Assembly: GCA_037130925.1 (NCBI GenBank) | Contig: JBAXSC010000001.1 | Location: forward strand, 176,182-240,181 | Source of the DNA: Candidatus Nomurabacteria bacterium | Lineage (GTDB): Bacteria; Patescibacteriota; Minisyncoccia; Phycocordibacterales; UBA5272 | Reading direction: 5' to 3' | Length of the DNA: 64,000 nt | Shown: positions 1-64,000 of the stretch, in pieces | Layout of the letters: each line of letters starts with the position of its first letter | How positions within the stretch are numbered: the stretch's first letter is position 1 | Program-made: the position numbers and the translations under genes | Notes under the pieces: generated by a model | The model's database searches: none | What the model was told of the DNA's origin: nothing | What the model saw: the letters and a program-made list of their open reading frames with translations, nothing else

Positions 1-2
1 TA

Positions 3-134
3 GTAAAAGAAGACGAATCATTAAGATCTCAATTAAAGAAACTTGGTTTTCTAAAAAGAGATCCAAGAAGTAAGGAAAGAAAGAAATTCGGTCTCAAGAA
101 AGCTCGTAAAGCTCCAACATGGTCAAAAAGATAG
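3..134 (+). CDS. 3' end of a truncated CDS encoding a very basic C-terminal tail (…[14 protein letters not shown]). Product not identified; possibly a ribosomal or RNA-binding protein.
   Basis: Open frame runs from the window edge to TAG at 132-134. Lys/Arg-rich tail. Confidence 0.3.
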
Positions 135-231
135 TAAACAAAGACTCAAAAGACTCAGTAGAAATACTGGGTTTTTTGTTTGACTTTATTTTTTTATTAA
201 GCTATTTTAGAGATATTAAATCTTATACATA

Positions 232-780
232 ATGATCAGTTCTTTAAAAGAATTAATGTTTGGTCTCGATCCATTGATCGCAGATCCTACATTAAAGAAA
301 TTCAAAGTTAAAATCGAAGATTTGAATAAAACTAATAGAATAGTTAAAGGAGGAATAAAAGGAATATTTTTTAATAGTTCATTTTTTAAAGGTCTTCCGG
401 CCATTAAAGATAAAAATAATAAAATCTATATTTTTTCTGTTAATTTTCATTCTTCTCAAATATCTTTTATAAGAGTGTTAGAAGAAATGAAAAATAGAAA
501 TTTAAGACCAATTAATATTTCTCTTTTTTTATATTTGAATTTAAAATCTTCAATATTAAGAAAAGAGTTTAAAAATATTGGCTATATGGATTCTAAGATT
601 AAAATGAATTTTTATTTAGCTTCTTTTAATGAAGAGAAAATTGATTTTTCTGTTTATAAAAGAGACGCTATTTTAGACAGGGAAATATATTTTCTTTGTG
701 AAAAAATTCCTTCCTTTTTTGAAAGATTGGTTAGTTTTATCAAAACCTCGGTTCCTAATATCCTTTTTTATTCAAGATAA
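232..780 (+). CDS. hypothetical protein
   Basis: 182-aa ORF, Phe/Lys/Ile-rich, no recognisable motif. Confidence 0.4.
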   Translation: MISSLKELMFGLDPLIADPTLKKFKVKIEDLNKTNRIVKGGIKGIFFNSSFFKGLPAIKDKNNKIYIFSVNFHSSQISFIRVLEEMKNRNLRPINISLFLYLNLKSSILRKEFKNIGYMDSKIKMNFYLASFNEEKIDFSVYKRDAILDREIYFLCEKIPSFFERLVSFIKTSVPNILFYSR

Positions 781-817
781 TTGAAATAAAGAAGGATATT
801 TTATTTTGTTAAAGTAT

Positions 818-845
818 TTGACAAATAATTTATAATATTATAGGA
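818..845 (+). promoter_or_regulatory. sigma70-type promoter (TTGACA 818-823; -10 weaker here) heading the repeated leader module (copy R1)
   Basis: TTGACAAAT box. Same architecture as the 22253 and 35466 copies. Confidence 0.45.
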
Positions 846-859
846 TATATTTAGTTAAA

Positions 860-888
860 TTTGCTCTTTAAAATCAAAAAAGAACAAA
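860..888 (+). promoter_or_regulatory. conserved leader inverted repeat TTTGCTCTTT-N-AAAGAACAAA (copy R1; one mismatch in the stem)
   Basis: Aligns with 22295-22328 and 35508-35542 (TTTTGTTCTT…AAGAACAAAA). Confidence 0.5.
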
Positions 889-938
889 TCTAAATTTCAA
901 AAACAATTATTTTTAAACAAAATTAAATTTTACAACAA

Positions 939-1631
939 ATGAAAAGTAAAAGAGTGGACTTGTGTGAATCACTTTTTGGTATTAAATTGCCAGAATTATT
1001 TCCTTACAAATCAAACAGAAAAATAGAAAGTGAGGAAAAAAATGAAAACGGAATTCTTGTTCCTGGTAAATGGGAATATAAAAATGAATCTGTTATTATT
1101 CATCCAGATTTGGAAAAATTTTTACCGGTAGAAACTATGACCCCAGAGCAAGCATTGCGACAGTTGAATATTTGCTCAAGTATTGCAATGGGTTGGGCAA
1201 ATGACAGCTACAAATATTTTGGACAAAAGCTTATGATGCATTTTTATTGCCAAGCAATATTAAATTGCATTTATTTTGCTTCAAAAAATTTTTCTGTTTG
1301 GGAAAAGGTAGTTTGTAATGATATGGATTTTTGGGGTTTTTTAGGAAAAGAGATTTTTGTATTTTGTGATGGATTTAAAGGGGAAAGACCAGATTTGTTT
1401 TATTATTCAAAAAAAATTACATTTTCTTTATTGAGATTAAAATTAGAAAATGGTGTATTACTTTATAAAGGACGAGAAAATAGTAAAAATGTTTGGGTTG
1501 GTAATGAGCTTTATAGTGCCATGACCATCGGACTTTTTTACAATGATAATCCTTTTAGTAAAGATGCTATTTTAAAAATTCTTAATGAGAAGTGTAATGA
1601 AGTAACAAAAAAACTGAATGCTACAAAGTAA
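939..1631 (+). CDS. hypothetical protein, member of a paralog family (related to the frameshifted gene at 35589-36127)
   Basis: 230-aa ORF. Shares the IKLP… and NEN..LVPGK(W)EY segments with the 35.6 kb gene and the same upstream module. Confidence 0.5.
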   Translation: MKSKRVDLCESLFGIKLPELFPYKSNRKIESEEKNENGILVPGKWEYKNESVIIHPDLEKFLPVETMTPEQALRQLNICSSIAMGWANDSYKYFGQKLMMHFYCQAILNCIYFASKNFSVWEKVVCNDMDFWGFLGKEIFVFCDGFKGERPDLFYYSKKITFSLLRLKLENGVLLYKGRENSKNVWVGNELYSAMTIGLFYNDNPFSKDAILKILNEKCNEVTKKLNATK

Positions 1632-1658
1632 TTTTTTGGTTTTAAAAGACATCAGAAA

Positions 1659-1686
1659 GGTCGGATATTTTCCGGCCTTTTATTTT
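1659..1686 (+). terminator. rho-independent terminator
   Basis: GGTCGGA-tattt-TCCGGCC stem (one G·U pair) followed by TTTTATTTT. Confidence 0.6.
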
Positions 1687-1793
1687 GCCCAAAAAGTCAT
1701 TTTATGATATTATATTTACAACACTAAGACGGTAGCTAAAGGATATTATTCAGAAAAGCATGTTTTAGTTTAGTGTTTTGTTATTTAAAAAAT

Positions 1794-2408
1794 ATGAAAG
1801 ATATTAACTCAAATCAAGAAGAAATAGAAGAATCAGAAAAAGATGATGTTGTCTTTGAAGAGCTAAATGCAGAAGGTGAAGAATTTAGTGAAAAAGATAA
1901 ACAAAAAAATGCTAAAAATAAATTAGCAGAAAAGTTTGCTGACAAAATAGAAAGATTAGAAAAAGAAAGAGATGAATATTTGAAAGGATGGCAAAGAATT
2001 CAAGCAGATTATAAAAATCGTGAGAAAGAAATAGAAGAATATAAAAAATCAGTTATTAAATTTGCGAATGCAGATTTTGTAAAAGATTTATTACCTGTGC
2101 TTGATGGATATGATCTGGCAAGAAGTAATAAAACTCAATGGGAAAATGTAGATAGTAATTGGAGAGTAGGTATAGAATATCTATTTTCTCAACTCTCAAA
2201 TGTTGTAGAAAGTAATGGTGTAGAAATTTTTGGTAAAGAAGGAGAAAATTATAATCCTGTCATACATGAAGCTATAGAAACTGTGAATTTATCAAGTGAA
2301 GAAAAAGACAAGAATGATAAAATAGTAAATGTAATACAAAAGGGATATAAAATTGGTGAGAAAATTTTACGACCTGCAAGAGTAAAAGTCGGAAAATTTG
2401 AAGAATAA
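1794..2408 (+). CDS. grpE: nucleotide exchange factor GrpE
   Basis: GrpE C-terminal signature …FANADFVKDLLPVLDGYDLA…, coiled-coil N-terminus. ATG at 1794 preferred over the GTG at 1773. Confidence 0.85.
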   Translation: MKDINSNQEEIEESEKDDVVFEELNAEGEEFSEKDKQKNAKNKLAEKFADKIERLEKERDEYLKGWQRIQADYKNREKEIEEYKKSVIKFANADFVKDLLPVLDGYDLARSNKTQWENVDSNWRVGIEYLFSQLSNVVESNGVEIFGKEGENYNPVIHEAIETVNLSSEEKDKNDKIVNVIQKGYKIGEKILRPARVKVGKFEE

Positions 2409-2439
2409 AATTATTAGAGTAAAAAATCAAAACAAATTA

Positions 2440-2485
2440 TTTTAAAATTTCTTAACCCTAAAGGGCTCCGACAAAATTTTAAAAA
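2440..2485. repeat. conserved 30-nt motif TTCTTAACCCTAAAGGGCTCCGACAAAA (copy 1), in the grpE-dnaK intergenic region
   Basis: Same core as 33937-33964. Flanked by TAAAATTT…AATTTTAA. Confidence 0.5.
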
Positions 2486-2528
2486 ATTATTTTGATTTTA
2501 TATAATATAAAAAATAAATTATAAAAAT

Positions 2529-4418
2529 ATGTCAAAAATTATTGGAATCGATTTAGGAACAACAAATTCAGCGGTGGCTATCATCGAAGGTGGTCAACCA
2601 AAAATTATAGAAAATGTAGAAGGATATCGTACAACTCCTTCTGTAGTTTCATTTTCAAAAAATGGAGAGAAGTCAGTAGGTATAACAGCAAAGAGACAAT
2701 CTGTAATTAATCCAGAAAATACAATTTATGGAGTAAAAAGATACATGGGTCACTCTTTTTCTGATAAAGAAGTACAAAATGATATTCCAAATGTTGCCTA
2801 CAAATTAAAAGAAGGAACTGGAGGATCAGTAACTGTGACTTTGGATGGAAAAGAATATCGTCCAGAGGAATTGTCTGCGATGATTCTTCAAAAAATAAAA
2901 TCAGATGTAGAAGCAAAGCTTGGTGAAAAAATTACAGAGGCTGTGATCACAGTACCTGCGTATTTTAATGATTCACAAAGACAAGCAACTATAGACGCTG
3001 GAAAAATTGCAGGACTCGATGTAAAAAGAATTATCCCAGAGCCAACAGCAGCTGCTCTCGCTTATGGATTTAATTCAAATAAAAATGAAAAGCTTGCAGT
3101 ATTCGACCTCGGAGGAGGAACATTTGATATTTCTATTCTTGAAGTAGGTGATGGAGTTGTGGAAGTTAAATCTGTAGATGGAGACTCTCATCTTGGAGGG
3201 CGCGATATTGATCAACAAATCATTAAATTTATTTCAGAGAAATTTAAAAATGAGACTGGTATCGATGTTTCAAAAGATCCTCTTGCAATACAAAGAATTG
3301 ACGAAGCTGCAGAAAAAGCAAAACATGAGCTTTCAACTCAATCAGAATCAGAAATCTTTTTACCATTCCTTGCAGCCGGACAAGATGGACCAAAGAATTT
3401 ACAAATGAAATTAACTCGTGCTGAGCTTGAAAATATTGCTCGTCCTTTTGTAGAAAGAGCAATTGAAATTACAAAGAGAGCACTTGCAAATTCTCCTTTC
3501 AAAAAAGAAGAAATCAATGATGTTATTTTAGTTGGAGGACAAACAAGAATGCCAATGGTTATCGAGGCTGTTAAAAATCTTTTTGGTAAAGATCCAAATA
3601 GATCAATTAATCCTGATGAAGTTGTGGCACTCGGTGCAGCAGTACAAGCTGGAGTTTTACAAGGTGATGTCAAAGATGTTCTTCTTCTTGATGTTATTCC
3701 ACTTTCACTTGGTATCGAAACAATGGGTGGTGTTGCGACAAAACTAGTTGAGAAAAATACAACTATTCCAACACAAAGATCACAAACTTTCTCAACTGCA
3801 GCTGACAATCAGACTTCAGTAGAAATTCACATTGTTCAAGGTGAAAGACCATTAGCGGCTGATAATAAATCTCTAGGAAGATTTATTCTTGATGGTATTC
3901 CTCCAGCACCTCGTGGTATGCCACAAGTCGAAGTATCATTTGATCTTGATGCGAATGGTATTCTTCAGGTGAAAGCAAAAGATAGAACTTCAGGAAAAGA
4001 GCAATCAATCAGAATCGAGGCTTCATCTGGTCTTTCAAAAGAAGATATTGAAAAAATGCAAAGAGAAGCAGAAGCAAATGCAGAAGCTGACAAACAAAAA
4101 ATGGAATTAATTGAAGCAAAGAATTTTGCTGATCAAGTAATTCATACAGCTGAAAAAGCTTTGAAAGATGCTGAAGGAAAAATTTCTGATGAAATTAAAA
4201 ATGATGTCACAGAAAAAAGAATTAATTTAACTTCAGTTAAAAATAATCCTGATTCATCTCTAGAGCAAATTAAAAAAGCTACAGAAGAATTGTCAGAATC
4301 AATGATGAAAATAGGTGAGGCTATGAAGACTGCAAATGATCAAGCAAATCCAAATCCAGAAAATCCAACTGGAGATGCAAATCAAGCTGATCAAAATTCT
4401 TCAGAACAAACTCAATAA
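2529..4418 (+). CDS. dnaK: molecular chaperone DnaK (Hsp70)
   Basis: [17 protein letters not shown]…, DLGGGTFD and [11 protein letters not shown] motifs. 629 aa. Confidence 0.97.
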
Positions 4419-4499
4419 TTGAAATTTTTTAGAGTAGAAAATAGAAATATTTTCTACTTGGTAAAGAATTTAATTCTGATATAATTAAAAAATAAAAAT

Positions 4500-4877
4500 A
4501 TGACACCAAAATTAAAAAATTTAACAATCTGTGAAAATGTTATTATTGCACAAAACAAAACAAGAAGTTATATTAATATTTTTGATAGAGTAAAATCTGA
4601 TTTGCCGGTTGTTTTTCCAAAATTTTACATAGTTTCATCAATTGAAAGTGATCAAGAAAGTGAAAAGTATATTGAAAAAATAGAAATAATAGATCCTGAT
4701 GGAAATGTTTTATCTAAGATCGAAGGTGATACACAAACTGAATTATATAAAAGTCATTTTATATGTCAATTTAATAATATAAATTTTCAAAAATCTGGAA
4801 AGTATTTAGTTAGAGTTTATATTAATGGTAGTGAAATAACAAATAGTAATGAATCTTTTGTTGTTGAAAATATATAA
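4500..4877 (+). CDS. hypothetical protein (small, soluble)
   Basis: 125-aa ORF wedged between dnaK and dnaJ. Confidence 0.4.
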   Translation: MTPKLKNLTICENVIIAQNKTRSYINIFDRVKSDLPVVFPKFYIVSSIESDQESEKYIEKIEIIDPDGNVLSKIEGDTQTELYKSHFICQFNNINFQKSGKYLVRVYINGSEITNSNESFVVENI

Positions 4878-4881
4878 AAAT

Positions 4882-5286
4882 ATGAACTCTGTTGAAAGCA
4901 AAATTTTTTATAATACTGAATCTAACATTATTGATGTTAGTAATGATGGTGATTATAATAAAAAGCCATTATCAACAAACGATTTAATTAATATTTTAAT
5001 TAAAAAAGTAGACGAAACAACTGTAACATCAAATAAAGCAGAAAAAATTTCTAAAGATGCTTATAATTTAACTTTATTTGGTTTTCTTGTGCTTTTGGTT
5101 ATGGTTGCAGGATTGATTCTTTCCGGGTATTCTATAGTACAACAGTCTTCTCATAATGAAAATGATTATAATAATAAGATTTTTGAATACGATAGTAAAA
5201 TTTCTAAAAATGAAAATGACATTAAAAATTTAAAGATATGTTTATCTATTAGTAAATGGTTAAATCCAAAATGTTTAGATAATTAA
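4882..5286 (+). CDS. hypothetical membrane protein (one central TM segment)
   Basis: ATG at 4882 follows the stop of the previous gene. Hydrophobic stretch LFGFLVLLVMVAGLILSGY. Confidence 0.4.
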   Translation: MNSVESKIFYNTESNIIDVSNDGDYNKKPLSTNDLINILIKKVDETTVTSNKAEKISKDAYNLTLFGFLVLLVMVAGLILSGYSIVQQSSHNENDYNNKIFEYDSKISKNENDIKNLKICLSISKWLNPKCLDN

Positions 5287-5302
5287 ATTATAAAATAAAA
5301 AT

Positions 5303-5584
5303 ATGAAAACAAAAAAAGAATTAGAAGGAAAAGTTTGGTATAGAATATTAAAAGTTTTATTTATTATTTTATTTATTTTTTCAATTATGGGAATTTTAGT
5401 TTTTTCATATAATGATTCTCACAATGTTTTATATTATAAAGGATATATATTGTCTAATAGTATGGATTATATAAAAGATTCATTTGATTTAATAACTCTT
5501 TCAATTATCAATATATGTTTATTTATATTAATTAGAAATACTTTCTATTATATTGTTTTAGGGAAATTTAGACCAAAAGATTAA
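5303..5584 (+). CDS. hypothetical small membrane protein (2 TM)
   Basis: 93-aa ORF with two hydrophobic segments. Confidence 0.4.
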
Positions 5585-5588
5585 AATT

Positions 5589-6710
5589 ATGTCACAAAAA
5601 AATTATTACGAATTATTGGGAGTTTCAAAATCGGCAAGTAAAGAAGAAATTAAAAAAGCTTTTTATAAACTTGCGTCTAAATATCATCCAGATAAAAAAG
5701 GTGGTGATGAAGCAAAATTCAAAGAGGTAAATGAAGCTTACCAAGTTCTTTCTAATGATCAAAAAAGAAAAGAGTACGATACATATGGACAAACATTTTC
5801 TGGAGCAGGATCAAATGGTCGAAGTGGATTTGGACAGCAGCAAGGTCAAGGATTCGGTGGATTTGATTTCTCTGGATTTCAAGGATTCAATCAAGGAGAT
5901 TTTCAAGACATGGATTTTGATTTAGGTGATATTTTCGGAGAAATGTTTGGAGGTGGTGGATTTGGTGGACAGCAAAGAGAAAAGAGAGGTCGTGATATGT
6001 CTCTCGAAATTGATATTAATTTTGAAGAAGCAGTATTTGGAATTGAAAGAAATATTTTAATCTCTAAAATCTCAAAATGTAAGACCTGTACAGGTTCTGG
6101 AGCAAAAGTAGGTACGAGTATGGAAACTTGTCATAAATGCGCAGGAAAGGGCAAAATTCACGACGTGAAGCGTACTATATTCGGTGCTATGCAATCAGTG
6201 AAGACTTGTGATGAATGTAATGGAAAAGGTCAGGTTCCAAAAGAGAAATGTGAGACATGTAAAGGTAATGGAGTTTTGAATACAAAAGAAGATATTAAAA
6301 TTTCAATTCCAGCTGGAATAAATAATGGAGAAGTAATCAGAATGGGTGGAATGGGTGAAGCTGTAAAAGATGGTAAAGCTGGAGATCTCTATATTAAAAT
6401 TTTTGTAAAAGCACACAAGATTTGGAAGAGAGAAGGAAATGATCTTGTGATGAATCATGATATAAAATTATCTGATGCATTACTCGGAGCAAAGCATATC
6501 ATCTCAACGCTTGATGGAAATGTAGAAGTTATAATTCCTATCGGAGCTCATGCGAATGATATTTTGAGGGTGAAAGGAAGAGGTGTGCCTCATACTTCGA
6601 ATCCAAAAGTTAGGGGAGATATTTTAATTAAATTAAATATTCAAATTCCTAAAAAACTTTCGAGAAAAGCAGAAGAATTAGTAAATAAATTAAAAGAAGA
6701 AGGTCTCTAA
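5589..6710 (+). CDS. dnaJ: molecular chaperone DnaJ
   Basis: J-domain with HPD (…YHPDKK…), G/F-rich linker, four CxxCxGxG zinc-finger repeats, C-terminal domains. Confidence 0.95.
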
Positions 6711-6740
6711 AATTTTCTAAAAATAATTTATAAAAATAAA

Positions 6741-6770
6741 AATCCTGAAATTAATTTCAGGATTTTTATT
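6741..6770. terminator. bidirectional rho-independent terminator
   Basis: Perfect 11-bp inverted repeat AATCCTGAAAT/ATTTCAGGATT with T-runs on both sides, between convergent genes. Confidence 0.7.
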
Positions 6771-6779
6771 TAAAGAATT

Positions 6780-7037
6780 TTAATTTCCAACTACACGAGA
6801 TCCATTCATATAAGAAAGTGTAAATAATGTAATTATTATAATAACAATAGCAAATACAACTAAAATTGTAGAATTTAATCTTTTTTTATCTTTAACTTCT
6901 TCTTGTTCAACTTTTTCGTAAAGAGCTTCAAGATTTGCTATATGAGGATCTACAGTAAAAGGTGCAACTTTATGAAGCTCTGTATCTGGAACCATATTTT
7001 CTGGTTTAGGAATATTATTTATATTTGGATTTTCCAT
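6780..7037 (-). CDS. hypothetical tail-anchored small membrane protein
   Basis: 85-aa ORF with a C-terminal TM helix. Confidence 0.35.
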   Translation of the reverse strand: MENPNINNIPKPENMVPDTELHKVAPFTVDPHIANLEALYEKVEQEEVKDKKRLNSTILVVFAIVIIIITLFTLSYMNGSRVVGN

Positions 7038-7139
7038 ATTTTTATAAATTATTTATTATATTAAATTATAACATACATAAAATATGTATTTAAAATATTT
7101 TTTTAGTTTTCCACACTTTGGTGTATAATAGTAAAAAAT

Positions 7140-7210
7140 TACCTGATCGTCTAATGGTAGGACAACAGTTTCTGGCACTGTTAATTGGGGTTCGAATCCC
7201 TATCGGGTAG
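7140..7210 (+). tRNA. tRNA-Gln (anticodon CTG)
   Basis: Manually folded cloverleaf. Acceptor TACCTGA/TCGGGTA (one G·U), D-arm GTCT/GGAC, anticodon stem ACAGT/ACTGT with loop TTCTGGC, T-arm TGGGG-TTCGAAT-CCCTA. No encoded CCA. -10 TATAAT at 7124-7129. Confidence 0.75.
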
Positions 7211-7235
7211 CAAGATAATGATTAATATTTTTATA

Positions 7236-8003
7236 TTATTCTATAACTGTAAATAAACCAGCTTTTAAGATATTTTTTCTTAATTCTGTTCTTTTTTCTT
7301 TTTCATTTGTATGACTTTCATCTCCGACTGTTTGACCTTTAATTAAATTATCTGATACATATACAAGTGCTGTACTTGGAACATTAAAATATTTAGATAC
7401 TGCAAAAATTGTAGAGATTTCCATTTCAACTCCATAATATCCATCATTAGACCAAGAAAGAATATCTTCTAAAGATTCTCCTAGCATTGCTTGATTAGTT
7501 ATTATTGGTCCTCTTTTAGTTGAAAAATTTGTTCCTAAATTCTTTTGAAGTAATTCAGATAATTTTTCATCTGAAAAATGTTTAAAATCTTTTGCTTCTT
7601 TATTATATATTCTTGTAGTACTTTCGTCTCCATAGCTATATGTAGGAATAATTAAATCTAAAGAATTGATATCTTTTTCTAGTCCACCACAACTACCAAG
7701 ATGAATATTTTTCTTTGAACCAAATAGACAAGCTAAATGAACAAATTCAGAAAGCATGGCTCCACCATACATTACAACAAACCAATAATTTTTATTATTT
7801 ATTTTAATTTCTAAAACATGAGATAGAAATCCTTCTAAAATTTTTAAAGAATAAGAAATATTACTTTCTTTTAAAACAGATTCTATTTCTTCTCTTTGCT
7901 TTTCTTCCATCCATCCTCCATAGGAAATAAAACCCTCAACTTGATAATCAAGTGGTAAATTAAGTTGTTTTTTAAAATCTTCTGCTGTAAATGTTTTATA
8001 CAT
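7236..8003 (-). CDS. nucleoside phosphorylase-family protein (PNP/UDP phosphorylase or MTA nucleosidase-like fold)
   Basis: GSCGGL and GVEMEISTIFAV motifs typical of phosphorylase family 1. Confidence 0.5.
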   Translation of the reverse strand: MYKTFTAEDFKKQLNLPLDYQVEGFISYGGWMEEKQREEIESVLKESNISYSLKILEGFLSHVLEIKINNKNYWFVVMYGGAMLSEFVHLACLFGSKKNIHLGSCGGLEKDINSLDLIIPTYSYGDESTTRIYNKEAKDFKHFSDEKLSELLQKNLGTNFSTKRGPIITNQAMLGESLEDILSWSNDGYYGVEMEISTIFAVSKYFNVPSTALVYVSDNLIKGQTVGDESHTNEKEKRTELRKNILKAGLFTVIE

Positions 8004-8074
8004 ATATTTATATTATAATCATATAATAAATAATGTCAAAATAAGAAAATTGTTATATAATATATTCAAAATAT

Positions 8075-8521
8075 ATGTATCGTAAAGGCGTTGCGGCAAT
8101 TATAATAAATAAAAATCAAGAATTTCTTTTGATAAATTTAATTTCTTTTGAAGAGAAATATTTTGCTATTCCTGGCGGAGGAAGTGAAGATAATGAAAGT
8201 CTTGAAGAAACTGTTTATAGAGAAATAAAAGAAGAACTAGGAATAGGAAAAGATTCTTTGGAATTGATAGGAAAAAGTGAAAATCCTTTATGTTTTAAAT
8301 TTGCAGAAATAAAACTTTCTCGTAATGGAGTTGAATACGAAGGTTCAGAAAAATATTATTTTGGATTTAAATTTATAGGTGAAGATAGCGAAATAAAACT
8401 CAAAGAAGATGAAGTGAGATCTTATAAATGGGTTTCCTTTTCTGATTTAAAAGATTATTTATTATTTGATGAACAATTAAAAGATACTGAAGAAAAAATA
8501 AAGGAAATATTTATTATATAA
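8075..8521 (+). CDS. NUDIX hydrolase
   Basis: Nudix box GGGSEDNESLEETVYREIKEELGI. Confidence 0.75.
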   Translation: MYRKGVAAIIINKNQEFLLINLISFEEKYFAIPGGGSEDNESLEETVYREIKEELGIGKDSLELIGKSENPLCFKFAEIKLSRNGVEYEGSEKYYFGFKFIGEDSEIKLKEDEVRSYKWVSFSDLKDYLLFDEQLKDTEEKIKEIFII

Positions 8522-8529
8522 TTATTATT

Positions 8530-9855
8530 ATGGAAGAAATAGGGTCTAATATTCAAAAAAAAGAAAATCAGAAATCGATACGTGAACGTATTTATTTTCC
8601 TCATATAGATGCTATTACAAAAGCTTGGGAAAAACATTTTGGTACTATTGAACAATTTGAGTTCCATGCTATTAGAGAGATACTATATACATATATCGAA
8701 CAAAGAATAGACAAGACTTCTATTTATAATTCAGAAAAAATTGGTGCTTCTTTTGTTTACAGTATTACTGATCCAGGTGAATTAGCAAAAAATATATATA
8801 GTAAAATTACTAATGGTAAAATTTTAGATTTAAAGAAGAATATTACAGAAAATTCTAAAAAAGAAAAAGAATTTATGTTTATTGGTGGACTGGTTGGTAC
8901 ATCATCTGGAAATGAATATGCTTCTCAAGAAGAAGTTTTGCATAGAATGATAGAAGAATTACCTCGTGCATTTGAAGATATTAAAAATGGCGTAGAGCCA
9001 AAACAAAAAGAGATCTATACACTAGGATCACCTACAAATGAGCTTGGCGAAATTTCAGATAGATTTATATATTCTTTAAAAGATAAAAAAGCATCAGAAG
9101 AATTTGGTATGCTTTATGCTGATTTTATTTCTAATCTCTTAGCTAAAGAAGTTGATAATGATAAAACTACTAATATATATTTTAATGGAATTTCTATGGG
9201 TGCGGGTTTTGCAATTGAAACAGCAAAAGAATTAAAGAAAGAAAATTTTATCACACAAATACATGAAGAAATAAATAAACCTTTTTTACAGGTTCAGATA
9301 AATACACCTCCAGGGCAAAGTGATCCTTTAACAAAGTTTAAGAAAATAAAAATAAAAGCAGGATTTGTATTGCAGGTTTTGTATTCTATGGTAAACGATC
9401 CTTATATGAGAGATGTGATGATGCAAGATAGAAAATTTTTATCAAGTAAAAATAAAATACTTTCTGATAGAGGTATCGTATTAAATATGTCACCTGAGCA
9501 AAAGAATAAAAAAGAGAAAGTTATTTCTGAAGTCGTTCAAGATCTTGTTGATGGTGTATTTATTCCTAATGATTTAAAAATTACTGAAATAATAGGTAAA
9601 TCTGACCCACTAATGTATTCTAGTAAATTTAATGATAAATTAAAAGAACAAAGAAATAGATTTACAGAAAGAAGAGACATAGAAGGTGAATCTCTTGGAG
9701 AAAATATTGTTTCAAATGATAATGAACCAAACAGAAGAACTTTTGGAATTGGGACAAATCATAGTATTCCCTTTTTAAGGCCAAGTGAATTTCAAAGATT
9801 AAAAAAAGTTGTTAATTTGATTCAGGAATTAAAAACAGAACTTAATAATAAATAA
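8530..9855 (+). CDS. hypothetical protein with a GISMG nucleophile-elbow-like motif (possible alpha/beta-hydrolase-like)
   Basis: 441-aa ORF. GxSxG pentapeptide (GISMGAG) is the only recognisable feature. Confidence 0.4.
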   Translation: MEEIGSNIQKKENQKSIRERIYFPHIDAITKAWEKHFGTIEQFEFHAIREILYTYIEQRIDKTSIYNSEKIGASFVYSITDPGELAKNIYSKITNGKILDLKKNITENSKKEKEFMFIGGLVGTSSGNEYASQEEVLHRMIEELPRAFEDIKNGVEPKQKEIYTLGSPTNELGEISDRFIYSLKDKKASEEFGMLYADFISNLLAKEVDNDKTTNIYFNGISMGAGFAIETAKELKKENFITQIHEEINKPFLQVQINTPPGQSDPLTKFKKIKIKAGFVLQVLYSMVNDPYMRDVMMQDRKFLSSKNKILSDRGIVLNMSPEQKNKKEKVISEVVQDLVDGVFIPNDLKITEIIGKSDPLMYSSKFNDKLKEQRNRFTERRDIEGESLGENIVSNDNEPNRRTFGIGTNHSIPFLRPSEFQRLKKVVNLIQELKTELNNK

Positions 9856-9864
9856 AATATATTT

Positions 9865-10239
9865 ATGAATTATAAATTAGATTTAAACGAGAGACCTTTT
9901 AAAGCTATAAAAGCTGGTACTAAAAAAGTTGAAGGTCGTACACCAGAAAATGATACTGATACGATGTTTGATGATATGAAAGCTGGTGATACTATAACTT
10001 TTATAAATAATATTTCTCAAGAAGAAATAACTTGTGAAGTTTTGTATGTTTCTAAATATCCAAATGTAAAATTGATGCTCGAAACAGAAGGAACTAAAAA
10101 TGTATTATCTAGTGGTGGGAATGTAGAAGAAGGAATTAAAAGTTTTGATAGTTTAGAAGGGTATAAAGAACGTATTTTAAAATACGGAGTATATGCTATT
10201 GCTATTTCTTATATTTCTGAAAATGTAAAATCTATTTAA
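9865..10239 (+). CDS. ASCH (PUA-like) domain protein
   Basis: N-terminal …FKAIKAGTKKVEGR… matches the ASCH pattern (fkaIksGkKtiEiR). 124 aa. Confidence 0.5.
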   Translation: MNYKLDLNERPFKAIKAGTKKVEGRTPENDTDTMFDDMKAGDTITFINNISQEEITCEVLYVSKYPNVKLMLETEGTKNVLSSGGNVEEGIKSFDSLEGYKERILKYGVYAIAISYISENVKSI

Positions 10240-10246
10240 TATTATT

Positions 10247-10894
10247 ATGCAAACGACAGAAATATTTGAAGAACTAAATAAATTACATAAAATTTATGGA
10301 GATAAAAATCTTGATAGTATTTATGGTTGTGGAAAAATAAATAAACCAAAACTTTGTTTAGTTTTTATGAATCCTACTGCCAGAAATGTTGCAGCAAATA
10401 AATCTTGGAAAGGTTTAAAAGCTCCATGGATTGGAACAAAAAATGTCTGGAATATGTTTTTTCAACTTGGTTTAATAAATGAAAAATTAATACAAGAAAT
10501 AAATGATAAAAAACCATCTGATTGGGATTATGATTTTTCAGAAAAAGTGTATAAAGAAATTATAAAAAATAATATTTATATTACTAATTTATCTAAAGCT
10601 ACTCAATTAGATGCGAGACCTTTACCTGATGAAGTATTTCAACAGTATTTAAATATATTTAAAAGAGAAATCGATATTGTAAAACCAAAAGTAATTATCA
10701 CATTTGGTAATCAAGTCAGCTCTGTGCTTTTGGGTATGGATATTAGAGTGTCTGAACACAGAAAAAAGTTTGAAGAATTAGAAATAAATAATAAGAAATA
10801 TAAGGTTTATCCAGTTTATTATCCTGTTGGTCAGGGTATGAGAAATATTAAATTAGCAAAAGAAGATATAAATTTTATTTTAAAAACTATATAA
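10247..10894 (+). CDS. uracil-DNA glycosylase-superfamily-like protein (motif-A-like VFMNPT)
   Basis: Length and xxNPx motif A resemble MUG/SMUG-type UDGs. C-terminal motif B is not canonical. Confidence 0.35.
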   Translation: MQTTEIFEELNKLHKIYGDKNLDSIYGCGKINKPKLCLVFMNPTARNVAANKSWKGLKAPWIGTKNVWNMFFQLGLINEKLIQEINDKKPSDWDYDFSEKVYKEIIKNNIYITNLSKATQLDARPLPDEVFQQYLNIFKREIDIVKPKVIITFGNQVSSVLLGMDIRVSEHRKKFEELEINNKKYKVYPVYYPVGQGMRNIKLAKEDINFILKTI

Positions 10895-10901
10895 ACTATT
10901 T

Positions 10902-11414
10902 ATGAAAATAATTACAGTAAATGATAAAATGCAAAAAGATTATAGATATGATCTAGTTGAGCCTATTGGAAAAAATTTTCATAAGGAATTCAAACCAGAT
11001 CTGTCTCCAAAAGAAATGCTTGAGCTGGGAGTATTTGGTGGTAGATATATGCGTGATTGTCGAGATGAATTTCCAAAAGAATGGTTTACAAAAGCAAAAC
11101 TTTTACCAGAAGGAAAATCTGGTCATGATAAAAATTTAAATTTTTTCAAAATAAATGCTTCACAGCCACTATCTGTCTGGTTAGAAAAAGGATGGATATA
11201 TAAAGATGACCCTAGAGGATGGTTTCAATGGTATTGTCGATATTATATGGGTCGTCGTATAGAAAGTGAAGATGAAAGACAAATAAAGCGTTGGAAGGCG
11301 ATGAGGAGACATGTTTCTCAATTATTTAATTCATGTCGAGCGGGAGATATTAATTGTAGGCCAAGACAAAGACAAGCTCTTTTACACTGGGCATATGATG
11401 GTAGAAGAATATAA
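10902..11414 (+). CDS. conserved hypothetical protein (basic, Trp-rich C-terminus GWFQWYCRYYMGRR)
   Basis: 170-aa ORF. Family not recognised with certainty. Confidence 0.4.
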   Translation: MKIITVNDKMQKDYRYDLVEPIGKNFHKEFKPDLSPKEMLELGVFGGRYMRDCRDEFPKEWFTKAKLLPEGKSGHDKNLNFFKINASQPLSVWLEKGWIYKDDPRGWFQWYCRYYMGRRIESEDERQIKRWKAMRRHVSQLFNSCRAGDINCRPRQRQALLHWAYDGRRI

Positions 11415-11508
11415 ACTGCATTTTTGTCAACATTATTTTTTTACTTTTTCGTGTATAATGTATATATAATAAAATTATTTTAATCATTTAAAATTTTAAT
11501 TTCCAATT

Positions 11509-12156
11509 TTGGACCTTTTTATGAACCTGCACGATCATTCTTCTTTATTGTTTGCACATCAGCTTGGATCATTTTGGAGCTATCTTATTATTTTATTTTT
11601 TGCTTTTCTTGATACTGTTTTTATTGTTGGTACCATTTTCCCTGGAAGTATTTTTATTATGGTTGCAGGATTTTTGGCTGCCATTTCCTCTTTAAATATT
11701 TTCTTATGTTTTGCTGTTGTTATGATTGGAGGAGTGACTGGAGATGTTTTGACTTATTATATTGGTACTCATGGTACAAACTGGTTCCATAGCGAAAGTA
11801 AATGGCTCAAGTTTGCTTATTTGAAAAAGGGTCAAGAATTTTTTGATAAACATGGTGATAAAAGTATTTTACTTGGAAGGTTTATGGGGGTTATAAAAGC
11901 TATAGTTCCTTTTATTGCAGGACTTATTAGAATGGATTTTAAAAAATTTTTATATTTAAATATAATTTCTGGATTTATTTGGGCGGTATTTTATTTGGGA
12001 CTCGGATATTTCCTAGGGTCTTCTTTTCATAGTTTATTTATTCCAAAAGAAATTAAAGTTTTAATAATAGTGGCTCCATTTTTACTATTTTTTATTTGGG
12101 TATTATACGAATACAGAAATAAGATTTATAAAGGATTTAAAAATATTTTTAAATAA
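11509..12156 (+). CDS. DedA/VTT-family membrane protein
   Basis: …LGRFMGVIKAIVPFIAGLIRMDFKKF…NIISGFIWA… matches the DedA (SNARE-associated) core. Confidence 0.75.
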   Translation: MDLFMNLHDHSSLLFAHQLGSFWSYLIILFFAFLDTVFIVGTIFPGSIFIMVAGFLAAISSLNIFLCFAVVMIGGVTGDVLTYYIGTHGTNWFHSESKWLKFAYLKKGQEFFDKHGDKSILLGRFMGVIKAIVPFIAGLIRMDFKKFLYLNIISGFIWAVFYLGLGYFLGSSFHSLFIPKEIKVLIIVAPFLLFFIWVLYEYRNKIYKGFKNIFK

Positions 12157-12168
12157 TCTTTTAATCTA

Positions 12169-13110
12169 TTAGTTTTTAACTATTACTGTAGTACCTACTT
12201 CTGTCCAAGAGTAGAGCTTTTCTGCCTCTTCTGGGCTCAAATTTACGCATCCATGAGACCATTGTGAGCCAAAGCTATTATGCCAATAGGCTCCGTGTAT
12301 TGCCGCACCGCTACCTGTAAAATACATTGTCCAAGGTACGCCAGGTAGATCATAATATTGATCTGACACATCAGGGAGAGGGCCTTGCATATATCTGCTT
12401 GGAGTTTTACTGAAAATATGAAATGTGCCGACAGGTGTTGGTAGATCATCTAATCCAGAAGAGATGAGTGTTTCCACAAATAATTTGTCTCCTTCATAAG
12501 CGTATAATTTTTGCTCAGTTAGATTTACAATAATTTTTTTATTAGTTACTATTTTATTTGCGTCGCTGATAGAGGATTTTTCTTTCAAGCTATTTATTAA
12601 TTCTAAATAATCTGATGATATATACCAATCTTTCGCGGTTCTTTCTGGATATCTGACCCACTCACTAAAAACAATGTGATACCAAGATATCCCGTCGGCC
12701 TGTGTTACTTCTCCGTCTGTCTCGAGTACCATTTCGTCACGAAGACTTGCGATAGTAGGGCAATTTAATCCTGGACAAGCTCTTGCTCTTACACAATCTC
12801 CATCAAAATGTATAGAACAACTATTTATTATTTTTACATATTGGTTATTAGTAGTTGTTACACCATTTGTATCTGTTGTCGAAGATGATGTCTGTGTCAA
12901 AGAAATAGGTGAGATATTTGTAGAAATTAATTTATCTAAATATTTATAATCAGAATAAATATTATCAGAAGTATTTTGAATATTTTGTTTTAAAGTTTTT
13001 TCTTTATTTAGGCTTAAAAAATATCCAATCAATATAAAAAGTAAAATTATTAGTAATGTTGTATTTAAAAAATGATAATTTACTTTTATTTGTTTATTCT
13101 TTATATTCAT
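12169..13110 (-). CDS. L,D-transpeptidase (YkuD domain) with N-terminal membrane anchor
   Basis: Catalytic …HGCVNLSPEEAEKLYSW… motif. Confidence 0.85.
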   Translation of the reverse strand: MNIKNKQIKVNYHFLNTTLLIILLFILIGYFLSLNKEKTLKQNIQNTSDNIYSDYKYLDKLISTNISPISLTQTSSSTTDTNGVTTTNNQYVKIINSCSIHFDGDCVRARACPGLNCPTIASLRDEMVLETDGEVTQADGISWYHIVFSEWVRYPERTAKDWYISSDYLELINSLKEKSSISDANKIVTNKKIIVNLTEQKLYAYEGDKLFVETLISSGLDDLPTPVGTFHIFSKTPSRYMQGPLPDVSDQYYDLPGVPWTMYFTGSGAAIHGAYWHNSFGSQWSHGCVNLSPEEAEKLYSWTEVGTTVIVKN

Positions 13111-13159
13111 GCATTTATTGTAGCATTTAAAAGTGTTAAGTCTCTTAAATCCTTATTTA

Positions 13160-13188
13160 TTGACTTTATTTAGATAATATATTATTAT
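13160..13188 (+). promoter_or_regulatory. sigma70 promoter TTGACT-N17-TATTAT (copy A of the duplicated upstream module)
   Basis: TTGACT 13160-13165, TATTAT 13183-13188. Identical architecture at 13927-13955. Confidence 0.55.
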
Positions 13189-13321
13189 CTAAATAGGGGT
13201 TCTTTGTAGATTTTTTGATTAAATTAATAGCTTTTTGGTGGATTATTTTTACTTTTCTGAATACAGGAAAATAGAAATAATTCACTAAATATTTTATTAA
13301 CTATTAAATTTAAATTAAAAA
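13189..13321 (+). promoter_or_regulatory. conserved 5' leader of about 130 nt (copy A), candidate cis-regulatory RNA
   Basis: Roughly 85% identical to 13956-14081, whereas the downstream CDSs are only weakly similar. Confidence 0.45.
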
Positions 13322-13861
13322 ATGAACAAACAGGAAAAAGTGTCAATTTCAAAAAAAGAGATTAGAAAAAAGAAATTCGATTTAGGTATCTCATTGGTAG
13401 GCTTTATTGCTATTTTTATAATTACTTACTTTCTTTTTGAGTGGTATTTTAAATTTAAATTTCAAGAATTTTGGAGTTTAAGTTTAAAAGAAACGGTTAT
13501 TAAAGATAAAAAGTTTTTAATACCTATTATATTTTCTTATATTTTAATTTGTATAAATTTGTATTCTGTATTGGATATAATTGATAAGATTAAAGATTTA
13601 AGAAAAAAGGAAAAATATAAAATAGTCGTAGAGAATTATTCTGTATTAGATCGTATCTTATTATCCTTTGCTTTAAATCTGGTAGTCACGTTTGCAATAT
13701 CATTAGCGGGCATTGTTGTCGGAACAGTAAATGGTCTTCGTAATGGTTTTGTTTTTGTGGGACCTCTAACTTTCTTTTTCAATTGGGGTTTATTTATAGG
13801 ATTATACGCAGGTTTGGTGTATGGTGTGTATAAGTTATTTGGTAAACCTAAACAAAAATAA
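13322..13861 (+). CDS. hypothetical multi-pass membrane protein (paralog A)
   Basis: 179 aa, 4 TM segments. Weak similarity to 14082-14561 (FKFQEFWSLSLKETVIKDKKF vs FKLQEFWDLKLRYTTIRDSWF). Confidence 0.5.
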   Translation: MNKQEKVSISKKEIRKKKFDLGISLVGFIAIFIITYFLFEWYFKFKFQEFWSLSLKETVIKDKKFLIPIIFSYILICINLYSVLDIIDKIKDLRKKEKYKIVVENYSVLDRILLSFALNLVVTFAISLAGIVVGTVNGLRNGFVFVGPLTFFFNWGLFIGLYAGLVYGVYKLFGKPKQK

Positions 13862-13884
13862 TTGAAAATATTTTTTAAAATTAA

Positions 13885-13918
13885 AAAACCGGTCTTTATG
13901 ACCGGTTTCTTGTTTTAT
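13885..13918 (+). terminator. rho-independent terminator
   Basis: AACCGGTC-tttat-GACCGGTT perfect stem followed by a T-run. Confidence 0.7.
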
Positions 13919-13926
13919 TACTTTTA

Positions 13927-13955
13927 TTGACTTAATATTTTGAATATATTATTAT
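13927..13955 (+). promoter_or_regulatory. sigma70 promoter TTGACT-N17-TATTAT (copy B)
   Basis: Duplicate of the 13160 promoter. Confidence 0.55.
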
Positions 13956-14081
13956 CTAGCTTGAATGGTTCTTTGTAAGTCTTTTGATTAAATCAATAGT
14001 TTTTTGGTGGATTATTTTTGTTTTGCTAAATATAGAAAAATAGAAATAATTCACTAATTATTAACTATTAATTTAAACAAA
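13956..14081 (+). promoter_or_regulatory. conserved 5' leader of about 125 nt (copy B)
   Basis: See copy A at 13189-13321. Confidence 0.45.
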
Positions 14082-14561
14082 ATGGAAAAGGAACAAAAAA
14101 ATGAAACTAGTTTATTTACGGAAATGCTGATATTAATTGATCTAATTTTATTAAATTGTGTGGCAATTAGTTATTATTTTATTTTTAAATTACAAGAGTT
14201 TTGGGATTTAAAATTAAGATATACAACGATTCGAGACAGTTGGTTTTTTTTAAATTTTATTATTTTTTATTTTTTAATTAATATTACTTTTTATTTTATA
14301 ATAAAGGTATATGGATTAATAAAATTTAAATTAAACAAAGAAGAATATGAAGATTTTATTGATTCAGCAAAGCTAACACTTTTTATGGTAAGTGCTTTGA
14401 GTTTTATTATGGGTATGATTATAGGTATTATTTTAGGAATAATGCTTAGCTTTTTTTACAGTTTCTCTATAATATTTTTTATATTATGGGGAATGGTAAT
14501 AGGCTTGATAATCGGATCTGTGGCAGGTCTGATATTGTCTTTTAAAGAGAATAATATTTGA
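14082..14561 (+). CDS. hypothetical multi-pass membrane protein (paralog B)
   Basis: 159 aa, 4 TM segments. Confidence 0.5.
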   Translation: MEKEQKNETSLFTEMLILIDLILLNCVAISYYFIFKLQEFWDLKLRYTTIRDSWFFLNFIIFYFLINITFYFIIKVYGLIKFKLNKEEYEDFIDSAKLTLFMVSALSFIMGMIIGIILGIMLSFFYSFSIIFFILWGMVIGLIIGSVAGLILSFKENNI

Positions 14562-14573
14562 TTTTATTTTTAA

Positions 14574-14606
14574 AAACCGGTCTTCGTGACCGGTTTTGTT
14601 TTTTTA
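14574..14606. terminator. bidirectional rho-independent terminator
   Basis: AAACCGGTC-ttcgt-GACCGGTTT with T-runs. Same hairpin family as 13885. Confidence 0.7.
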
Positions 14607-14610
14607 TATT

Positions 14611-15267
14611 TTAATTATATTCTAAATATTCTCCCTCTGAAATAATCTCTACTTCTCCATCAATTATTTTTAATGCTGAATTATCATCGAGTGCGTATAC
14701 TTTCTTTTGAATAGTATCTGCTATATTTTTAATATTTTCTTCTCTTGCTAGAGAAAAGTAAGAATTATTTAAATGTGGTAGAAAATAAAAATCAGTATAA
14801 TTTAATGCTGGAATGTCGCTATCTTTTTCAAGATCTTCATTATATATAAGTTTAGATATTTCAATATTTAAATTTGGATTTGTTATCATGCTTCCAGCAG
14901 AAACTCCAACATAAACTTTTATTTTTAATAATTCAGGAAGAAGATCGGCGAGTCCAGATTTATTTACCCATTCCATTAAATAATAAGTATTTCCTCCTTC
15001 AAAAAATATCACATCAGCTTCTTCGATTTGTGGTCTCCAAATGTTTTCTGGTACAGCAGAAATGTCAGTAATACTAATAGATTTGAGATTTAATTTATAT
15101 AAATTATTTAAATCATTTATAAGCCAGCTTTTATCTCCTGTTTCAATATTTGACGCTGTAGGGATAAATACAAGGGAAGTATCTTCTGGATTTTTTCCAG
15201 CTAATTCAAATAATGCTTTTGCTATTGATTGATTTGTTATTCCACTGGAAGTTAGTAGTAATTTCAT
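14611..15267 (-). CDS. peptidase E-like (family S51, dipeptidase E/cyanophycinase-like)
   Basis: …ADVIFFEGGNTYYLM…KVYVGVSAGSMIT… aligns with the E. coli PepE core including the GxSAG serine. Confidence 0.7.
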   Translation of the reverse strand: MKLLLTSSGITNQSIAKALFELAGKNPEDTSLVFIPTASNIETGDKSWLINDLNNLYKLNLKSISITDISAVPENIWRPQIEEADVIFFEGGNTYYLMEWVNKSGLADLLPELLKIKVYVGVSAGSMITNPNLNIEISKLIYNEDLEKDSDIPALNYTDFYFLPHLNNSYFSLAREENIKNIADTIQKKVYALDDNSALKIIDGEVEIISEGEYLEYN

Positions 15268-15348
15268 AAATATTTATTAAATAATATTTTTAGATTATAT
15301 CATTTTAAAAATATTAACAAACCAGTTTTTTTATGTCGGTTTTGTTTT

Positions 15349-15807
15349 TTATTCAAAATGAAATTTATATGATAATTCATTATATTCTTCAGTATTGTAT
15401 AATTTAATACCAGTATCATGCCATAAAGCAAAATATTTAACTCCATTATCAAGTGCAAGTCTACTACATACAGTACAATATGGCTCACAAGACTTTAAAA
15501 TATTATTTTCATTATCAACTCTTGTAAAGTATAAAGTACTACCTGATATATCTTTTTTATTTTTAATTGCATCTATAATAGCTCTCCATTCTGCATGTAG
15601 ACAGCATGTTCTATCTGATTTTGGTTTAGGGGAATTAATTAAATTTAAATGACATTTACGATTAGATATATCATTATTAGCTGGACCATTAAATCCTGTT
15701 CCGATTATTTCATTATTTAAAACAATAACAGATCCACATTTATCTTTTAGACATAGAGCTTTCTCTGCTTCTTTTGCAGCTTCATAAAAATATTTTTCTT
15801 CGTTCAT
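15349..15807 (-). CDS. CMP/dCMP-type zinc deaminase (dCMP deaminase-like)
   Basis: CLHAE…PCxxC zinc-binding motifs (CCLHAEWRAI, CEPYCTVCSRL). Confidence 0.7.
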   Translation of the reverse strand: MNEEKYFYEAAKEAEKALCLKDKCGSVIVLNNEIIGTGFNGPANNDISNRKCHLNLINSPKPKSDRTCCLHAEWRAIIDAIKNKKDISGSTLYFTRVDNENNILKSCEPYCTVCSRLALDNGVKYFALWHDTGIKLYNTEEYNELSYKFHFE

Positions 15808-15847
15808 ATATAGGATTATATCAAAAAAATACTCTTGAAAAATTATT

Positions 15848-15921
15848 TGGCTGCCAGACCTGGGATCGAACCAAGATTCACAGCTTCAAAGGCTGCTGTC
15901 CTACCATTAGACGATCTGGCA
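15848..15921 (-). tRNA. tRNA-Gln (anticodon TTG), CCA encoded
   Basis: Reverse complement folds as TGCCAGA…TCTGGCA-G-CCA. Anticodon loop CTTTGAA. D-arm identical to tRNA-Gln(CTG). Confidence 0.85.
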
Positions 15922-15989
15922 ATATTTTTGTTTAAATAGTATATCAAAAAATCATTAAAAAATAAAGTCTATTAAAATCTAGTTTAAAT

Positions 15990-16760
15990 TTAAAATTCTC
16001 CCTTTAGATATCTCTTTCTCTCTTCTTCATGCATTTTTTCAATAGAGTATCTGAGTGTTGTTCTTGGTATATTTTTATAGTTCTTTTTTATAAAGTCTCT
16101 AATGACATCTTGATCTATTCTTTTAAAAATCTCTCTCATCATCCAGCCGTTGGCTTTTTGAATAAGATCATGCTCGTGAGTCAGGAGTTTCTTTACTAAT
16201 TCGATTGTGTATTTATAATTATTTTCTTTAACTATAAAATAAAAAGTTGATATCACAGCGACTCTATTTTCCCAAATATTTTCACTTTCAGATAATTTTA
16301 AAAGAATATCTTTTATTTCATTTTTATTTTTTAATCCTGATAAATATCCACCGACTATTTTTGGTGCGGAGGTGTCTACCAGATCCCAATTATTGATTTT
16401 CTTTTTAATATTTTTTAAATAAAGATCAAAGATTTCTTTTCGAATTTCTTGCTGCGTTTCTACCTCTTTATTAAAATTGGGTGATTCTGTTTTTTCAAAT
16501 TTATTATTTAAAATTATCAAAGCTAAAAGTCTTTCATCATGAAATTCAGAATGAAGTAATTCTTCTGTTTCTTTTAAGGTGATATCACTATACGCTCTAG
16601 CGAGCTTTCTTGTTTGAGGGACGGTGAGACCTAGAAATTTGTCTCCTTCACCATATTCTCCTTTTCCTGTTTTAAAAAACCATAAAGCTGTCTCAGCTCT
16701 TTCCATGCTAGCTATTTTTAAAATGTGATTGTGTATGTTTTTAATAGCATCTTTATTCAT
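15990..16760 (-). CDS. DNA alkylation repair enzyme family (AlkD/AlkC-like HEAT-repeat glycosylase)
   Basis: N-terminal …TALWFFKTGKGEYGEGDKFLGLTVPQTRKLARAY… matches PF08713-type proteins. Confidence 0.6.
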   Translation of the reverse strand: MNKDAIKNIHNHILKIASMERAETALWFFKTGKGEYGEGDKFLGLTVPQTRKLARAYSDITLKETEELLHSEFHDERLLALIILNNKFEKTESPNFNKEVETQQEIRKEIFDLYLKNIKKKINNWDLVDTSAPKIVGGYLSGLKNKNEIKDILLKLSESENIWENRVAVISTFYFIVKENNYKYTIELVKKLLTHEHDLIQKANGWMMREIFKRIDQDVIRDFIKKNYKNIPRTTLRYSIEKMHEEERKRYLKGEF

Positions 16761-17274
16761 GAATTTTTAATTCTTTAATTTCTTTTTTTAAAATTCCTTT
16801 TGAAAATATTTTTAATTCTAAAGATAATTTAAAAATAAAAATAGCTATTAATATTGAGGCTAATATATCGTAAATGTCATGGACTTTTAAATAAAGTCTG
16901 GCAGAGATAATTAATATTAGCCAGATAATCCCAAATATCTTTACAAAATCTTTCCAAGATTTATTTTTAATAAATCTAGATAAATAAAATAATAAAAATA
17001 ATGTGATAGCTGCTGCAGCTGTATGACCAGAAGGGAATGCGTAGCTACTCTCATGTACAAGAGCGAAAGGATTGCGAGGTTTATGAATTAAATATTTTAA
17101 AACCACAACTAGAGACATTGTGGCTATATAATTAAAAAATATAAATCCAGCCAAAATTTCTTCTTTGTGCCAAAAGAAAATTATTATAGAAATTATAGTA
17201 GTAGCGGCTACCATCATAGTCTCACCACCGATATTTGAGATGATAATAAAAAAATTAAATAGTAAACTTTGCAT
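16753..17274 (-). CDS. PAP2-superfamily phosphatase (membrane)
   Basis: KxxxxxxRP / PSGH / SRxxxxxHxxxD tripartite motif (…HKPRNP…AFPSGHT…SARLYLKVHDIYD…). Confidence 0.7.
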   Translation of the reverse strand: MQSLLFNFFIIISNIGGETMMVAATTIISIIIFFWHKEEILAGFIFFNYIATMSLVVVLKYLIHKPRNPFALVHESSYAFPSGHTAAAAITLFLLFYLSRFIKNKSWKDFVKIFGIIWLILIISARLYLKVHDIYDILASILIAIFIFKLSLELKIFSKGILKKEIKELKIHE

Positions 17275-17331
17275 ATAAAACTAGCTTGGTGCTATAATTA
17301 TATCATTATCAGTCTATTTAATCACAAAATT

Positions 17332-18144
17332 ATGCTTCAAAAAATAAAAAATTATTTTAAAAATGATTTTTCAGGTCTCGCATCATCTCCATCTTTCGTA
17401 TTTGGAGTTTTACTTTTATTAGGTTTTATAATTTTTTCTATATCTTTCAGGTCTGGATTAAATAATATTTCTGTCCTCACAAATGCACAAGGCATAACAG
17501 TTTCTGGTACAGCAGAGAAATTTGTGACAAGTGATAGAGGAACTATTTCTGTAAATTTAAAAACAGATTCTTTAAATAATTCAGGGTCAGTAGCTATTAA
17601 AACATTATCTGATGCTAGAGATTCTTTAATTAAATATTTGGTAAGTTATGGAATCGATGTAAAAGATATTGATGTATTAGCATTTAACACTTTAGATCAA
17701 TGTACTAATCGTGATAAGAATAGTTGGGATACTTGTCTAGGTAAAAAATATTCTGAATTTAATCAGACTATTAATATCTCTTCAAATGATGTAAACAAGA
17801 TTAAAGATCTTTCTTTAAATGTGAATAGCTATATTGATAATAACCTTTCTCAATATTTTGGAGATGTAAATATTACTGTACAAAATACACAGTATTTTTA
17901 TACAAAATTAACAGATGTAAAAACAGAAATGCTTAATGAGTCTACAAAGAATGCTTTTGAAAGAGCAGAGGCAATAGCGAATTCGACAGGGAATCATGCT
18001 GGAGCAGTCATTACTGCTTCTCAAGGAGTATTTCAAATTACTTCTAAAGATAGTGTGGATACTAGTGATTATGGATCATATGACACAAGTACAATAGACA
18101 AGAAAATTACAGCAGTAGTCAGAGTTTCTTTTAAAGTTAAATAA
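17332..18144 (+). CDS. SIMPL/DUF541-domain protein (secreted or anchored)
   Basis: …ITVSGTAEKFVTSDRGTISVNLKT…VVRVSFKVK fits the SIMPL pattern. ATG at 17332 preferred (TATAAT at 17293-17298 lies upstream); the track start at 17269 overlaps the divergent gene. Confidence 0.55.
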   Translation: MLQKIKNYFKNDFSGLASSPSFVFGVLLLLGFIIFSISFRSGLNNISVLTNAQGITVSGTAEKFVTSDRGTISVNLKTDSLNNSGSVAIKTLSDARDSLIKYLVSYGIDVKDIDVLAFNTLDQCTNRDKNSWDTCLGKKYSEFNQTINISSNDVNKIKDLSLNVNSYIDNNLSQYFGDVNITVQNTQYFYTKLTDVKTEMLNESTKNAFERAEAIANSTGNHAGAVITASQGVFQITSKDSVDTSDYGSYDTSTIDKKITAVVRVSFKVK

Positions 18145-18163
18145 TTAAAATAAAATAATTTTT

Positions 18164-20230
18164 ATGAAAAATACAGAAAATACACAAGTTTTTCCAAATT
18201 GGAAAATGATTGCAAAGATACAAAAGTGGCAGAAGAAAGATTTTGATAAATTGTTGACAGACTATTTTGAAAATAAAAAAGAAGTTTATTCTCAAATAAA
18301 ATCTCTTAAAAAAGAAGACAGAAATTTTGAAAATACTATTCTTGCTTTAGAAAATTGTGGTGAAGAATTTAGTGATATATTTTTCCAGACATACGTGTTC
18401 GAAGTAACACATAAAGATAAGAATTATAGAGATATAATAAGCGAATTCAAAAAAGAACTAGCTGATAGATCTGTAGATATCGAATTTGATAAAGATTTAT
18501 ATTTTGCTTTAAAAGATTATATTGAAGGAAATTATTTAACAGAGAAAAATAAATTAGATAAGAGCTTCGGTATCGGTAGTATAAAGTTGGTAGAAGATAC
18601 TTTTAGATCATACAAAAGAATGGGATTTGATTTGGATAAAAAATCTCAAACTAAATTTAAAAATAACTTAAAAAAGATTTCTAGTCTTTCTATAGATTTT
18701 TCTAAAAATGTTAATGATTATAAGGATTTTATTTTGTGTACTAAAGAAGAGTTAAAAGGTTTACCTGAAGACGTTATTTCAAGCTTTGAAAAAGTTGATG
18801 GTAAATATCAAGTAACTTTAGCCTATCCTCACATGTCTCCTTTTATTAAATTTGCTGAGAGTCGCGAAAAAAGAAAAGAAATATCTGATAAGAATTACAA
18901 AAAAGGAGGAAAGAAAAATCTTGATATTTTAACAAAAGTTGTAGCACTTCGTGATGAGAATGCAAAATTGCTTTCTTATGCAAATCATGCTGATTTTGTC
19001 ACAGAAGAAAGAATGGCGAAAAACGAAAAAACTGCTAGAGAATTTTTGATTGATTTTATGTCAAAGCTTGAAAAAAGAGCGACACAAGAAATGAAAGATT
19101 TGAATGTTTTTGCTAAAGAGAATTTGGAAGAATATAAAGATTTAAAAAAAATAGAGTATTATGATCTAACTTTTGTAATGAATAAATTAAAAGAGCAAAA
19201 ATATTCTTTTGATAGCGCTAAATTAAAAGAATATTTTGAATTAGAACATGTATTAACAGAGATGTTTAATATTTTTGGAGAATTGTTTAATTTTAAAGTA
19301 AAAGAAATTGATGCGGTACAGAAAAAAGAAAAAGGAATAGTTTTGCAAGATAAAGACGTAAAATTATTTGAACTTAAAGATAAAAAAGATAATTCTGTGA
19401 TTTCTTATCTAGCTTTAGATCTCTTTCCAAGAGATGGAAAATATGGACATGCTTGTTCTGCGGAATTTGTTAATGGTGGAAATGTAAAAGTAGAAGATAA
19501 AACATTAAGAAAAGTTCCTTTAAATTTTATTATTTGTAATTTTCCAAGACCACAAAAGAAAACTCCTTCACTATTATCTGTTTATGAAGTAGAAGTTCTT
19601 TTCCATGAGTTTGGACATTCTCTTCATTATATGATGACAAAGGCTGTACATGTGTCACAGGCAGGATATCAGACTGTTTGGGATTTTGTGGAGGCTCCAT
19701 CACAATTTATGGAGAATTTTGTTTATCAAAAGAAATATCTATCAAAAATAGCAAAGCATTATATTACTAAAAAAGCTTTAGATGATAAAACTATTGAAAA
19801 AGTTATTGAATCTAGAAAATTTGGTAATAGTTCTAATTATTTTAGAATAGCAATATCTTCTATGTTTGATTTAGATCTTCATTCAAATAAAATTTCTGGT
19901 GATTCTGCGAAATATTTTAATTCCTTACTTAAAAAACATTTTGATTTTGATTTAGAACCGGATGCTATTTTCCCTGCAGGATTTGAGCATATTATGGGTG
20001 GTTATGATGCTGGATATTATTCTTATATGTGGGCACTTGTATATGCGCAAGACTTTTTCTCTATATTTAAAAATAATATAGACAATAAAGAAAAATTAAA
20101 AGAAATAGGTGAGAAATACAGAAAAGAAATACTTGAAGTTGGAAGTAGTCGCGACGAGCTCGAGTCTGCTAAGAAGTTTTTATGTAGACAGTCAAACAAT
20201 AAGGCTTTTTTGAAAGATATTTCAGCTTAA
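18164..20230 (+). CDS. M3-family oligoendopeptidase (thimet/oligopeptidase F-like)
   Basis: Zinc motif FHEFGHSLH. Length and context typical of M3 peptidases. Confidence 0.85.
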   Translation: MKNTENTQVFPNWKMIAKIQKWQKKDFDKLLTDYFENKKEVYSQIKSLKKEDRNFENTILALENCGEEFSDIFFQTYVFEVTHKDKNYRDIISEFKKELADRSVDIEFDKDLYFALKDYIEGNYLTEKNKLDKSFGIGSIKLVEDTFRSYKRMGFDLDKKSQTKFKNNLKKISSLSIDFSKNVNDYKDFILCTKEELKGLPEDVISSFEKVDGKYQVTLAYPHMSPFIKFAESREKRKEISDKNYKKGGKKNLDILTKVVALRDENAKLLSYANHADFVTEERMAKNEKTAREFLIDFMSKLEKRATQEMKDLNVFAKENLEEYKDLKKIEYYDLTFVMNKLKEQKYSFDSAKLKEYFELEHVLTEMFNIFGELFNFKVKEIDAVQKKEKGIVLQDKDVKLFELKDKKDNSVISYLALDLFPRDGKYGHACSAEFVNGGNVKVEDKTLRKVPLNFIICNFPRPQKKTPSLLSVYEVEVLFHEFGHSLHYMMTKAVHVSQAGYQTVWDFVEAPSQFMENFVYQKKYLSKIAKHYITKKALDDKTIEKVIESRKFGNSSNYFRIAISSMFDLDLHSNKISGDSAKYFNSLLKKHFDFDLEPDAIFPAGFEHIMGGYDAGYYSYMWALVYAQDFFSIFKNNIDNKEKLKEIGEKYRKEILEVGSSRDELESAKKFLCRQSNNKAFLKDISA

Positions 20231-20370
20231 GTTTAAAACTTTAAATAAAACAGTTGTATTTATACGGCTGTTTTATTTTGCTTTAATTTAGATTTTGTGG
20301 TATTATTATGAAATCTTAAAAGCAGAAAATGCTTTTATTTTTATCACTTAAATTATAAAAATTTAAAATT

Positions 20371-22179
20371 ATGAATCAAGAATATACAGAAATTAGAAAT
20401 ATAGCTATTATTGCTCACGTGGACCACGGAAAAACAACTTTAACAGACGCTCTTATGAAGGAGTGTGGAGTTTTGGAAGAAGGTTTTTCAATGGATACAA
20501 ATGATCTTGAAAAAGAAAGAGGTATTACTATTTATGCTAAAAACACTTCTGTATTTTATAAAGGTGTGAAAATCAACATTCTTGACACTCCGGGCCATGC
20601 TGACTTTGGATCAGAAGTAGAGCGTGTTCTTCGTTCTATTGACTCAGTTTTGCTTTTAGTTGATGCTCAAGAAGGACCAATGCCACAAACAAGATTTGTG
20701 CTTAAAAAGTCTCTAGAGCTCGGTTTAAAGCCTATAGTCGTGATTAATAAGATTGATAAACCAGCATCTGATTGTCAGAGAGTTCATGATGAAGTTTTTG
20801 AATTATTCTTAGAGCTTGGCGCAAATGATGAGCAATTAGACTTTACAACTGTATATGCTATTGGTCGTGAGGGAGTTGCGATGAAAAATCTTATTGATGA
20901 AAGAAAAAATCTAGAGCCACTTTTAAATACAATTTTAGAGAAAGTTCCAAAGGCAGTAGGTGATAAAAATAATTCTTTTGTAGCACAAGTATTCAATCTT
21001 GCTTATGACAATTTCCTTGGACGTATGGCAGTAGCTCGTGTTTATGAAGGAGAAGCTAAAGTCGGAGAAACAATTTTTGTAAGAGATCAATTTTCTGGAA
21101 AAATTACAAGTGGAAAAATTACAAAAATTTATACATTTATTGGTGTTAAAAAAATAGAGTCAGAATCATGTAGTGCTGGAGACATTGTTATGATTGCAGG
21201 ATTCCCTGATATTTTCATTGGAGAGAGTTTCTTGAAAGATCAAAATGGTCAAGGAAAGCCAGCTATTCATGTAGATGAGCCAACAATCTCTCTAAACTTT
21301 TTAGTGAACGACTCTCCATTTGCAGGAAAAGAAGGAAAATTTGTGACATCACGCCAAATTAGAGATAGATTAGAAAAAGAATTAGAAGTAAATGTGGGAT
21401 TAAAAGTTGATTTTGATAATACAGATAAATATCTTGTTTATGGTAGAGGAGAAATGCATGTTGCTGTGCTTCTTGAAAATATGAGAAGAGAAGGATATGA
21501 ATTACAAGTTTCTCAACCACAAGTTATTTTTCATGAAAAAGAAAATGGTGATAAAGAAGAGCCTTTTGAAGAAGTGGTAGTTGATGTACCGACAGAATTC
21601 TCTGGAGTTGTGATGGAAAAACTTGGAAGAAGAAAAGGTATGGTTCTTGATATGACAGAAAGAGAAGGAATTACTCGTATCAAGGCTGAAGTTCCTACAA
21701 GAGGATTATTAGGATACAGAGGTGAATTTATTATTGATACAAAAGGTCTCGGAATTCTTTCTTCACGCTTTAGAAAATTTGCTGACTATGTTGGTCCAAT
21801 CCAAAGAAAATTATTCGGATCTATGACAAGTATGGAAAGTGGAAAAGCTCTCGGATTCTCACTTTGGAATTTACAAGACAGAGGAGTTATCTATATTGGT
21901 CCAGCTACAGAAGTTTATGCTGGTATGATTATTGGAAATACAAGTAAAGGAGAAGAAATGACAGTTAATCCAACAAAAGGAAAGCAATTATCAAATATGC
22001 GTTCTTCTGGTGCTGATGAAGCTATTAATCTTGTTCCGGCATGGGAGATTTCAATCGAAAGAGGACTTGAAATTATGAATGAAGATGAATATCTTGAAGT
22101 TACTCCAAAATCAGTGAGATTAAGAAAACAAATACTTGATGAAGGAATGCGTGCGAAAGTAAATAGAAATAAATCATAA
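20371..22179 (+). CDS. typA: translational GTPase TypA/BipA
   Basis: N-terminus [25 protein letters not shown]-like domain order. 602 aa. Confidence 0.95.
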
Positions 22180-22203
22180 TTTTAAAAATTATAATTATAA
22201 TAA

Positions 22204-22236
22204 AAATATCCTTACAAAATAAGGATATTTTTGTTA
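22204..22236 (+). terminator. rho-independent terminator after typA
   Basis: ATATCCTTA-caaaa-TAAGGATAT followed by TTTTTGTT. Confidence 0.65.
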
Positions 22237-22252
22237 TTCAAATTAAATATAC

Positions 22253-22280
22253 TTGACAAATAATATTAAAAGAGTATAGT
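22253..22280 (+). promoter_or_regulatory. sigma70 promoter TTGACA-N16-TATAGT (leader module copy R2)
   Basis: TTGACAAAT 22253-22261, TATAGT 22275-22280. Confidence 0.6.
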
Positions 22281-22294
22281 GATTTATAGATAAA

Positions 22295-22328
22295 TTTTGT
22301 TCTTTTAAATTAAAATTAAGAACAAATT
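22295..22328 (+). promoter_or_regulatory. conserved leader inverted repeat TTTTGTTCTTTT…AAGAACAAA (copy R2)
   Basis: Aligns with the copies at 860 and 35508. Confidence 0.5.
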
Positions 22329-22370
22329 TAAATTTCTAAAAATATTTTTTAATTATTCAAATTTTAAACA

Positions 22371-22910
22371 ATGAATAGCAATTTATCAATTTACAAAGAT
22401 GGTGAAAAAATCACAGGTAATGAACATGTAATTAAAACAGAAGTTATTGCAGGAGCTACCTGCTATTTTATCTCAGAACTTTGTTTTAAAGTTTCTACTG
22501 AAGATCTTGTATTGTTACAAGATAATACTGAAGCAATTAATGTTTTTAGTAAACTTGGAGATAGAGAAGAAAATGTGTTAAATGAATGGCCAAAAGCAAA
22601 AATACTTCCAAATTGGATTTATTTTGTAAAAAAAGGAAAACACATTTCTAGTAACGAAGTAGAAAAACTTTATGAAGAAATCATGCTGAGAGTAGAATTA
22701 AATGTTATTGCAGCATTTAATTCAAAATATCCAGAATTTCATAAAAGTGTCCGAAATGGGATTCAAATAAAAAATTCTAAAGGTGACTTCTGTTCTGCTG
22801 TTTTTGGTTGCTGGCCAGAAGATTCAAGTGTTCATATTGAGCTGTTACATTTACATGATAGTGAATATGAGTGGGGATTTTATTGGTGGTTTCCTGGGTT
22901 TATTAAGTAG
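22371..22910 (+). CDS. hypothetical protein (Trp/Phe-rich C-terminus)
   Basis: 179-aa ORF driven by the R-module. Confidence 0.45.
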   Translation: MNSNLSIYKDGEKITGNEHVIKTEVIAGATCYFISELCFKVSTEDLVLLQDNTEAINVFSKLGDREENVLNEWPKAKILPNWIYFVKKGKHISSNEVEKLYEEIMLRVELNVIAAFNSKYPEFHKSVRNGIQIKNSKGDFCSAVFGCWPEDSSVHIELLHLHDSEYEWGFYWWFPGFIK

Positions 22911-22974
22911 TTTTTTCTTTTCAAACTTTGTTTTTTATTAGACCTTTAACTTTAAAAAAAGTTGAAGGTCTTTT

Positions 22975-23649
22975 TTGTTATATAATATATTCACTATTGT
23001 ATTAATATTTAATATGCATATACGCTCAAAAAAGAATTTAAAGCCAGGACTGAATGATAGATCTATTAGTCGATTAATTTTTTCTATTGTGATTGTTTTT
23101 ATAATGCTCGGATTAGTTTTTTCTTTAGGAAATATTGGAAAGAGTCGTAAATTGGATTTTAATTTTTTATCCAGATTCCAAGATAAATTTAAAAAACAAG
23201 AAGTTGCTACGACTACTAGTATGGCTTGGATTTTAAATCCTTCTAAAATTTTAAAAACAAATGATGGGCAGGAAATATATATACAAATTGCATCTACATC
23301 ACAAGAAGAAGCAGATGGACTTTCTTGGAAAGACCAATTAAAAGTTTATAATCAAAATGGAAAAATAAATACTGAAGGAATGCTTTTTGATTTTAAATTT
23401 CCAAAGATAGAAAATTTTTGGATGAAAGATATGAATTTTGATCTTGATATGATTTGGCTTGATAGTAATTATAAAATAGTTCATATAGAGAAAAATGCTT
23501 TAGCAAGTTCATATAATAAAGAAGATCCAAATTCTTCGCAGATTTTTTCTAATGATAATGATCATTTAGCTCAATATGTTTTAGAAATAAATGCTGGATT
23601 AGTAGATAAAATGAATTTAAAAGAAGGGGATACTTTAATCACTAATTAA
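22975..23649 (+). CDS. DUF192-domain protein with N-terminal membrane anchor
   Basis: …FWMKDMNFDLDMIWLDSNYKIVHI…YVLEINAGLVDKMNLKEGDTL… matches the DUF192 (COG1430) consensus. Confidence 0.65.
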   Translation: MLYNIFTIVLIFNMHIRSKKNLKPGLNDRSISRLIFSIVIVFIMLGLVFSLGNIGKSRKLDFNFLSRFQDKFKKQEVATTTSMAWILNPSKILKTNDGQEIYIQIASTSQEEADGLSWKDQLKVYNQNGKINTEGMLFDFKFPKIENFWMKDMNFDLDMIWLDSNYKIVHIEKNALASSYNKEDPNSSQIFSNDNDHLAQYVLEINAGLVDKMNLKEGDTLITN

Positions 23650-23733
23650 TTTATTTTAAATTTTATAGAATATCTGATTGGTTAAAAAGGCTAATTTGTG
23701 CTATATTTTAATAGATTAAATCAAAACTAAGCA

Positions 23734-25509
23734 ATGCAAAATATCAGAAATTTCTCAATTATTGCACATATTGATCACGGGAAGTCTACTTTGGCTGACC
23801 GTCTTTTAGAGTTTACTCATACAGTAGAAAACAGAAAAATGAAGAATCAGGTTCTTGATTCTATGGATCTTGAAAGAGAAAGAGGTATTACAATTAAAAT
23901 GACTCCAGTGAGAATGGAATATAAAAATTATATTTTAAATCTTATTGATACTCCAGGACATATAGATTTTTCTTATGAAGTTTCTCGTAGTTTGAGAGCT
24001 GTAGAAGGAGCTTTGCTTTTAGTTGATGCGACACAAGGTGTTCAGGCTCAGACTTTAACAACTCTAGAAATGGCACAAAATGCAGAGCTGACAATTATTC
24101 CTGTTATTAATAAAATAGACTCTCCTATTGCTGACGTGGAAGGTGTAAAAGCACAAATTATAAGTTTATTAAAAATAAAATCAGAAGATATTATTTTAGT
24201 TTCTGGAAAGACTGGTGAAGGAGTAGAAACTTTGCTTGAAGAAATAATTACAAAAATACCAGAACCTAAAATTGAAAAAGTTGAAAAAAAATCTTTCCGT
24301 GCACTTATTTTTGATTTTGAATATTCAAATCACGAAGGAGTTATTTTGTATGTGAGAATTTTAAATGGAAGCGTCAAAAGAAATGACGAATTAACTTTTA
24401 TAAAATCCAAATATAGATTTTTAGTGAGAAATGTCGGAGTATTTAAACCGCAAAAATTAGAAAACAAAGAATTAACAGAAGGCGAAATTGGATACATTGT
24501 GACAGGCATAAAAGAGCCTGGAGTTGCAAGAGTTGGAGATACTGTGACTACTTTTGCTCATCCTCTTCCAGCTTTTGCTGGATATGAAGAACCTACACCT
24601 TTGGTATTTGCTTCTGTATATCCTGAGACTCAAGATGAATTTGATGATTTACGCTCTGCATTATGGAAATTGCGTTTATCTGACTCATCTTTAACTTTTG
24701 AAGAAGAGGCTAGTGGTGCGCTCGGTAGAGGCTTTAGATGTGGATTTTTAGGTATGTTACACCTTGAAATTGTCACAGAAAGACTAAGAAGAGAGTTTGA
24801 TCAAGAATTAATTGTGACTCAACCATCTATTACTTATGATGTGGAATTAAAAGATCGTTCACATGAGAAAGTTTATACTCCTATACATTTTCCAGATCAT
24901 GGATATTATTTATCTGTCAGAGAACCTTGGATTGTTTTAACTATTATTTCTCCTAATGATTATTTATCAAATATGATACAGCTCTTCCAGAGACATGAAG
25001 GAGAGATTTTGGATATGAAAGATTGGGGAGAAAACAGAATTAATATTCAGCTTTCAATGCCTCTCCGTGAATTGATGAGAAACTTTTTTGACGAATTAAA
25101 ATCTGCGTCTAGTGGATATGCTTCTATTTCTTACAAAATGGGCGAAATGCGTGACGCCCAAGTGACTCGTCTCGATGTGTATATTGCCGAAGAAAGAGTT
25201 GCTGCTTTTTCAAGAGTTATACCAGAATACAGAACAGAAGAAGAGTCTGAAGAAGTGGTAGAAAAACTTTTTAAAATTTTACCTAAAGAATTATTTAGAG
25301 TTAAAATTCAAGCAATGGTAAAAGGAAGAATTGTCGCATCAAGATCTATTGCTCCAATGAAAAAAGATGTGACAGGATATCTTTATGGAGGAGACATTAC
25401 TCGTAAAATGAAGCTTCGTGATAAACAGAAAAAAGGTAAAAAGAGAATGCAGAGAGATGGAAAGGTACATATAGAGCATGACACATTTTTACAAATGATG
25501 AAAAAATAA
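23734..25509 (+). CDS. lepA: elongation factor 4 (LepA)
   Basis: IRNFSIIAHIDHGKSTLADRLL. LepA C-terminal domain. 591 aa. Confidence 0.95.
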   Translation: MQNIRNFSIIAHIDHGKSTLADRLLEFTHTVENRKMKNQVLDSMDLERERGITIKMTPVRMEYKNYILNLIDTPGHIDFSYEVSRSLRAVEGALLLVDATQGVQAQTLTTLEMAQNAELTIIPVINKIDSPIADVEGVKAQIISLLKIKSEDIILVSGKTGEGVETLLEEIITKIPEPKIEKVEKKSFRALIFDFEYSNHEGVILYVRILNGSVKRNDELTFIKSKYRFLVRNVGVFKPQKLENKELTEGEIGYIVTGIKEPGVARVGDTVTTFAHPLPAFAGYEEPTPLVFASVYPETQDEFDDLRSALWKLRLSDSSLTFEEEASGALGRGFRCGFLGMLHLEIVTERLRREFDQELIVTQPSITYDVELKDRSHEKVYTPIHFPDHGYYLSVREPWIVLTIISPNDYLSNMIQLFQRHEGEILDMKDWGENRINIQLSMPLRELMRNFFDELKSASSGYASISYKMGEMRDAQVTRLDVYIAEERVAAFSRVIPEYRTEEESEEVVEKLFKILPKELFRVKIQAMVKGRIVASRSIAPMKKDVTGYLYGGDITRKMKLRDKQKKGKKRMQRDGKVHIEHDTFLQMMKK

Positions 25510-25510
25510 A

Positions 25511-25544
25511 AACCAGAAATATATTTCTGGTTTTTATTTTTTTT
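25511..25544. terminator. rho-independent terminator after lepA
   Basis: CCAGAAAT-at-ATTTCTGG perfect stem followed by TTTTTATTTTTTTT. Confidence 0.75.
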
Positions 25545-25551
25545 AATATCT

Positions 25552-25659
25552 TTAGCGTAAAAGAGGTATTAATAAGAATCCAATCATTGCTACAGCCATT
25601 AATACAGCTACGACTTTATATATTCTATCTACGGTCTTTTTATGATGAGTTTTAAACAT
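25552..25659 (-). CDS. possible 35-aa small membrane protein (MFKTHHKKTVDRIYKVVAVLMAVAMIGFLLIPLLR)
   Basis: Short ORF with one TM helix in an otherwise empty intergenic interval. Unverified. Confidence 0.2.
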   Translation of the reverse strand: MFKTHHKKTVDRIYKVVAVLMAVAMIGFLLIPLLR

Positions 25660-25748
25660 AAATTTATTTTATTTATAAATTATAGCATTTTGCTTTATTT
25701 TTTAAAAGTTTATTTTTCTATGTTAAAATATCTTAATAAATCAATTTT

Positions 25749-26129
25749 ATGAGACAATATAAGGAAAAATTCCTTTGGAGAAATATTTTCTATAGTAATT
25801 TTACTATAGTCGTCATATCTATTTTACTTTTTTTTGTGATAAGTGGTCTTTATAAACTTTATGTAAAATATGAGATAACTCAAGCTGATTTGGTTTCTGT
25901 AAATAAGGATAAATTAGATGAACAGCAAAAGCTTGCTGCTACTCAAAATAAATTAGATGCTATAAATACTGAGCCAGGACAAGAAAAATATATTCGTGAG
26001 ACTTATTCTCTTAAAAAGCAAGGTGAGGGTGTGATTATTATATACGATACACCTTCATCTACCTATGTTATTCCTAAAAGTTCCACATTTTGGGATTCTG
26101 TAAAATCTTTCTTTCAAAATTTGTGGTAA
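25749..26129 (+). CDS. septum formation initiator-like protein (FtsB/DivIC-like)
   Basis: N-terminal TM, coiled coil, C-terminal …YIRETYSLKKQGEGVII typical of FtsB/DivIC. Confidence 0.45.
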   Translation: MRQYKEKFLWRNIFYSNFTIVVISILLFFVISGLYKLYVKYEITQADLVSVNKDKLDEQQKLAATQNKLDAINTEPGQEKYIRETYSLKKQGEGVIIIYDTPSSTYVIPKSSTFWDSVKSFFQNLW

Positions 26130-26182
26130 GAAATATACGTGATATACTATTTAAATAACAAAGATTAAAAATTAATAAATTT

Positions 26183-26431
26183 ATGAATAATACAAAAAAA
26201 ATAGAAATCTTTAGTACTCCGGTCTGTCATTTTTGTAGTTTAGCAAAAGATTGGCTAAAGGAAAAAGGTGTCGAATATACAGAATATAATGTAGCTGCTG
26301 ATATTGAAAAAAGAAAAGAAATGGTAGAAATGACAGGTCAGCTAGGTGTACCAGTTATAAAAATAGGTGAAGATGTATTAATCGGATTTAATCCTAACAA
26401 AATGGCGGAAATACTTTCTATTACTCTCTAG
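26183..26431 (+). CDS. glutaredoxin-like protein (NrdH/YruB-type)
   Basis: …IFSTPVCHFCSLAKDWL… CxxC on a thioredoxin fold. 82 aa. Confidence 0.7.
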   Translation: MNNTKKIEIFSTPVCHFCSLAKDWLKEKGVEYTEYNVAADIEKRKEMVEMTGQLGVPVIKIGEDVLIGFNPNKMAEILSITL

Positions 26432-26523
26432 AATTTGAATAATAAATAAAATAAAATCTCAGATAACCTGGGGTTTTATTTTTGGAAAAAAAGGATTTTT
26501 ATGATAATATGTATATAACCCTT

Positions 26524-26596
26524 GCCGAGATAGCTCAGTTGGTAGAGCATTTCCCTGAAGAGGAAGGGGTCGCCAGTTCGAGCCTGGCTCTCGGCA
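26524..26596 (+). tRNA. tRNA-Phe (anticodon GAA)
   Basis: GCCGAGATAGCTCAGTTGGTAGAGC…anticodon loop CTGAAGA…GGTTCGAGCC…TCTCGGCA. Confidence 0.9.
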
Positions 26597-26617
26597 CAAA
26601 GAAGTTTAAATAAACAA

Positions 26618-26650
26618 AAAAGACAAATATTTAATTTGTCTTTTTTGTTT
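26618..26650. terminator. bidirectional terminator
   Basis: AGACAAAT…ATTTGTCT stem followed by TTTTTTGTTTT. Confidence 0.6.
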
Positions 26651-26657
26651 TGTGTAA

Positions 26658-26984
26658 TTATTTTCCTATACTATTCAATACTGATTTTACTTTTCCAAAG
26701 TCTGGTAAATTATTTAGTCTATCTGAAATATTTAATATTACGTTTTTTAATCCTATGAATTGATTCAAGATTGAGTTTGCAGCTGGTTGTAATAAATAAT
26801 AAGCACCAAAGGCGACACTGATAACTATTATCCAATATGCAATCTTTAAATTATTTGCTAATTTTTGACTGCTTCTTATTTTTTTTAATAATTCATTATT
26901 TTCTTCCAAAATTTCGAGCATTCTCTTTTCTAGAGATATTATTTTCTCTTCATTATTAAGATGATTATTATTTTCTTTTTCCAT
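26658..26984 (-). CDS. hypothetical coiled-coil protein with a C-terminal TM segment
   Basis: 108-aa ORF. Confidence 0.4.
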   Translation of the reverse strand: MEKENNNHLNNEEKIISLEKRMLEILEENNELLKKIRSSQKLANNLKIAYWIIVISVAFGAYYLLQPAANSILNQFIGLKNVILNISDRLNNLPDFGKVKSVLNSIGK

Positions 26985-27010
26985 AATTTTATTTATTTAA
27001 TTATAACATG

Positions 27011-27082
27011 TGCTCTCGGCAGGAATCGAACCCACAAACCCTCCTTAGGACGGAGGAGTTATATCCATTTAACTACGAGAGC
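27011..27082 (-). tRNA. tRNA-Arg (anticodon CCT)
   Basis: Reverse complement GCTCTCG-TA-GTTA…TAAC…CCTCC-GTCCTAA-GGAGG…GTGGG-TTCGATT-CCTGC-CGAGAGC-A. Confidence 0.75.
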
Positions 27083-27180
27083 TTTGAAATTAATAATAAC
27101 ATAATAATTTGCTTTTTTATAGATTTGTGTTAGATTAACTCTGATATTTCGTTATTTTAAATCTATTAAATTTATTAATC

Positions 27181-27549
27181 ATGTCAAAATGTATTTATTT
27201 AACACCAGAAGGTGTTTGTCCTATTTGTGGTGGAAAAACCAAGAATTCTATCAGAAGGTTTAATATTTGGCGTACAGATTTTTATTATGGAGAAGAAGGT
27301 TTTTCTATTAATGAAAAAGTAAACCCTTCTGTTGACGTTGAAACTAGTATTTGTAACAAATGCTGGAATAATGGTAACAAATTTGGACTTGTTGGGATCA
27401 ATGAGAATGCTATTCTCGATGACTTGAGAAAGGTTTATCATTTTAAAAATGGAGCCGAATTCAGGCCGATTTGTTATTTTTTCAAGTACGGAATAAAAAT
27501 AGTTGTTCCGTACAGAGAAAAAAAAGAAAACATAAGTATGAGGGTTTAA
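27181..27549 (+). CDS. hypothetical Cys-rich (zinc-ribbon-like) protein
   Basis: CPICGG…CNKCWNN cysteine pairs. 122 aa. Confidence 0.4.
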   Translation: MSKCIYLTPEGVCPICGGKTKNSIRRFNIWRTDFYYGEEGFSINEKVNPSVDVETSICNKCWNNGNKFGLVGINENAILDDLRKVYHFKNGAEFRPICYFFKYGIKIVVPYREKKENISMRV

Positions 27550-27572
27550 AAATTCTTTTAACTTTTAATTGA

Positions 27573-27607
27573 AAAAGCCGATGAAATTTTCATCGGCTTT
27601 TTGTTTT
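27573..27607. terminator. bidirectional rho-independent terminator
   Basis: AAAGCCGATGAAA/TTTCATCGGCTTT 12-bp stem with flanking T-runs. Confidence 0.75.
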
Positions 27608-27615
27608 GATTTTAT

Positions 27616-28125
27616 TTAGATACTTTTAACTTTCACTTTCGCTAATTTTGCTTTATCAACTTTTGGTAGGCGAATGATTAGTAAACCATGTTTTTCTACA
27701 GCTTCCACATTTTCAATTTCTATTTCATGAGGAAGTAAAATACTTCTTGAAAATGATCCCCAGTATAGCTCACGATAGAAGTAGTCATCTTCTGAGATTT
27801 GAGTATTACCGTCACGGCGACCTTTTATTGTGACCATATCACGAGTAATTGAGATCTGAAGATCTTCTGGCTTTACTCCAGCAAGCATTGCTTCTATGAT
27901 CATTTCATTTTGAGTTTGATAAACATCTACAGATAGTTCACCATCTTCTTCTTCGAATTCTTCTGTTGGAGTTAAATTGCTAATTGTTCTCTCTGCTTCG
28001 TTGAATTTTTTCATTCCTCCTCTTCTTTCGATTTGGACTTCCATTTCTTCTTCCTCTGGATCAGTATCTTCAACCATTACAGATCCTGCAAGTCTTTCAA
28101 AAAATGATTTTTTTTCTTTTGACAT
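27616..28125 (-). CDS. small heat-shock protein (Hsp20/alpha-crystallin family)
   Basis: Alpha-crystallin domain …VTIKGRR…YRELYWGSFSRSILLPHEIE…EAVEKHGLLIIRLPK. Confidence 0.85.
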   Translation of the reverse strand: MSKEKKSFFERLAGSVMVEDTDPEEEEMEVQIERRGGMKKFNEAERTISNLTPTEEFEEEDGELSVDVYQTQNEMIIEAMLAGVKPEDLQISITRDMVTIKGRRDGNTQISEDDYFYRELYWGSFSRSILLPHEIEIENVEAVEKHGLLIIRLPKVDKAKLAKVKVKSI

Positions 28126-28269
28126 AAATTTAATAGTACCTAATTTTTATAAATAAAATCTAAACTAACTTTTTAATATTATATTTATTATACAATATTA
28201 TTTTAAATAGTATTAATAAAAATGCAAGAGTTATCCACAGTAAAGAAAAAATAAATTAAATTACAAAAA

Positions 28270-30456
28270 TTAATTTATCCATTTTGTAACTAAAAGTAAA
28301 TCGTCATTTTCATTTTTAATATTTCTCCAGATCTCTTCTGTTACAAATGGCATGAATGGATGAAGTGAAATAATCTGTTCACGAAGTAGTATTATTAATA
28401 ATAATTGAGCAGATTTTTTATTTTCTGTTTCTTCAATTATTTCTTTTTTACAATCTTCTATTATCACATCAGCGAAAGTTTTCCAAAAATAATCATATAA
28501 TTTTTCTCCAGCTAAATAGAATCTATAATTTTCTAAATCACTTGTGATATCAGCTATTTTATCTTTCCAGGTATTGTAAATATTTTTATGATCAGTAGTT
28601 AATAAATTAATATCTAAATCTCCTTCATAATCTGTAGTTTTTTCTAATACGAATCTTGTAGCATTCCAGATCTTATTTGCAAAATGTTTATAAGCTTTTA
28701 ATTTATCATCTCCGAGCTTTGAGTCATTTCCTGGTCCTGTGCCAATAATTAAAGCCATACGTAGAGCATCAGTACCGTATTTTGCTATGACTTCAAGTGG
28801 ATCCATTGCATTATTTAAACTCTTACTCATTTTTCTTCCTTGTGCATCTCTTACAAGTCCGTGGAAATAAACTGTACGAAATGGAATTTCATTTAATAAA
28901 TATTTACTCATTAATATCATTCTTGCAACCCAGAATGGTAAGATATCATATCCTGTTTCTAATACATCTGTAGGATGAAATTCTAAGAAGTCAGAAGTTT
29001 TTTCTGGCCAACCAAGAGTTGAAAATGTCCAAAGTCCAGATGAAAACCAAGTATCAAGAGTATCCTCATCTTGATACCAATTTTCTATATCAGTAGGAGG
29101 GTTAATATCACAGTAAATTTCTTTTGTTTCTTTGTGATACCAAACAGGTACTCTATGTCCATACCATATTTGACGAGAAATACACCAATCATGAAGATTT
29201 TCAATCCAGTGAGTATAAACTTTTTCAAAACGATCAGGAATAATTGTTATTCCATCTTTAGTTACAGCTTCCAACATTAATTCTTTCAATGTTTTATTTT
29301 CACGATCTACAATAGATTTATTAACATTTACAAACCATTGTAATTTTGGCATTGGTTCAATTATTCCTCCTGTTCTTTCAGCAGTTGATACATTTTGAGA
29401 TATTTCTTCTTCTTTTTCTAAGAGATTATTTTCTTTTAACCAATTTACAATTATTTCTCTAGCTTCTCCGACTTTTTTACCATCTAATTTTTCGTTACAG
29501 TTAATCATCTTTGCATATTCGTTGATAACTTGTTTTTTAGCTAAATTATGTCTTTCTGCTATTTCCCAGTCTATTTTTGAGTGAGCAGGTGTTACGCCGA
29601 GTGCGCCAGTACCAAATTCTTTATCAACTTCTTTATCAGCTATGATTTTTATTGTTATAGGAACATTACAAAAATTACATTCAAAAGTTTGTCCTACATA
29701 TTGTTGATATCTTTCATCTTCAGGATGAACAGCGACAGCAGTATCTCCAATTTTTGTTTCTGGTCTTGTTGTAGAAATAGAAATAGGGAATTCTTTACTG
29801 TATTTAAAAGTGTAAAACATTGCTTTTCTTTCTTCGTAAACCAGTTCATCATCACTTATTACAGTTTGACCTTTAGGATCCCAATTTACTATTCTATTTC
29901 CTCTATAAATAAGTCCGTCATCATACATTTTTTTAAATGCGGTACGTACAGCGAAATTTCTTTTTTCATCTAAAGTAAAAGCTTCACGACTCCAATCTAG
30001 TGAAGAGCCCATCTTTTTTGATTGGGTAACAATAGTATTATGACTTTGCTCGGCAAATTCATTTACTTTCTTTAAGAATTCTTCTCTTCCTAAATCATAT
30101 TTACTTTTCTTTTCTTCTTTTAATAGATTTTTCTCTACTACTGATTGAGTTGCTATAGCCGCATGGTCTGTTCCTGGTATCCATAATGTTCTATATCCTT
30201 GCATTCTTTTATATCTGACCATTATATCTTCAATAGCGAGCATTATAGCGTGTCCTGTATGCAGAGTTCCTGTCACATTTGGTGGAGGTAAAACTATAGA
30301 AAATTTTTTTTCTTTACCATTTTCATCTTTTGAAATATTTTCTGATTTTAAATTATCAGGATTAAAATACCCAGAATTTAGCCATTCTTGATAGATTTTG
30401 TCTTCTACTTGATTAGAATCGTATGGTTTTAAAAAAGTTTCTGGTAGTGTTTTCAT
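28270..30456 (-). CDS. valS: valine--tRNA ligase (compact, 728 aa)
   Basis: PPPNVTGTLHTGHA (HIGH region, ValRS-type) and RKMSKSLNN (KMSKS). Confidence 0.9.
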   Translation of the reverse strand: MKTLPETFLKPYDSNQVEDKIYQEWLNSGYFNPDNLKSENISKDENGKEKKFSIVLPPPNVTGTLHTGHAIMLAIEDIMVRYKRMQGYRTLWIPGTDHAAIATQSVVEKNLLKEEKKSKYDLGREEFLKKVNEFAEQSHNTIVTQSKKMGSSLDWSREAFTLDEKRNFAVRTAFKKMYDDGLIYRGNRIVNWDPKGQTVISDDELVYEERKAMFYTFKYSKEFPISISTTRPETKIGDTAVAVHPEDERYQQYVGQTFECNFCNVPITIKIIADKEVDKEFGTGALGVTPAHSKIDWEIAERHNLAKKQVINEYAKMINCNEKLDGKKVGEAREIIVNWLKENNLLEKEEEISQNVSTAERTGGIIEPMPKLQWFVNVNKSIVDRENKTLKELMLEAVTKDGITIIPDRFEKVYTHWIENLHDWCISRQIWYGHRVPVWYHKETKEIYCDINPPTDIENWYQDEDTLDTWFSSGLWTFSTLGWPEKTSDFLEFHPTDVLETGYDILPFWVARMILMSKYLLNEIPFRTVYFHGLVRDAQGRKMSKSLNNAMDPLEVIAKYGTDALRMALIIGTGPGNDSKLGDDKLKAYKHFANKIWNATRFVLEKTTDYEGDLDINLLTTDHKNIYNTWKDKIADITSDLENYRFYLAGEKLYDYFWKTFADVIIEDCKKEIIEETENKKSAQLLLIILLREQIISLHPFMPFVTEEIWRNIKNENDDLLLVTKWIN

Positions 30457-30558
30457 AATTTTAAGATAAATAATTAACTTTTGCTTTGCTATATGTCTAT
30501 ATTATCACATTTTCTTTTTATGATAAAATGAAAAAATACTTAAAAATAAACAATATTT

Positions 30559-31224
30559 ATGCAAAAGAAAATGGTGATATTCGATTTCGATGGAACGATT
30601 TGGGATTCTATTAAAGAAGTTGAATTAAACAATATAGAAAAATTTAAAGAAGAATATAGAGGTCAAATTTCTATTTCAGAGCTTTATACTCATAATGTGA
30701 ATATTTTTTTTAATTTAGAAAAAAATAGAAAAGAAAATGAGAAAAGGTTGGTAAGTGATGAAGAATTAGAATTAGTAGAAAAAAGATATACAGAAAGAAA
30801 GCGATCAACTCTTCCTTGGCAAGGAGTAAAAGAATTAATGCAAGAGTTAAAAGATAAAAATATTTTAATTTCACTTTTATCTTTAACAAGATCTGGAAAT
30901 ACAGATCCTTTATTAGAAAAACATGATTTTAAAAAATATTTTTCAGATATTATTTTTGGAGATAATGTTTTAGGAAAAATTTCTAAAGTAGAAAATTTTG
31001 AATATCTTTTAAAAAAGAATAATTTAGTAGCTGATGAAGTTGTTTTTGTGACAGATACATTGAGTGATGTGCGTGAAGCGAATTCTGTAGGTATAGATAC
31101 TATTGCTGTGACATATGGTCAGCATAATAGAGAATTTTTTGAAAGAGAGAAAAATCAAAATGTTTTATTTATTGTAGATTCAGTATCTGAATTATCAGAA
31201 AAGCTATTAAATCTTATTAATTAA
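30559..31224 (+). CDS. HAD-superfamily hydrolase
   Basis: MVIFDFDGTIWDS motif I. Downstream D-rich motifs. Confidence 0.7.
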   Translation: MQKKMVIFDFDGTIWDSIKEVELNNIEKFKEEYRGQISISELYTHNVNIFFNLEKNRKENEKRLVSDEELELVEKRYTERKRSTLPWQGVKELMQELKDKNILISLLSLTRSGNTDPLLEKHDFKKYFSDIIFGDNVLGKISKVENFEYLLKKNNLVADEVVFVTDTLSDVREANSVGIDTIAVTYGQHNREFFEREKNQNVLFIVDSVSELSEKLLNLIN

Positions 31225-31232
31225 AATAATTT

Positions 31233-31820
31233 ATGATTTTAGATTTTAAAACTATTTTTAGTATTGCTGCGGCAATATTGGTTTTTGTGAGTTACTTCTT
31301 TTATATAAAAAGTATTTTAAAAGGTAATGCAAAGCCTCATGTTTTTACATGGGGACTTTGGTCTTTAATAGTTTTTATTTTATTTTTATTACAGAGATCT
31401 GGTGGAGCAGGACTTGGATCTTTACCGACACTTTTGGTTTCTATTTTATGTTTAGTCGTTTTGACTTTAAGTTTAATAAAAGAAAGTAATAAAAATATTC
31501 GAAAGATAGATATTGTATTTCTTATTCTTACTTTGATTTCTATTCCAATTTGGATATTGGCAAAGTCTCCAGAAATTTCAACTTTACTTTTATTAGTAGT
31601 TTATTCTTTAGCAGGTGAGGCAACAATTAGGAAGTCTTGGCTTGATCCATATTCAGAAACTATTTCTCTTTGGTCTATTAATTCTGTGAGAGCTATACTT
31701 TCTATTTTAGCTTTATCAAAATATACTTTTCTAACACTCGCATTTCCAACTTTAGTATTTTTTTCAGCAGCATCTTTTACTATTATTTTAATAATTAGAA
31801 GAAAAAATTTTAAAAAATAA
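31233..31820 (+). CDS. hypothetical multi-pass membrane protein
   Basis: 195 aa, 5-6 hydrophobic segments. Confidence 0.4.
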   Translation: MILDFKTIFSIAAAILVFVSYFFYIKSILKGNAKPHVFTWGLWSLIVFILFLLQRSGGAGLGSLPTLLVSILCLVVLTLSLIKESNKNIRKIDIVFLILTLISIPIWILAKSPEISTLLLLVVYSLAGEATIRKSWLDPYSETISLWSINSVRAILSILALSKYTFLTLAFPTLVFFSAASFTIILIIRRKNFKK

Positions 31821-31852
31821 AAAAATAATGATATAAGTTATAAAATAAATTT

Positions 31853-32407
31853 ATGAAAAAAAAATTAGCAAAACAAGATAAAGTTTTAAAAAAAGTTTCT
31901 CCTCTTGCAAAAGATTTATCAAAAAAATTAGATAAGACAGTTTCAAAGAGAATGAATGCTGCAGAAAAATATCATTTACCAGATCATCATTTTAAAAAAG
32001 TTGTAGTTAAAAAAAGTAAATTTGGTCTAGGACTTTTTGCTGGTGAGAATATTAAAAAAGGTGAAGTGATAATAGAGTACATTGGAAATATAATGACAGA
32101 CAAAGAAGCTGATCAAATAGCTGATAGTAGATACATTTTTTGGGTTAAAAAAGATTTTAATATCGATGGATCACCACGATGGAATATAGGCAGATACTGC
32201 AATCACTCTTGTAATCCAAACTCAGAAAGTGAAATAAAAAAAGGAAGAGTTTTTGTAAGAGCGATAAAAAATATTAATCTTGGAGAAGAAATAGTTTATG
32301 ATTACGGAGAAGAATATGTAAAAGATATTTTAATTGCAAAAGATGGTGGATGTGGATGTGATGCGAAAAAACATTTGTATCATGAAGTAGTAAAAATAAA
32401 AAAATAA
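31853..32407 (+). CDS. SET-domain protein-lysine methyltransferase
   Basis: GLGLFAGENIKKGEVI (motif I), RYCNHSCNPN (NHSCxPN), EIVYDYGEEY (ELxFDY-like), post-SET Cys cluster GGCGCDAKKH. Confidence 0.8.
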   Translation: MKKKLAKQDKVLKKVSPLAKDLSKKLDKTVSKRMNAAEKYHLPDHHFKKVVVKKSKFGLGLFAGENIKKGEVIIEYIGNIMTDKEADQIADSRYIFWVKKDFNIDGSPRWNIGRYCNHSCNPNSESEIKKGRVFVRAIKNINLGEEIVYDYGEEYVKDILIAKDGGCGCDAKKHLYHEVVKIKK

Positions 32408-32602
32408 AATTAAAAATAAAAAATAATTTTTTAAAAAAATATTTTTATAAAAATAAAAAATAAAAAGTTATCCACAAATTTTTTTGCAAAAAGTATTGTA
32501 TAAATTTTTTATGAATGAGATAATTAATATTAAGAGAGGCAGACCGAAGGTCCAAGGTCAAAATTTATAAGCGCACTCTCATAAATATTTATATCTAAAA
32601 AT

Positions 32603-32692
32603 ATGGCAGCAAAGAAAAAAGCAGCAAAGAAGGTTGCAAAGAAAAAAGCAACTAAAAAAGTTGCAAAGAAAGTAGCAAAAAAGAAAAAGTAA
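32603..32692 (+). CDS. 29-aa Lys/Ala-rich histone-H1-like peptide (MAAKKKAAKKVAKKKATKKVAKKVAKKKK)
   Basis: Not in the ORF track (<60 aa). Periodic GCA/AAG/AAA codon structure unlike the surrounding AT-rich noncoding DNA. AAAAATATG start context typical of this genome. Strong terminator immediately downstream. Confidence 0.5.
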   Translation: MAAKKKAAKKVAKKKATKKVAKKVAKKKK

Positions 32693-32709
32693 TTAACTTT
32701 TTAAAATAA

Positions 32710-32747
32710 AATCCTCTGCGTCTCCCACGACAGAGGATTTTATTTTT
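32710..32747 (+). terminator. rho-independent terminator
   Basis: AATCCTCTG-12 nt-CAGAGGATT followed by TTATTTTTG. Confidence 0.75.
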
Positions 32748-32837
32748 GCTTATTAAAATAGTCTATATTCTGGTATAATGTATATATTATTAGTTATTTG
32801 AGTTTTGTATAAAAACATTAAAATATAAAGAAATTTT

Positions 32838-33203
32838 ATGAATATAAAAGTAAAAGGAACAGATATCGAAGTTACAGAAGCTATAAGAGATTATGCTGAG
32901 AAAAAAATAGGTGAAACTTTAAAAAAGTTTAATAGTTCTTCAAAAGGAAATATTTTAGTAGAAATAGAATTAGGTAAAACTAATAATCATCATACTCATG
33001 GAGATAATTATAAGACATCCGTGACAATCACAGGTCTTTCAAAAAATATTTTTGTTGATGTTGTTAAAGATGATCTTTATGCATCAATAGATGAAGCAAA
33101 AGATAAATTAGAAAATAGATTAGCAGAAACAAAAGATAAAAAGAAAACTCTTTCAAATAAAATATCTTTAAAGTTTAAAAATCTTTTTAAAGGTAATGAT
33201 TAA
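32838..33203 (+). CDS. hpf: ribosome hibernation promoting factor (RaiA/HPF short form)
   Basis: MNIKVKGTDIEVTEAIRDYAEKK…VTITGL…VDVVKDDLYASIDEAKDKLENRL. Confidence 0.85.
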   Translation: MNIKVKGTDIEVTEAIRDYAEKKIGETLKKFNSSSKGNILVEIELGKTNNHHTHGDNYKTSVTITGLSKNIFVDVVKDDLYASIDEAKDKLENRLAETKDKKKTLSNKISLKFKNLFKGND

Positions 33204-33208
33204 TTAAT

Positions 33209-33898
33209 ATGAAGAAAAATTGGAAAAATATTTTATATATAATTTTAGCTTTAGTTATAGTTATATTTTTAATAAATTTAGTTTTAAAAAAGAGTAATGT
33301 GTCAGACAATATTGTTATTGATAATAATTCGAATGCTACAAGTACAGAAAATGTAGCAACTGATACAAATATTCTTAAAGATAATAAAAAAAATAATATG
33401 GATAATACAAACGAAAATAAAACTTATACAGAAGCAATCTTACATACAAGTTTAGGTGTAATAACTTTTGAATTTTCATCTAATAAACCTTTAACTACTG
33501 AAAATTTTAAAAAATTAGCAGCAGAAGGATTTTATAATGGTGTAAAATTTCACAGAGTTATTAAGGGATTCATGATTCAGACAGGAGATCCTCTTTCAAA
33601 AGATAATACAAAGAAAGCTTATTGGGGTACAGGTGGACCAGGATATAAATTCCAAGATGAATTAACCGGTACAGAGAAATATGAAATTGGTACAGTTGCT
33701 ATGGCAAATTCAGGACCAAATACAAATGGCTCACAATTTTTTATTATGACAAGCAATACTCAGCTTCCTCCGGCATATACAGTGTTTGGTAAAGTCGTTG
33801 CGGGTATTGATGTTGCAATGAAGATTCAAGATGTCGCAACAGATAGTAGCGATAAACCTCTTGAAGATATTACAATTAGTTCAATTGAATTAAAATAG
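33209..33898 (+). CDS. peptidyl-prolyl cis-trans isomerase (cyclophilin type) with N-terminal membrane anchor
   Basis: …FHRVIKGFMIQTGDP…GYKFQDE…VFGKVV… cyclophilin signature. Confidence 0.9.
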   Translation: MKKNWKNILYIILALVIVIFLINLVLKKSNVSDNIVIDNNSNATSTENVATDTNILKDNKKNNMDNTNENKTYTEAILHTSLGVITFEFSSNKPLTTENFKKLAAEGFYNGVKFHRVIKGFMIQTGDPLSKDNTKKAYWGTGGPGYKFQDELTGTEKYEIGTVAMANSGPNTNGSQFFIMTSNTQLPPAYTVFGKVVAGIDVAMKIQDVATDSSDKPLEDITISSIELK

Positions 33899-33924
33899 AT
33901 ATTACATAAAACAAAAAATACTCT

Positions 33925-33975
33925 TTCGAATTTTCTTAACCCTAAAGGGCTCCGACAAAAATTCTTAAGAGTATT
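33925..33975. repeat. conserved 30-nt motif TTCTTAACCCTAAAGGGCTCCGACAAAA embedded in an inverted repeat (copy 2). Likely bidirectional terminator or structured element.
   Basis: Near-identical core to 2446-2477. Flanked by AAAAAATACTCTT…AAGAGTATTTTTTG. Confidence 0.5.
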
Positions 33976-33986
33976 TTTTTGTTTTA

Positions 33987-34871
33987 TTAAATTAGATATC
34001 CTCTTTCAAAATCTTCAAAATTCATTTCAGATTTTCCTTCTGGAATAACTTTTTCTATTATTTCTTTTGCTAATTTATCTTTTGCAAAATCTTTTATTAA
34101 ATTTATTTGAGATATTTTCACTCTCATTTCTTTATCTTTATGATTTATAAAAAAGAAAAGTGGAATATGAGGCAAGAATGCTTTGAATTTATTTTGTATA
34201 TCTTCTGCTTTATCTTCTAATTTTATCTCTCCTTCTTTTTTATCAAATTTTCTAGTGAAAGTAGCAAGATCATGATCTTGATCTATTAATTTTATATTTC
34301 CTTCGAGATAATGTTCTAAAATTTGTAATATCATTTCTCCTCCTTCTGCTCCACATTTTCTTTCTAATTTCTCATTTATATCTTCATCTAAAATATTTAT
34401 TTCTTTTTGTATTAAAATTGGTCCATGATCAACTTCTTTGTCGAGCTTTATGATTGTAATGCCTGTAGTATTGTCTCCATTTAATAAAGCTGTCTGAATA
34501 GGTGAAGGTCCTCTATATTTTGGTAAAAGTGAAGGGTGAACATTTAATGTTCCACTTTTTGGAATATTTAAAATACTTTCTGGTAAAATTTTTGGATAGC
34601 TCGCCACTATAAATACATCAAATTCTTCTGAAAGATATTTATTATTTTCTTCTGTATCTTTAAAATTTATCGGTTGCCAAACTTTTATATTTTTACTTTC
34701 ACACCAAGTCTTGATAATAGGCGAATGTAATTCCATTTTTCTTCCAGATCTTTTATCTGGAGAAGTTATCACAAGTGAAGGTATTAAATTATTTTTATAA
34801 AGAGAATACAAAGCACTCTCTGCAAGTGGTCCTGTACCAAAAAAAGCAAATTTTATATTTTTATTTTCCAT
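33987..34871 (-). CDS. fmt: methionyl-tRNA formyltransferase
   Basis: …LNVHPSLLPKYRGPSPIQTALLNGD… formyltransferase core plus C-terminal domain. Confidence 0.9.
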   Translation of the reverse strand: MENKNIKFAFFGTGPLAESALYSLYKNNLIPSLVITSPDKRSGRKMELHSPIIKTWCESKNIKVWQPINFKDTEENNKYLSEEFDVFIVASYPKILPESILNIPKSGTLNVHPSLLPKYRGPSPIQTALLNGDNTTGITIIKLDKEVDHGPILIQKEINILDEDINEKLERKCGAEGGEMILQILEHYLEGNIKLIDQDHDLATFTRKFDKKEGEIKLEDKAEDIQNKFKAFLPHIPLFFFINHKDKEMRVKISQINLIKDFAKDKLAKEIIEKVIPEGKSEMNFEDFERGYLI

Positions 34872-35409
34872 GTTTTTCTATTTCTATTTCTTGAATATTT
34901 TCTGCATGATCTATAAAGAGTATTCCGTCTAAATGATCACATTCATGCTGAAATATTTGTGCTATTAAATTTGACGCACCAAAGCTAAATTTATTTCCCA
35001 TAAAGTCATAAGCCTCTATTGTGACACTTGCATGTCTCTCTGTTGTACCATAGAGTGGTCTTACTGATAGGCATCCTTCATCTGCGAGCATTGTTTTTTT
35101 ACTTGCTTTTGTGATTGTTGGATTGATGAATACTAGAGGCTTCCAGACAGGATTTTTATTTCCTATTTCATAAGCTGACTCTCTCACTAAGAAAATTTTT
35201 TTAGATATTCCTATTTGTGGTGCTGCTATAGCTACTCCATCGCTTTCTTGATTCATTGCTTCTTTCATATCATCAAGTATCTTTTTTAATTCTGGAGTTC
35301 CAAATTCATTTTTATTTACATTTTTTGCTTCATGTCTCAATACACTTGTCTCATCAAGCTTTTGTTCTTCATCTTCCTTTTTCCAGTCAATTTGTACTAT
35401 TTTGACCAT
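34861..35409 (-). CDS. def: peptide deformylase
   Basis: Motifs GVAIAAPQIG, EGCLSV, QHECDHLDG. Overlaps fmt by 11 nt (def-fmt operon). Confidence 0.9.
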   Translation of the reverse strand: MVKIVQIDWKKEDEEQKLDETSVLRHEAKNVNKNEFGTPELKKILDDMKEAMNQESDGVAIAAPQIGISKKIFLVRESAYEIGNKNPVWKPLVFINPTITKASKKTMLADEGCLSVRPLYGTTERHASVTIEAYDFMGNKFSFGASNLIAQIFQHECDHLDGILFIDHAENIQEIEIEKHGK

Positions 35410-35465
35410 ATATTTAAATAGATATTAATAAGCTGATTTTATCATATTAGTTTTTTGAAATATAC

Positions 35466-35493
35466 TTGACAAATTAGTAAATAAGAGTATAAT
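35466..35493 (+). promoter_or_regulatory. sigma70 promoter TTGACA-N16-TATAAT (leader module copy R3)
   Basis: TTGACAAAT 35466-35474, TATAAT 35488-35493. Confidence 0.65.
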
Positions 35494-35507
35494 AATATAT
35501 AGTTAAA

Positions 35508-35542
35508 TTTTGTTCTTTAAAATCAAAAAATTAAGAACAAAA
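35508..35542 (+). promoter_or_regulatory. conserved leader inverted repeat TTTTGTTCTT-N15-AAGAACAAAA (copy R3)
   Basis: Perfect 10-bp arms. Confidence 0.5.
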
Positions 35543-35588
35543 TTAAATTTCTAAAACAATATTTTAATATTTTTAAATTTTATTCAAA

Positions 35589-36127
35589 ATGAACACAAAT
35601 TCAAAACGTTGGATCAAAAACGGTCGTATTTATTTTTCAGTAATAGGCCTGGGTCTTACAGCTGAAAAGTGGAAAACAAGGCTTAAAAAAATGGTCATAA
35701 AATTACCAATTCCGCAGATAAACTTCTTACAAAATCAGATTATAATGAAAATCATAGACTAGTACCTGGAAAAGAGTATCATTTAGTGTTGGTTGAAAAT
35801 AATAAAATGGGAAAAGATTTTAAATTTACAGATGAGAACTTAAAAACTTTCTCTATAAAAGAGTTTGGTGAAAGTTCTGTATCGGAATTGAAAGGTGAAT
35901 TAGCCTTACTTATTCGTGAAAAATTTTCTAATGAAGAATTGGAAGAGATGGGTTTAGCTTATATAGCTGTACTTCATAAACCAATTATTTCTTTTTCCGT
36001 TGATAATTCTGCAGGTACTCTTCGTTCTGGTCAAAATATTGGGTATTCTTTAATAGATTCTTATTATGATATCAGGTATGATGACTGGGTTATTGACCGT
36101 GGTTCTTTTGCTTTTTTGGTAAATTAA
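35589..36127 (+). pseudogene. frameshifted paralog of the 939-1631 gene (or a programmed frameshift). ORF-a 35589-35762 continues in the +2 frame as 35687-36127.
   Basis: Frame-0 product …MVIKLPIPQ… and frame-2 product …YNENHRLVPGKEYH… both align to the single R1 protein (…GIKLPELFPY…KNENGILVPGKWEY…). Confidence 0.45.
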
Positions 36128-36153
36128 TTTTTTGATTTTCTTTTTTTTAAAAT

Positions 36154-36182
36154 CCTCTTCGTGAAAGCGGGGAGGTTTTTTA
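36154..36182. terminator. bidirectional terminator
   Basis: CCTCTTCG-tgaaag-CGGGGAGG (with G·U pairs) followed by TTTTTTA. Confidence 0.6.
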
Positions 36183-38186
36183 TTTATATATACTCACAGG
36201 ATCAACTTCTAATTTAAAGCTCGTTAATAATTGATTCATTTTTTTAGCTAGATTTGTCGGATAAATTTTATTATCTTCCTCATATTCCCAGAATTCTTTT
36301 TTAATCATAATCATAGCAACATAATTTTTCGTAGTTTTTTCTTTCCACCAACTAATATTTTCTTTTTCCAATTTTTCTTCTTTAAAGATTTTTTCTATCA
36401 GATTTTCTATATCATTTTTTATTTTCAATTCTTTTTCTAAAAGTCTAAATTTTAATATTTTTTTAAACGGAGGAAGATCTAAAGCTTTTCTAGTATTAAT
36501 TTCATCTTCTAAAAATTTCTTATAATCATTTTCTTTCACATATTGCCATACATTCGCATCTGCTAATCTTGTCTGTATTAAAATATTTTCTTTAGTATTA
36601 CATTTTTCTTTTATTTCTAAAATGAGATTTAAAATTTTTTCATCTATATTCATTTCTGGAATTGAAAATAAAGTATCTAAAGAAATAATAGAAGCTAAAT
36701 CTATTTCTAGATTTTTTGAAAAAGAAGTTATAGCTAAATCTGTCCCAATGAGCACAGAAAGTTCTTCTTTTTGCCATTCTTTTATTATATCTTTAACTTG
36801 TTTATTGGTTTTTGCATTTTTTGAATCTAAAATAAAAGTTTTCCAGCCAATTTCTTTTAAGCTTTCTTCTATTCCTTCTACACCGATACCAATTGGACTC
36901 ATTCTCCAGCTTCCACAGTTTTTACAAAGCAAATTCTCTCTTTTCTCTAATTCAATTTTATTTTTACATCCTACACAGACGTATTCTCTGGTATTATTGT
37001 CTTTATCTTTAAATAAGACAAAAGGTTTGTCACATTTTTCACATTTTAAAATAGAATTACAATCCTGACAGATTGTCTCAGCTGACATTCCTTTTCTTTT
37101 TGTATAGAGAAATACTTTTCCAGATTTTTTTTCTCTTAAATTTTCTAATTTAAATATTAATTCTTTACTAAAATATACATTACTATATTTATAATACTTT
37201 TCTTCAGATTCGTCTGATATTTTAATAATTCTTTTTTCTAAATCTATTTTTTTTCTGCTTTCTTTTTCTTTAATCATGTCTATGATTTTTATTTTTGCGT
37301 GTTTTTTAGACTCTGATTCTATTATTTTATTTTTATTTAATTCATTAAAAGATTCTAAAGATAATATTCCTCCACTTAATAACAAATCTAAATTTAAATT
37401 CTTTGTTAAAGCTTTGATTATTTTTCTTCCATCAATTTGTTTCCTGGCACTGTGTGTAAAATAATTATAAGAGCTTTCTTTTTCTATAATTACTTTTGTT
37501 AAATTAATTTTATCTACCAAAATAAAAGGTAATAATGAAGTAGTTGATAAAATTAAAAAAGTTTTTCCATTATGAAGTTTTTTTATGTTTTCTTTTTGAT
37601 CTTTTTTTGTTTGTTGAGAGTTGAAAGATATTAAAAATTCTTTAAAATCTTCAGTTAATTCTTTTTTGAGATTTTCTAAATCATTTATAGTTGGGAAAAA
37701 TATCACAACAGATTCATTATTTTTTAATTTTTTTACTATTTCTTTTTTATAATAATCAATTCTTTCTGAAATCGGTAATAATAAAGCTTTGGTTTTGTTA
37801 TTTGTTTTAATATTCTCAAATTGTTCTATTTTCTTTTCTAAATAAATCAAAGGGGATTCGAAAATAAATTTCGGTATAAAATTTTCCAAGATATCACTTT
37901 CTCTAACTCCTGTTAAAAGGGAAATATCTTTTAATGCGTCAAATGATGTCTCAAACATAAAATTATCTGAAACTATTCTTTCTATTTTCTTTAATACAAA
38001 GCTTTGAGATTTTAAAGTCATTTTTTCATTTTTAGCATTTATGACATTTGTGACTATTCCAAAAATTTTGCGATTTCTGACTTTTATTTCGACTAGAGTA
38101 CCAATTATAACTTTGTCTTTAGAAAAGTAAGAGAAGTAGTTTTCTGGCAGTCCTGTAGCAATTGGTGAGACTTGGAGGATATACAT
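36180..38186 (-). CDS. priA: primosomal protein N' (PriA)-like; helicase Walker A apparently degenerate
   Basis: N-terminal 3'-DNA-binding domain (…GTLVEIKVRNRKIFGIV…) and PriA-type Cys cluster CQDC…CEKC…CVGC…CKNCGSW. Expected GSGKT region reads NNKTK. Confidence 0.65.
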   Translation of the reverse strand: MYILQVSPIATGLPENYFSYFSKDKVIIGTLVEIKVRNRKIFGIVTNVINAKNEKMTLKSQSFVLKKIERIVSDNFMFETSFDALKDISLLTGVRESDILENFIPKFIFESPLIYLEKKIEQFENIKTNNKTKALLLPISERIDYYKKEIVKKLKNNESVVIFFPTINDLENLKKELTEDFKEFLISFNSQQTKKDQKENIKKLHNGKTFLILSTTSLLPFILVDKINLTKVIIEKESSYNYFTHSARKQIDGRKIIKALTKNLNLDLLLSGGILSLESFNELNKNKIIESESKKHAKIKIIDMIKEKESRKKIDLEKRIIKISDESEEKYYKYSNVYFSKELIFKLENLREKKSGKVFLYTKRKGMSAETICQDCNSILKCEKCDKPFVLFKDKDNNTREYVCVGCKNKIELEKRENLLCKNCGSWRMSPIGIGVEGIEESLKEIGWKTFILDSKNAKTNKQVKDIIKEWQKEELSVLIGTDLAITSFSKNLEIDLASIISLDTLFSIPEMNIDEKILNLILEIKEKCNTKENILIQTRLADANVWQYVKENDYKKFLEDEINTRKALDLPPFKKILKFRLLEKELKIKNDIENLIEKIFKEEKLEKENISWWKEKTTKNYVAMIMIKKEFWEYEEDNKIYPTNLAKKMNQLLTSFKLEVDPVSIYK

Positions 38187-38391
38187 ATTTTATTGAATTA
38201 TATAATAAAATCAGAAAATAAAGAATCTATTTTGATGAATAATCTGAGTTTGTCAATTAAATTTTATTCTGCAATGAAATTTTATTTCCGCTATATTGCT
38301 TTCCTATTTTGCTTTAGAGTATAATTGATATATAAAAAATTGTGAGTGAAAATAAGTTTGTTTTTATTAATTTTTTAATCAAATTAAAAGT

Positions 38392-38589
38392 ATGACACCA
38401 GAAAATCAAGAAAACCAAATAGTAGAAAATTTATCAGAATCTACAGAAATTCTTAAAACAGATATTTCTTCACTTACAAATCTCGAAAAAGAAAGATTTT
38501 CAAGTCTCAATTTAAATGAATTTTTAAATATTTATAACATAGTTTCAAACGCCGCATTTAAATATTCAAATCAAAGTAAAATAAAATAA
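38392..38589 (+). CDS. hypothetical small protein
   Basis: 65-aa ORF. Confidence 0.3.
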   Translation: MTPENQENQIVENLSESTEILKTDISSLTNLEKERFSSLNLNEFLNIYNIVSNAAFKYSNQSKIK

Positions 38590-38618
38590 TCTTCACATAC
38601 TAGAAGATTATTTTTTAT
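38588..38618 (+). terminator. rho-independent terminator
   Basis: AATCTTC-acatact-AGAAGATT followed by ATTTTTTATT. Confidence 0.6.
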
Positions 38619-38718
38619 TGTGGATAAAATTTAGTTTTATCTTTTTATGCGTGATAGAATAACTAAGTAATAAAAGCTACAGTTTTCTTATTTAAAAACA
38701 AAAATAATTATTAAAAAT

Positions 38719-39030
38719 ATGGATTACGACAATCAAGAAGACCAAGATCTTAATATTAAGATCAAAAATATTTTACACAAGTCAAATCTCTCTTTTGATG
38801 AGACTCGTGCATTTTTTGACGGATTGCAATATTTGCCTATTGAAGACAAAAAGCAATTTATAGAAATGATTAATCAGGATCCTGAGCTTATTTATCCTCT
38901 TTATATTAATTTCAAAGCTAAATTAAAAGCTTTAGAAGAAGATAGTACCGGCAGATCTTGGGATCAAATTGTAGAAGATGAAATTAAACAATTAGAACAA
39001 TATTTGAACAACAAAGGTATTAGTAATTAA
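38719..39030 (+). CDS. hypothetical protein
   Basis: 103-aa acidic ORF. Confidence 0.35.
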   Translation: MDYDNQEDQDLNIKIKNILHKSNLSFDETRAFFDGLQYLPIEDKKQFIEMINQDPELIYPLYINFKAKLKALEEDSTGRSWDQIVEDEIKQLEQYLNNKGISN

Positions 39031-39034
39031 AGTT

Positions 39035-39229
39035 ATGCATCATTTAGCGAAGATTTTTGTAATTATCGGCGGTCTTAATTTAGGTATTTTAGGTGTTGGA
39101 AAACTTATTGGAACTAAAAACGATTTAAATATGATCGAATTATTTCATTCTTTTTATCCTTTACTTCCAACAATACTTTATTTAATAATAGGCTTAGCCG
39201 CCATTGTTTTAATTTTTAAAAGATATTAA
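39035..39229 (+). CDS. DUF378-family small membrane protein
   Basis: …FVIIGGLNLGILGVGKLIG…YLIIGLAAIVLIF matches the DUF378 (YuzA-like) pattern. Confidence 0.6.
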   Translation: MHHLAKIFVIIGGLNLGILGVGKLIGTKNDLNMIELFHSFYPLLPTILYLIIGLAAIVLIFKRY

Positions 39230-39239
39230 TATTTAATAT

Positions 39240-39926
39240 ATGTTTCTTTTTGATTTTTCTAGTATTGGTCAGCCAGCCAAGACATTTTTAAGATTAATAA
39301 TATTTGTTATTATTATGGCTATTTTTTCTTTTGCTTCAGCAGAATATGCATATTATTTTGGAGATATTTTTCCTAAAAGTGAGATAGCTATTCAAAATGA
39401 AGTTGATCAAAAATTTTTGTCTTCTCTTAATTTTGAATATAAAATAGTAAAAGTCGTGGACGGAGATACTTTAGATATAGAAAGAATAGATGGAGAAAAG
39501 GTTTTAGGAATAAAAGATACAGAAAGTGTCAGATTATTAGGAATTAATACTCCAGAAACTGTTGATCCGAGAAAGCCTGTAGAATGTTTTGGAAAAGAGT
39601 CTAGTAACTATTTAAAAAATATAGCCAGTGGTAGAGATGTGGCTATAGAATTAGACTCAACACAAGGCAATCTGGATAGGTATGGGAGGGTTTTGGCTTA
39701 TGTTTATATTAAAAAAGAAGGTGTAAAAGATCAAAATATTTTCATGTTAAATAGTGATATGATTAAAAATGGATATGCTTATGAATATACTTATGAATTG
39801 CCTTATAAATATAAAGATGAATTTAAAATGTTAGAAACGGTTTCTAAAAATAATCATATTGGTCTTTGGTCTCCAAAAACATGCAATGGTTTAAAAACGC
39901 CAGTAGCTATATCTCCAACAAATTAA
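39240..39926 (+). CDS. thermonuclease (staphylococcal nuclease, SNase-like) with N-terminal anchor
   Basis: …VKVVDGDTLDIER…VRLLGINTPET…RYGRVLAYVYI… SNase core. Confidence 0.75.
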   Translation: MFLFDFSSIGQPAKTFLRLIIFVIIMAIFSFASAEYAYYFGDIFPKSEIAIQNEVDQKFLSSLNFEYKIVKVVDGDTLDIERIDGEKVLGIKDTESVRLLGINTPETVDPRKPVECFGKESSNYLKNIASGRDVAIELDSTQGNLDRYGRVLAYVYIKKEGVKDQNIFMLNSDMIKNGYAYEYTYELPYKYKDEFKMLETVSKNNHIGLWSPKTCNGLKTPVAISPTN

Positions 39927-39933
39927 TAAACTT

Positions 39934-40665
39934 ATGAGTGATTTTTTTAAAAAAGTATTTTATACAGGATTTAAAATTTTAATAGCAATAGCTATTGTTT
40001 GGATAATATATTTTTTATTTGCTTTTCTTAGTCCAAATTCTATAGATAAAAACAATACGTCTAAAAATACAAATTCAACAACTTCTACTGTTGTTGTGCA
40101 AAAAGATAATAGAAGTTTGGGTTATAGAATATATGATGCATTATTTAATAATAGTTCTAAAAAAGATAATTCAGCAGCTGCTTCTTCGTCTACAGTAAAG
40201 AAAATTTCAAAATGGGGTAGCAATGACGCAAGTACTACTTATGTGTGGGGCAGTGGTAATTCAAGCCAAGTTTTTGGTGGTAGAAATATTTTCGGAGGTC
40301 ATACTATCCTTATTCCAAATATAGATAAATCTCCTGTTCAAAACATGATGATAAACAATTTTAATGTTAATTATTTTTCTCAAAATGACCTAGTTAACAA
40401 TGATTATATATCTGGTTTAATATATTCCGGATTTCAAAGTGAATATTTTTTCTATATAGATTTATATAATAAAGATGAAAAATTAGTTTTTTCTATACCT
40501 GCATATTCAGCTGTCGATTTAAAGAATAAAGGTTTTTATAATTTTCACGCTACATATAAAGATGGTTGGAATTTTTCTAAATACAAAGGAGAAGGTTATT
40601 TAGTTATCCATACAAATAATCCCGATGTTAATGGGGTTCTTGTATTAAAAGTTAATATTAAATAA
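39934..40665 (+). CDS. hypothetical secreted/anchored protein
   Basis: N-terminal TM or signal, Ser/Asn-rich. 243 aa. Confidence 0.4.
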   Translation: MSDFFKKVFYTGFKILIAIAIVWIIYFLFAFLSPNSIDKNNTSKNTNSTTSTVVVQKDNRSLGYRIYDALFNNSSKKDNSAAASSSTVKKISKWGSNDASTTYVWGSGNSSQVFGGRNIFGGHTILIPNIDKSPVQNMMINNFNVNYFSQNDLVNNDYISGLIYSGFQSEYFFYIDLYNKDEKLVFSIPAYSAVDLKNKGFYNFHATYKDGWNFSKYKGEGYLVIHTNNPDVNGVLVLKVNIK

Positions 40666-40668
40666 TTT

Positions 40669-41130
40669 TTAATATTCTTTTTTAATTTCTTTCTCTAACT
40701 TTTCTATTTCTAAAGAAATTAAAGCATGTTCTTCATCATATCTATCCCTTTCTTCTCCTGTCTCATAAAGCTCTTTTCTTAAATCAGACATATCTTTACC
40801 AGAGCCATCTAATCTGTCATATTCTTTACTCAAGCTTTCATGTTCAGAAATAGATCTATTTAAATTATTTTCTAATTCTTTTGCTTCATTTTTTAAATTT
40901 TCAAGTTTTTTTGTTTTTTCTTTTTTATTTAATTCAAATATTTTTTCATCAAGCTCTTCTTCTTTATTTAAAAATCTTAAAGCAAGACCACTCATTGAGC
41001 TCTCAGTAATCTTTTTGTTTCTATAGGAATTTATTTCTTCTTTTATAGATAAAAGAGTCTCAAGACTAAGTTCTTGATCCGATTTTATATTTAGATCTTT
41101 CTTTGGGTTATTGTCAGATTCTAAAGTCAT
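40669..41130 (-). CDS. hypothetical coiled-coil protein
   Basis: 153 aa, E/K-rich heptad-like. Confidence 0.4.
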   Translation of the reverse strand: MTLESDNNPKKDLNIKSDQELSLETLLSIKEEINSYRNKKITESSMSGLALRFLNKEEELDEKIFELNKKEKTKKLENLKNEAKELENNLNRSISEHESLSKEYDRLDGSGKDMSDLRKELYETGEERDRYDEEHALISLEIEKLEKEIKKEY

Positions 41131-41145
41131 ATATATAAGAATAAA

Positions 41146-41592
41146 TTATTTAACTAATTCATCAATTACTTCTTTTACAAGTGATCCGTCAGCGTTGCTT
41201 CCTAATTCTTTTAACATTGTTCCTACGAATTGTCCTTTTTTAGTTGGATCAATTGGAGATTCTGCTAATTTCGCTGAGATTTTTGTAACTATTTCTTCAC
41301 GAGACATTTGTGCTGGTAAGAATTCTTCAAGTACAACCATTTCTGCAGTTTCTGATTCTGCTAATTCTGGTCTTCCGGCTGTAGTAAATTGATCTATTGA
41401 ATCTTTTCTCTTTTTAACTTCTTTTTTAATAACTTTTATTGCTTCATCATCTGTTAAAAGATCAGTAGGCATTTTGCCTATCGATACTAATTCGTTAGTA
41501 AAAGCTGCAGAGAGCATACGAAGAACACCTAATCTGTCCATTTCTTTAGCTATCATTGCTTTTTTAATTTCTGCTTTTATGTTTTCTTGCAT
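41146..41592 (-). CDS. GatB/YqeY-domain protein
   Basis: …LGVLRMLSAAFTNE…GQFVGTMLKELGSNADGSLVKEVI… YqeY signature. Confidence 0.8.
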   Translation of the reverse strand: MQENIKAEIKKAMIAKEMDRLGVLRMLSAAFTNELVSIGKMPTDLLTDDEAIKVIKKEVKKRKDSIDQFTTAGRPELAESETAEMVVLEEFLPAQMSREEIVTKISAKLAESPIDPTKKGQFVGTMLKELGSNADGSLVKEVIDELVK

Positions 41593-41713
41593 AGATTTGT
41601 TATTTGATTATTTTTGAATTATATCATAAAAGCTTTTAACTATAAATTCTTTTATTTATATTGACTAGCGTTTAATTGTATTTTGTGGTAAAATGGTTTT
41701 TATATATACAATT

Positions 41714-42736
41714 ATGTTAATAGATCATGTAATCTTAAGAGTTAAAGCTGGTGATGGAGGAACAGGCGTCGTAAGATGGCGTAGAGAAAAAGGAATTCCT
41801 TATGGAGGGCCAGCTGGTGGTGATGGAGGAAACGGCGGAGATGTTTATCTTCGTGTTGTTCAGGATATCCAAGCGTTGGATGATTATAAGAATAAAAAAG
41901 ATTGGGCTGGACCAAATGGCGAAGCTGGAAAGAAAAGAAGTATGTTTGGTGCAGATGCTGAGGATATGTATTTAAATATTCCTGTAGGATCAACTGTTTA
42001 TAATAAGACATACAACATTAAATATGAATGCAATAAAGTCGGTGAAGATATTTTAATATTACACGGAGGAAAAGGTGGACTTGGAAATGAGAATTTTAAA
42101 ACTTCTACAAATCGTGCCCCAGAAGAATTTACAAAAGGCACAAGAGGTGAAGATGCTGAATTTGAAATTGAATTAAAATTGATCGCTGATGCTGGATTTG
42201 TAGGCCTCCCAAGTGCCGGAAAAAGCTCTCTATTAAACGCGGTGACAAATACTAATGCGAAAGTGGGAAGCTATGCTTTTACGACTCTAGAGCCAAATTT
42301 AGGAGCTTTTAGAAAATTTATTTTAGCTGACATTCCAGGACTTATTGAAGGAGCTAGTGAAGGAAAAGGTTTGGGGCATAAATTCTTAAAACATATTGCT
42401 CGTACAAAAATTCTTTTTCATTTAGTTGCTGCAAGCGAGACTGATGTCACAACTTCATACAAAACTATTCGTAATGAATTAAAAGCTTTTGATAAACAAA
42501 ATATTGATAATGATCTTGTTTTAGATAAAAATAATTTACTTTCTAACAAAAAAGAAGTTATTATACTTTCAAAAGTAGACGAAATTACAGATCAAAAAGA
42601 ATTAACTAAAAAGATAGCAGATCTAGCCAAGGTTTCTAAACAAAAGAAAGAAGATATTATTTTAATCTCATTATTTGATGATAAAAGTGTTAAAGATTTC
42701 GAAAAGAAATTGGAAAGTATCTTAAAAGGGGAATAA
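41714..42736 (+). CDS. obg: GTPase Obg/CgtA
   Basis: MLIDHVILRVKAGDGGTGVVRWRREKGIPYGGPAGGDGGNGGDV… followed by G1-G4 GTPase motifs (GLPSAGKSSL, DIPGLIEGA). Confidence 0.9.
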   Translation: MLIDHVILRVKAGDGGTGVVRWRREKGIPYGGPAGGDGGNGGDVYLRVVQDIQALDDYKNKKDWAGPNGEAGKKRSMFGADAEDMYLNIPVGSTVYNKTYNIKYECNKVGEDILILHGGKGGLGNENFKTSTNRAPEEFTKGTRGEDAEFEIELKLIADAGFVGLPSAGKSSLLNAVTNTNAKVGSYAFTTLEPNLGAFRKFILADIPGLIEGASEGKGLGHKFLKHIARTKILFHLVAASETDVTTSYKTIRNELKAFDKQNIDNDLVLDKNNLLSNKKEVIILSKVDEITDQKELTKKIADLAKVSKQKKEDIILISLFDDKSVKDFEKKLESILKGE

Positions 42737-42786
42737 TATTAAAAACCTATCAATAAAATGATAGGTTTTTAATTATTTATTACATA

Positions 42787-42815
42787 TTGACAAATAAATT
42801 AACTATAATATACTT
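42787..42815 (+). promoter_or_regulatory. TTGACAAAT promoter-leader module (copy P4a)
   Basis: Aligns with 43146-43217, including the ATGT start context. Confidence 0.4.
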
Positions 42816-42854
42816 ATTAAGTTAAAATTCTTTTTTAATTTTAAAAACGTTCGT

Positions 42855-43085
42855 ATGTGTGATAAAAATTGCGGTATGTGTATTTATTTTAAATATACAA
42901 CTAAAGGGAATTGGGTTAAAAGTGGAATATGTAGTCCTCAATCTGGAACAAAATTCAATAAAGATTTCTTTGATGAAAGTTGTAGTGAATTTTCTCCAAG
43001 ATTAACTTCTGATAATGATGACGATGATGATTTTTCCACAAGAGAAGCCTGGTCTATATATTCTTCTTCTTTAAGAAGTATTTAG
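42855..43085 (+). CDS. hypothetical Cys-rich protein with poly-Asp C-terminal tract
   Basis: 76 aa, CxxC pairs, DNDDDDDF. Confidence 0.4.
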   Translation: MCDKNCGMCIYFKYTTKGNWVKSGICSPQSGTKFNKDFFDESCSEFSPRLTSDNDDDDDFSTREAWSIYSSSLRSI

Positions 43086-43145
43086 AGTTTATTAAAATGT
43101 GTACAATTTAATTATTGTATGCATTTTTTGTTTATTTTTATCTAT

Positions 43146-43173
43146 ATTGACAAATAATTTAATTATATTATAT
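43146..43173 (+). promoter_or_regulatory. sigma70 promoter TTGACA-N16-TATATT (copy P4b)
   Basis: Paralogous to 42787. Confidence 0.45.
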
Positions 43174-43217
43174 TTAAATAGTTAAATTATTTTTTAAAAA
43201 ATTAAATCGTTCTTTTT

Positions 43218-43577
43218 ATGTACAAACTTTCATCTATATTTTCCAGTATACTACTTTTTAGTATTTTTTTAATTCTTTATTTGTGTTATTTAGATATTGA
43301 AAATAAGAATATTTTTATTTGTATATTTTTATTGCTTTGCTTAGTATTTTTTTTATTAAAAATAATTTATTCTTTTGTTGGATTTTTTAATCCAAATATT
43401 GGACTAATTAAAAAAGTAAAGGAAGAAATTGATTTTGATGAAGATTACTTAAGGTTTACTAAATTTGCACTAGAAGATAGAAATTGGAATCCTGAAGAAA
43501 TAAAAAGAGAACTTAATATTCAAAAAGGAAAACTTGAAAAGAAAAAAAGATTATTGGTAGTATTAAAAATGAAATAA
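43218..43577 (+). CDS. hypothetical membrane protein (2 TM) with K/E-rich tail
   Basis: 119-aa ORF. Confidence 0.4.
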   Translation: MYKLSSIFSSILLFSIFLILYLCYLDIENKNIFICIFLLLCLVFFLLKIIYSFVGFFNPNIGLIKKVKEEIDFDEDYLRFTKFALEDRNWNPEEIKRELNIQKGKLEKKKRLLVVLKMK

Positions 43578-43601
43578 AAATTATTTTCATTTCTAATAAA
43601 A

Positions 43602-43637
43602 AGCCATCATGTTGATAAGACTGATGGTTTTTTTATA
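43602..43637. terminator. bidirectional terminator
   Basis: AGCCATCA…TGATGGTT stem followed by TTTTTTTAT. Confidence 0.6.
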
Positions 43638-43639
43638 TT

Positions 43640-45145
43640 TTATTTCAATTTTTCTTTAATTATTTCACTAAATAATTGAGGATTACCAGAACCTTTTGCT
43701 TCTTTCATTGCTTGTCCAACGAAAAACATAATTAATTTCTCATTTCCATTTGCAAATTGCTCTTTTAATTCATTCCACTGTTTTTCATTATTTGAAATAG
43801 CTGTATCAATTATTTTTTCAAGACTTTCTTTATCATTTTTCTGAATAAGTCCTTTCATGTCAGCAATTTCTCTGACTGACAATTCGTTTTCTGTCATCTC
43901 GAGCATATTATCAAAAGCCATTTCTGTCATCATAAATAGAATTAAATCTTTTGCTCCACGACTTGATAATTCATTAGTTATGAGCATGCTCATAATTTCT
44001 ATAAAGTCAGCTTCATCTACAAAATGAACCAATTTTTCTTTTTCTTCTTTTTGTAAAATTGAAGCAACATCAACACAGATATAATTCACAGATAATTTGA
44101 TTATATTTTTCTTTTTTTCTAAATCAAAATCATGTGTATTGATCTCTTTATTTACTTCGTTAAAGTATTTTGAAAGAGTTAAATTATTTAAAAGTAATTC
44201 TATATATTCTTCTTTTATATCAGCTTCTCTCAATTTATTTCTCTGTACATCAATATTTTCTGGAAGATTATTTTTTATTTCTTCTAAATTAAATAGAGAA
44301 TGTAAATATAATTTTGGTAAATCTGGATCAGGGAAATATTTATAATCCGCAGAAGATTCTTTTTTTCTTTGTGATACTGTCACTCTTTTATTTTCTTCAA
44401 ATCCACGAGTTTCTTGAACTATTTCATCTCCTTTTCCTGCTTCTAATAATTCAATATGTCTCTTTGCTTCATATCTCACAGAGTCTTCAACAGATTTAAA
44501 TGAGTTGATGTTTTTTACTTCAACTTTTGTTCCGTAAACATTTTTATCTTTTGTTACAGAAAGATTTACTTCAATACGCATTTGTCCTTTACTCATTTCC
44601 GCTTCACTAGCATCGAGAGTTCTTAAAATTAATTGTAATTCTTTTGCAAAGTCACTACTTACTTTCGCAGCAGTTTCAATATCGTCATAAGTCACAGCTT
44701 CAGTCACTAATTCCATCAAAGGAACTCCGGCTCTATTAAAATCTATTAAAGTATGATCTCCTTGATCATGAGTTGATTTAGCAGTGTCTTCTTCTAAATG
44801 AATACGAGTCAAAGGAATATTATTAATAGTTCCTCCTGATACTACTGGATATTTGTATTGAGTGAGCTGATAAGCTTTTGGCATATCAGGATAAAAATAA
44901 TGCTTTCTATCCCATTCTGTAAAATCAGCAATATCAGATCCAATATAAAGACCTATCTCTATCATTTTTTTAATAGCTTCTTTGTTTAAAGTTGGAAGAG
45001 TTCCAGGATGAGCCATGCAAACAGGGCAGACATTTTTATTTGGAGAGTCTTCGAGTGGTACATTTGCACAAGAGCAGAACATTTTACTCTTTGTTTTTAA
45101 TTCTGCATGAATCTCAAGCCCAATAGTTATATAGTATTTTTCCAT
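43640..45145 (-). CDS. gatB: Asp-tRNA(Asn)/Glu-tRNA(Gln) amidotransferase subunit B
   Basis: MEKYYITIGLEIHAEL…FCSC…HPGTLPTLN… GatB N-terminal signature plus C-terminal YqeY-like tail. Confidence 0.9.
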   Translation of the reverse strand: MEKYYITIGLEIHAELKTKSKMFCSCANVPLEDSPNKNVCPVCMAHPGTLPTLNKEAIKKMIEIGLYIGSDIADFTEWDRKHYFYPDMPKAYQLTQYKYPVVSGGTINNIPLTRIHLEEDTAKSTHDQGDHTLIDFNRAGVPLMELVTEAVTYDDIETAAKVSSDFAKELQLILRTLDASEAEMSKGQMRIEVNLSVTKDKNVYGTKVEVKNINSFKSVEDSVRYEAKRHIELLEAGKGDEIVQETRGFEENKRVTVSQRKKESSADYKYFPDPDLPKLYLHSLFNLEEIKNNLPENIDVQRNKLREADIKEEYIELLLNNLTLSKYFNEVNKEINTHDFDLEKKKNIIKLSVNYICVDVASILQKEEKEKLVHFVDEADFIEIMSMLITNELSSRGAKDLILFMMTEMAFDNMLEMTENELSVREIADMKGLIQKNDKESLEKIIDTAISNNEKQWNELKEQFANGNEKLIMFFVGQAMKEAKGSGNPQLFSEIIKEKLK

Positions 45146-45149
45146 AAAA

Positions 45150-46061
45150 TTATTTTGACATTATAACATTTTTGTATCTTTTATTCCAAAGTATTTGTCT
45201 TTTTGCAAATTGCCAGATTTTATTTTGTAAATTTTCTACCATTTCATCATAAGATAATTCTTCTCTCAAGTACATTGTCACATATTTGTATTCTAGACCG
45301 AGTGAAAGTAGCCATTCATCAGAAACTTTTAATTTATTTCTTAAGAATTTAATTTCATTTACGAGACTATTTTTTCCTTTTGCCTCAAGTCTTCTTTTTA
45401 ATCTTAAATTTATTCTTTCTCTCAATTCTTCTTTGCTTTTATTTGTAACTACAAATTCAATTTCGTATTTAGGAATTTTATTTAATTCTGAGATTTCTAT
45501 TATTTCATTTTCTGATTTTTTACTTTCTAAAATCTCTATTATTCTTATTAATCTTCTTTTATTATTTCTTTCACTTGGATTTTCATTTTTTGTTAATTCT
45601 ATCCATTTATCTTTATTTAGTTTTTTAATTTGTTTTAAAAGATTTTCAAGAGTTTCATTTTCTAATTCTTTACGGAGTAGAGGATTTGGTTTTGCGTTTT
45701 TTGGAATTCCGTAAATTATAGAATCAATATAAAATCCAGTTCCACCACAAATTATTGGAGTTTTATTTTTAGCTAAAATTTCTTTGATTGCTTTATTTGC
45801 GAATTTTAAATAATCAGTCACAGTTTTTGTTTTTCCTGGTTCAAAAATATCAAGACAATAATGAGGAACTCTTTTCATTTCTACTTTTGTAATTTTTCCA
45901 GATCCAATATCTAAATATTTATAAATCTGACGAGAATCAGCAGAAATTATTTCTCCTTTTACTCTTTTAGCTATTTCCACAGCGAGATCACTCTTTCCGC
46001 TAGCTGTCGGTCCAACGACCACAATGATTTTTGGTAAAGTTTTTTTATTTCCTTTTTTCAT
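45150..46061 (-). CDS. miaA: tRNA dimethylallyltransferase
   Basis: P-loop VVVGPTASGKSDLAVEIAKR and DSRQIYK motif. Confidence 0.9.
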   Translation of the reverse strand: MKKGNKKTLPKIIVVVGPTASGKSDLAVEIAKRVKGEIISADSRQIYKYLDIGSGKITKVEMKRVPHYCLDIFEPGKTKTVTDYLKFANKAIKEILAKNKTPIICGGTGFYIDSIIYGIPKNAKPNPLLRKELENETLENLLKQIKKLNKDKWIELTKNENPSERNNKRRLIRIIEILESKKSENEIIEISELNKIPKYEIEFVVTNKSKEELRERINLRLKRRLEAKGKNSLVNEIKFLRNKLKVSDEWLLSLGLEYKYVTMYLREELSYDEMVENLQNKIWQFAKRQILWNKRYKNVIMSK

Positions 46062-46111
46062 AAAATGAATAATAACATGAAAGTGATTGATTAATAAAGA
46101 TTTTTATAGTA

Positions 46112-46139
46112 TTGACAAATTTATATTTAGGTATATAAT
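46112..46139 (+). promoter_or_regulatory. consensus sigma70 promoter TTGACA-N16-TATAAT
   Basis: TTGACAAAT 46112-46120, TATAAT 46134-46139. Confidence 0.65.
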
Positions 46140-46180
46140 ATATAAGGATTAAATTTTTAAAACATATAAAATCATTTTAA

Positions 46181-46861
46181 ATGAAAAAGTTAGTATTGTT
46201 GTTTGTTATTTCTATTTCGATTTTTACTTTAAGTACTGTATTTGCGCAAAATCAAACAAAAGATTCTTCTGCCGAATGGCATAAAATGCCACCCACTTAT
46301 AAACAGTGGGAAGATAGTCAGGTTGTAAAAGATTCATTAAAACTTACTTCCGTGGAACTGTGTTCTGGAAAGGGAGCAGTTGCATCCGGCCTTTATGGTT
46401 GGACAACTTTTGAAAATAAAAAGTCTTCTTTGATGCTCACTTTGAGTGCGGAAGATCTTGAGGTTACTTACCTTAAGAAAATTTCAAAAACTTTTTCCAC
46501 TGGGCTGAATGTTGGATACTGGATTAACGTGCCCTATATTTCAGGGCAAATAACCTGGAGTCCTACTAAGTATTTTGGAACATTTCATTGGGTTGGTTAC
46601 GGGTTTGGGGATCCAGGAGGAAGTATTAGTGGACCAAGATTTTTCTTTTCAGTGCAACAGGCAACTGTGACATTGAATAAAAATTTGTCTGGCAATTATA
46701 CTCTTATCCATTATTTAAATAATATTCCAACTCATGTTGGTAATATTAAATATACAGGAAAAGTGAATAAAGACTTTTCTGTATATACCAATGTTGGCTG
46801 GGATTTTACCAAACAGAGTCAATTACTTCAGTTAGGTTTGGTTTATAAACCATTCAAGTAA
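46181..46861 (+). CDS. hypothetical secreted protein (signal peptide; beta-rich, Trp/Tyr/Gly-rich)
   Basis: N-terminal MKKLVLLFVISISIFTLSTVFA. Confidence 0.45.
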   Translation: MKKLVLLFVISISIFTLSTVFAQNQTKDSSAEWHKMPPTYKQWEDSQVVKDSLKLTSVELCSGKGAVASGLYGWTTFENKKSSLMLTLSAEDLEVTYLKKISKTFSTGLNVGYWINVPYISGQITWSPTKYFGTFHWVGYGFGDPGGSISGPRFFFSVQQATVTLNKNLSGNYTLIHYLNNIPTHVGNIKYTGKVNKDFSVYTNVGWDFTKQSQLLQLGLVYKPFK

Positions 46862-46874
46862 AAAAAATTTTAAG

Positions 46875-46905
46875 GACCGTCTCGAAAGGGGCGGTTTTTA
46901 TTTTT
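46875..46905 (+). terminator. rho-independent terminator with GNRA tetraloop (copy 1)
   Basis: GACCGUCUC-GAAA-GGGGCGGUU followed by TTTTATTTTT. Confidence 0.7.
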
Positions 46906-46945
46906 CTCAATAATGTTATAATTTAATTATTAATTAATAATTTAT

Positions 46946-47620
46946 ATGAAAAATAGATTTGAAAAAGATTTAAGAGATTATAATGATAAGCTTGTAATGC
47001 TAAATGCTTGTAATGAAACATTAAGATTGGTAATGGCTTTTGAATTTAAAAAAATATATAAAAAAGATTTAAAGGTTATAGAATTGGGTTGTGGAGAAGG
47101 ATTTTCTATTAAACCTTTACTTGAAAACACAGATTCAAATTTTGATTTGCTCGACGCTTCTAAAGAAATGATTGCTTCAAATAAGAAAAATCTTAAGAAA
47201 TTTAGTAATAGATTAAATTATATTTGTGAAGACGCTTTAGATTACTTAAAAAAATCAAACACTTATAATGTAGTTCTTTCTTCTTGGACTATTCATAATT
47301 TTGATAAAAAAGATCGCCTCGAACTTTTTAAAGAAATTTATAATAAGTTATCAAAAAATGGATATTTTATTTTAATGGATAAAGTTTATCCAGATTCTGA
47401 AAAAACAGCTAAAAGTTTATTAGATTTACAATTAAAGAGATATAAATATTTACCAAATCAAGTCTGTAAAGATATAACAGAGCATGAAATAGAAGATTTT
47501 TCTAAAGACTTTAGAATTTCTCAATCAAACCTAATCAAAACACTCAAACTTATAGGTTTTAAAGATTTAACTATAGTAGATAGAGTGGAAAGGGATATAG
47601 TGTTGGTTGCAAAGAAATAA
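46946..47620 (+). CDS. class I SAM-dependent methyltransferase
   Basis: Motif I VIELGCGEGFSI. Rossmann-like motif spacing. Confidence 0.7.
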   Translation: MKNRFEKDLRDYNDKLVMLNACNETLRLVMAFEFKKIYKKDLKVIELGCGEGFSIKPLLENTDSNFDLLDASKEMIASNKKNLKKFSNRLNYICEDALDYLKKSNTYNVVLSSWTIHNFDKKDRLELFKEIYNKLSKNGYFILMDKVYPDSEKTAKSLLDLQLKRYKYLPNQVCKDITEHEIEDFSKDFRISQSNLIKTLKLIGFKDLTIVDRVERDIVLVAKK

Positions 47621-47637
47621 AACTAAAGATCGTCTCG

Positions 47638-47670
47638 AAAGGGGCGGTTTTTATTTTTGAATCACCCTGT
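47638..47670 (+). terminator. rho-independent terminator, identical copy 2 (CGTCTCGAAAGGGGCGGTTTTTATTTTT)
   Basis: 28 nt identical to 46878-46905. Confidence 0.7.
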
Positions 47671-47785
47671 TTCTACAAATTTTTATTTCATATTCATTCA
47701 TAAAAATTTAAGAAACAGACCTCTTTTAAGAAAGAGGTATTAAAATACAAAAAATATTAATTAAATTAATTTTATATTTATGATT

Positions 47786-48529
47786 CTATTCCCCCAAAAC
47801 CAATCTTTTGAATTCAATAATATTTTCATTTCTGATCTGTATTGATTCTCCCAAAATTTCCGGTTGTCTATTTGTTAAAAAATCCCAAACAGCGATGTCT
47901 CTTGCAAGTATTTCTCTGGTAAAAGTTTTTATGTTTATAAAAATATCTTGAAAATTTAATTTATATGGATATTCTGCATTGAATGCTATCGCTTCTATTC
48001 CATTTTTTCTAGCTATAAATACAGCTCTCTCATTATGAAATTTCTGAGAAATGATTGTTATTTTATTTTGATTAAATATTTCATAGCTTCGTAACACAGA
48101 GTCGAGAGTTCTTCTTCCAGCAAAATCTGAAATTATATATCCAGAATCAACTCCTAATTTTAAAAGAGAGTTTCTCATATATTTTGGCTCGTTGTATGAA
48201 GCTGTCCTATTATCACCTGAGACTATTATGTATTGTATTTTTTTGCCTTCCATTAATTCTTTTCCAGCATTCATACGAGTAGTAAAAAATTTACTAGCTT
48301 CACCAGAAAGTGTGACAGGGGATGTCCCGAGTAAAAGACCAACTTTATTATTTGGTAAATTATTTATATCAGAGTAAATAAATGGTTTTGAATAATTAGA
48401 TACATAAGAGTAAATGAATAATGAGATTATGATAAATAGAGATATTAATATAATAAGAAAAACAAAGGCTTTCTTTAATATTTTTTTGAAAGCTAGATTC
48501 TTGATCTTTTCTATTAAAATTCCTTTCAT
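47786..48529 (-). CDS. SanA/YdcF-like (DUF218) membrane-anchored protein
   Basis: N-terminal TM followed by …YIIVSGDNRTASYNEPKYM… DUF218 core. Confidence 0.6.
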   Translation of the reverse strand: MKGILIEKIKNLAFKKILKKAFVFLIILISLFIIISLFIYSYVSNYSKPFIYSDINNLPNNKVGLLLGTSPVTLSGEASKFFTTRMNAGKELMEGKKIQYIIVSGDNRTASYNEPKYMRNSLLKLGVDSGYIISDFAGRRTLDSVLRSYEIFNQNKITIISQKFHNERAVFIARKNGIEAIAFNAEYPYKLNFQDIFINIKTFTREILARDIAVWDFLTNRQPEILGESIQIRNENIIEFKRLVLGE

Positions 48530-48587
48530 AGCTTTTATTTTTAAATAATAGCAATTATTTATTAAAAAGTCATTATTATAAATATAC

Positions 48588-48616
48588 TTGACAAATATAT
48601 ATTAATATGCTAAGAT
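48588..48616 (+). promoter_or_regulatory. sigma70 promoter TTGACA-N17-TAAGAT
   Basis: TTGACAAAT box. Confidence 0.5.
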
Positions 48617-49005
48617 ATATACAGGTTGAGATTAAGTTTATTTCAACAAAAAACATTAAAATTAAAAAAATAATAATGGAAAGTACATTTAAATTTACAG
48701 AAAACAATCCTGGAAAGAAAGATCTAATTATCGATGCGAACATACATAAGTTCCTGGGAACATTATTTATCGCATTAATTATTTTTGTGACAGGTATAAT
48801 ATATACTTGTTCAAAAAATTTTGCAGAATTTGGATCTTTTGAAAAAACAATTGGAATAGATCTTATTTTATTTTTTATTGGAACGCTCGTTATATTAAGA
48901 GCCTTCAGTAAGACAATAAAATATGGAAAGAAAGCAATAACTTTTTTTCTTCCAAATGTATTATTATTAGCAATTTCAGTTTTGTTTTACATATTTTTTA
49001 CATAA
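48607..49005 (+). CDS. hypothetical membrane protein
   Basis: 132-aa ORF with two hydrophobic segments. The true start may be the internal ATG (MESTFKF…). Confidence 0.35.
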   Translation: MLRYIQVEIKFISTKNIKIKKIIMESTFKFTENNPGKKDLIIDANIHKFLGTLFIALIIFVTGIIYTCSKNFAEFGSFEKTIGIDLILFFIGTLVILRAFSKTIKYGKKAITFFLPNVLLLAISVLFYIFFT

Positions 49006-49076
49006 TTGTAAAAAAGACTGAATTGCAATGAATGTTTCGACCTAAAAAGTTGGAGCATTTTTTTATTTTATAATTG

Positions 49077-49157
49077 TGCCGAAGGTGGGACTTGAACCCA
49101 CAAGCCGTAAGGCATGCGATTTTGAGTCGCACGTGTATACCATTCCACCACTTCGGC
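49077..49157 (-). tRNA. tRNA-Leu (anticodon CAA), type II with long variable arm
   Basis: Reverse complement GCCGAAG…anticodon loop CTCAAAA…variable arm TGCCTTACGGCTT…GTGGG-TTCAAGT-CCCAC-CTTCGGC-A. Confidence 0.8.
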
Positions 49158-49243
49158 AAGTGTTGCTTTCTATAATATCATTCTAGCATATTTTGGATTT
49201 TTTTTCATGCTATAATAGCCTCATAAAAAGTTTAATTAAAATT

Positions 49244-50464
49244 ATGGCAGAGCTACAAAATGCAATTTTTTGGATAGAAACAGAAAAAATTTTACCAAAT
49301 CCATATCAACCTCGCAGAGAGTTTGATCCGAATAATTTAAAAGATTTAGCTGAAAGTATACGTCAGTATGGTGTTTTGCAGCCTCTTGTGGTGACTCGTA
49401 GAGAGGATCCACATGATGATGGATCTATTTCTGTAGCTTATGAATTAATCGCTGGAGAAAGAAGACTCCGTGCTTCAAAATTAGCAGGAGTAAAAGAAGT
49501 ACCTTGTGTTGTACGTATTGGTGATGACAATAGATCAAAATTAGAATTAGCTATTATTGAAAATATTCAAAGAGAAGATCTTAATTCTGTAGATAGAGCA
49601 AAATCATTTCAACAATTAGCAGATGAATTTAAATTATCTTGGAGTGATATTGGAAAGAAAGTTGGAAAAAGTCGTGAGTATGTTTCAAACACTGTTCGTA
49701 TTTTGATGCTTCCTCAAGAAATACTTGAAGCTTTGATTTCTGGAAAGATTTCAGAAGGGCATACTCGTCCACTTTTGATGCTTATTGATAAACCAGCAGA
49801 GCAAATTACTTTATTTAAAGAAATGCTCATGAGAAAAATGACTGTTCGTGAAGCAGAAAGTCTTGCACGCAGAGTTGCTTATGAAAAAATTCGCAAAAAG
49901 TCATTAATGGCAAATCCTGAAGTGATAGATTTAGAAGAAAAATTAGCAGAGAGTCTTGGTACAAGAGTTCATATTGAGCCAAAAGAAAAAGGAGGAAAAA
50001 TTACAATTGATTATTTCTCTTATGATGAATTACTTTCTCTTGCGACTCTTATTAAAAGAGCTGGCGTAGGAAAAACTCATGAAGGAATGTTTGATAAAAT
50101 TAGAAAAGAGATGAATTTTGATTCGGCTTCACCACTTGCGAATGCAATAATGTCAGAAATGGCAAAGCAAGAATTAGAAAATAATCCAGAGCCTATCTTG
50201 CCTTCAGTGGAAGTTGAAGAAAATTTACCAGAAGTAGTAAATCAAGAAAGTCATACTGGAGAAATTTTAGTTGAAAATAATTTCAATAATAATTTCCAAA
50301 ATCAAAATACTTTTAATAATTCAAATAATCTAAACAGTCTAAATGATTTCAGTTTTAATAATCATGAAGATTCAAAATTAGAAGATGATAGAAGTAAAGA
50401 TGAAATAAAAGCAGCAGAAGAAAGAGAAGATGATTTGTATGATATAAAAAACTTTAGTTTATAA
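49244..50464 (+). CDS. parB: ParB/Spo0J-family protein with Asn/Gln/acidic-rich low-complexity C-terminal extension
   Basis: …LQPLVV…ELIAGERRLRASKLAG… ParB box. HTH region. -10 TATAAT at 49211-49216. No adjacent parA. Confidence 0.85.
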   Translation: MAELQNAIFWIETEKILPNPYQPRREFDPNNLKDLAESIRQYGVLQPLVVTRREDPHDDGSISVAYELIAGERRLRASKLAGVKEVPCVVRIGDDNRSKLELAIIENIQREDLNSVDRAKSFQQLADEFKLSWSDIGKKVGKSREYVSNTVRILMLPQEILEALISGKISEGHTRPLLMLIDKPAEQITLFKEMLMRKMTVREAESLARRVAYEKIRKKSLMANPEVIDLEEKLAESLGTRVHIEPKEKGGKITIDYFSYDELLSLATLIKRAGVGKTHEGMFDKIRKEMNFDSASPLANAIMSEMAKQELENNPEPILPSVEVEENLPEVVNQESHTGEILVENNFNNNFQNQNTFNNSNNLNSLNDFSFNNHEDSKLEDDRSKDEIKAAEEREDDLYDIKNFSL

Positions 50465-50509
50465 AAATAAAAAGCTACAAATTTGTAGCTTTTTATTTTA
50501 ATTAAATTT

Positions 50510-52057
50510 TTAACTAATAAAAAATCTATCAAGAGTACCACCAAATTCTTTTAGATAATTTTTAATATGTCTCTTTGCTAGAGCTGTAGAAGCATATTCG
50601 ATCCATTTACGAGTTGGCTTTGCATCTTCTTTTGTAATTATTTCTACTATATCTCTATCTTTTAATTTAGTATTTAGTGCTACGAATTTACCATTAACTA
50701 TAGCGCCAGATGTATGAAGTCCAACATCAGAATGTACTGTAAAAGCAAAATCTAAAACTCCTGATCCATGAGGAAGCTCTATAATATCTCCTTTTGGAGT
50801 ATGTATAAACAATTTTTTATCTAAAAATTCTTCTTTAATATTTTTAATAAAATCTTTATTTTCAGAAATGTTTTCTTGGGCTTTTAATAATTCTTTTGTC
50901 CAAGATATTTTTTCATTTAGATTTTCTATTCTGTGTTTTTGTTTTTCTGTTTTTATTTTTTCCGTATCTCCGGTTTCTTTATAAAATAAGTGAGAGGCGA
51001 TACCATATTCAGCTTCTTCATGCATTTGTTGTGTACGAATCTGAACTTCAAATGTTCCTCCTTCACCGTCAAAAACTGTCGTATGGAGAGATTGATATCC
51101 ATTAGGCTTAGGCATGGCGATATAGTCCTTAAATCTTCCAGGAACAGGCTTGTAGAGCCCGTGAATAACTCCTAGTACTTGATAACAAGTACCAAGATCA
51201 TCAACTATGATACGCATGGCTGCAATGTCATATACTTTTTGTATATCCCAATTATATTTCTTTAATTTTTCATAAAGAGAATAGAGATGTTTTAATCTGT
51301 GATCGATTTTAATAAAATTAATATTAAAAATACCAAGCTCTTCTTTTACTCTGTCTAAAATTTTTAATAGATAATCTTCAGATGAAGATTTTGTGCTATC
51401 AAACATTTCTTTTACTTTTTTATAATCTTCATGGAAAGCATAAGGAAAAGCTTTGTCTTCTAATTCTGATTTTAATCTACCCATGCCTATACGATCGGCA
51501 AGGCGAGCATGGATTTCTAGTGTTTCTATTGCTATTCTTTTTGCTTTATCTTCTCTTAAATATTGTAAAGTTGAAACGTTATGAAGTCTATCGCAGAGCT
51601 TTATAACAACGACACGAATATCTTCTGCCATTGCGATAAAAAATTTACGCATACTTTCTACATGACGCTCTACACCTTTATATTTAATTGTTCCAAGCTT
51701 TGTCACACCTTCAATTAAAAATAAAGTTTCTTTTCCGAATTCTTTTTCAATTTCTTCTTTTGTTATTTCGGTATCTTCGAGAGTATCATGTAAAAGTCCA
51801 GCCGCAATAGTAAATGTGTCCATATTTTGCTTTGTAATATTTATAGCTGTTGCTATACAGTGATTAAAATATGGCTCGCCAGAATTACGAACTTGTCCTT
51901 CATGTGCTTCTTTAGAAAAATTATATGCTTTTTCTATGTATTTTTTATCTTCTTCACTTAATAAATGTCCAGCAGGGACTGCAGAAAATATCTCTTCTAC
52001 ATCCGCTGTTAAAAAAGTTGTGTTCACATTATTTTCTGTTATTGGTGTTTCTGTCAT
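50510..52057 (-). CDS. rel: (p)ppGpp synthetase/hydrolase, RelA/SpoT family (HD + synthetase + TGS; no ACT domain)
   Basis: HD motif …HDTLEDT…, synthetase …YQSLHTTV…, TGS-like …IHTPKGDIIELP…. Confidence 0.85.
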   Translation of the reverse strand: MTETPITENNVNTTFLTADVEEIFSAVPAGHLLSEEDKKYIEKAYNFSKEAHEGQVRNSGEPYFNHCIATAINITKQNMDTFTIAAGLLHDTLEDTEITKEEIEKEFGKETLFLIEGVTKLGTIKYKGVERHVESMRKFFIAMAEDIRVVVIKLCDRLHNVSTLQYLREDKAKRIAIETLEIHARLADRIGMGRLKSELEDKAFPYAFHEDYKKVKEMFDSTKSSSEDYLLKILDRVKEELGIFNINFIKIDHRLKHLYSLYEKLKKYNWDIQKVYDIAAMRIIVDDLGTCYQVLGVIHGLYKPVPGRFKDYIAMPKPNGYQSLHTTVFDGEGGTFEVQIRTQQMHEEAEYGIASHLFYKETGDTEKIKTEKQKHRIENLNEKISWTKELLKAQENISENKDFIKNIKEEFLDKKLFIHTPKGDIIELPHGSGVLDFAFTVHSDVGLHTSGAIVNGKFVALNTKLKDRDIVEIITKEDAKPTRKWIEYASTALAKRHIKNYLKEFGGTLDRFFIS

Positions 52058-52097
52058 AAATTCATTTTAACATTAAATTATGTTTTGACAAGTGTAT

Positions 52098-52126
52098 TTG
52101 ACATATTTAAATTAAAATTATATAAT
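52098..52126 (+). promoter_or_regulatory. consensus sigma70 promoter TTGACA-N17-TATAAT
   Basis: TTGACA 52098-52103, TATAAT 52121-52126. A second TTGACA lies at 52085-52090. Confidence 0.65.
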
Positions 52127-52150
52127 ACAAACAGTTACTAACTATTAAAT

Positions 52151-52492
52151 TTGTTATTTATGTGTTTACCCAGAATTCATATAGAGAGGTTAGAAAATAC
52201 CTCAGAATTCAAAGAAGTTATTTTAAATGATCCTGCAGAGTGTTATAAGGATTTTAATCCCGATTTAACAAAACCCTGGTCTAAGGGTATGTGTATTTTA
52301 ATTTCTAATACAGAATACAGTTATGTGTTTGTGGTATTAATCAGAGGTGTGCAAACTTATTTTGCGCATATTCCAAAATACAAATTTGCTAAATTTGGAT
52401 CAGATTGCGTATTTCTTGCAAAAGAAGTTGATAGAGAATTGATGAAAAATAAACAATCTCCAATTAATTTTTTTCACAAAAAAGCTTCTTAA
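52151..52492 (+). CDS. hypothetical protein
   Basis: 113-aa ORF downstream of the consensus promoter. Confidence 0.4.
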   Translation: MLFMCLPRIHIERLENTSEFKEVILNDPAECYKDFNPDLTKPWSKGMCILISNTEYSYVFVVLIRGVQTYFAHIPKYKFAKFGSDCVFLAKEVDRELMKNKQSPINFFHKKAS

Positions 52493-52529
52493 ATCTAAAA
52501 AGAATTTAGATTTAGTAAAAACAAAGTTA

Positions 52530-52571
52530 TTAAAAAAGCATTACAAAAATCGGTAATGCTTTTTATTTTTT
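52530..52571. terminator. bidirectional terminator
   Basis: AGCATTAC-7 nt-GTAATGCT followed by TTTTATTTTTT. Overlaps the topA stop. Confidence 0.65.
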
Positions 52572-54779
52572 CTCTATTTTATGAGGATTGTGATTTGGAC
52601 AAGCTTTATTTGAACATCTTTCAGGAATAGTTTTTGTACCTTGCATCATTAATTCATGACAAAGATTACAATAATTTCCAGTAGGCTTTGCTTTAATGGC
52701 TAATTTACAATCAGGATAATTTGAACACGAATAAAATACTCCAAATCTTCCACGTCTTTCTTCTATATATCCAGTCTCGCATTTATTACATTTAACTCCT
52801 GTATTTTTCTTTTGTTTTTCTTCTTCAGATTGCTCTATATATTTACATTTTGGATAATTACTACAAGCTACAAATTTTCCAAATTTTCCAGATCTTTCAA
52901 TTAACTTTCCTTTTTCACATTTTGGACAAATCTTTCCTGTATCTTTTGGACCTTCCATTATTTCTCCATCAATTGTTCTGGCGCCAGAGCAATCAGGAAA
53001 TCTTGAACATGATAAGAATTTACCAGACTTGGAAAGTTTTACTATCATCTTTGATTCACAAAGAGGACATTTAATATTTTCTGGAGCTTCACCAAAATTA
53101 TTTGTCTTTTCTATTTTATCTTTGGCTTTTATTTCTTTTTGAAATGGTGCGTAGAAATCTGTTAATAATTTTTTATAAGTTAATTTTCCTTCAGCAACTT
53201 CATCTAATTCATTTTCCATTTCTTTTGTAAAGTCATCAGAGATATATTTTGCAAAATTTTGCTCAAGAAAATCAGATACGACCTCTCCTGTATCAGTAGG
53301 TATAAGTGCTTTATTTACTTTTTCTACATATCCACGATCTTCAATTGTTGAGATTATGGATGCATAAGTAGAAGGACGACCAATATCTCTTTTTTCTAAT
53401 TCTTTAATTAAACTCGCTTCACTATATCTTCCTGGAGGAGTTGTTTCTTTTTCGAGACTTCCTAGAGCTTTTAAATTTAAATCATCACCAGCTGTGAATT
53501 TTGGTAAAGTTACATCTTCACTTTTTCCATCTGGATCAACTTTTAGCCAGCCACTAAATAAAATTACAGACCCATTTACTGAAAAATTTGGATAATCTTT
53601 TTTATTTTTTAAATTTGCTAAAACTTTTGTTCTTAAAAGTTTTGCGTCACTCATCTGTGAGGCTACTGTTCTATTCCAAATTAAATCATAAAGTCTCTTT
53701 TCATCACTATTTGCTCCAACTGATTCTGTATTTACATGTGTAGGACGAATAGCTTCATGAGCTTCTTGAGCATTTTTAGATTTTGCTTTATAAAATCTTT
53801 TTTCTAAATATTCTGGTCCATATCTTTTAAGAATTAATTTTTCTATTTCAAATACAGCAGAAGATGCAAGATTCGTAGAATCTGTACGCATATAAGTAAT
53901 AAAACCTTTTTCGTAAAGTTTTTGTGCTACCATCATTGTCTTTTTTGGAGCAAAGCCAAGTCTACTTGATGCTGTTTGTTGAAGTGTTGATGTTGTAAAT
54001 GGTGCACGAGGAGATGATTTTGCATTTGTTTCTTTTACATCTTTTATTTCCCATTCACTTTCTTTTCCTTCTTTAATTATTTTTTCAGTTAAATTTCTAG
54101 CATCATCTGCACTTAATTCTGGATTAATACCAGGCTCTAATTCACAATCAAAGACTAATTTATATTTCTTAGACTCTTTCATTTTTCCAACAGTCTCTAA
54201 TTCTGCTGAGATATTAAAATAAGTTACAGGAATAAAAGCTCTGATCTCGCGCTCTCTTTCCATAATAATACGAAGAGCAGGTGATTGAACTCTACCAGCA
54301 GAAAGTCCATAACGAACTTTTTTCCAAATTATTCCAGATAAATCATATCCTACCAATCTGTCTAGTACACGACGAGCTTCTTGAGCTTCTTTTAAATTCA
54401 TATCTATCTCACGAGTATTCTTTAATGCCTCTAAAACAGCATCTTTTGTAATTTCGTAAAATACTGCACGTTTTGATTTTTTAAGATCACAAGCTTCACG
54501 TACATGCCAAGCTATCGCTTCTCCTTCACGATCGGGGTCAGTTGCGAGAATTATCTCATCTGCTTTTTTACCTAAAGATCTTATTTCTGAGATAACTTTT
54601 TCTTTTCCTTTTGAAATTTCATATGTAGGAATAAAGCCGTTTTCAATATCGACGGCTTTTTTATTTGATTTAGGGAGGTCTCTCACATGACCTACAGATG
54701 CACGAACTGTATATTCTCCACCTAAATACTTCTCAATAGTCTTTGCTTTGCTAGGGGACTCTACAATTAATAATTTCAT
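52563..54779 (-). CDS. topA: DNA topoisomerase I
   Basis: Toprim N-terminus MKLLIVESPSKAKTIEKYLG, catalytic region …YITYMRTDS…, C-terminal C4 zinc ribbons. Confidence 0.95.
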   Translation of the reverse strand: MKLLIVESPSKAKTIEKYLGGEYTVRASVGHVRDLPKSNKKAVDIENGFIPTYEISKGKEKVISEIRSLGKKADEIILATDPDREGEAIAWHVREACDLKKSKRAVFYEITKDAVLEALKNTREIDMNLKEAQEARRVLDRLVGYDLSGIIWKKVRYGLSAGRVQSPALRIIMEREREIRAFIPVTYFNISAELETVGKMKESKKYKLVFDCELEPGINPELSADDARNLTEKIIKEGKESEWEIKDVKETNAKSSPRAPFTTSTLQQTASSRLGFAPKKTMMVAQKLYEKGFITYMRTDSTNLASSAVFEIEKLILKRYGPEYLEKRFYKAKSKNAQEAHEAIRPTHVNTESVGANSDEKRLYDLIWNRTVASQMSDAKLLRTKVLANLKNKKDYPNFSVNGSVILFSGWLKVDPDGKSEDVTLPKFTAGDDLNLKALGSLEKETTPPGRYSEASLIKELEKRDIGRPSTYASIISTIEDRGYVEKVNKALIPTDTGEVVSDFLEQNFAKYISDDFTKEMENELDEVAEGKLTYKKLLTDFYAPFQKEIKAKDKIEKTNNFGEAPENIKCPLCESKMIVKLSKSGKFLSCSRFPDCSGARTIDGEIMEGPKDTGKICPKCEKGKLIERSGKFGKFVACSNYPKCKYIEQSEEEKQKKNTGVKCNKCETGYIEERRGRFGVFYSCSNYPDCKLAIKAKPTGNYCNLCHELMMQGTKTIPERCSNKACPNHNPHKIEKK

Positions 54780-54892
54780 AAAAAGTTTTAAGTTAAAATA
54801 AAAATAGATTTAAATATAAAAGAAATACAGTAAATTAAATATGTTTTTTATTATAACACGGGAGTATACACGAGATTTTATTTTTTGCAAAA

Positions 54893-55168
54893 TTATAAAG
54901 CAATTGTATGTACAAAATTTATCATAAACAAAAAAATAGATAAAATCAAAACTAGGTTAGCTAGTATATTAAATACATATTCTTTATTCTTAATTTTGTA
55001 CCAAAAATACACTATTAATAAATCAGATATTATGAATACAGTCCATACTGTAATTGGATTATCTAAATATATTCCTCCTGGGTGAGAAATTTGTAAAAAC
55101 ATATACTCTAAAAATATAAATGCAGATGAATTTATTGTCGTTAGTATTATAGAAATTATTTTTTTCAT
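54893..55168 (-). CDS. hypothetical small membrane protein (3 TM)
   Basis: 91-aa ORF. Confidence 0.35.
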   Translation of the reverse strand: MKKIISIILTTINSSAFIFLEYMFLQISHPGGIYLDNPITVWTVFIISDLLIVYFWYKIKNKEYVFNILANLVLILSIFLFMINFVHTIAL

Positions 55169-55261
55169 ATTTGTTTTTCTTCATTATACCACTTTATAAA
55201 AAACAAAAACCATACTTCTTCTTATCTCGTATTATTAATTAAATTAGTAATAATAATAGGA

Positions 55262-55430
55262 AATTTAAGTATGTATGGTTTTAGCTCGAGATGGTCAAAC
55301 ATCCGATAAGCATTAGCTTTTTTACCTATTTTATCCAGCATAAGCATTAGTTTGGATAGGTAAATTTTTAATCGTCGCAGTGACGGCTTGTAAGAACTAG
55401 AAGAGTAGTATAACTCTTTTAAAATTTTTT
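55262..55430 (+). ncRNA. candidate structured small RNA (unclassified)
   Basis: Local GC rise. Stacked hairpins (TTTACCTAT…ATAGGTAAA enclosing TATCCAG…TTGGATA; CGTC-gcagt-GACG; AAGAGT-agtata-ACTCTT followed by TTAAAATTTTTT). Duplicated 11-mer ATAAGCATTAG in loop positions. The overlapping minus-strand 70-aa ORF reads the repeat in two different frames. Confidence 0.3.
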
Positions 55431-55461
55431 GCAAGAAAATTATTTTATAAATAAAAAGCTT

Positions 55462-55490
55462 TGTATTTTTACATACAAAGCCTAAATAAT
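55462..55490 (-). terminator. terminator of the 55499-55789 minus-strand gene
   Basis: GCTTTGTAT-tttttac-ATACAAAGC, with a T-run on the minus strand. Confidence 0.55.
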
Positions 55491-55498
55491 TATTAATT

Positions 55499-55789
55499 TC
55501 AAATTAAAAAGAAATTACAAAAAAAGCTTTTTTTTAATAATATTTCAATTTCTTTTGAAGTATCAGAAAAATTTTTAATTAAAGGATCATTGCGATCATT
55601 AAATTCTTTACCGAATGAAATTTTCCCACATTTAATTTCATTGGCCAGCTTTTTTGTTTTTCTAGATATTATCTTTAATTTAAATATTTTTATCCATATT
55701 ATAAAAATAATAAATGGATTTTTTACTATTATTTCCATTGAAAATATTTTATTTGTTTTTAAATAAATTTTACTTATATAGTATAACAT
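55499..55789 (-). CDS. hypothetical protein
   Basis: 96-aa ORF. Confidence 0.35.
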   Translation of the reverse strand: MLYYISKIYLKTNKIFSMEIIVKNPFIIFIIWIKIFKLKIISRKTKKLANEIKCGKISFGKEFNDRNDPLIKNFSDTSKEIEILLKKSFFCNFFLI

Positions 55790-55809
55790 TTATTATTACT
55801 AAGTCAAGT

Positions 55810-58200
55810 TTATTTTGCGTATTCTGTCGCTTGATCAAATTTAATTGAAAGTAATTTTGAACATCCTTCTGATCCGACAGTCACACCATAAAGCACATCA
55901 CACTGATTCATTGTTTCTCTATTGTGTGTAATAACTAAAAGCTTTGACTTCTCTGAAAGTTTCTTGATCATTTTTCCATATCTTCTCGCATTTGATTCAT
56001 CAAGAGCAGCATCTGTCTCATCTAGCACCATAAATGGTGGATGATTTATTGAGCTCATAGCAAAAATAAGAGCAATAGAGGAGAGCGCTCTTTCTCCACC
56101 AGAAAGCATTTGAAGATCTTTAACTTTCTTTTCTGGAAGATTCACAGAAATTTCTATACCTGGCTCTCTTTGTTTTCCTTCATCAATATCATCATCTTCT
56201 CCATTTTCATTTGGAATTTTGGCTGTGATTTTTTCTAAAGCAAGAGAAGCTTTTCCTCCTTGGAAAATCTCATTAAAATAATTATTGAAATTAAAATTAA
56301 TTTGTTCTAATCCAGAATTAAATTCTAACAATAAAGAATCTTTCAAATCTTTAATTAAATTTTCTAAGCTTAATCTGGTATTTTCAAGATCGTTTATTTC
56401 AGTTGAAAGGAAAGTGTCTCTTTCAGAAAGATTTTTATATTCTTCCATAATATCTCCAGCATTAATGATTCCACTTTCTTCAATTTTAATTTTACTTCTC
56501 TCGACTTTACGAAGAAGATCATGTTGATTGATATTTAAAATATTTCTCTCATTTTCATCAGCTTCATTTTCATTCCAATTTTTATATTTAAAAGCAGAGC
56601 TTCCGATCAAAACACTCATTTCTTTTAATAAGTTTTCAAATTCATTTTCTTGCTCTAGAAGTCTGTCAGTTTTCATTCTTAGAGAATCTTTTTGTGAGTG
56701 AAGCTTTTCTAATTCCAATCTTAAAGTAAGGACTTTATTATCAAGCTTATAAGTTTTTTCTTTTTCTTCATTTTCTAATTTAGTTTTTTCTTCTCTTTTT
56801 GAATTAATATTATTGAGTAATATTTCTCTTTCTTGATTTAATTTGTCTAATTCTTCTTTTTTAAAATTAGATTTTTCTTCTAATTTATCTATTTCTTTTT
56901 GTTTATCTTCTTCTCTTTGTTCTATCTTTTTATTTTCATCTTCATGTCTAATCTTTTTAATAAAATCTTTTTCTTCTAAACTGGCTTTTTCTAGATCAGA
57001 TTTTAATTCTGAATATTTTTGTGATTCATATAAAGAGAAAATATTATTCCAAAGAGTTTCTCTTTTTCCTTCAAAAGAAGAAAGTTCATTTTTCTCAATA
57101 AAATATGTTTCAAATTCTTTTTTTACTTCTTCAATATTTAAATTTTTATTCTTTAAAATTTCTTCTTGTTTATTTTTTAAGAATTTTATTTCAAGATCAA
57201 GATTAACTGATTCTTTATAAAACTCATCACGATTTCTGTTTAAATTAGAAAGCTTTTCATTTTCAATATTTATTTGAGAATGGAGTTCTATTAAAAGATT
57301 TTTTAAATGCCCGTTTATAGATTCTCCTGATTGCTCTTGGTTAATTTTTTGAGAATTAAGTAAGAATAATTCATTTTCTAATGAAATTATAGTTTCTTCA
57401 AAATTTTGATGATGACTTAACTCTTCTTTTTTAATTAAAATCTCTTTATCTTCTTTATGTAAATAAACTTTTAATAGAGAAGTCATTGAATTTATTTCTT
57501 CTTCTCTTTTTTCTAATTCTTTTACTTGTTTTTTAAGGAAATTTAAATGAGGAATATTTTCTCTTCTTAATAAATCAATTTCTTGTAAATGATTTTTAAC
57601 TTTATCAAGCTTCTTTTCTCCTTCTTTGATACGCATATGATAAATACGAAGTCCAAGAGCGTCTTCTATCATTTCTCTTCTGTCATTATTATTTGAAAGT
57701 AGAATTCTATCAGCTTCACCTTGATTTACTATTGTATGTCCTGAGGCTGAGATATTTGCCATAGCGAGGAGCTCTTGTACGTCTTTAAGACGAACTTTTG
57801 TACCATTGATTAGATATTCGCTTGATCCGTCAGTAAAGATCTCTCTAGTCAAAATAATCTCATCAAGATTAATAAAGTTTAAAAGAGTATCATTGATCTC
57901 TGAATTTTTACTTAATAATTTTTCATTTATATTCTTATCTGAATTATCTAAATGAATAGAAACACTAGCGCGAGAAAGAGGAGATAAAAAAGAAGATCCT
58001 TTGAAAATCAAATCACTTCCAGATTTTGAACGAAGACCTTTCATCGATTGCTCTCCAAGCACAAATCTTATAGCTTCTGCTACATTTGATTTACCGGATC
58101 CATTTGGACCAACAACCCCAGTGACACTACTAGAAAGATCAATGTTTATTTTTTTAGCAAAGCTTTTAAAGCCTTGCATACTAATAGATTTTAAATACAT
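55810..58200 (-). CDS. smc: chromosome segregation ATPase SMC (compact, 796 aa)
   Basis: N-terminal Walker A GPNGSGKSN, long coiled coils, C-terminal LSGGERALSSIALIFAM…VLDETDAALD signature and D-loop. Confidence 0.85.
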   Translation of the reverse strand: MYLKSISMQGFKSFAKKINIDLSSSVTGVVGPNGSGKSNVAEAIRFVLGEQSMKGLRSKSGSDLIFKGSSFLSPLSRASVSIHLDNSDKNINEKLLSKNSEINDTLLNFINLDEIILTREIFTDGSSEYLINGTKVRLKDVQELLAMANISASGHTIVNQGEADRILLSNNNDRREMIEDALGLRIYHMRIKEGEKKLDKVKNHLQEIDLLRRENIPHLNFLKKQVKELEKREEEINSMTSLLKVYLHKEDKEILIKKEELSHHQNFEETIISLENELFLLNSQKINQEQSGESINGHLKNLLIELHSQINIENEKLSNLNRNRDEFYKESVNLDLEIKFLKNKQEEILKNKNLNIEEVKKEFETYFIEKNELSSFEGKRETLWNNIFSLYESQKYSELKSDLEKASLEEKDFIKKIRHEDENKKIEQREEDKQKEIDKLEEKSNFKKEELDKLNQEREILLNNINSKREEKTKLENEEKEKTYKLDNKVLTLRLELEKLHSQKDSLRMKTDRLLEQENEFENLLKEMSVLIGSSAFKYKNWNENEADENERNILNINQHDLLRKVERSKIKIEESGIINAGDIMEEYKNLSERDTFLSTEINDLENTRLSLENLIKDLKDSLLLEFNSGLEQINFNFNNYFNEIFQGGKASLALEKITAKIPNENGEDDDIDEGKQREPGIEISVNLPEKKVKDLQMLSGGERALSSIALIFAMSSINHPPFMVLDETDAALDESNARRYGKMIKKLSEKSKLLVITHNRETMNQCDVLYGVTVGSEGCSKLLSIKFDQATEYAK

Positions 58201-58307
58201 AAAATATTTACCAAAGTTAAAATTAAATAAATTATATCACAGAAAATTTACTACTTTTTTGTATTTGTATTATTAAAATAATTATAGTCGATAATATCTC
58301 TATTGAC

Positions 58308-58336
58308 TTGACAAATTATTTATTATGATATATACT
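58308..58336 (+). promoter_or_regulatory. sigma70 promoter TTGACA-N17-TATACT (with an overlapping TTGACT)
   Basis: TTGACTTGACAAAT. Confidence 0.55.
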
Positions 58337-58380
58337 ATATATCGTTAAAAATCATTCGTTCATACATAAAACAATATTAA

Positions 58381-58689
58381 ATGGAAAATTTATCCAAATT
58401 AATGGAAGCAATCCTAGGTATTAGTGGCAGTAATTTTATTTTTGTTCTGTACGCAAACAACAAACCTATTACCGAGGATAAAATAAAAGAAGTAAAGCAT
58501 TTAAAAGAAGAACATGTGCTTGTATTTCAATTAGAAAATGCCGGTGAAATTAGAAAACATTTAGCTTTCAATTTCATTGAAGTTAAATCAGATACCGAAA
58601 TACATATCATATGTAAAGGTAGGACATCTAATTTTGTTGTTCTTTCAAAAGAAGAACAAGAGAATAAGAATGAAAACCATTCTTCTTAA
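58381..58689 (+). CDS. hypothetical protein
   Basis: 102-aa ORF. Confidence 0.4.
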   Translation: MENLSKLMEAILGISGSNFIFVLYANNKPITEDKIKEVKHLKEEHVLVFQLENAGEIRKHLAFNFIEVKSDTEIHIICKGRTSNFVVLSKEEQENKNENHSS

Positions 58690-58713
58690 CTACCTCTTTT
58701 TAAAAATAAAGGG

Positions 58714-58754
58714 AACCCGTATACAAAAAACAAACTGTACGGGTTTTTTATTTG
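58714..58754 (+). terminator. rho-independent terminator
   Basis: CCCGTA-16 nt-TACGGG followed by TTTTTTATTT. Confidence 0.6.
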
Positions 58755-59249
58755 CCTAAATATGATATTATTGTCTCTATTGTTCATTTTAAAAACAAAA
58801 TAATAATGCTAATAGAAAACAAAATGCATTTGAATGATGTGTGTAATGAAAAGGATAATAAATGTAGATTTTTAACATTAACTGCTATAGGATTTCAATG
58901 TGAGAAATATTCTCATTTGATGAGCTATATAAACAGAGATGTTAAAAATGGAATTTTAAAAGATAAAGGAGACAATTGTAATCTTCCTTTAGATATAATT
59001 TTAGAAATGAAAGACAAATTGAAAGACAAAGAGATTTTAATTTTTAATCACGAGATATCTAGATCGAGAGGAACAGTAAAAGATATTTTCATAAATAAGA
59101 CTAATTTTATAATTAAAACAAGTTATAAAAATGAGCCTTTAGAAATATTTTTTAATCTTCAAGATTTAGAAATCGCAATCTCAGAAGAAGAAATATCTTT
59201 AATATCAGGAAGTATTATTTCTAAAATTTATTTATTACACACAAAATAA
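58752..59249 (+). CDS. hypothetical protein
   Basis: 165-aa ORF. Confidence 0.4.
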   Translation: MPKYDIIVSIVHFKNKIIMLIENKMHLNDVCNEKDNKCRFLTLTAIGFQCEKYSHLMSYINRDVKNGILKDKGDNCNLPLDIILEMKDKLKDKEILIFNHEISRSRGTVKDIFINKTNFIIKTSYKNEPLEIFFNLQDLEIAISEEEISLISGSIISKIYLLHTK

Positions 59250-59283
59250 GGAGATTGATTTTTTATGATTGATCTCCTTTTAG
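59248..59283. terminator. bidirectional terminator
   Basis: AAGGAGAT…ATCTCCTT inverted repeat between convergent genes. Confidence 0.6.
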
Positions 59284-59284
59284 T

Positions 59285-60073
59285 TTATATAAAAAATACT
59301 AAAGCAAAAATTATTGCAATGATAATACGATACCAACCAAAAGATACGAAATTGTGCTTTTGTACATAAGAAATTAGCCATTTAATAAAGATTAAAGCAA
59401 ATATAAATGCCGTAATAGTACCAATTGCTAAAGAATGAATTTCTGAAGAAGAAATATCTTTATAATTTTTTAATAAATCAAGACCTGTCGCTGCGAGCAT
59501 TGTTGGTACTGCAAGTAAAAATGAAAATTTAACGATAGTTTCTCTTTTAATATCCATTAAAAGTCCTCCGATAATTGTCGCTCCACTACGAGAAACTCCA
59601 GGGATCATTGCAACACTTTGCCAAAGTCCAAGATAAAAAGCTTTTTTATAACTTACTTCTTTAATATCAAAATTTACATGAGAAGATTTTACAATATTCT
59701 TCTTCGCATAATTTTTCTCTACTAATATCATTACTATTCCGCCAATAAATAGAGAAATTATTACAACTAAGAAATTATTTAATAAATATTCTTTTAAAAT
59801 TTTATAAACTGTTAAGCCTATTATTCCTGTTGGTATAAAAGCGACTATTAATTTTTTAATAACTTCTAAATTAAAGAATTCTTTAAAATATAAAACTACT
59901 ACAGCTAAAATTGCACCTAATTGAATAACTATCTCAAAATCTTTTAAAGCATTTGTATCTGGAATCTTAAAAAGATGAGCTACAAGTATCATATGACCTG
60001 TAGAAGATATTGGTAAAAACTCTGTTATTCCTTCAACTATTCCTAAAATTACCGAATGTAATGTTGATAACAT
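59285..60073 (-). CDS. uppP: undecaprenyl-diphosphatase (BacA/UppP)
   Basis: …GIVEGITEFLPISSTGHMIL… and …PGVSRSGATI… UppP motifs. 8 TM. Confidence 0.9.
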   Translation of the reverse strand: MLSTLHSVILGIVEGITEFLPISSTGHMILVAHLFKIPDTNALKDFEIVIQLGAILAVVVLYFKEFFNLEVIKKLIVAFIPTGIIGLTVYKILKEYLLNNFLVVIISLFIGGIVMILVEKNYAKKNIVKSSHVNFDIKEVSYKKAFYLGLWQSVAMIPGVSRSGATIIGGLLMDIKRETIVKFSFLLAVPTMLAATGLDLLKNYKDISSSEIHSLAIGTITAFIFALIFIKWLISYVQKHNFVSFGWYRIIIAIIFALVFFI

Positions 60074-60108
60074 ATTTTAAAAAATGAGATTATTTATTGT
60101 TTTTAATG

Positions 60109-60189
60109 TGCCCAGGGCGAGACTCGAACTCGCAAGCCGTGAGGCAAAAGATTTTAAGTCTTTCGTGTATACCATTCCACCACCTGGGC
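60109..60189 (-). tRNA. tRNA-Leu (anticodon TAA), type II
   Basis: Reverse complement GCCCAGG…anticodon loop CTTAAAA…variable arm…GAGTT-CGAGTCT…CCTGGGC-A. Near-paralog of tRNA-Leu(CAA). Confidence 0.8.
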
Positions 60190-60292
60190 AATACTAATAT
60201 ATTATCATAAAATTTATTTTTTAAAAAGTTTTTTATCCAGACTTAAATAAAATTTTATATTCTCAGAATTTATGTTAGAATTACATAGAATT

Positions 60293-60366
60293 GGTGCGGT
60301 GGCGAAGTGGCCTAACGCTGCGGTTTGCAAAACCGCCATTCGCGGGTTCGACTCCCGCCCGCACCT
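60293..60366 (+). tRNA. tRNA-Cys (anticodon GCA)
   Basis: GGTGCGG…anticodon loop TTGCAAA…GCGGG-TTCGACT-CCCGC-CCGCACC-T. Confidence 0.85.
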
Positions 60367-60374
60367 CAAAATAT

Positions 60375-60839
60375 ATGAAAGAAAAAAGTATCTTTAAAAG
60401 AATAATAGAATCTTTTTCTGGATTTGAGTTAAAAAACAGATCTTATCTTTCTCGTCATAAGTTTTTATATGCTCTAATAGCTGGAGCAGGTGTTGTACTT
60501 TACTGGAGAGGAGTTTGGCATCTTGGTGACTCATTACAAGAAAATAGTAATGTCTTTTTAAGAATAATATTCTCTCCTTTAGGGTCTATTGTGTTAGGAG
60601 TTATAATTTTAGCTTCTATTGGTATTCTTGTTCAGCAATTTATCGGATCTGATGTGATAATCTCTGGAATTAAAAAAGAGAAAGAAGATATAGATAAAAC
60701 AGAAGAAGAAATATTAAAAGAAGAAGAGAAAGAAAAGAAAGAAGCTTCTTTAATTAAAGAAATAGATGAACATCTTCATGATATAGAAAAAAGAATAGAT
60801 AAAATTGATCATGAAGTTAAAACTGAATTGAATAAATAA
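60375..60839 (+). CDS. hypothetical membrane protein with K/E-rich coiled-coil tail
   Basis: ATG at 60375 chosen because the longer track ORF (60291) starts inside tRNA-Cys. Confidence 0.45.
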   Translation: MKEKSIFKRIIESFSGFELKNRSYLSRHKFLYALIAGAGVVLYWRGVWHLGDSLQENSNVFLRIIFSPLGSIVLGVIILASIGILVQQFIGSDVIISGIKKEKEDIDKTEEEILKEEEKEKKEASLIKEIDEHLHDIEKRIDKIDHEVKTELNK

Positions 60840-60892
60840 GTTATTTGGAAAAATAATAATTTATGTTATAATTTTAAAACTAAAAATAGTCT

Positions 60893-60965
60893 GGGCCCTT
60901 AGCTCATTTGGTAGAGCGCCGGTTTTGCACTCCGGAGGTGAGCGGTTCGAATCCGCTAGGGTCCA
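60893..60965 (+). tRNA. tRNA-Ala (anticodon TGC)
   Basis: GGGCCCT…TTTGCAC loop…AGCGG-TTCGAAT-CCGCT-AGGGTCC-A. G3:U70 identity pair present. Confidence 0.85.
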
Positions 60966-61022
60966 CATTGATTTATAAAATAATAGTTGTATAATTAATT
61001 TATTATTAAATTATTTATTTTT

Positions 61023-61916
61023 ATGAAAAAATTATTTTATATCTTATTAATTGTTATCTTAGTTTTTTCATTAAAAGAAACTTCTGTATATGCCCAGATA
61101 CTTCCCGGGGTAAATACTTTTTCTTTTACTGTAGTTGATTTTAATAACCAAGTGATTGGTTCCGGAACTGGTACAGGAGAAACACAAAAATATATTTTTT
61201 CAATCAATAATCATAACTATTCTTCCTATGTTTCTGGTGTAACAACTTACTTACAAAGTGGAAAATCGCCATGGCACGACTCTTTATTTACAATACTTGC
61301 CTCTTCAAAAACTATAAATGGAATTACTTATTATAAAGATAATCTTGGGAATATTTTAGGTTCTTCTCAAATTATTTCAGATAATATTATATATACACCT
61401 TCAAATTCTATAACAAATATTACTTCTTGTGGAAGTGGTTATGGTGATTTTTCTTGCATATCCACAAGCTTAAATAATTTAAATAATATTTACGTTTACA
61501 TGTTATCTTCTTTAACATTATTATCTTCTAATAATTTAAATATTAATCCTTCATCTTGTAATGACGGGTATACTTTCTTCCCTACGCAAAAATTATTTAA
61601 TGGCCAAATACAATATATTTGTTTTTCATTGAGTTCAGCTCAAACAATTTCATCTACTTCATCTACAAATAATATTGCTTCAACAACCCAAACTTCAATA
61701 TCAATTCCAACACAATTAAATTCTTCTTCTACTGTTGCTACACAAACACAATATAAAACTATTCAAAGTTCAATTCTTCCAATATTGGGAAACCAAAAAA
61801 CTATACCAAATTTAGAATCCTCATCGTCAATTATTACCAAACTAAACACAATGTCCACAACAAGCAATATTACTTCTTTTTTTCATAAAATTTTAAAATT
61901 TTTTAAATTTTGGTAA
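61023..61916 (+). CDS. secreted Ser/Thr/Asn-rich protein (signal peptide), possible surface protein
   Basis: N-terminal signal sequence ending VYA-Q. S/T-rich C-terminal half. Confidence 0.5.
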   Translation: MKKLFYILLIVILVFSLKETSVYAQILPGVNTFSFTVVDFNNQVIGSGTGTGETQKYIFSINNHNYSSYVSGVTTYLQSGKSPWHDSLFTILASSKTINGITYYKDNLGNILGSSQIISDNIIYTPSNSITNITSCGSGYGDFSCISTSLNNLNNIYVYMLSSLTLLSSNNLNINPSSCNDGYTFFPTQKLFNGQIQYICFSLSSAQTISSTSSTNNIASTTQTSISIPTQLNSSSTVATQTQYKTIQSSILPILGNQKTIPNLESSSSIITKLNTMSTTSNITSFFHKILKFFKFW

Positions 61917-62091
61917 AAACTTTAAAAACAAAATTAATATAATACTTGAATATTTTAATAAAAAATAAATAATTTGCCTCAAATTAATTTTTGTGGTATT
62001 TTATTTTCGGAAAATTCTGTTTCTTTTTGTGTTTAGCAAATTGAAATTCTATATATAAAACAATATTTGTTCATTTCAAAATTTATAAACA

Positions 62092-63168
62092 ATGAAAATA
62101 ATTATTTCATTAATTAAAACTATTGCTATATGGTTAATTTTATTAGCTTTTGAAGAATGGAGATTTCCAGGTCCAAGTAATTATCTAGTACAAATACCTG
62201 CTTGCATATGGTTCTTTATGAATGCTTATGTGGGAGTAGATCCTCATGATTACAAAGAAGTTCACAGAAGAACAGGATCTTTGGTTGCAAAACTAGATCC
62301 AGGATTTTATTTTTATCCATTTTTATGGTTTTGGGGAATTGTTTATTACAGTCCTAAAATAAAATACACAAATACAAAAAGGAGTAATTTTGATCAATCA
62401 AAAGCAATCTTGAAAAGAGAAATTGGGTTTTGGGAAGGTGTAAGTAGGGAATTTATTATTCCTTTTATAATGAGAAACGGACTCTGGGCAATTTTTGTAT
62501 CGATTATTTTTGGAAGTACTTTAGGATTTTATAGTGTAAAATATAAAAATAAAATAGTTTACAAAATAGAAAATAGTTTTGATCCTTTTCTTTATATTTT
62601 TAGCAAAAACAAAACTGAGGAAAAAGATAAAACAAATTTTTCCGGAATAAAATCCGATAAAGAAAATCCCCAAATTAGATCAGGAAATAATACAAATAAT
62701 TCCTCGTCAGTTTCAGATCAATCACCTGAACAAAATAATGGTATAACTTGGGATTATACAAAGATTCCTGGTTACTATAAACACAAAGACATAGCAAAAT
62801 TTGTAAAATTACAAAAAGGCGAAAACAAGGTTAGGATAAGAGGTTATTTTTATTCAGATATAATAGACGGTGTGGTATATCCTCAAATTTATGTTGATGG
62901 GTATAAAGATTTAAATCCTTTAGAACTTTTTTATATCTCAGTCGACTCTTTAATTTATAAAAATAAAATGCTCTTTAAAAAGCCTGAGGAAAAATCTAAA
63001 ATTGAAAGCTATTATAGAGCTATAGAAAAAAACAATTTTAATTCCGATTGTTATAGAGACATAGTAATTGGTGTTAAAGATGAATTTAAAAATAAGATTT
63101 CATGGCTGATAATAGATTATTCTTCTTCCTATTCTAATTTTTCTATGGAAATTCTTTATGATAAATAA
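62092..63168 (+). CDS. hypothetical membrane protein with large C-terminal domain
   Basis: 358 aa. Several N-terminal TM segments. Confidence 0.45.
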   Translation: MKIIISLIKTIAIWLILLAFEEWRFPGPSNYLVQIPACIWFFMNAYVGVDPHDYKEVHRRTGSLVAKLDPGFYFYPFLWFWGIVYYSPKIKYTNTKRSNFDQSKAILKREIGFWEGVSREFIIPFIMRNGLWAIFVSIIFGSTLGFYSVKYKNKIVYKIENSFDPFLYIFSKNKTEEKDKTNFSGIKSDKENPQIRSGNNTNNSSSVSDQSPEQNNGITWDYTKIPGYYKHKDIAKFVKLQKGENKVRIRGYFYSDIIDGVVYPQIYVDGYKDLNPLELFYISVDSLIYKNKMLFKKPEEKSKIESYYRAIEKNNFNSDCYRDIVIGVKDEFKNKISWLIIDYSSSYSNFSMEILYDK

Positions 63169-63194
63169 ATACTTGATAAATATTTCCACAATTA

Positions 63195-63236
63195 ATACTC
63201 TGTAAAACTAAAACTTTTACAGAGTATTTTATTTTA
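63195..63236 (+). terminator. rho-independent terminator
   Basis: Perfect 13-bp inverted repeat ATACTCTGTAAAA…TTTTACAGAGTAT followed by TTTTATTTTAT. Confidence 0.8.
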
Positions 63237-63273
63237 TAAAATTTTATATAAATCTTCATGTTAAAATATAGAA

Positions 63274-64000
63274 ATGTATAAAGAAGAATCTATTAAAATT
63301 TCAAAAGATGATTTTCATAAATTTAAACTACTTTCTCCGCTTTTAAATATTCACGACATACCAAAGCAGCTTTACTTTAAAGCTAAAAATGAAGATATAT
63401 TAAATAATTTTTTAAATAAAACTTGGGATAATCAAGAATATAGAATATTAACTATTGTAGGATCAAGAAAAAATTCTAGTTATAGCAAAGAGGCTTTAGA
63501 TTATCTTTTAAAAAATTTATCAGGAGAAAAAATAATTATAATCTCAGGACTCGCGCTCGGTATAGATTCTCTTGCTCACACAGGTGCCATAAAAAACAAT
63601 TTTCCTACTATTTCTATACCCGGATCAGGATTAGATAAAAATCATTTATATCCAGCAACGAATGTAAACTTAAGTGAAGAAATTTTAGAAACTGAAAATA
63701 CTTTAATTTCAGAATATGAAGATAACAGAAAAAGTGAATTGTATATGTTCCCAGCCAGAAATAGAATAATGGCCGCATTAGCTGATGCAGTACTTATAGT
63801 CGAAGCTGGAGAAAAAAGTGGGACATTAATAACAGCAAGACTTGCAATGGAATATGGTAAAAATGTCGGTGTCATACCAAATAATATTTTTGCTGAAGGA
63901 GCAAAAGGATCAAATCAACTTTTAAAAGATGGAGCTTTAACTATTTTAGATGAAGAAGATATTTTGCAAATGCTAAATATTAGCAAAGATGGACAAGGAT
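63274..64000 (+). CDS. dprA: DNA processing protein DprA/Smf (3' end truncated by the window edge)
   Basis: …IVGSRKNSSYSKEAL…ISGLALGIDSLAHTGAI…FPARNRIMAALADAVLIVEAGEKSGTLITARLA… DprA Rossmann-like core. Frame open to position 64000. Confidence 0.8.
   Translation, partial: MYKEESIKISKDDFHKFKLLSPLLNIHDIPKQLYFKAKNEDILNNFLNKTWDNQEYRILTIVGSRKNSSYSKEALDYLLKNLSGEKIIIISGLALGIDSLAHTGAIKNNFPTISIPGSGLDKNHLYPATNVNLSEEILETENTLISEYEDNRKSELYMFPARNRIMAALADAVLIVEAGEKSGTLITARLAMEYGKNVGVIPNNIFAEGAKGSNQLLKDGALTILDEEDILQMLNISKDGQG

What the first reader, a model, noticed from the sequence alone, without database searches (positions are those of the whole stretch)
818..940. Promoter plus structured-leader module of about 120 bp reused in three copies in front of divergent genes (copy R1)
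Copies at 818-940, 22253-22372 and 35466-35590 share a TTGACAAAT -35 and a TATA(A/G)T -10. All three then have the start-region motif AGTTAAATTT and a conserved inverted repeat TTTTGTTCTT-N13/15-AAGAACAAAA. The conserved tail TAAATTTC(T/A)AAAA…AAATTTTA..CAATGAA runs through the start codon. The downstream proteins differ: 230 aa, 179 aa, and a frameshifted roughly 175-aa paralog. Conservation is therefore concentrated in the noncoding module. The inverted repeat sits where a repressor operator overlapping the transcription start would be, or it could form a leader-RNA hairpin. Either way it defines a small co-regulated regulon or a mobile promoter cassette.
Basis: seen in the sequence. Interest (0 to 1): 0.7.

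Follow-up and report, generated by a model that had tools for sequence, protein, structure and literature searches.

The report
Shared promoter-leader of hypervariable-protein genes
Three unrelated small genes in an ultra-small (CPR, Nomurabacteria) bacterium share one ~120-bp promoter and leader; two encode lectin-fold proteins of families that retroelements (DGRs) hypermutate in related genomes, and the first bases of the leader recur before such genes across related bacteria, which suggests a common control signal.

Summary
Three ~120-150 bp segments align at 74-84% identity (E 1e-20 to 1e-34), and the similarity stops within 10 nt of each ATG. The three proteins show no sequence similarity to one another, so the third is not a "paralog".

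The TTGACAAAT/-10/AGTTAAA part is this genome's general promoter consensus. The module-specific part is the hairpin plus the TAAATTTCNAAAA tail.

The organism is a Candidatus Nomurabacteria MAG. Two of the three genes belong to families of C-type-lectin-fold variable proteins of diversity-generating retroelements (DGRs). In other genomes their relatives carry VR/TR pairs with adenine-specific mismatches, in two loci next to Avd and a reverse transcriptase.

A core, G(Y)TCTTT(W)AAA about 8-11 nt after the predicted start, sits at a fixed offset from the -35 box in 7 of 10 such leaders from nine other Parcubacteria genomes (22-47% GC). It also heads two membrane-protein leaders in this window. 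The right hairpin arm and the tail are confined to this species (plus one fragment in a distant MAG).

Leaders cluster by genome, not by gene family. A related genome holds a different cassette at the syntenic def|priA site.

The best reading is a shared cis-regulatory promoter/5'-UTR module, kept similar within the genome. Whether it works as an RNA stem-loop or as an operator is unresolved. Interest is moderate.

The parts
818..846 (+). R1 promoter: -35 TTGACA 818-823, 17-nt spacer, -10 TAGGAT 841-846 (alternatively TATAGG with a 15-nt spacer)
   Evidence: sequence; TTGACAAAT search; comparison with the other promoters of the window
853..938 (+). R1 leader: predicted start region AGTTAAA 853-859; core GCTCTTTAAAA 863-873; left arm ATTTGCTCTT 859-868; loop 869-879 (11 nt); right arm AAGAACAAAT 880-889; tail TAAATTTCAAAAA 891-903; A/U-rich spacer up to the ATG at 939
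   Evidence: The transcription start is inferred from the -10 position and was not mapped
939..1631 (+). P1, 230-aa ORFan. Its only relative is the ortholog in sister strain L014 (81% aa). It forms a divergence island: dN 0.113, dS 0.563, against 0.004/0.063 for the neighbouring grpE
1629..1687 (+). P1 3' junction TAATTTTTTGGTTTTAAA (complementary to the leader loop), then terminator-like hairpin AAGGTCGG-N7-CCGGCCTT followed by a T run
22253..22280 (+). R2 promoter: -35 TTGACA 22253-22258, 16-nt spacer, -10 TATAGT 22275-22280
22288..22370 (+). R2 leader: AGATAAA 22288-22294; left arm TTTTGTTCTT 22295-22304 (core GTTCTTTTAAA 22299-22309); loop 22305-22317 (13 nt); right arm AAGAACAAAT 22318-22327; tail TAAATTTCTAAAA; ATG at 22371
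22371..22910 (+). P2, 179 aa (NCBI tag WCO35_01135). It belongs to a C-type-lectin-fold family whose member P0045 carries a VR/TR pair with adenine-specific mismatches. The last ~135 nt (22776-22907) are adenine-depleted, as a VR would be
22908..22977 (+). P2 3' region: TAGTTTTTTCTTTTC junction, then hairpin AGACCTTTAACTTT-AAAAAA-AGTTGAAGGTCT (22940-22971) and a T run. The hairpin is homologous to the 3' hairpins of family members in L034 and L036
35466..35493 (+). R3 promoter: -35 TTGACA 35466-35471, 16-nt spacer, -10 TATAAT 35488-35493. Homology with the syntenic locus of a related genome (L032) ends at 35472, just past the -35 box
35501..35588 (+). R3 leader: AGTTAAA 35501-35507; left arm TTTTGTTCTT 35508-35517 (core GTTCTTTAAAA 35512-35522); loop 35518-35532 (15 nt); right arm AAGAACAAAA 35533-35542; tail TAAATTTCTAAAA 35545-35557; ATG at 35589
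35589..36127 (+). P3, a frameshifted gene (A7 run at 35685-35691; A8 would restore 179 aa) of a C-type-lectin-fold DGR variable-protein family. The last ~150 nt are adenine-depleted. NCBI annotates only a fragment (WCO35_01230)
36124..36181 (+). P3 3' junction TTAATTTTTTGATTTT (exact reverse complement of leader loop 35519-35534), then hairpin CCTCTTCG-TGAAAG-CGGGGAGG (36154-36175) and a T run
13160..13321 (+). A further promoter-plus-core unit: TTGACT-17-TATTAT, then GGGGTTCTTTG (core at offset 39), then a ~22-bp hairpin. It is the leader of membrane-protein gene 13322-13861
13927..14081 (+). Second copy of that leader (88% identical over 96 nt; core at offset 41), in front of the paralogous gene 14082-14561

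Best explanation
The ~120-bp module is the sigma-70-type promoter plus the roughly 85-nt 5' untranslated leader of three separate single-gene transcription units. Each unit has its own terminator. They sit between housekeeping genes of a Candidatus Nomurabacteria (CPR) genome.

At least two of the three genes (P2 and P3) encode C-type-lectin-fold proteins. Their families are diversified by diversity-generating retroelements in related genomes. The third gene (P1) is a fast-diverging ORFan.

The module has three layers:
1. A generic strong promoter (TTGACAAAT, 16-17 nt, TAnnnT) and a start region AGTTAAA. Many genes of this genome share these.
2. An old, lineage-wide core, G(Y)TCTTT(W)AAA, about 8-11 nt into the transcript. 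It is kept at a fixed offset from the promoter in front of DGR-type variable-protein genes of three protein families across Parcubacteria. In this window it also heads two membrane-protein genes.
3. A species-specific extension: the right arm AAGAACAAA, the tail TAAATTTCNAAAA and an A/U-rich spacer. This extension turns the core into the 5' arm of a stem-loop at the very 5' end of the mRNA.

Inferred mechanism: the core is a cis-regulatory signal that puts these accessory genes under common control. In this genome it works as a 5'-terminal stem-loop of the mRNA that affects stability or translation.

The three copies are more alike within the genome (78-82%) than leaders of the same gene family are across genomes (65-72%). 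They have therefore been spread or homogenised inside this genome by duplication or gene conversion, while the coding bodies were exchanged.

Shown: the anatomy, the gene families, the conservation and position of the core, and the cassette difference at a syntenic site. Inferred: the transcription start, any regulatory effect, and the RNA level of action.
For: - Alignments and where they end. There are no further copies in the window.
- The promoter part is generic.
- Each gene is monocistronic with its own terminator.
- Organism: Candidatus Nomurabacteria.
- P3 family: 41 relatives. VR/TR pairs with mismatches at TR adenines, next to bAvd and an RVT_1 reverse transcriptase, in L024/L026 and L028/L029.
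- P2 family: 25 relatives. VR/TR pair in L030/L031.
- Members of the two families share homologous N-terminal segments (E 2e-11 and 5e-14).
- The 3' ends of P2 and P3 are adenine-depleted.
- Core G[CT]TCTTT lies 36-46 nt from the start of the -35 box in 7 of 10 leaders from nine other genomes with 22-47% GC. About 0.004 is expected per leader.
- Within the window the core follows 5 of 41 TTGAC[AT] sites at that offset, against 0.17 expected. Elsewhere in the window it is not enriched.
- Leader identity clusters by genome, not by gene family.
- The sister strain keeps R1, including its mismatch.
- At the syntenic fmt-def|priA site, L032 holds a P2-type gene plus a P3-like gene where the window holds P3. 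Homology breaks right after the -35 box.
- A stem-loop starting 1-3 nt from the predicted 5' end is predicted for all three copies, with 89% of cells paired.
[quoted passage not shown] A role in expression rather than in mutagenesis is therefore the economical reading.
Against: - No transcription start or expression data exist. The start site is inferred only from the -10 position.
- The hairpin is thermodynamically weak and not better than shuffles (z -0.4 to -1.8).
- It has no covariation support.
- It is not conserved outside this species. The conserved function of the core may therefore lie at the DNA level or in binding a protein.
- The window contains no reverse transcriptase, no Avd and no template repeat for P2 or P3. 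Whether these genes are active DGR targets here is unknown.
- P3 is frameshifted.
- P1 has no detectable link to DGR families.
- The leaders in other genomes may share the core by common descent, so the enrichment statistics overstate independence.
- The core also heads two membrane-protein genes. The link to DGR targets is therefore not exclusive.
Confidence: 0.5

Rival explanations
1. The module carries a DNA operator. A repressor (or activator) binds the inverted repeat TTTGTTCTT...AAGAACAAA, or the core alone, just downstream of the start site. This would switch the variable-protein genes on and off together.
For: - The repeat lies at about +8 to +45, a usual place for repressor operators.
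- The core keeps a fixed offset from the promoter across genomes and gene families, as a DNA site would.
- No consistent RNA pairing partner for the core is conserved between genomes.
Against: - Arm spacing varies (11, 13 and 15 nt) and R1 has a mismatched arm. A rigid dimer would not tolerate this.
- The right arm is missing from all homologous leaders in other genomes.
- The alternative dyad, GTTAAA...TTTAA(A/C), has a variable spacer of 6-9 nt, judged by reading the leaders collected.
- No regulator gene is linked to any copy.
Confidence: 0.2
2. The similarity is historical only. A strong promoter with its leader was duplicated or gene-converted in front of accessory genes, that is, it is a 'putative mobile promoter'. 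It serves merely as a promoter, and the hairpin and tail have no function of their own.
For: - R2-R3 meet the published criterion: 84% over 127 nt, with flanking CDS not alignable (PMC3488235).
- There are only three copies in 64 kb.
- The hairpin is weak and lineage-specific.
- Between strains the leader is less conserved (88.6%) than the neighbouring intergenic DNA (97-100%).
- A second pair of similar promoter-leaders precedes unrelated small ORFs at 42784 and 43144.
Against: - The core is kept at a fixed position in genomes from 22 to 47% GC and in three protein families, while the rest of the leaders has diverged to background similarity.
- The tail TAAATTTCNAAAA is exact in all three copies.
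- The loop is complementary to the 3' junction in two cassettes.
Confidence: 0.15
3. The conserved 5' module and the short conserved 3' junction are handles for cassette exchange. They would be recombination substrates that let different variable-protein bodies be swapped into a fixed expression slot, or inverted repeats that allow the ORF to flip.
For: - Only these three of 72 genes have TA(A/G)TTTTTT[GC]NTTT directly after the stop codon.
- In the P1 and P3 cassettes this junction is the reverse complement of the leader loop: 16/16 and 17/18 nt; duplex -11.8 and -12.3 kcal/mol; ranks 1-2 of 72 gene tails.
- Between strains the P1 unit is a divergence island bounded by the promoter/leader and the stop codon, with dS nine times that of the neighbour.
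- A different cassette occupies the syntenic def|priA site in L032, with the homology break at the -35 box.
- A 42-nt fragment of the leader, starting in the loop, abuts the 3' end of pgk in a distant 40%-GC MAG (L005).
Against: - No recombinase or transposase lies next to any copy.
- The complementary stretches are short and of low complexity (A/T runs), and P2 lacks the complementarity.
- There are no target-site duplications or terminal repeats of the MITE/IS kind, and no integron attC core (judged by reading the sequences).
- The L005 fragment lies at a contig end and may be an assembly chimera.
Confidence: 0.1

Closest known systems
Putative mobile promoters / promoter propagation (Matus-Garcia et al. 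2012, PMC3488235)
   Same: Highly similar upstream regions of 50-150 nt lie in front of non-homologous genes within one genome. Similarity starts a few bases from the start codon and extends to about -120. Copy number is small (two or three), which suggests duplication by recombination rather than transposition.
   Different: - Only the R2-R3 pair reaches the 80% threshold. The pairs with R1 are at 74-76% over their whole length.
- The genes are not random: two belong to DGR variable-protein families.
- A short core is conserved far beyond this genome.
Target (variable-protein) genes of diversity-generating retroelements, C-type-lectin class (Mtd of phage BPP-1, TvpA of Treponema; CPR DGRs surveyed in PMC5758913 and PMC8144416)
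   Same: - P2 and P3 belong to families whose members have a 3' VR matched by a TR with adenine-specific differences. In two loci these lie next to Avd and a reverse transcriptase.
- The fold is C-type-lectin/FGE-like.
- A hairpin follows the stop codon.
   Different: - The feature under study is the 5' promoter/leader. [quoted passage not shown]
- No TR, RT or Avd is present in this 64-kb window.
- P3 is frameshifted.
- The DGR survey checked here (PMC5758913) does not mention target-gene promoters or leaders.
5'-terminal stabiliser stem-loops of bacterial mRNAs (ompA in E. coli, aprE and ermC in B. subtilis), and 5'/3'-UTR pairing (B. subtilis hbs); cited from my own knowledge
   Same: A stem-loop is predicted within 1-3 nt of the inferred 5' end. 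In two cassettes the loop is complementary to the sequence just after the stop codon.
   Different: - The stem is A/U-rich and weak.
- It is not conserved between genomes.
- No 5' end or decay data exist.
Repressor operators overlapping the transcription start
   Same: An inverted repeat lies just downstream of +1, and a motif is kept at a fixed distance from the promoter.
   Different: The spacing between the arms is variable, the second arm is missing in other genomes, and no regulator is known.

Membership tests
Putative mobile promoter (PMC3488235) | Upstream regions align over at least 50 nt at 80% identity or more | tested here: met
   R2-R3 reach 84% over 127 nt. R1-R2 (74% over 173 nt) and R1-R3 (76% over 154 nt) fall below 80% over the full alignment. 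The +1 to +55 block has 88% mean column identity.
Putative mobile promoter (PMC3488235) | Downstream and upstream coding sequences do not align | tested here: met
   P1, P2 and P3 are mutually unrelated by BLASTP/tblastn. The DNA alignments end within 10 nt after the ATG and begin in intergenic DNA. The upstream genes differ: an ORF of 182 aa, bipA, and the divergent def.
DGR variable-protein (target) gene | Variable repeat at the 3' end of the gene, matched by a template repeat that differs at adenines | tested here: inconclusive
   Met for family members elsewhere: L024/L026 and L028/L029 (P3 family) and L030/L031 (P2 family), at 83-85% identity with the mismatches at TR adenines. For the window's own P2 and P3 no TR is found in the 64 kb; the rest of the 321-kb contig could not be read. 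The 3' ends are adenine-depleted.
DGR variable-protein (target) gene | Reverse transcriptase and accessory protein (Avd) in the genome | tested here: not met
   tblastn with RT and Avd sequences from L024 and L028 finds nothing in the window (best E 0.33). The remainder of the genome is not testable with these tools.
DGR variable-protein (target) gene | C-type-lectin (or Ig) fold carrying the VR | tested here: met
DGR variable-protein (target) gene | Inverted repeat (hairpin/cruciform) shortly downstream of VR | tested here: met
   Hairpins at 22940-22971 and 36154-36175. The P2 hairpin is homologous to those of L034 and L036. They also look like intrinsic terminators, so their role is not decided.
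Dimeric repressor operator | Dyad symmetry with fixed half-site spacing, conserved in orthologous promoters | tested here: not met
   Spacers are 11, 13 and 15 nt, and R1 has a C.A mismatch. The right arm is absent from leaders in nine other genomes.
Conserved structured leader RNA (riboswitch or other Rfam family) | Match to a curated covariance model, or covariation supporting a structure | tested here: not met
   Rfam shows only tRNAs in the window and nothing credible in related loci. There is one compensatory pair, which 232 of 500 shuffles match. Folding z-scores are -0.4 to -1.8.
5'-terminal stabiliser stem-loop | Stem-loop within a few nucleotides of the mapped 5' end, with an effect on half-life | not testable with these tools
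   The predicted stem starts 1-3 nt from the inferred start, but no 5'-end or decay data exist.
MITE / IS / integron attC | Terminal inverted repeats with target-site duplication, or the attC R''/R' cores (RYYYAAC...GTTRRRY) | tested here: not met
   Reading the sequences shows no TIR/TSD around the module. GTTCTTT does not fit GTTRRRY. Only three copies are present. The pattern is absent from viral contigs apart from a chance hit.

The most novel reading that the evidence does not exclude
In Parcubacteria, DGR-type variable-protein genes might be organised as exchangeable expression cassettes. A conserved promoter/leader on the 5' side, and a short junction plus hairpin on the 3' side, would frame interchangeable lectin-fold bodies. 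In two of the three cassettes here, the leader loop and the post-stop junction are mutually complementary. This would give a second tier of diversification, scaffold swapping between loci and genomes, on top of adenine mutagenesis. The conserved leader core would then be the handle of a dedicated regulator or RNA-level switch that decides which variable proteins are made.
Probability: 0.15. Interest if true: 0.75.

Novelty: new member of a known kind. Interest (0 to 1): 0.5.

Why it matters
CPR bacteria are uncultured episymbionts, and DGR-diversified lectin-fold proteins are thought to mediate their contact with hosts. Almost nothing is known about how these genes are expressed.

A short leader signature at a fixed distance from the promoter is shared by several variable-protein families across genomes of very different base composition. 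This has three uses:
- It gives a sequence handle for finding 'remote' DGR targets and associated genes that lie far from the reverse transcriptase. Metagenome surveys miss these (PMC8144416).
- It points to coordinated control of these genes.
- It defines a concrete site to test for a regulator or an RNA-level mechanism.

Leaders cluster by genome while coding bodies differ, and a different cassette sits at a syntenic site in a related genome. This suggests frequent replacement of variable-protein genes behind a stable expression signal.

Tried and rejected
- Paralogy of the three proteins: rejected (BLASTP/tblastn; hhalign P2 family vs P3 family not significant; P1 vs both families not significant).
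- Known RNA family: none found (Rfam).
- More copies in the window: none (nhmmer; pattern search).
- Wider distribution by exact pattern AAGAACAAANNTAAATTTCNAAAA: among 185,579 species genomes only one real hit (L005). In the JGI metagenomes only the sister strain (L014). In viral contigs only chance hits.
- Upstream ORF ending in the ATGA overlap: the frame is open for 21-27 codons in R1-R3, but has no ATG/GTG/TTG start and is broken in the sister strain. Rejected.
- The core as an anti-Shine-Dalgarno element that sequesters the ribosome-binding site: this pairing appears in the minimum-energy folds of L022, L036, L028 and L032g2. It is no better than other 12-mers of the same leaders, and it is absent in the window, where no Shine-Dalgarno sequence exists. 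Not supported as a general rule.
- Integron attC, MITE or IS: rejected by reading the sequences.
- LexA-type GAAC/GTTC box: the orientation and spacing do not fit (from my own knowledge).
- Phage origin: no PHROG, PADLOC, Pfam or NCBIfam matches. The P3 family was not found in IMG/VR; the search for the P2 family could not be run.
- RT, Avd or TR in the window: none.
- Frameshift as an assembler artefact: an independent Logan assembly of the same run shows the same A7 run. An error at the level of the reads cannot be excluded.
- The afdb50 fold library was unavailable.
Full report
**1. The observation**

- Pairwise blastn gives R1-R2 74% over 173 nt, R1-R3 76% over 154 nt and R2-R3 84% over 127 nt, with E-values of 2e-20 to 5e-34. 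Every alignment stops within 10 nt after the start codon.
- A profile of the leader finds only these three copies in the 64 kb.
- TTGACAAAT and TAAATTTC[AT]AAAA are exact in all three.

Some details need correction.
- R1 has TATAGG or TAGGAT rather than TATA(A/G)T.
- R2 has AGATAAATTT rather than AGTTAAATTT.
- The inverted repeat is perfect only in R3. R2 ends in a U.U mismatch and R1 carries a C.A mismatch.
- The loops are 11, 13 and 15 nt.
- The three proteins show no similarity to each other, so the third is not a paralog.
- The third gene is disrupted at an A7 run (35685-35691). With A8 it gives a 179-aa protein that aligns end to end with 41 relatives. An independent Logan assembly of the same sequencing run has the same A7 run.

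**2. What is generic and what is specific**

TTGACAAAT occurs eight times in the window, always on the + strand. The other five sites show the same layout: -35 box, 16-17 nt spacer, TAnnnT, then RTTAAA about 7 nt further on. The promoter half of the module is therefore this genome's consensus for strong promoters.

The module-specific part is TTTG(T/C)TCTT, a loop, AAGAACAAA, then TAAATTTCNAAAA and an A/U-rich spacer. None of the genes in the window has a recognisable Shine-Dalgarno sequence.

**3. The genes**

The source is a Candidatus Nomurabacteria MAG. Its 321-kb contig carries tags WCO35_01000, WCO35_01135 and WCO35_01230.

Each of the three genes is a single-gene unit with its own promoter and terminator-like hairpin, set between housekeeping genes:
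- P1 lies upstream of grpE-dnaK.
- P2 lies between bipA and a DUF192 gene.
- P3 lies between def (divergent) and a priA-like helicase.

None has a Pfam, PHROG, NCBIfam or PADLOC match.

P3 family:
- P3 has 41 relatives at 40-60% identity.
- In L024/L026 and L028/L029 the relative is followed by a template repeat, a minus-strand bAvd gene and an RVT_1 reverse transcriptase.
- The last 121-130 nt of the gene match the template at about 84%, with the differences at template adenines. This is the signature of a diversity-generating retroelement (DGR).

P2 family:
- P2 has 25 relatives in the exhaustive HMMER search.
- One of them (P0045, 55% identical) carries the same kind of VR/TR pair in L030/L031.

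Fold and further links:
- AlphaFold models of P3 and P2 are confident (pLDDT 87.7 and 88.1).
- Members of the two families share homologous N-terminal segments although their lectin bodies are unrelated.
- The 3' ends of P2 and P3 are adenine-poor (0.16-0.27) compared with 0.38 in housekeeping genes.
- The window itself has no reverse transcriptase, no Avd and no template repeat. Whether P2 and P3 are active targets here cannot be decided.

P1 has only one relative, the ortholog in the sister strain, and no detectable link to either family.

**4. Conservation of the module**

The metagenome contig L014 is 95% identical to window 315-3729. It keeps R1, including the mismatched arm.
- In that comparison the flanking genes are 97.5-98.7% identical and the intergenic regions 97-100%.
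- The leader is 88.6% identical and the P1 coding sequence 83.9%.
- P1 has dS 0.56 and dN/dS 0.20, against dS 0.06 for grpE. P1 is thus a functional gene sitting in a divergence island, bounded on the left by the promoter/leader and on the right by the stop codon.

I collected ten leaders of P2-type and P3-type genes from nine other genomes with 22-47% GC.
- The right arm and the tail are absent from all of them.
- Seven of the ten have G[CT]TCTTT 36-46 nt after the start of the -35 box. About 0.004 is expected per leader. The other three have one-mismatch variants.
- Several also keep AG(T/A)TAAA at the predicted start, for example AGTTAAAAAGCTCTTTTAAAC in a 42-47% GC genome (L036).
- Most of these leaders then carry a long 20-25 bp hairpin (-29 to -55 kcal/mol) of varying sequence.

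Within the window, the core follows 5 of 41 TTGAC[AT] sites at this offset, against 0.17 expected. The five are the three modules and the two 88%-identical leaders of tandem membrane-protein genes at 13160 and 13927, which also have a ~22-bp hairpin. Elsewhere in the window the core is not enriched. The core is therefore an old, position-specific leader element, linked mostly but not only to DGR-type genes.

**5. How the three copies relate**

Leader identity is 78-82% among the three unrelated genes of this genome. It is 65-72% between a gene here and its family members elsewhere, and about 55-60% is background.

L032/L033, from a 22%-GC relative, is syntenic with the R3 site (fmt, def | cassette | priA).
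- DNA homology runs up to position 35472, just past the -35 hexamer, and resumes in priA.
- Between those points L032 holds a P2-type gene (72% identical in DNA to the window's P2, which sits elsewhere) plus a distant P3-like gene.

The expression signal thus stays in place while the coding body differs. Inside one genome the leaders are kept alike, by duplication or gene conversion.

**6. A second shared element**

Of 72 genes in the window, only these three have TA(A/G)TTTTTT[GC]NTTT right after the stop codon.
- In the P1 and P3 units this junction is the reverse complement of the leader loop (16/16 and 17/18 nt).
- The cognate duplexes are -11.8 and -12.3 kcal/mol and rank 1-2 among all 72 gene tails.
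- P2 shows no such complementarity.

This could mean 5'/3' pairing in the mRNA, inverted repeats flanking the ORF, or chance in A/T runs. I leave it open.

**7. Mechanism**

RNA folding puts a stem-loop 1-3 nt from the inferred 5' end in all three copies. It is weak (-4.8, -7.2 and -10.3 kcal/mol) and not better than shuffles. Of 14 pairs, ten never vary and one shows a compensatory change, which gives no statistical support.

A rigid dimer operator fits poorly, because arm spacing varies and the second arm is not conserved elsewhere. A reading of the core as an anti-Shine-Dalgarno element, and a uORF reading, were both tested and not supported.

[quoted passage not shown] A role in expression is therefore the economical reading.

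My best account is a common cis-regulatory promoter/5'-UTR module for a set of accessory genes, mainly DGR-type variable-protein genes. In this species the conserved core forms the 5' arm of a terminal stem-loop. The level of action (RNA stability or translation versus a DNA or RNA-binding factor) is inferred, not shown.

**8. Comparison with what is known**

- The closest described concept is promoter propagation, or 'putative mobile promoters' (PMC3488235). R2-R3 meet its criteria.
- The genes fall in the known class of C-type-lectin DGR variable proteins, which are abundant in CPR (PMC5758913, PMC8144416).
- The DGR survey I checked does not mention target-gene promoters or leaders, and Rfam has no matching family.

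I rate the finding as a new member of a known kind (a shared promoter/leader element), with moderate interest. Its value lies in the link to DGR-type genes and in the cross-genome core.

**9. Open points**

- A 42-nt stretch 98% identical to R3 (35515-35556), running from the loop through the tail, forms the last bases of a contig of a 40%-GC MAG (L005). There it directly continues the 3' end of pgk. It may be a real copy lacking a promoter, or an assembly chimera.
- The arms TTGTTCTT-N7-AAGAACAA also occur inside the small ORF 58381-58689.

Noticed in passing
window 13160-14620: Two tandem genes for paralogous membrane proteins (13322-13861 and 14082-14561; 38% aa identity over 65 residues) have 88%-identical 96-nt leaders with a ~22-bp hairpin (GTGGATTATTTTTAC...GAAATAATTCAC). 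They also have near-identical terminators (AAAAACCGGTCTTyrTGACCGGTTT). Their leaders start with the same GGTTCTTTG core as the modules. There is no Rfam or Pfam match.
   Followed up: partly
window 42784-42852 and 43144-43212: A second pair of similar promoter-leaders (77% over 69 nt; TTGACAAATAA..TATAAT..AGTTAAA) lies in front of two unrelated small ORFs (76 and 119 aa, no Pfam match).
   Followed up: partly
window ~2450-2478 and ~33935-33963: An identical 29-nt core, TTTCTTAACCCTAAAGGGCTCCGACAAAA, with similar flanks (72% over 105 nt) occurs upstream of dnaK and between two convergent genes. It contains a small CCC-TAAA-GGG hairpin. Function unknown.
   Followed up: no
window 35685-35691: The P3 gene is disrupted by an A7 homopolymer; A8 would restore the frame. 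The same A7 run is present in an independent assembly of the same run (L038). It could be decay, or slipped-strand phase variation of a variable-protein gene.
   Followed up: partly
window 939-1631 vs L014: Between two strains that are 95% identical overall, P1 and its leader form a divergence island: CDS 84% and leader 89%, against 97-100% around them. dS is nine times that of grpE and dN/dS is 0.20. This suggests allelic replacement by recombination rather than relaxed selection.
   Followed up: yes
L005 1-44 (MAG AM_bin-0091, contig end): A 42-nt stretch 98% identical to the R3 leader (loop, right arm and tail) directly follows, and supplies the last codons of, a pgk gene in a 40%-GC genome, and the contig ends there. 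It is either a promoter-less copy or an assembly chimera.
   Followed up: partly
L024 ~1270-1500, L028 ~2130-2340, L030 ~3330-3520: A conserved block of about 130 nt lies between the target gene and the template repeat in three CPR DGR loci (for example ACCGAAATCAGTATCCATATATYGAGAGT ... AGAGTGGTATATGTAGACACTTC). It is probably part of the DGR RNA. There is no Rfam match.
   Followed up: no
L020, L022, L024, L027, L028, L030, L034, L036 (3' UTRs of the variable-protein genes): The 3' UTRs share a motif TTAG(A/T)(T/C)CCTTTG ahead of the terminal hairpin. A similar TTAGTTCCTTCTCGG occurs in the 5' leaders of L020, L024 and L027.
   Followed up: no
L022/L023 3001-3744: A P3-family variable-protein gene, with its own promoter and a 215-nt structured leader, is inserted between atpB and atpE inside the ATP synthase operon of a 40%-GC Parcubacteria genome.
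   Followed up: no
L030 2501-3800: A P2-family target gene with its template repeat lies between tatD and rpsF-ssb-rpsR, with no reverse transcriptase within 2.5 kb. The leader of rpsF contains AGTTATTTTAAAAAT, which resembles the variant core of the target gene's own leader.
   Followed up: no
window 58637-58659: The hairpin arms of the module recur as TTGTTCTT-TCAAAAG-AAGAACAA inside the coding sequence of a 102-aa ORFan (58381-58689). That ORFan is itself driven by a TTGACAAAT promoter at 58308.
   Followed up: no
window 35047-35071: Four clustered substitutions in def distinguish the MAG from the Logan assembly of the same run (L038). The rest of the 3.3 kb is identical, which points to strain micro-heterogeneity or a small recombination patch.
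   Followed up: no

Follow-up and report, generated by a model that had tools for sequence, protein, structure and literature searches.

A rod-shaped leader RNA conserved upstream of unrelated orphan genes in Paceibacteria

Stem-loops in the 5′ UTR that are processed by RNase III are known from the adhE, rnc, and pnp leaders of E. coli and from the N leader of phage lambda; in the case of adhE and lambda N, cleavage relieves an occlusion of the initiation region. In the mRNAs of type I toxins (hok with its fold-back inhibition, tisB, zorO, aapA1) the 5′ UTR adopts a closed, translationally inert fold, and the toxins are single-helix hydrophobic peptides of less than about 60 amino acids. The Correia elements (CREE) of Neisseria, MITE hairpins of about 100-150 nt, are palindromic, are co-transcribed into 5′ UTRs, and are substrates of RNase III. 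The UHB region of the erp/ospE/ospF/elp lipoprotein genes of Borrelia is a protein-bound DNA operator and promoter region, which is thought to serve co-regulation and recombination.

Here we describe a leader that occurs twice in tandem in a stretch of 64,000 nucleotides (the window, i.e., the whole DNA analyzed). It shares with the RNase III-processed leaders a duplex of more than 20 bp in the mRNA 5′ UTR close to the start site. However, it has no sequence relationship to them, it forms a family whose members precede unrelated genes, and its cleavage is something we infer; moreover, the known leaders act on Shine-Dalgarno (SD)-dependent initiation, whereas the genome of the window lacks SD sequences. 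Like the type I toxin mRNAs, which are often tandem duplicates, it folds back on the initiation region, precedes membrane protein genes, and shows a UTR conservation above expectation. In contrast to these mRNAs, the products of the family are heterogeneous (96-247 amino acids), and neither an antisense RNA partner nor an Rfam family was found. Correia elements and other MITEs can likewise carry promoter elements and form a long hairpin in the mRNA, but they lie scattered in many different contexts and orientations and are characterized by terminal inverted repeats and target duplications. The leader has two copies within 64 kb, which are placed alike with respect to promoter and ATG, and its helix is sense-specific; it was therefore not classified as a MITE or REP-type repeat. 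With the Borrelia UHB it has in common a conserved promoter and 5′ region upstream of divergent or unrelated genes, for surface proteins in the case of UHB, but what is conserved here is an RNA helix with covariation. It resembles riboswitches and other cis-regulatory leaders in Rfam in its position in the 5′ UTR and in being more conserved than the gene body; unlike them, it lacks a multi-helix aptamer as well as conserved nucleotides in junctions or loops, its downstream genes share no pathway, and Rfam contains no match at the gathering score. Literature searches yielded no description of this element.

Layout and conservation of the two tandem units

The two units are located between positions 13160 and 14597, and each comprises a promoter, a leader of about 125 nt, an ORF for a membrane protein with four helices, and a terminator (Table 1), as had been proposed in a preliminary description of this DNA. 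Each of them is an independent transcription unit. The base of the inner hairpin stem of unit 1 is formed by UUUGGUGGAUUAUUUU and GAAAUAAUUCACUAAA, and the terminator sequence of unit 1 recurs after unit 2 (repeat family D4). The position of the unit 2 terminator would also allow it to terminate the convergent gene for an S51 peptidase (minus strand, 14611-15267). Neighbors of the units are YkuD, the S51 peptidase, and a deaminase.

Table 1. Features of the two tandem units (positions in the window).
Feature	Position	Strand	Basis
Unit 1 promoter, sigma-70-type, TTGACT-N17-TATTAT	13160-13188	+	consensus scan, 10/12
Unit 1 leader RNA, 5′ UTR of about 126 nt, folds as one rod	13196-13321	+	
Unit 1 5′ box, GGTTCTTTG	13198-13206	+	
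Unit 1 outer helix, 5′ arm, pairs with 13301-13323	13210-13230	+	MFE and centroid structures
Unit 1 inner hairpin, 18 bp + 1x1 loop + 7 bp, tetraloop AAUA	13234-13289	+	
Unit 1 outer helix, 3′ arm, reaching from about -21 to +2 relative to AUG	13301-13323	+	MFE
ORF1, membrane protein of 179 aa, 4 helices, orphan family	13322-13861	+	ORF list
Unit 1 intrinsic terminator, AAACCGGTC...GACCGGTTT + T-run	13886-13908	+	terminator scan
Unit 2 promoter, TTGACT-N17-TATTAT, hexamers as in unit 1	13927-13955	+	promoter consensus scan
Unit 2 leader RNA, about 117 nt, rod architecture as in unit 1	13965-14081	+	
Unit 2 5′ box, GGTTCTTTG	13967-13975	+	
Unit 2 outer helix, 5′ arm	13982-14001	+	MFE
Unit 2 inner hairpin, 21 bp + 1x1 loop + 3 bp	14004-14057	+	MFE
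Unit 2 outer helix, 3′ arm, last base is the A of AUG	14063-14082	+	MFE
ORF2, membrane protein of 159 aa, ORF1 paralog (33% identity)	14082-14561	+	
Unit 2 terminator	14573-14597	+	terminator scan

From the -35 box to the ATG, 134 of 166 alignment columns (81%) are identical between the units, and a 96-nt ungapped core shows 88% identity. The conservation starts at the -35 box; the 50 nt upstream of it are 47% identical, which corresponds to background level. The coding DNA shows 52.5% identity and the proteins 33% (158 aligned codons). ORF1 and ORF2 are true but old paralogs, since pairwise BLASTP gave an E-value of 5e-11 with 38% identity over 65 amino acids. The contrast between leader and gene body noted in the preliminary description (81 vs. 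52% DNA identity) was thus reproduced, the identity of about 85% over 170 nt given there being slightly generous. Within the window the leader is confined to these two sites: its core motifs have no further copies in the 64 kb (shuffles expect 0), the exact 8-mer GTTCTTTG occurs twice, in both cases in the 5′ box of a unit, and a covariance-model search with filters switched off matched only units 1 and 2, with 74.4 and 74.8 bits, respectively.

Diversifying selection on the coding regions, which had been suggested as an alternative, was not shown; the dN/dS ratio between the unit 1 gene and its ortholog in another genome (L001) is 0.25. Because of this ratio, ORF1 is regarded as a real gene. 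A recent gene conversion of the upstream region is likewise unsupported, since the leader of unit 1 is closer to that of its ortholog than to that of unit 2. At a dS of 0.52 between the two orthologous genes, 54 of the 56 positions of the inner hairpin are identical, and the two differences represent one compensatory pair. A structured RNA located in cis is supported as the cause of the stronger constraint on the leader.

The conservation could also be explained if the leader coded for a small peptide (a leader peptide on the sense strand or a small protein on the antisense strand), but we consider this extremely improbable. A sense ORF of 19 codons with a TTG start is present in both units; however, six of the seven codons differing between the units are amino acid-changing, and the frame differs in a copy from a Paceibacterota metagenome-assembled genome (MAG). 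An antisense ORF (MNYF...KIIHQ) is found in the window units and in the Paceibacterota copy, but a stop in L007 and L009 shortens it to 11 codons. A mini-ORF overlaps the 5′ box in L025 (AUG GUU CUU UGA), in L029 (AUG GUU CGU UGA) and, with a length of eight codons, in unit 2, whereas unit 1, L001, the Paceibacterota copy, and unit 1 of L007 lack its AUG. Control by a leader peptide or uORF was rejected, as no small ORF is conserved in frame on either strand, with frame, start or length being broken.

Fold, covariation, and strand specificity of the leader

The leader is predicted to fold as a rod, in which an inner hairpin of 25-28 bp is enclosed by an outer AU-rich helix that joins the 5′ part of the leader to the 20-25 nt preceding the AUG. 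The inner hairpin contains at most one 1x1 loop in all members. For unit 1 the minimum free energy (MFE) is -36.4 kcal/mol (z = -7.6 compared to dinucleotide shuffles; antisense strand -23.6 kcal/mol), and for unit 2 it is -32.7 kcal/mol (z = -6.2; antisense strand -21.3 kcal/mol). Among the upstream regions of 65 genes of the window, the two leaders have the strongest folds (z = -8.9 and -6.1; median -0.6). Other strong upstream folds in the window (at 46946, 43218, 23014, and 20371) are terminators of the preceding genes and not rod leaders. The same rod is found in nine of nine distinct leaders (z = -5.5 to -9.0), with stabilities between -30 and -42 kcal/mol at 37°C.

Compensatory changes, the search for which had been recommended, are present in the leaders. 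In an alignment of the inner hairpin from eight sequences, 95.1% of the cells are paired and 14 of the 26 pairs have changed on both sides. None of 500 shuffles matched this level of pairing and covariation, and sliding of the partners reduced pairing to 40-57%. The differences between the hairpins of units 1 and 2 also preserve pairing, e.g., CUG/CAG is replaced by CUA/UAG and A-U by G·U. The conserved bases sit in the stem base, in which UUUGGUGR-AUUAUUUU pairs with (G/A)AAAUAAU-UCACUAAA, and the apical loop and the upper stem vary. In unit 2 of L007, L029, and L025, the arm sequences differ but the architecture is retained. The strict sequence conservation of the stem base goes beyond what structure alone explains. 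Owing to the G·U pairs, of which each helix contains 3-9, the fold of the sense strand exceeds that of the reverse complement in stability by 7-30 kcal/mol. The leader is thus a structured sense-strand RNA that forms a conserved rod in the 5′ UTR.

These properties bear on the long operator region envisaged in the preliminary description, i.e., an inverted repeat just downstream of the transcription start, at which a dimeric transcription factor would repress by forming a roadblock. Sequence conservation of the half-sites GTGGATTATTT and GTGAATTATTT across genera, and a gene for a TrmB-like regulator between the two Paceibacterota units, are what might be expected for such an operator. However, the spacing of the arms varies by at least 6 nt (the hairpin comprises 46-56 nt), the spacer is kept self-complementary by compensatory changes, and divergent members retain the helix while losing the half-site sequence. 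Furthermore, the G·U pairs correspond to A·C mismatches on the opposite strand, and no regulator gene adjoins the window units. A DNA operator is therefore very improbable and the earlier proposal unsupported.

The alternative proposal of a cis-acting RNA stood as far as a structured, conserved, and covarying RNA is concerned, but not in its riboswitch- or attenuator-like form. A riboswitch was rejected because the leader is one long, near-perfect rod with neither a multi-stem junction or pseudoknot nor conserved unpaired nucleotides, and because the downstream genes have no common pathway and no metabolic or transport theme. An attenuator was rejected because no U-tract follows the hairpin; instead, AAAUAUUUUAUUAAC or a similar sequence follows, and U-A pairs extend the stem. 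In agreement, a terminator scan returned the two 3′ terminators, one site inside ORF2, and nothing else. An RNA thermometer of the ROSE or fourU type does not fit either, as the genome lacks SD sequences and a rod of -30 to -42 kcal/mol is not marginally stable. Finally, an attC site of an integron was dismissed, because there is no GTTRRRY core (GTTCTTT does not fit), every unit has its own promoter and terminator, and YkuD, the S51 peptidase, and the deaminase are the neighbors. A scan of the whole window with Rfam 15 at the gathering threshold gave eight tRNAs but no family for the leader, in line with the initial impression that it belongs to no recognizable riboswitch class. A permissive Rfam scan of positions 13100-14650 gave nothing above 27 bits, with thresholds of 40-150 bits; the best E-values were 0.07-0.3, for miRNA-shaped hairpins and terminator-like sRNAs.

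Occurrence in other Paceibacteria and replacement of the downstream genes

The same architecture with nearly identical stem-base sequences was found in four other lineages of Paceibacteria upstream of unrelated ORFans, so that the leader is conserved beyond this locus and in other genera, a point on which its initial interpretation had been made dependent. The element is a new RNA family in Paceibacteria (Parcubacteria, CPR), which is based on about six independent lineages and probably represents a gene-control element. In every family member a TTGAC[AT]-N17-TAnnnT promoter is located 10-14 nt ahead of the 5′ box, and the distances from leader to promoter and from leader to ATG are fixed in all members. 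The other members have the 5′ box with one mismatch or none, except for the unit 1 ortholog L001, in which it has degenerated. In the stem-base arms, 32 of 33 positions are conserved between the window and L007, the exception being a change from G·U to A-U; proteins common to the two genomes are 42-52% identical.

About 150 kb of related genomes contained two further copies, both promoter-proximal and directly upstream of an ORF. At loci of deaminase homologs synteny is lost, yet it was there that the covariance model found, by chance, these two copies, which are divergent members of the family; five further deaminase-homolog loci contained no members according to this model. In the metagenome scan, L006, L011, L014, and L017 were set aside as chance matches formed by a perfect palindrome in marine contigs, as were L008, L012, L016, L018, L020, L021, and L024. 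L023 was set aside because it uses SD, lacks the G·U asymmetry, and reaches 27-38 bits on each strand. A scan of viral contigs gave no matches.

The genes behind the leaders are mutually unrelated ORFans, mostly for small membrane or secreted proteins. Among the products of 96-247 amino acids, one has a signal peptide and a soluble domain and one is trypsin-like; a weak trypsin-like match was the only domain detected with Pfam. ORF1 has no match in Pfam or PADLOC, and word-index searches together with an HMMER profile search of 1.84 billion representatives retrieved as its relatives only one ortholog and ORF2. The AlphaFold model of ORF1 consists of four long helices, predicted with low confidence (pLDDT 59).

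Hydrophobic products, a tandem duplication, and a long folded leader that buries the start site are reminiscent of type I toxin-antitoxin systems, and so are small stand-alone loci with a quick turnover. Such a system would imply that the membrane proteins are toxic and that the closed 5′ UTR keeps the primary transcript inert until it is processed. However, the products, including the signal-peptide protein and the trypsin-like protein, are much unlike single-helix toxic peptides in size, and a search in the antisense direction for a conserved promoter, a terminator or a structured RNA was negative, with the antisense strand folding weakly. On the minus strand, 13 promoter-like sites were found with 16 expected from shuffles, and none that reads into the leader is conserved. 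Weak Rfam matches to OrzO-P and ohsC are located in the terminator and stay well under the threshold. For these reasons a type I-like system appears highly unlikely.

The genes behind the leader are replaced as a whole between strains, indicating a fast turnover. L007 and L009 belong to the same species (DnaE 97% identical), but their homology stops at ATG+7 and resumes at the terminator. Between these breakpoints, L007 contains 946 nt with two units and L009 400 nt with a single unrelated gene. Similarly, L001 lacks the region corresponding to 13917-15297 of the window, i.e., unit 2 and the S51 peptidase gene, with the junction at the terminator. The Paceibacterota MAG contains two copies of the leader that do not differ over at least 117 nt and are followed by unrelated genes. 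The contigs of this MAG end within the leader repeat, and the gene for the TrmB-like regulator is located between its two units.

These breakpoints, the unrelated content between them, and the identical copies in the MAG, whose contigs break in the repeat, are what would be expected if promoter and leader, together with the terminator, were a recombination handle, i.e., homology arms for the swapping or insertion of ORFan cassettes, and owed their conservation to repeated copying. Copying alone, however, fails to explain the compensatory changes, the G·U asymmetry of the sense strand, and the rods with wholly different arms. Furthermore, units 1 and 2 have not been homogenized recently, with unit 1 being closer to its ortholog. 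We therefore regard this explanation as rather unlikely; it is compatible with a rod that occludes translation and need not replace that reading. A broader version, to which we assign a small though appreciable likelihood, assumes that promoter, rod leader, and terminator form a fixed frame, in which small ORFans for envelope or secreted proteins are swapped, duplicated or inserted precisely from start codon to terminator and come under one regulator. If so, this could account for strain-level surface variation in CPR episymbionts, and any cassette would be subject to one clade-specific post-transcriptional regulator that reads the invariant G·U-containing stem base, against the background of a translation system without SD pairing.

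The translation start region and a possible role of the rod

An SD-like motif precedes only one of the 65 ORFs in the window; the genome uses no SD sequences. A subgroup of Parcubacteria without an anti-SD sequence has been described (PMC9297842). In the window units, L001, unit 2 of L007, L025, and L029, the outer helix and the 5′ box are predicted to cover the start region. In six of nine distinct leaders, the AUG or the first codons are closed off by the 5′ box GGUUCUUUG. In unit 1, the predicted partner of the 3′ half of the box (UUUGU, 13203-13207) is ACAAA of codons 2-4, and in unit 2 that of the box is AAGGAA of codons 3-4. A search for a fixed partner of the 5′ box in the leader and in the rest of the window gave nothing consistent beyond the start-codon region. 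In unit 1 of L007 and in L009, the 5′ box folds into a separate hairpin at the extreme 5′ end. The first 10-17 nt are unpaired in most family members. With respect to the region from -20 to +5, the mean pairing probability of unit 1 (0.83) is the highest of the 65 genes and the two units rank first and sixth, a control that discriminates weakly, as the median of the other genes is already 0.52. Occlusion of the start codon is not universal, because the predicted outer helix ends 10-16 nt short of the AUG in the Paceibacterota copies and in unit 1 of L007 and L009.

The best explanation, which we consider moderately probable, is a rod leader that occludes translation and is opened or processed by a double-strand-specific factor. 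This reading is based on the genome using no SD sequences: without SD pairing, an unstructured and AU-rich start region should be required for initiation, and the rod should consequently keep translation of the envelope proteins low. A factor that recognizes or cuts a long duplex would then release or tune expression. One of the two most plausible candidates is RNase III, which could cut the inner hairpin and thereby free the 3′ arm and the AUG; with 25-28 bp, this hairpin has the near-continuous duplex of at least about 20 bp typical of RNase III substrates. Alternatively, a clade-specific RNA-binding protein might read the invariant G·U-containing stem base. In either case, the outcome would be a coordinated post-transcriptional control over rapidly replaced envelope genes.

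The rod might also act passively, as an mRNA stabilizer or processing signal that protects from 5′-end-dependent decay, determines the steady-state level, and involves neither a switch nor an effect on initiation. The very stable structures (-30 to -42 kcal/mol), the hairpin formed by the 5′ box at the 5′ extremity in unit 1 of L007 and in L009, and the lack of any sign of alternative, mutually exclusive structures are consistent with this idea. However, the 5′ stabilizer hairpins of the ompA and ermC leaders do not work with a single-stranded 5′ start, as is found here in the first 10-17 nt of most members, and the invariant stem-base sequence suggests a specific partner. A purely passive function is thus quite unlikely.

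CPR bacteria (Patescibacteria) represent a large share of bacterial diversity, and to our knowledge almost nothing is known about their gene regulation. Most of their small membrane and secreted proteins are unannotated orphans, which are likely tools of the host-attached lifestyle. The rod leader does not constitute a new regulatory principle, and its family is so far small. Nevertheless, an RNA element supported by covariation marks a set of orphan envelope genes across genera, and its 5′ box and stem base provide a sequence tag by which more such genes can be found in metagenomes. The replacement of genes from start codon to terminator points to a mechanism for the rapid turnover of envelope proteins, and the rod leader makes post-transcriptional control accessible to concrete tests in a lineage that gave up SD-dependent initiation.

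Tandem units and their leaders

In the window, which derives from a Candidatus Nomurabacteria MAG, the region 13160-14597 contains two head-to-tail transcription units (see table), which are neighboured by a divergent gene for a YkuD L,D-transpeptidase and a convergent gene for an S51 peptidase. The two ORFs (WCO35_01085 and WCO35_01090) encode 4-helix membrane proteins that BLASTP confirms as genuine paralogs (E=5e-11). The family is an orphan one: when 1.84 billion representative proteins were searched with a profile, only one ortholog was recovered besides unit 2, and neither Pfam nor PADLOC gave a match.

Features of the two units and of other loci carrying the leader
Feature	Position	Strand	Remark
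Unit 1 promoter	13160-13188	+	TTGACT-N17-TATTAT
Unit 1 leader	about 13196-13321	+	
Unit 1 outer AU-rich helix (predicted)	13210-13230 with 13301-13323	+	encloses inner hairpin
Unit 1 inner hairpin (predicted)	13234-13289	+	
Unit 1 ORF	13322-13861	+	179 aa
Unit 1 terminator	13886-13908	+	
Unit 2 promoter	13927-13955	+	hexamers as in unit 1
Unit 2 leader	about 13965-14081	+	
Unit 2 outer AU-rich helix (predicted)	13982-14001 with 14063-14082	+	encloses inner hairpin
Unit 2 inner hairpin (predicted)	14004-14057	+	
Unit 2 ORF	14082-14561	+	159 aa
Unit 2 terminator	14573-14597	+	
L007, between breakpoints	4714-5659		946 nt, two units; 134-aa and 108-aa two-helix proteins
L009, between breakpoints	380-779	-	400 nt, one unrelated gene; 130-aa protein
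L004 downstream product			96-aa membrane protein
L013 downstream product			171-aa signal-peptide protein
L025 leader			after two tRNAs; covariance model 34 bits; 247-aa protein, weakly trypsin-like
L029 leader			after rpsI operon; covariance model 46 bits

The preliminary description had noted that the leaders are better conserved than the coding sequences, and this was confirmed. From the -35 box to the ATG the units are 81% identical (134/166 columns; 88% in an ungapped 96-nt core), compared to 52.5% for the coding DNA and 33% for the proteins. The 50 nt preceding the -35 box show 47% identity, and the 64-kb window holds no further copy of the leader motifs. Recent gene conversion between the units could produce such similarity, but the unit 1 hairpin shows only 2 differences to its ortholog in L001 and about 8 to unit 2; therefore the units were not homogenised recently. 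Positive diversifying selection on the coding regions, the alternative proposed earlier, was not demonstrated. The dN/dS value of unit 1 versus its ortholog is 0.25, compared to 0.05-0.12 for housekeeping neighbours, and selection on the unit 1 protein is thus relaxed relative to these, yet purifying; between the two paralogs dS has reached saturation (1.18). The proteins simply change quickly, whereas the leader stays conserved.

Another promoter-plus-leader pair is located at 22240-22380 and 35453-35600 (+), with 86% identity over about 135 nt. Its copies share TTGACAAAT...AAGAGTATART, followed by a small hairpin (GTTCTTT-N12-AAGAAC) and AAATTTCTAAAA; the GTTCTTT box is common to this pair and the leaders of units 1 and 2. 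The modules precede a 179-aa ORF (22371-22910) and a 57-aa ORF (35589-35762), whose products have no Pfam match.

Leader fold and occurrence in other genomes

Both leaders are predicted to fold into a single long rod (z = -7.6 for unit 1, -6.2 for unit 2), in which an inner hairpin of 25 bp with one 1x1 loop and a tetraloop is enclosed by an outer helix covering the 20-25 nt preceding the AUG. The 5'-terminal box GGUUCUUUG is predicted to pair with the first codons, in unit 1 via its 3' half UUUGU. Among the upstream regions of 65 window genes, the two leaders ranked top for structure (z -8.9 and -6.1 versus a median of -0.6), the next most structured regions being terminators of preceding genes.

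The leader is also conserved outside the locus, before different genes. It was found in L001, a close relative with one unit (dS 0.52 to the window), in Candidatus Paceibacterota MAG JBAYHR01 by a pattern scan of species-representative genomes, and by a metagenome scan in a third lineage (L007, L009, L022) and further contigs of the first two lineages. A covariance model built from the window, L001, Paceibacterota and metagenome-lineage sequences picked up two more divergent members, L029 and L025, in loci fetched for another purpose. All members have the order promoter, box, rod, ATG and a TTGAC[AT]-N17-TAnnnT promoter; the box GTTCTTTG (≤1 mismatch) follows 10-14 nt past the promoter in all but L001, whose copy is degenerate. 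Apart from the weak trypsin-like match in L025, the downstream products listed belong to no Pfam family. In the Paceibacterota MAG the two units with a leader are separated by genes for a HAD-like hydrolase and a TrmB-like HTH regulator (L013 709-1533, -); an equivalent of the regulator is absent next to the window units. Four marine metagenome contigs (L006 2661-2705, L011, L014, L017) contain a perfect 18-bp palindromic hairpin TTTGGTGAATTATTCTCA...TGAGAATAATTCACCAAA that shares the arm sequence but sits in another context and matches on either strand; an unrelated terminator acting in both directions is the probable explanation.

L007 and L009 represent the same species (DnaE 97% identical) and carry different genes between shared leader and terminator, homology ending 7 nt into the ORF (ATG+7) and returning at the terminator stem. 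The segment 13917-15297 of the window (unit 2 and the S51 peptidase gene) is missing from L001, with the junction at the terminator (L001 4816-4867), and in the Paceibacterota MAG two leader copies show no difference across at least 117 nt, with assembly breaks within them. Leader and terminator thus stay fixed and frame a slot whose content varies. The segment 13917-15297 is either an insertion relative to L001 or a deletion in L001; terminator sequence flanks it on both sides, and a third copy near 15318-15342 is degenerate.

The window contains eight tRNA genes (7140-7210, 15851-15921, 26524-26596, 27011-27082, 49077-49157, 60109-60189, 60293-60366, 60893-60965), with a cluster of three at 60.1-61.0 kb. 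Homology of L001 to the window stops at a tRNA gene 3' end (window 15851), and beyond it L001 has a 368-aa ORF and a ParB-like ORF (IGGHQR motif); this segment (L001 5370-7412) looks like an element integrated beside the tRNA.

Covariation of the leader RNA

The compensatory changes sought in the leaders were found. Eight distinct inner hairpins were aligned, with 95.1% of cells in standard pairs and both-sided changes in 14/26 pairs, in agreement with RNAalifold. None of 500 shuffles reached the observed pairing and covariation values, and pairing fell to 40-57% when partners were slid by 1-3 columns. The L001 hairpin is identical to that of unit 1 at 54/56 positions, both changes forming one compensatory pair (CUG/CAG to CUA/UAG). 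In L007 unit 2, L029 and L025 the arm sequences differ and the architecture is kept. The sense strand is 7-30 kcal/mol more stable than the reverse complement in 9/9 leaders because each helix contains 3-9 G·U pairs. These results exclude both a plain DNA palindrome and an antisense RNA as the object of selection. The leader is very probably a selected sense-strand RNA structure.

At the stem base, UUUGGUGR-AUUAUUUU is paired with (G/A)AAAUAAU-UCACUAAA. When L007 and the Paceibacterota MAG are compared with the window, 32/33 positions are kept, the exception being one G·U to A-U change; proteins common to the window and L007 share only 42-52% identity. This sequence constraint beyond structure suggests a sequence-specific partner.

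No small ORF is conserved across the leaders on either strand. The frame of a sense 19-codon ORF differs in the Paceibacterota copy, and an antisense ORF (MNYF...KIIHQ) is truncated in L007 and L009. A mini-ORF reads through the 5' box in L025 (12513-12524, AUG GUU CUU UGA), L029 (13987-13998, AUG GUU CGU UGA) and unit 2 (13965-13991, 8 codons), and was not counted as a family feature because its AUG is missing in four members.

Translation start and relation to known leaders

Only 1/65 window ORFs of at least 100 aa has an SD-like motif (GGAG, GAGG, AGGA or AAGG at -20 to -4), which matches the anti-SD loss reported for a Parcubacteria subgroup (PMC9297842). Translation in this genome appears to start independently of Shine-Dalgarno pairing, and the main initiation signal would then be an open AU-rich start region. 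In many window genes a -10-like box lies no more than about 20 nt from the ATG, suggesting very short leaders.

The rod (-30 to -42 kcal/mol) is predicted to bury the stretch preceding the AUG, and in 6/9 members also the AUG or first codons, which would hold translation down. The inner duplex of 25-28 bp is long enough for RNase III; a cut there would leave the 3' outer arm on a short AU-rich partner, which could come off and thereby expose the start site. Alternatively, a protein binding the stem base could expose it. In two lineages the outer helix is predicted to stop 10-16 nt short of the AUG, and the start-site accessibility comparison is a weak control. We infer translational occlusion with factor-dependent release, a model for which we see about an even chance.

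The idea of a cis-acting RNA held as far as a structured, covarying sense-strand leader is concerned, but not for the riboswitch and attenuator types named with it. The preliminary description recognised no riboswitch class, and no Rfam family matched. A single rod with conserved bases within the helix, a variable apex and downstream genes without common theme argues against a riboswitch, and the missing U-tract after the hairpin against a terminator-type attenuator. A MITE was rejected given two copies in 64 kb in constant placement relative to promoter and ATG, and an attC site given absent core sites and a promoter and terminator in each unit. In its proposed way of working the leader resembles 5' UTR hairpins that RNase III processes or that occlude the start site, as well as the closed leaders of type I toxin mRNAs; in distribution it resembles the Borrelia upstream homology box. 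It belongs to none of these, and defining features do not fit. It represents a new RNA family, of a kind already familiar, from a phylum that has been little studied, and cassette exchange is an added aspect.

Follow-up and report, generated by a model that had tools for sequence, protein, structure and literature searches.

A SET-domain methyltransferase gene and a histone-H1-tail-like mini-gene as conserved neighbours in a CPR clade

The DNA analysed here, a stretch of 64 kb referred to as the window, carries a gene for a predicted SET-domain protein-lysine methyltransferase followed by a mini-gene for a 29-residue polycationic protein and then by hpf, with a DnaA-box-like site, a predicted promoter, a structured leader and an intrinsic terminator around the mini-gene (Table 1). 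These genes belong to a syntenic block that comprises valS, the SET gene, the mini-gene, hpf, a PPIase gene, fmt and def. A first-pass annotation had proposed that the SET protein and the peptide are an enzyme and its substrate; here both genes and the elements between them are compared across related loci (L numbers).

Table 1. Features of the SET/mini-gene locus, in window positions
Feature	Position	Strand	Basis
SET-domain protein-lysine methyltransferase gene (predicted), 184 aa	31853-32407	+	Pfam PF00856 match and motifs
DnaA-box-like site GTTATCCACA, holding the perfect DnaA-box 9-mer TTATCCACA (32468-32476)	32467-32476	+	Consensus match, conserved position
Mini-gene promoter, sigma-70 type (predicted): TTGTAT and GATAAT separated by 17 nt	32496-32524	+	Read from sequence
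Conserved structured 5' UTR element of the mini-gene	32534-32580	+	Conservation, covariation
Mini-gene, 29-aa polycationic protein MAAKKKAAKKVAKKKATKKVAKKVAKKKK	32603-32692	+	Homologous ORFs, synonymous change, simulation
Peptide named as candidate SET substrate (putative): AAKKKAAKKVAKKKATKKVAKKVAKKKK			
Intrinsic terminator of the mini-gene (hairpin and T-run)	32703-32747	+	Fold, conservation
Extended -10 element TGGTATAAT of hpf	32771-32779	+	Sequence; recurs in relatives
hpf gene	32838-33203		HPF by Pfam PF02482

The 184-residue ORF matches the Pfam SET family over the whole profile (positions 1-105; E = 4.8e-24; 85.2 bits, cut-off 22.4). The N-terminal extension of the protein (residues 1-50) is rich in lysine and has conserved motifs of its own, KQxKxLKK and LPDHHFKK; the SET core spans residues 58-152, and a post-SET motif, CGCDAKKH, follows at 167-174. 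The AdoMet-binding and catalytic motifs listed at first pass are in place, namely GLG (58-60), RYCNHSCNPN (114-123) and EIVYDYGEEY (146-155, with E146, Y149, D150 and Y151), while the post-SET cysteine cluster listed with them had to be amended: it reads C167-x-C169-x4-H174, and therefore holds two cysteines and one histidine, not three cysteines. The GxG and NHSC motifs, the tyrosine of the DY motif and the C/C/H residues of the post-SET region are invariant across 34 homologues. Among solved structures, the top matches were the SET domains of SET1/MLL, NSD and EHMT2 enzymes (E from 3e-13 to 1e-11), the best being that of MLL1/KMT2A (E = 3.2e-13), with an alignment that extends through the post-SET region. 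The SET-N, SET-C and post-SET regions of these eukaryotic enzymes all align with the CPR protein, which differs from them in being 184 residues long and free of accessory domains, in having histidine rather than cysteine as the putative third post-SET zinc ligand, and in its distinctive N-terminal extension. AlphaFold2, run on 34 sequences, modelled the protein poorly (mean pLDDT 53, pTM 0.45).

Assignment to a family with a different known substrate had been named as an outcome that would count against the proposed pairing, and neither NCBIfam nor the solved-structure comparison yielded such a family. In NCBIfam the protein weakly matches LegAS4, an effector of Legionella (36 bits; cut-off 550), and nothing in its sequence is recognisable as a signal peptide or other secretion signal. 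The product is predicted to be a cytoplasmic protein-lysine methyltransferase whose set of AdoMet and catalytic motifs is intact. The statement that bacterial SET proteins are rare does not hold for this lineage, for which the search returned more than 300 close homologues, most of them from CPR metagenomes; in distant, shorter SET proteins (43-49% identity; L003 and L004) the post-SET motif is CxCxxC.

The mini-ORF, placed about 200 nt downstream of the SET gene by the first-pass annotation, starts 195 nt past the SET stop codon. Its product contains 17 Lys, 8 Ala, 2 Val, 1 Thr and 1 Met (59% Lys, 28% Ala) in (V/A)AKK-type repeats, a Lys/Ala-rich composition shared with bacterial histone H1-like proteins. 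The impression that the ORF stands out from its surroundings was borne out, as it is the sole K/A-rich ORF in the six frames of the window and no such ORF arose in any of 200 windows simulated with a first-order Markov model. Homologues of 24-57 residues are present in 17 related CPR loci, all insertions and deletions are in frame, and the N-terminus is conserved as M[A/V/P]AKKKA[A/V]KK. Over codons 2-10, pairwise differences are synonymous in 133 cases and non-synonymous in 37, and the N-terminal decapeptide is under far stronger constraint than the rest of the peptide. The mini-ORF, for which conservation in relatives had been suggested as a check, is a real, conserved coding gene.

Gene callers applied to public data also call the mini-gene, often over-extending it into the leader. 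The peptide search used a profile headed by the 57-residue variant of L006; most of what it matched was low-complexity tail sequence in unrelated proteins, and the matches retained were only those with MAAKKKAAKK in common. The ATG is preceded by no Shine-Dalgarno sequence, and most neighbouring genes in the genome also have no clear one. Pfam gave no match to the mini-protein, NCBIfam gave nothing for the 29-residue peptide of the window, and the H1-like family NF038053 gave E = 6.5 for the 57-residue homologue of L006 (7 bits, cut-off 80), so that the H1-like nature of the mini-protein is a matter of its composition. The sequence does not resemble the small ribosomal proteins L34, L36, bS22 and Thx, and neither Pfam nor NCBIfam gave a hit.

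The DnaA-box-like site noticed at first pass in the intergenic region proved to contain an exact 9-mer, TTATCCACA, 19 nt ahead of the predicted -35 hexamer. The position of the box is kept in all relatives, distant SET-less loci included, with TTATCCACA in L019 and L024 and TTATCCCCA in L021, and the TTATCCACA box is common to the mini-gene and the stress gene hsp20. Judged by its consensus, the box may be bound by DnaA. The promoter downstream of it, which a promoter consensus scan did not list, predicts a transcription start near 32531-32534, and its GTATTGT and GAGATAAT blocks are conserved from locus to locus. In L006, L017 and L022 a hairpin terminator lies between the SET gene and the mini-gene. 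Since the mini-gene has a conserved promoter of its own and terminators follow the SET gene in these relatives, the two genes do not appear to be co-transcribed, and by its predicted signals the mini-gene is a transcription unit separate from the SET gene.

The 5' UTR of the mini-gene contains an element that is near-invariant among loci whose surrounding spacer has diverged. Its outer stem pairs GAGAG (32534-38) with CTCTC (32576-80), and its inner hairpin pairs GACC (32542-45) with GGTC (32556-59) around the loop GAAGGUCCAA, inside which lies an invariant GGUC; all leaders, those of L019, L021 and L024 included, contain GGUC(C/G). One pair of the inner stem covaries, being U-A in 7 sequences, C-G in 6 and unpaired in none, and 87% of the inner-stem cells are paired, as against 13-41% when the partner is slid, these counts having been made after the short hairpin loops of L015, L017 and L023, misaligned by MAFFT, were padded by hand with two N each, an alignment choice that leans towards the proposed structure. 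The palindrome GACCGAAGGTC described earlier is present at 32542-32552 and is probably not the folding unit, as the covariation pairs GACC with the second GGTC, which leaves GAAGGUCCAA as the loop. Rfam 15 gave nothing at gathering score for the leader or transcript, and in E-value mode gave chance-level hits only, on the terminator. ARAGORN and Rfam likewise gave nothing that would identify the transcript as tmRNA, SRP RNA, a riboswitch or the raiA motif.

A strong hairpin terminator had also been reported right after the small ORF, and the folding of this region (z = -4.9 against shuffles) agrees. Its arms are AAAAUAAAAUCCUCUG and CAGAGGAUUUUAUUUU, and the loop region, CGUCUCCCACGA, contains the conserved core CUCCCA (32722-27). 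The hairpin is identical among loci of the window clade; in L011, L015, L017 and L023 the stems are wholly different yet complementary, and the loop stays ACUCCCA(C/U). Base-pairing of the loop CUCCCA with the leader was looked for, and none was convincing. The extended -10 element predicted for hpf comes after this terminator, so that hpf would not be read through from the mini-gene, and a TATAAT-like element occurs at the corresponding place in L005, L007, L009 and L014.

Related loci were collected by two routes. In all nine loci fetched via SET relatives (54-86% identity) the mini-gene lies just downstream of the SET gene, an adjacency kept across 25% to 46% GC and despite the change of downstream neighbour from HPF to SecA. 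Among the six informative loci fetched via the peptide or the leader, three (L019/L020, L021 and L024) have no SET gene in the 4.4-5 kb upstream or in the rest of the locus; there the order is MurB or an unknown gene, the ORF and SecA, with the same box and GGUC leader. The adjacency suggested for checking was found in every locus approached from these SET relatives, and a SET gene nearby in three of the six informative loci approached from the mini-gene. The genome-contig scan used a single SET sequence and yielded 4 loci, and the metagenome scan used the leader motif and yielded 3. Taken over the sampled loci, which are few and phylogenetically clustered, the SET gene is directly upstream of the mini-gene in 12 of the 16 with a visible upstream region and one gene away in L014, where a 212-residue gene lies between them. 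The distant SET genes of L003 and L004 have no K/A ORF near them and are neighboured by HisRS, SpoU or RluA genes; L002 is uninformative because the locus ends about 300 nt past the SET gene.

Downstream of the mini-gene, HPF is found in 10 loci. Another 5 have SecA no more than about 0.75 kb away; in L022/L023 SecA follows only after an inserted set of copper-resistance genes. Both hpf and secA, as neighbours, fit a role in translation or at the ribosome as well as one in the nucleoid. The linkage of the SET gene to valS is as tight as that to the mini-gene, and since the whole neighbourhood is syntenic, adjacency by itself is a weak argument for a functional link.

The two genes are both real and both evolve under purifying selection, and the RNA and promoter elements are conserved. 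The reading that we consider likely is that of two independent genes, one for a SET methyltransferase and one for an H1-tail-like, polyanion-binding mini-protein, which are conserved neighbours in one CPR (Parcubacteria-type) clade. The mini-gene would be monocistronic and would encode a Lys/Ala(Val) repeat protein of 24-57 residues resembling a free-standing histone H1 C-terminal tail, a polycation whose charge suggests that it binds and neutralises polyanions, most likely nucleoid DNA in the first place, with RNA, ribosomes or polyphosphate as further possible partners. Its expression is probably regulated, through the DnaA-box-like site, the sigma-70 promoter, the structured GGUC leader and the strong terminator with its conserved loop. 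DnaA may act at the box, and the leader is probably an mRNA-stabilising element or one that is bound by a protein, possibly for autoregulation.

The arrangement that first drew attention to the locus, in which the SET enzyme would target lysines of the neighbouring peptide for methylation, recognise its N-terminus AAKKKAAKK and so tune its charge or binding in a minimal chromatin-mark system, is plausible and, in our estimate, rather doubtful, with the computable evidence neither supporting nor refuting methylation of the peptide. The adjacency in nine of nine SET-fetched loci (at least 54% identity), which persists through replacement of HPF by SecA or other genes, speaks for such a pair, as do the far stronger constraint on the N-terminal decapeptide than on the remainder of the peptide and the histone-tail substrates of the closest solved relatives (MLL, NSD and EHMT2). 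Precedents exist: cpnSET methylates the H1-like Hc1 (Murata et al. 2007, reviewed in PMC3980110), and BaSET methylates H1 and Go1-SET methylates MC1-alpha (reviewed in PMC3980110). Set against these points are the separate transcription units, with terminators between the genes in some relatives, the mini-genes of L019, L021 and L024, which have the same box and leader and no SET gene in the 4.4-5 kb upstream, and the gene inserted between the two in L014. The SET gene is, moreover, equally linked to valS, its distant relatives lie by HisRS, SpoU and RluA without a K/A ORF, and in a syntenic region adjacency may have been inherited rather than selected.

Three further readings concern the mini-protein, the SET protein and the small ORF in turn. 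The mini-protein might act on ribosomes or RNA instead of the nucleoid, as a partner of the neighbouring HPF (an RMF analogue) or as a general RNA-binding polycation; this we regard as unlikely, although it would suit the position of the mini-gene directly upstream of a short HPF (118-127 residues) in 10 window-clade loci, the box shared with hsp20, and the ability of disordered, H1-like K/A regions to bind RNA and regulate translation, as reported for PhaF (PMC12818456). HPF is not adjacent in L011, L015, L017, L019, L021, L023 and L024, hpf appears to have its own promoter, and the peptide shows no similarity to RMF or any ribosomal protein family in Pfam or NCBIfam. CPR bacteria are host-dependent epibionts, which would accord with a SET protein that acts as an effector on host-cell proteins, as SET proteins do in Legionella, Chlamydia and Bacillus anthracis, the position of the mini-gene then being coincidental. 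Host histones are the targets of most characterised bacterial SET proteins, according to PMC3980110, and the LegAS4 match points the same way; its score far below the cut-off, the missing secretion signal and the housekeeping-like, stably inherited and not island-like place beside valS make this reading improbable. That the small ORF is something other than a protein gene, either a Lys/Ala-codon leader peptide of an hpf or secA attenuator or part of a non-coding RNA, could account for a terminator about 10-45 nt after a short ORF (10 nt in the window) with hpf or secA beyond it, and for conserved 5' and 3' RNA structures whose invariant loops are otherwise unexplained. An attenuator would not require the N-terminal amino acids to be kept through synonymous change (133 against 37) or length changes to fall entirely in frame, from 24 to 57 residues; the extended -10 promoter of hpf sits after the terminator, no alternative antiterminator pairing is evident in the fold, and no Rfam family matches, so that we think this reading extremely improbable.

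Several known systems come close to the locus. Kinetoplastid histone H1, like the mini-protein, consists of a Lys/Ala-rich tail that stands on its own with no globular domain; as a eukaryotic protein it is also proline-rich and has more residues (about 60-110), and homology is not demonstrable. Chlamydial Hc1 and Hc2 have 125-237 residues, against 24-57 for the CPR mini-protein, whose gene is conserved next to the SET gene, whereas to our knowledge the Hc1/Hc2 genes are not adjacent to the chlamydial SET gene. In both systems a bacterial SET enzyme occurs alongside endogenous Lys/Ala-rich H1-like proteins, and Hc2 varies in length by the number of its lysine-rich repeats (PMC2848022), as the mini-protein does; methylation has been demonstrated for Hc1 and is putative for the CPR peptide. 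Go1-SET with MC1-alpha is likewise a prokaryotic SET enzyme acting on an endogenous chromatin protein, as the putative CPR pair would be, except that MC1-alpha is folded and methylated at one lysine and the CPR peptide is a low-complexity polycation without a globular domain. AKK-type repeats with presumed binding of polyanions (DNA, polyphosphate, RNA) are also found in Pseudomonas AlgP and PhaF, the Burkholderia NF038053 protein and Streptomyces DdbA, which are much longer than the mini-protein, usually have an added domain, and in no known case have the promoter box, leader and terminator architecture of the mini-gene. In the literature on SET proteins in CPR/Patescibacteria we found no description of the SET/mini-gene arrangement.

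A bolder reading, to which we give little credence, joins these elements into a minimal "tail-only" chromatin system, in which an abundant H1-tail-like polycation of 24-57 residues, its expression coupled to replication by the DnaA box and autoregulated through the GGUC leader, would coat the tiny genome and an MLL-like SET enzyme would methylate the N-terminus AAKKKAAKK and so tune compaction. Lysines 4 and 9 of the H3 tail, ARTKQTARKS, are at the same spacing as lysines in AAKKKAAKK. If true, such a system would be a bacterial counterpart of the methylation of histone tails, and its substrate would be the smallest known. Were the pairing alone real, it would provide a two-component system of 184 plus 29 residues in which lysine methylation of a nucleoid polycation could be reconstituted with a synthetic peptide, and it would have a bearing on the question of whether chromatin marking by SET enzymes is older than the eukaryotes. 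Regardless of the pairing, the mini-gene matters as a conserved and probably highly expressed small-protein gene of ultra-small bacteria, mostly missed by automated annotation or mis-called by extension of the ORF into the 5' UTR, and accompanied by a conserved leader RNA of a kind not previously described and, in its promoter, by a DnaA-box-like element that it shares with hsp20.

The SET ORF, the small lysine/alanine (K/A)-rich ORF downstream and the hairpin behind it, reported by the first-pass annotation, are all present in the window, and their coordinates are collected in the table. The window is AT-rich (27.6% GC) and, judged by its relatives, derives from a CPR/Patescibacteria genome; related records are labelled Parcubacteria, Nomurabacteria, Saccharibacteria and Gracilibacteria.

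Features of the SET and mini-gene region, with the hsp20 gene
Feature	Position	Strand	Description
hsp20 (small heat-shock gene)	27616-28125	minus	DnaA-box-like site ~106 nt upstream of start
SET gene	31853-32407	+	184-aa protein, Pfam SET match
DnaA-box-like site	32467-76	+	GTTATCCACA, perfect match to DnaA-box 9-mer
Predicted sigma-70-type promoter	32496-32524	+	TTGTAT, 17 nt spacer, GATAAT; read by eye
Leader	32534-80	+	GAGAG...CTCTC enclosing hairpin; begins approximately at predicted transcript start
Mini-gene	32603-32692	+	encodes MAAKKKAAKKVAKKKATKKVAKKVAKKKK; 195 nt 3' of SET gene
Mini-gene terminator	32703-32747	+	long hairpin and T-run; loop core CUCCCA at 32722-32727
hpf extended -10 element	32771-79	+	TGGTATAAT

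The small ORF is a genuine gene. No other K/A-rich ORF exists in any of the window's six frames, and 200 first-order Markov simulations of the window produced none. Across 17 loci, whose GC content spans 25% to 46%, homologues encode 24-57 aa, and every gain or loss is thus in multiples of three. The peptide N-terminus, M[A/V/P]AKKKA[A/V]KK, is almost invariant despite variable codons (AAA/AAG, GCA/GCT), and the comparison of substitutions proposed in the first-pass annotation came out in favor of coding, with 133 synonymous against 37 non-synonymous pairwise differences in codons 2-10, all of the latter in codons 2 and 8. The mini-gene is picked up by public gene callers, often with a start placed too far upstream, inside the leader, which yields spurious N-termini such as ...LSDLHNKNIF-MAAKKK, where the conserved leader RNA is read as protein (public protein clusters P0127, P0128, P0130, P0138, P0144, P0151 and P0163); in some assemblies, e.g. 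loci L007, L011 and L022, it is uncalled.

Relatives have diverged in the spacer that separates SET from the mini-gene, but several islands inside it, namely the DnaA-box-like site, the promoter-like site and the leader, are nearly unchanged. The promoter-like site was not listed by a simple promoter scan. The leader stem covaries: six sequences have GACC/GGUC, six have GAUC/GAUC and two others contain G-U wobbles; one of its pairs is U-A in seven sequences, C-G in six and unpaired in none. With three shorter loops padded by hand beforehand, 87% of stem cells are paired, as against 13-41% with the partner shifted along. GGUC(C/G) is found in every leader loop, including those of the most distant loci, L019, L021 and L024. 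Covariation and the constant loop therefore place the pairing on the second GGTC, and not on the palindrome GACCGAAGGTC that had been singled out earlier. The terminator stems of L011, L015, L017 and L023 are wholly replaced yet complementary, with the loop core retained; such retention is unusual for an intrinsic terminator. The core was not found in the SET-less loci L019, L021 and L024. The SET gene is itself trailed by a hairpin terminator in L006, L017 and L022, and hpf has its own extended -10 element; together with the mini-gene signals, these features indicate that SET, mini-gene and hpf are three separate units. Rfam returned no family match for leader or transcript.

DnaA-box-like sites also occur elsewhere. 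A second perfect TTATCCACA box (28231-28239 in + coordinates, reading TGTGGATAA on the minus strand) abuts a promoter-like TTGCAT-17-TAAAAT site of hsp20 and occupies the equivalent position in L001 and L005-L010; a regulator common to hsp20 and the mini-gene may exist, either DnaA in the role of transcription factor or some unknown stress regulator. Next to a terminator-like hairpin there is a third copy (38619, minus strand). In L002, a Moraniibacteria MAG, four perfect boxes (two TTATCCACA, two TGTGGATAA) fall within ~570 bp (4294-4864), with a short SET gene following ~1.1 kb downstream; they may mark a replication origin or dnaA promoter region.

Within its family the SET protein is unremarkable. 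It matches the whole Pfam SET profile at 85.2 bits (cut-off 22.4), and its nearest solved structures are the SET domains of MLL1/KMT2A, KMT2C/D, NSD and EHMT2 (E 3e-13 to 1e-11), in an alignment that extends across the post-SET segment. GLG, RYCNHSCNPN, EIVYDYGEE and the C-x-C-x4-H post-SET motif show no variation in 34 homologues, and residues 1-50 form a Lys-rich extension with conserved motifs KQxKxLKK and LPDHHFKK. Between valS and SET (30559-31820) lie genes for a HAD-family hydrolase and a 195-aa multi-pass membrane protein, the latter without a family match; both are missing from most relatives, valS directly adjoining SET in L006, L007, L009 and L010, and L005 has only the membrane protein gene.

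Conservation of the adjacency in CPR relatives, suggested as a check on the enzyme-substrate proposal, was borne out: the mini-gene lies just 3' of SET, with valS divergent upstream, in all nine loci fetched via SET homologues of 54-86% identity (L001, L005, L006, L007/8, L009, L010, L011, L015/16 and L022/23). It survives a change of downstream neighbor: the window clade has HPF, L017 has SecA and L011 has unrelated genes, while SecA comes behind two short unannotated ORFs in L015 and behind a copper-resistance island in L022. The HPF is a short one of 118-127 aa that lacks the C-terminal dimerisation domain (window 32838-33203, L001, L005-L010, L012 and L014). Among loci fetched by leader motif or peptide, without reference to SET, SET adjoins the mini-gene in L013 and L017, a 212-aa gene without known function separates them in L014, and L012 is too short to judge. 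No SET match was found anywhere within L019/L020 and L021 (MurB, mini-gene, SecA) or L024 (RNR genes, a 160-aa unknown gene, mini-gene, SecA). Shorter SETs of other CPR lineages (136-145 aa, 43-49% identity) adjoin genes for HisRS (L003), a SpoU-type methylase (L004) or an RluA-type pseudouridine synthase (L002); the visible parts of L003 and L004 contain no K/A ORF, and the L002 sequence stops ~300 nt after its SET. Like valS in the window clade, these neighbors belong to the translation apparatus, which may be coincidental in small genomes or may hint at a translation-machinery substrate for SET. Because SET-less mini-gene loci and SETs without a K/A ORF both occur, the mini-gene is older and more widespread than its SET association. 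The latter marks a single large clade with synteny across the entire region, and secA is the more persistent neighbor across lineages.

The adjacency is compatible with a functional link and does not demonstrate one. What stands of the enzyme-substrate proposal is a canonical SET, a real mini-gene and their conserved proximity; the separate units and the mini-genes without SET weaken it. The proposal draws on clade-limited synteny, and we consider the pairing plausible but less likely than not. Known prokaryotic SETs acting on endogenous chromatin proteins are cpnSET on Hc1 and Go1-SET on MC1-alpha, and BaSET methylates H1 (PMC3980110). In contrast with these systems, the basic protein here is extremely small, its gene comes with a promoter box, leader and terminator of its own, and its place beside an MLL-like SET gene is conserved among the CPR bacteria. 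Our literature search found no account of SET proteins or the K/A mini-gene in CPR.

Lys makes up 59% of the peptide and Ala 28%. It has (V/A)AKK repeats, a charge of about +17 and neither a hydrophobic segment nor a signal peptide, and no family model recognises it. By composition it amounts to a free-standing H1-C-terminal-tail-like polycation. Bacterial K/A-repeat proteins are reported to bind DNA (Hc1/Hc2, DdbA), polyphosphate granules (AlgP) or RNA (PhaF), and the length of Hc2 differs by repeat number (PMC2848022), as the peptide's does. Given this composition and these roles, the peptide would be an abundant polyanion-binding, charge-neutralising protein, most likely nucleoid-associated; the main alternative, that it is directed at ribosomes or RNA, is favored by its neighbors hpf and secA. 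A short, stable and highly expressed mRNA would be consistent with the strong promoter, the stem-loop at the 5' end and the tight terminator, and the conserved loops point to autoregulation or to a specific RNA-binding regulator. The enzyme-substrate hypothesis is clean and cheap to test, and the mini-gene, a real overlooked gene with an interesting regulatory RNA, represents a new, unannotated family of H1-tail-like proteins.
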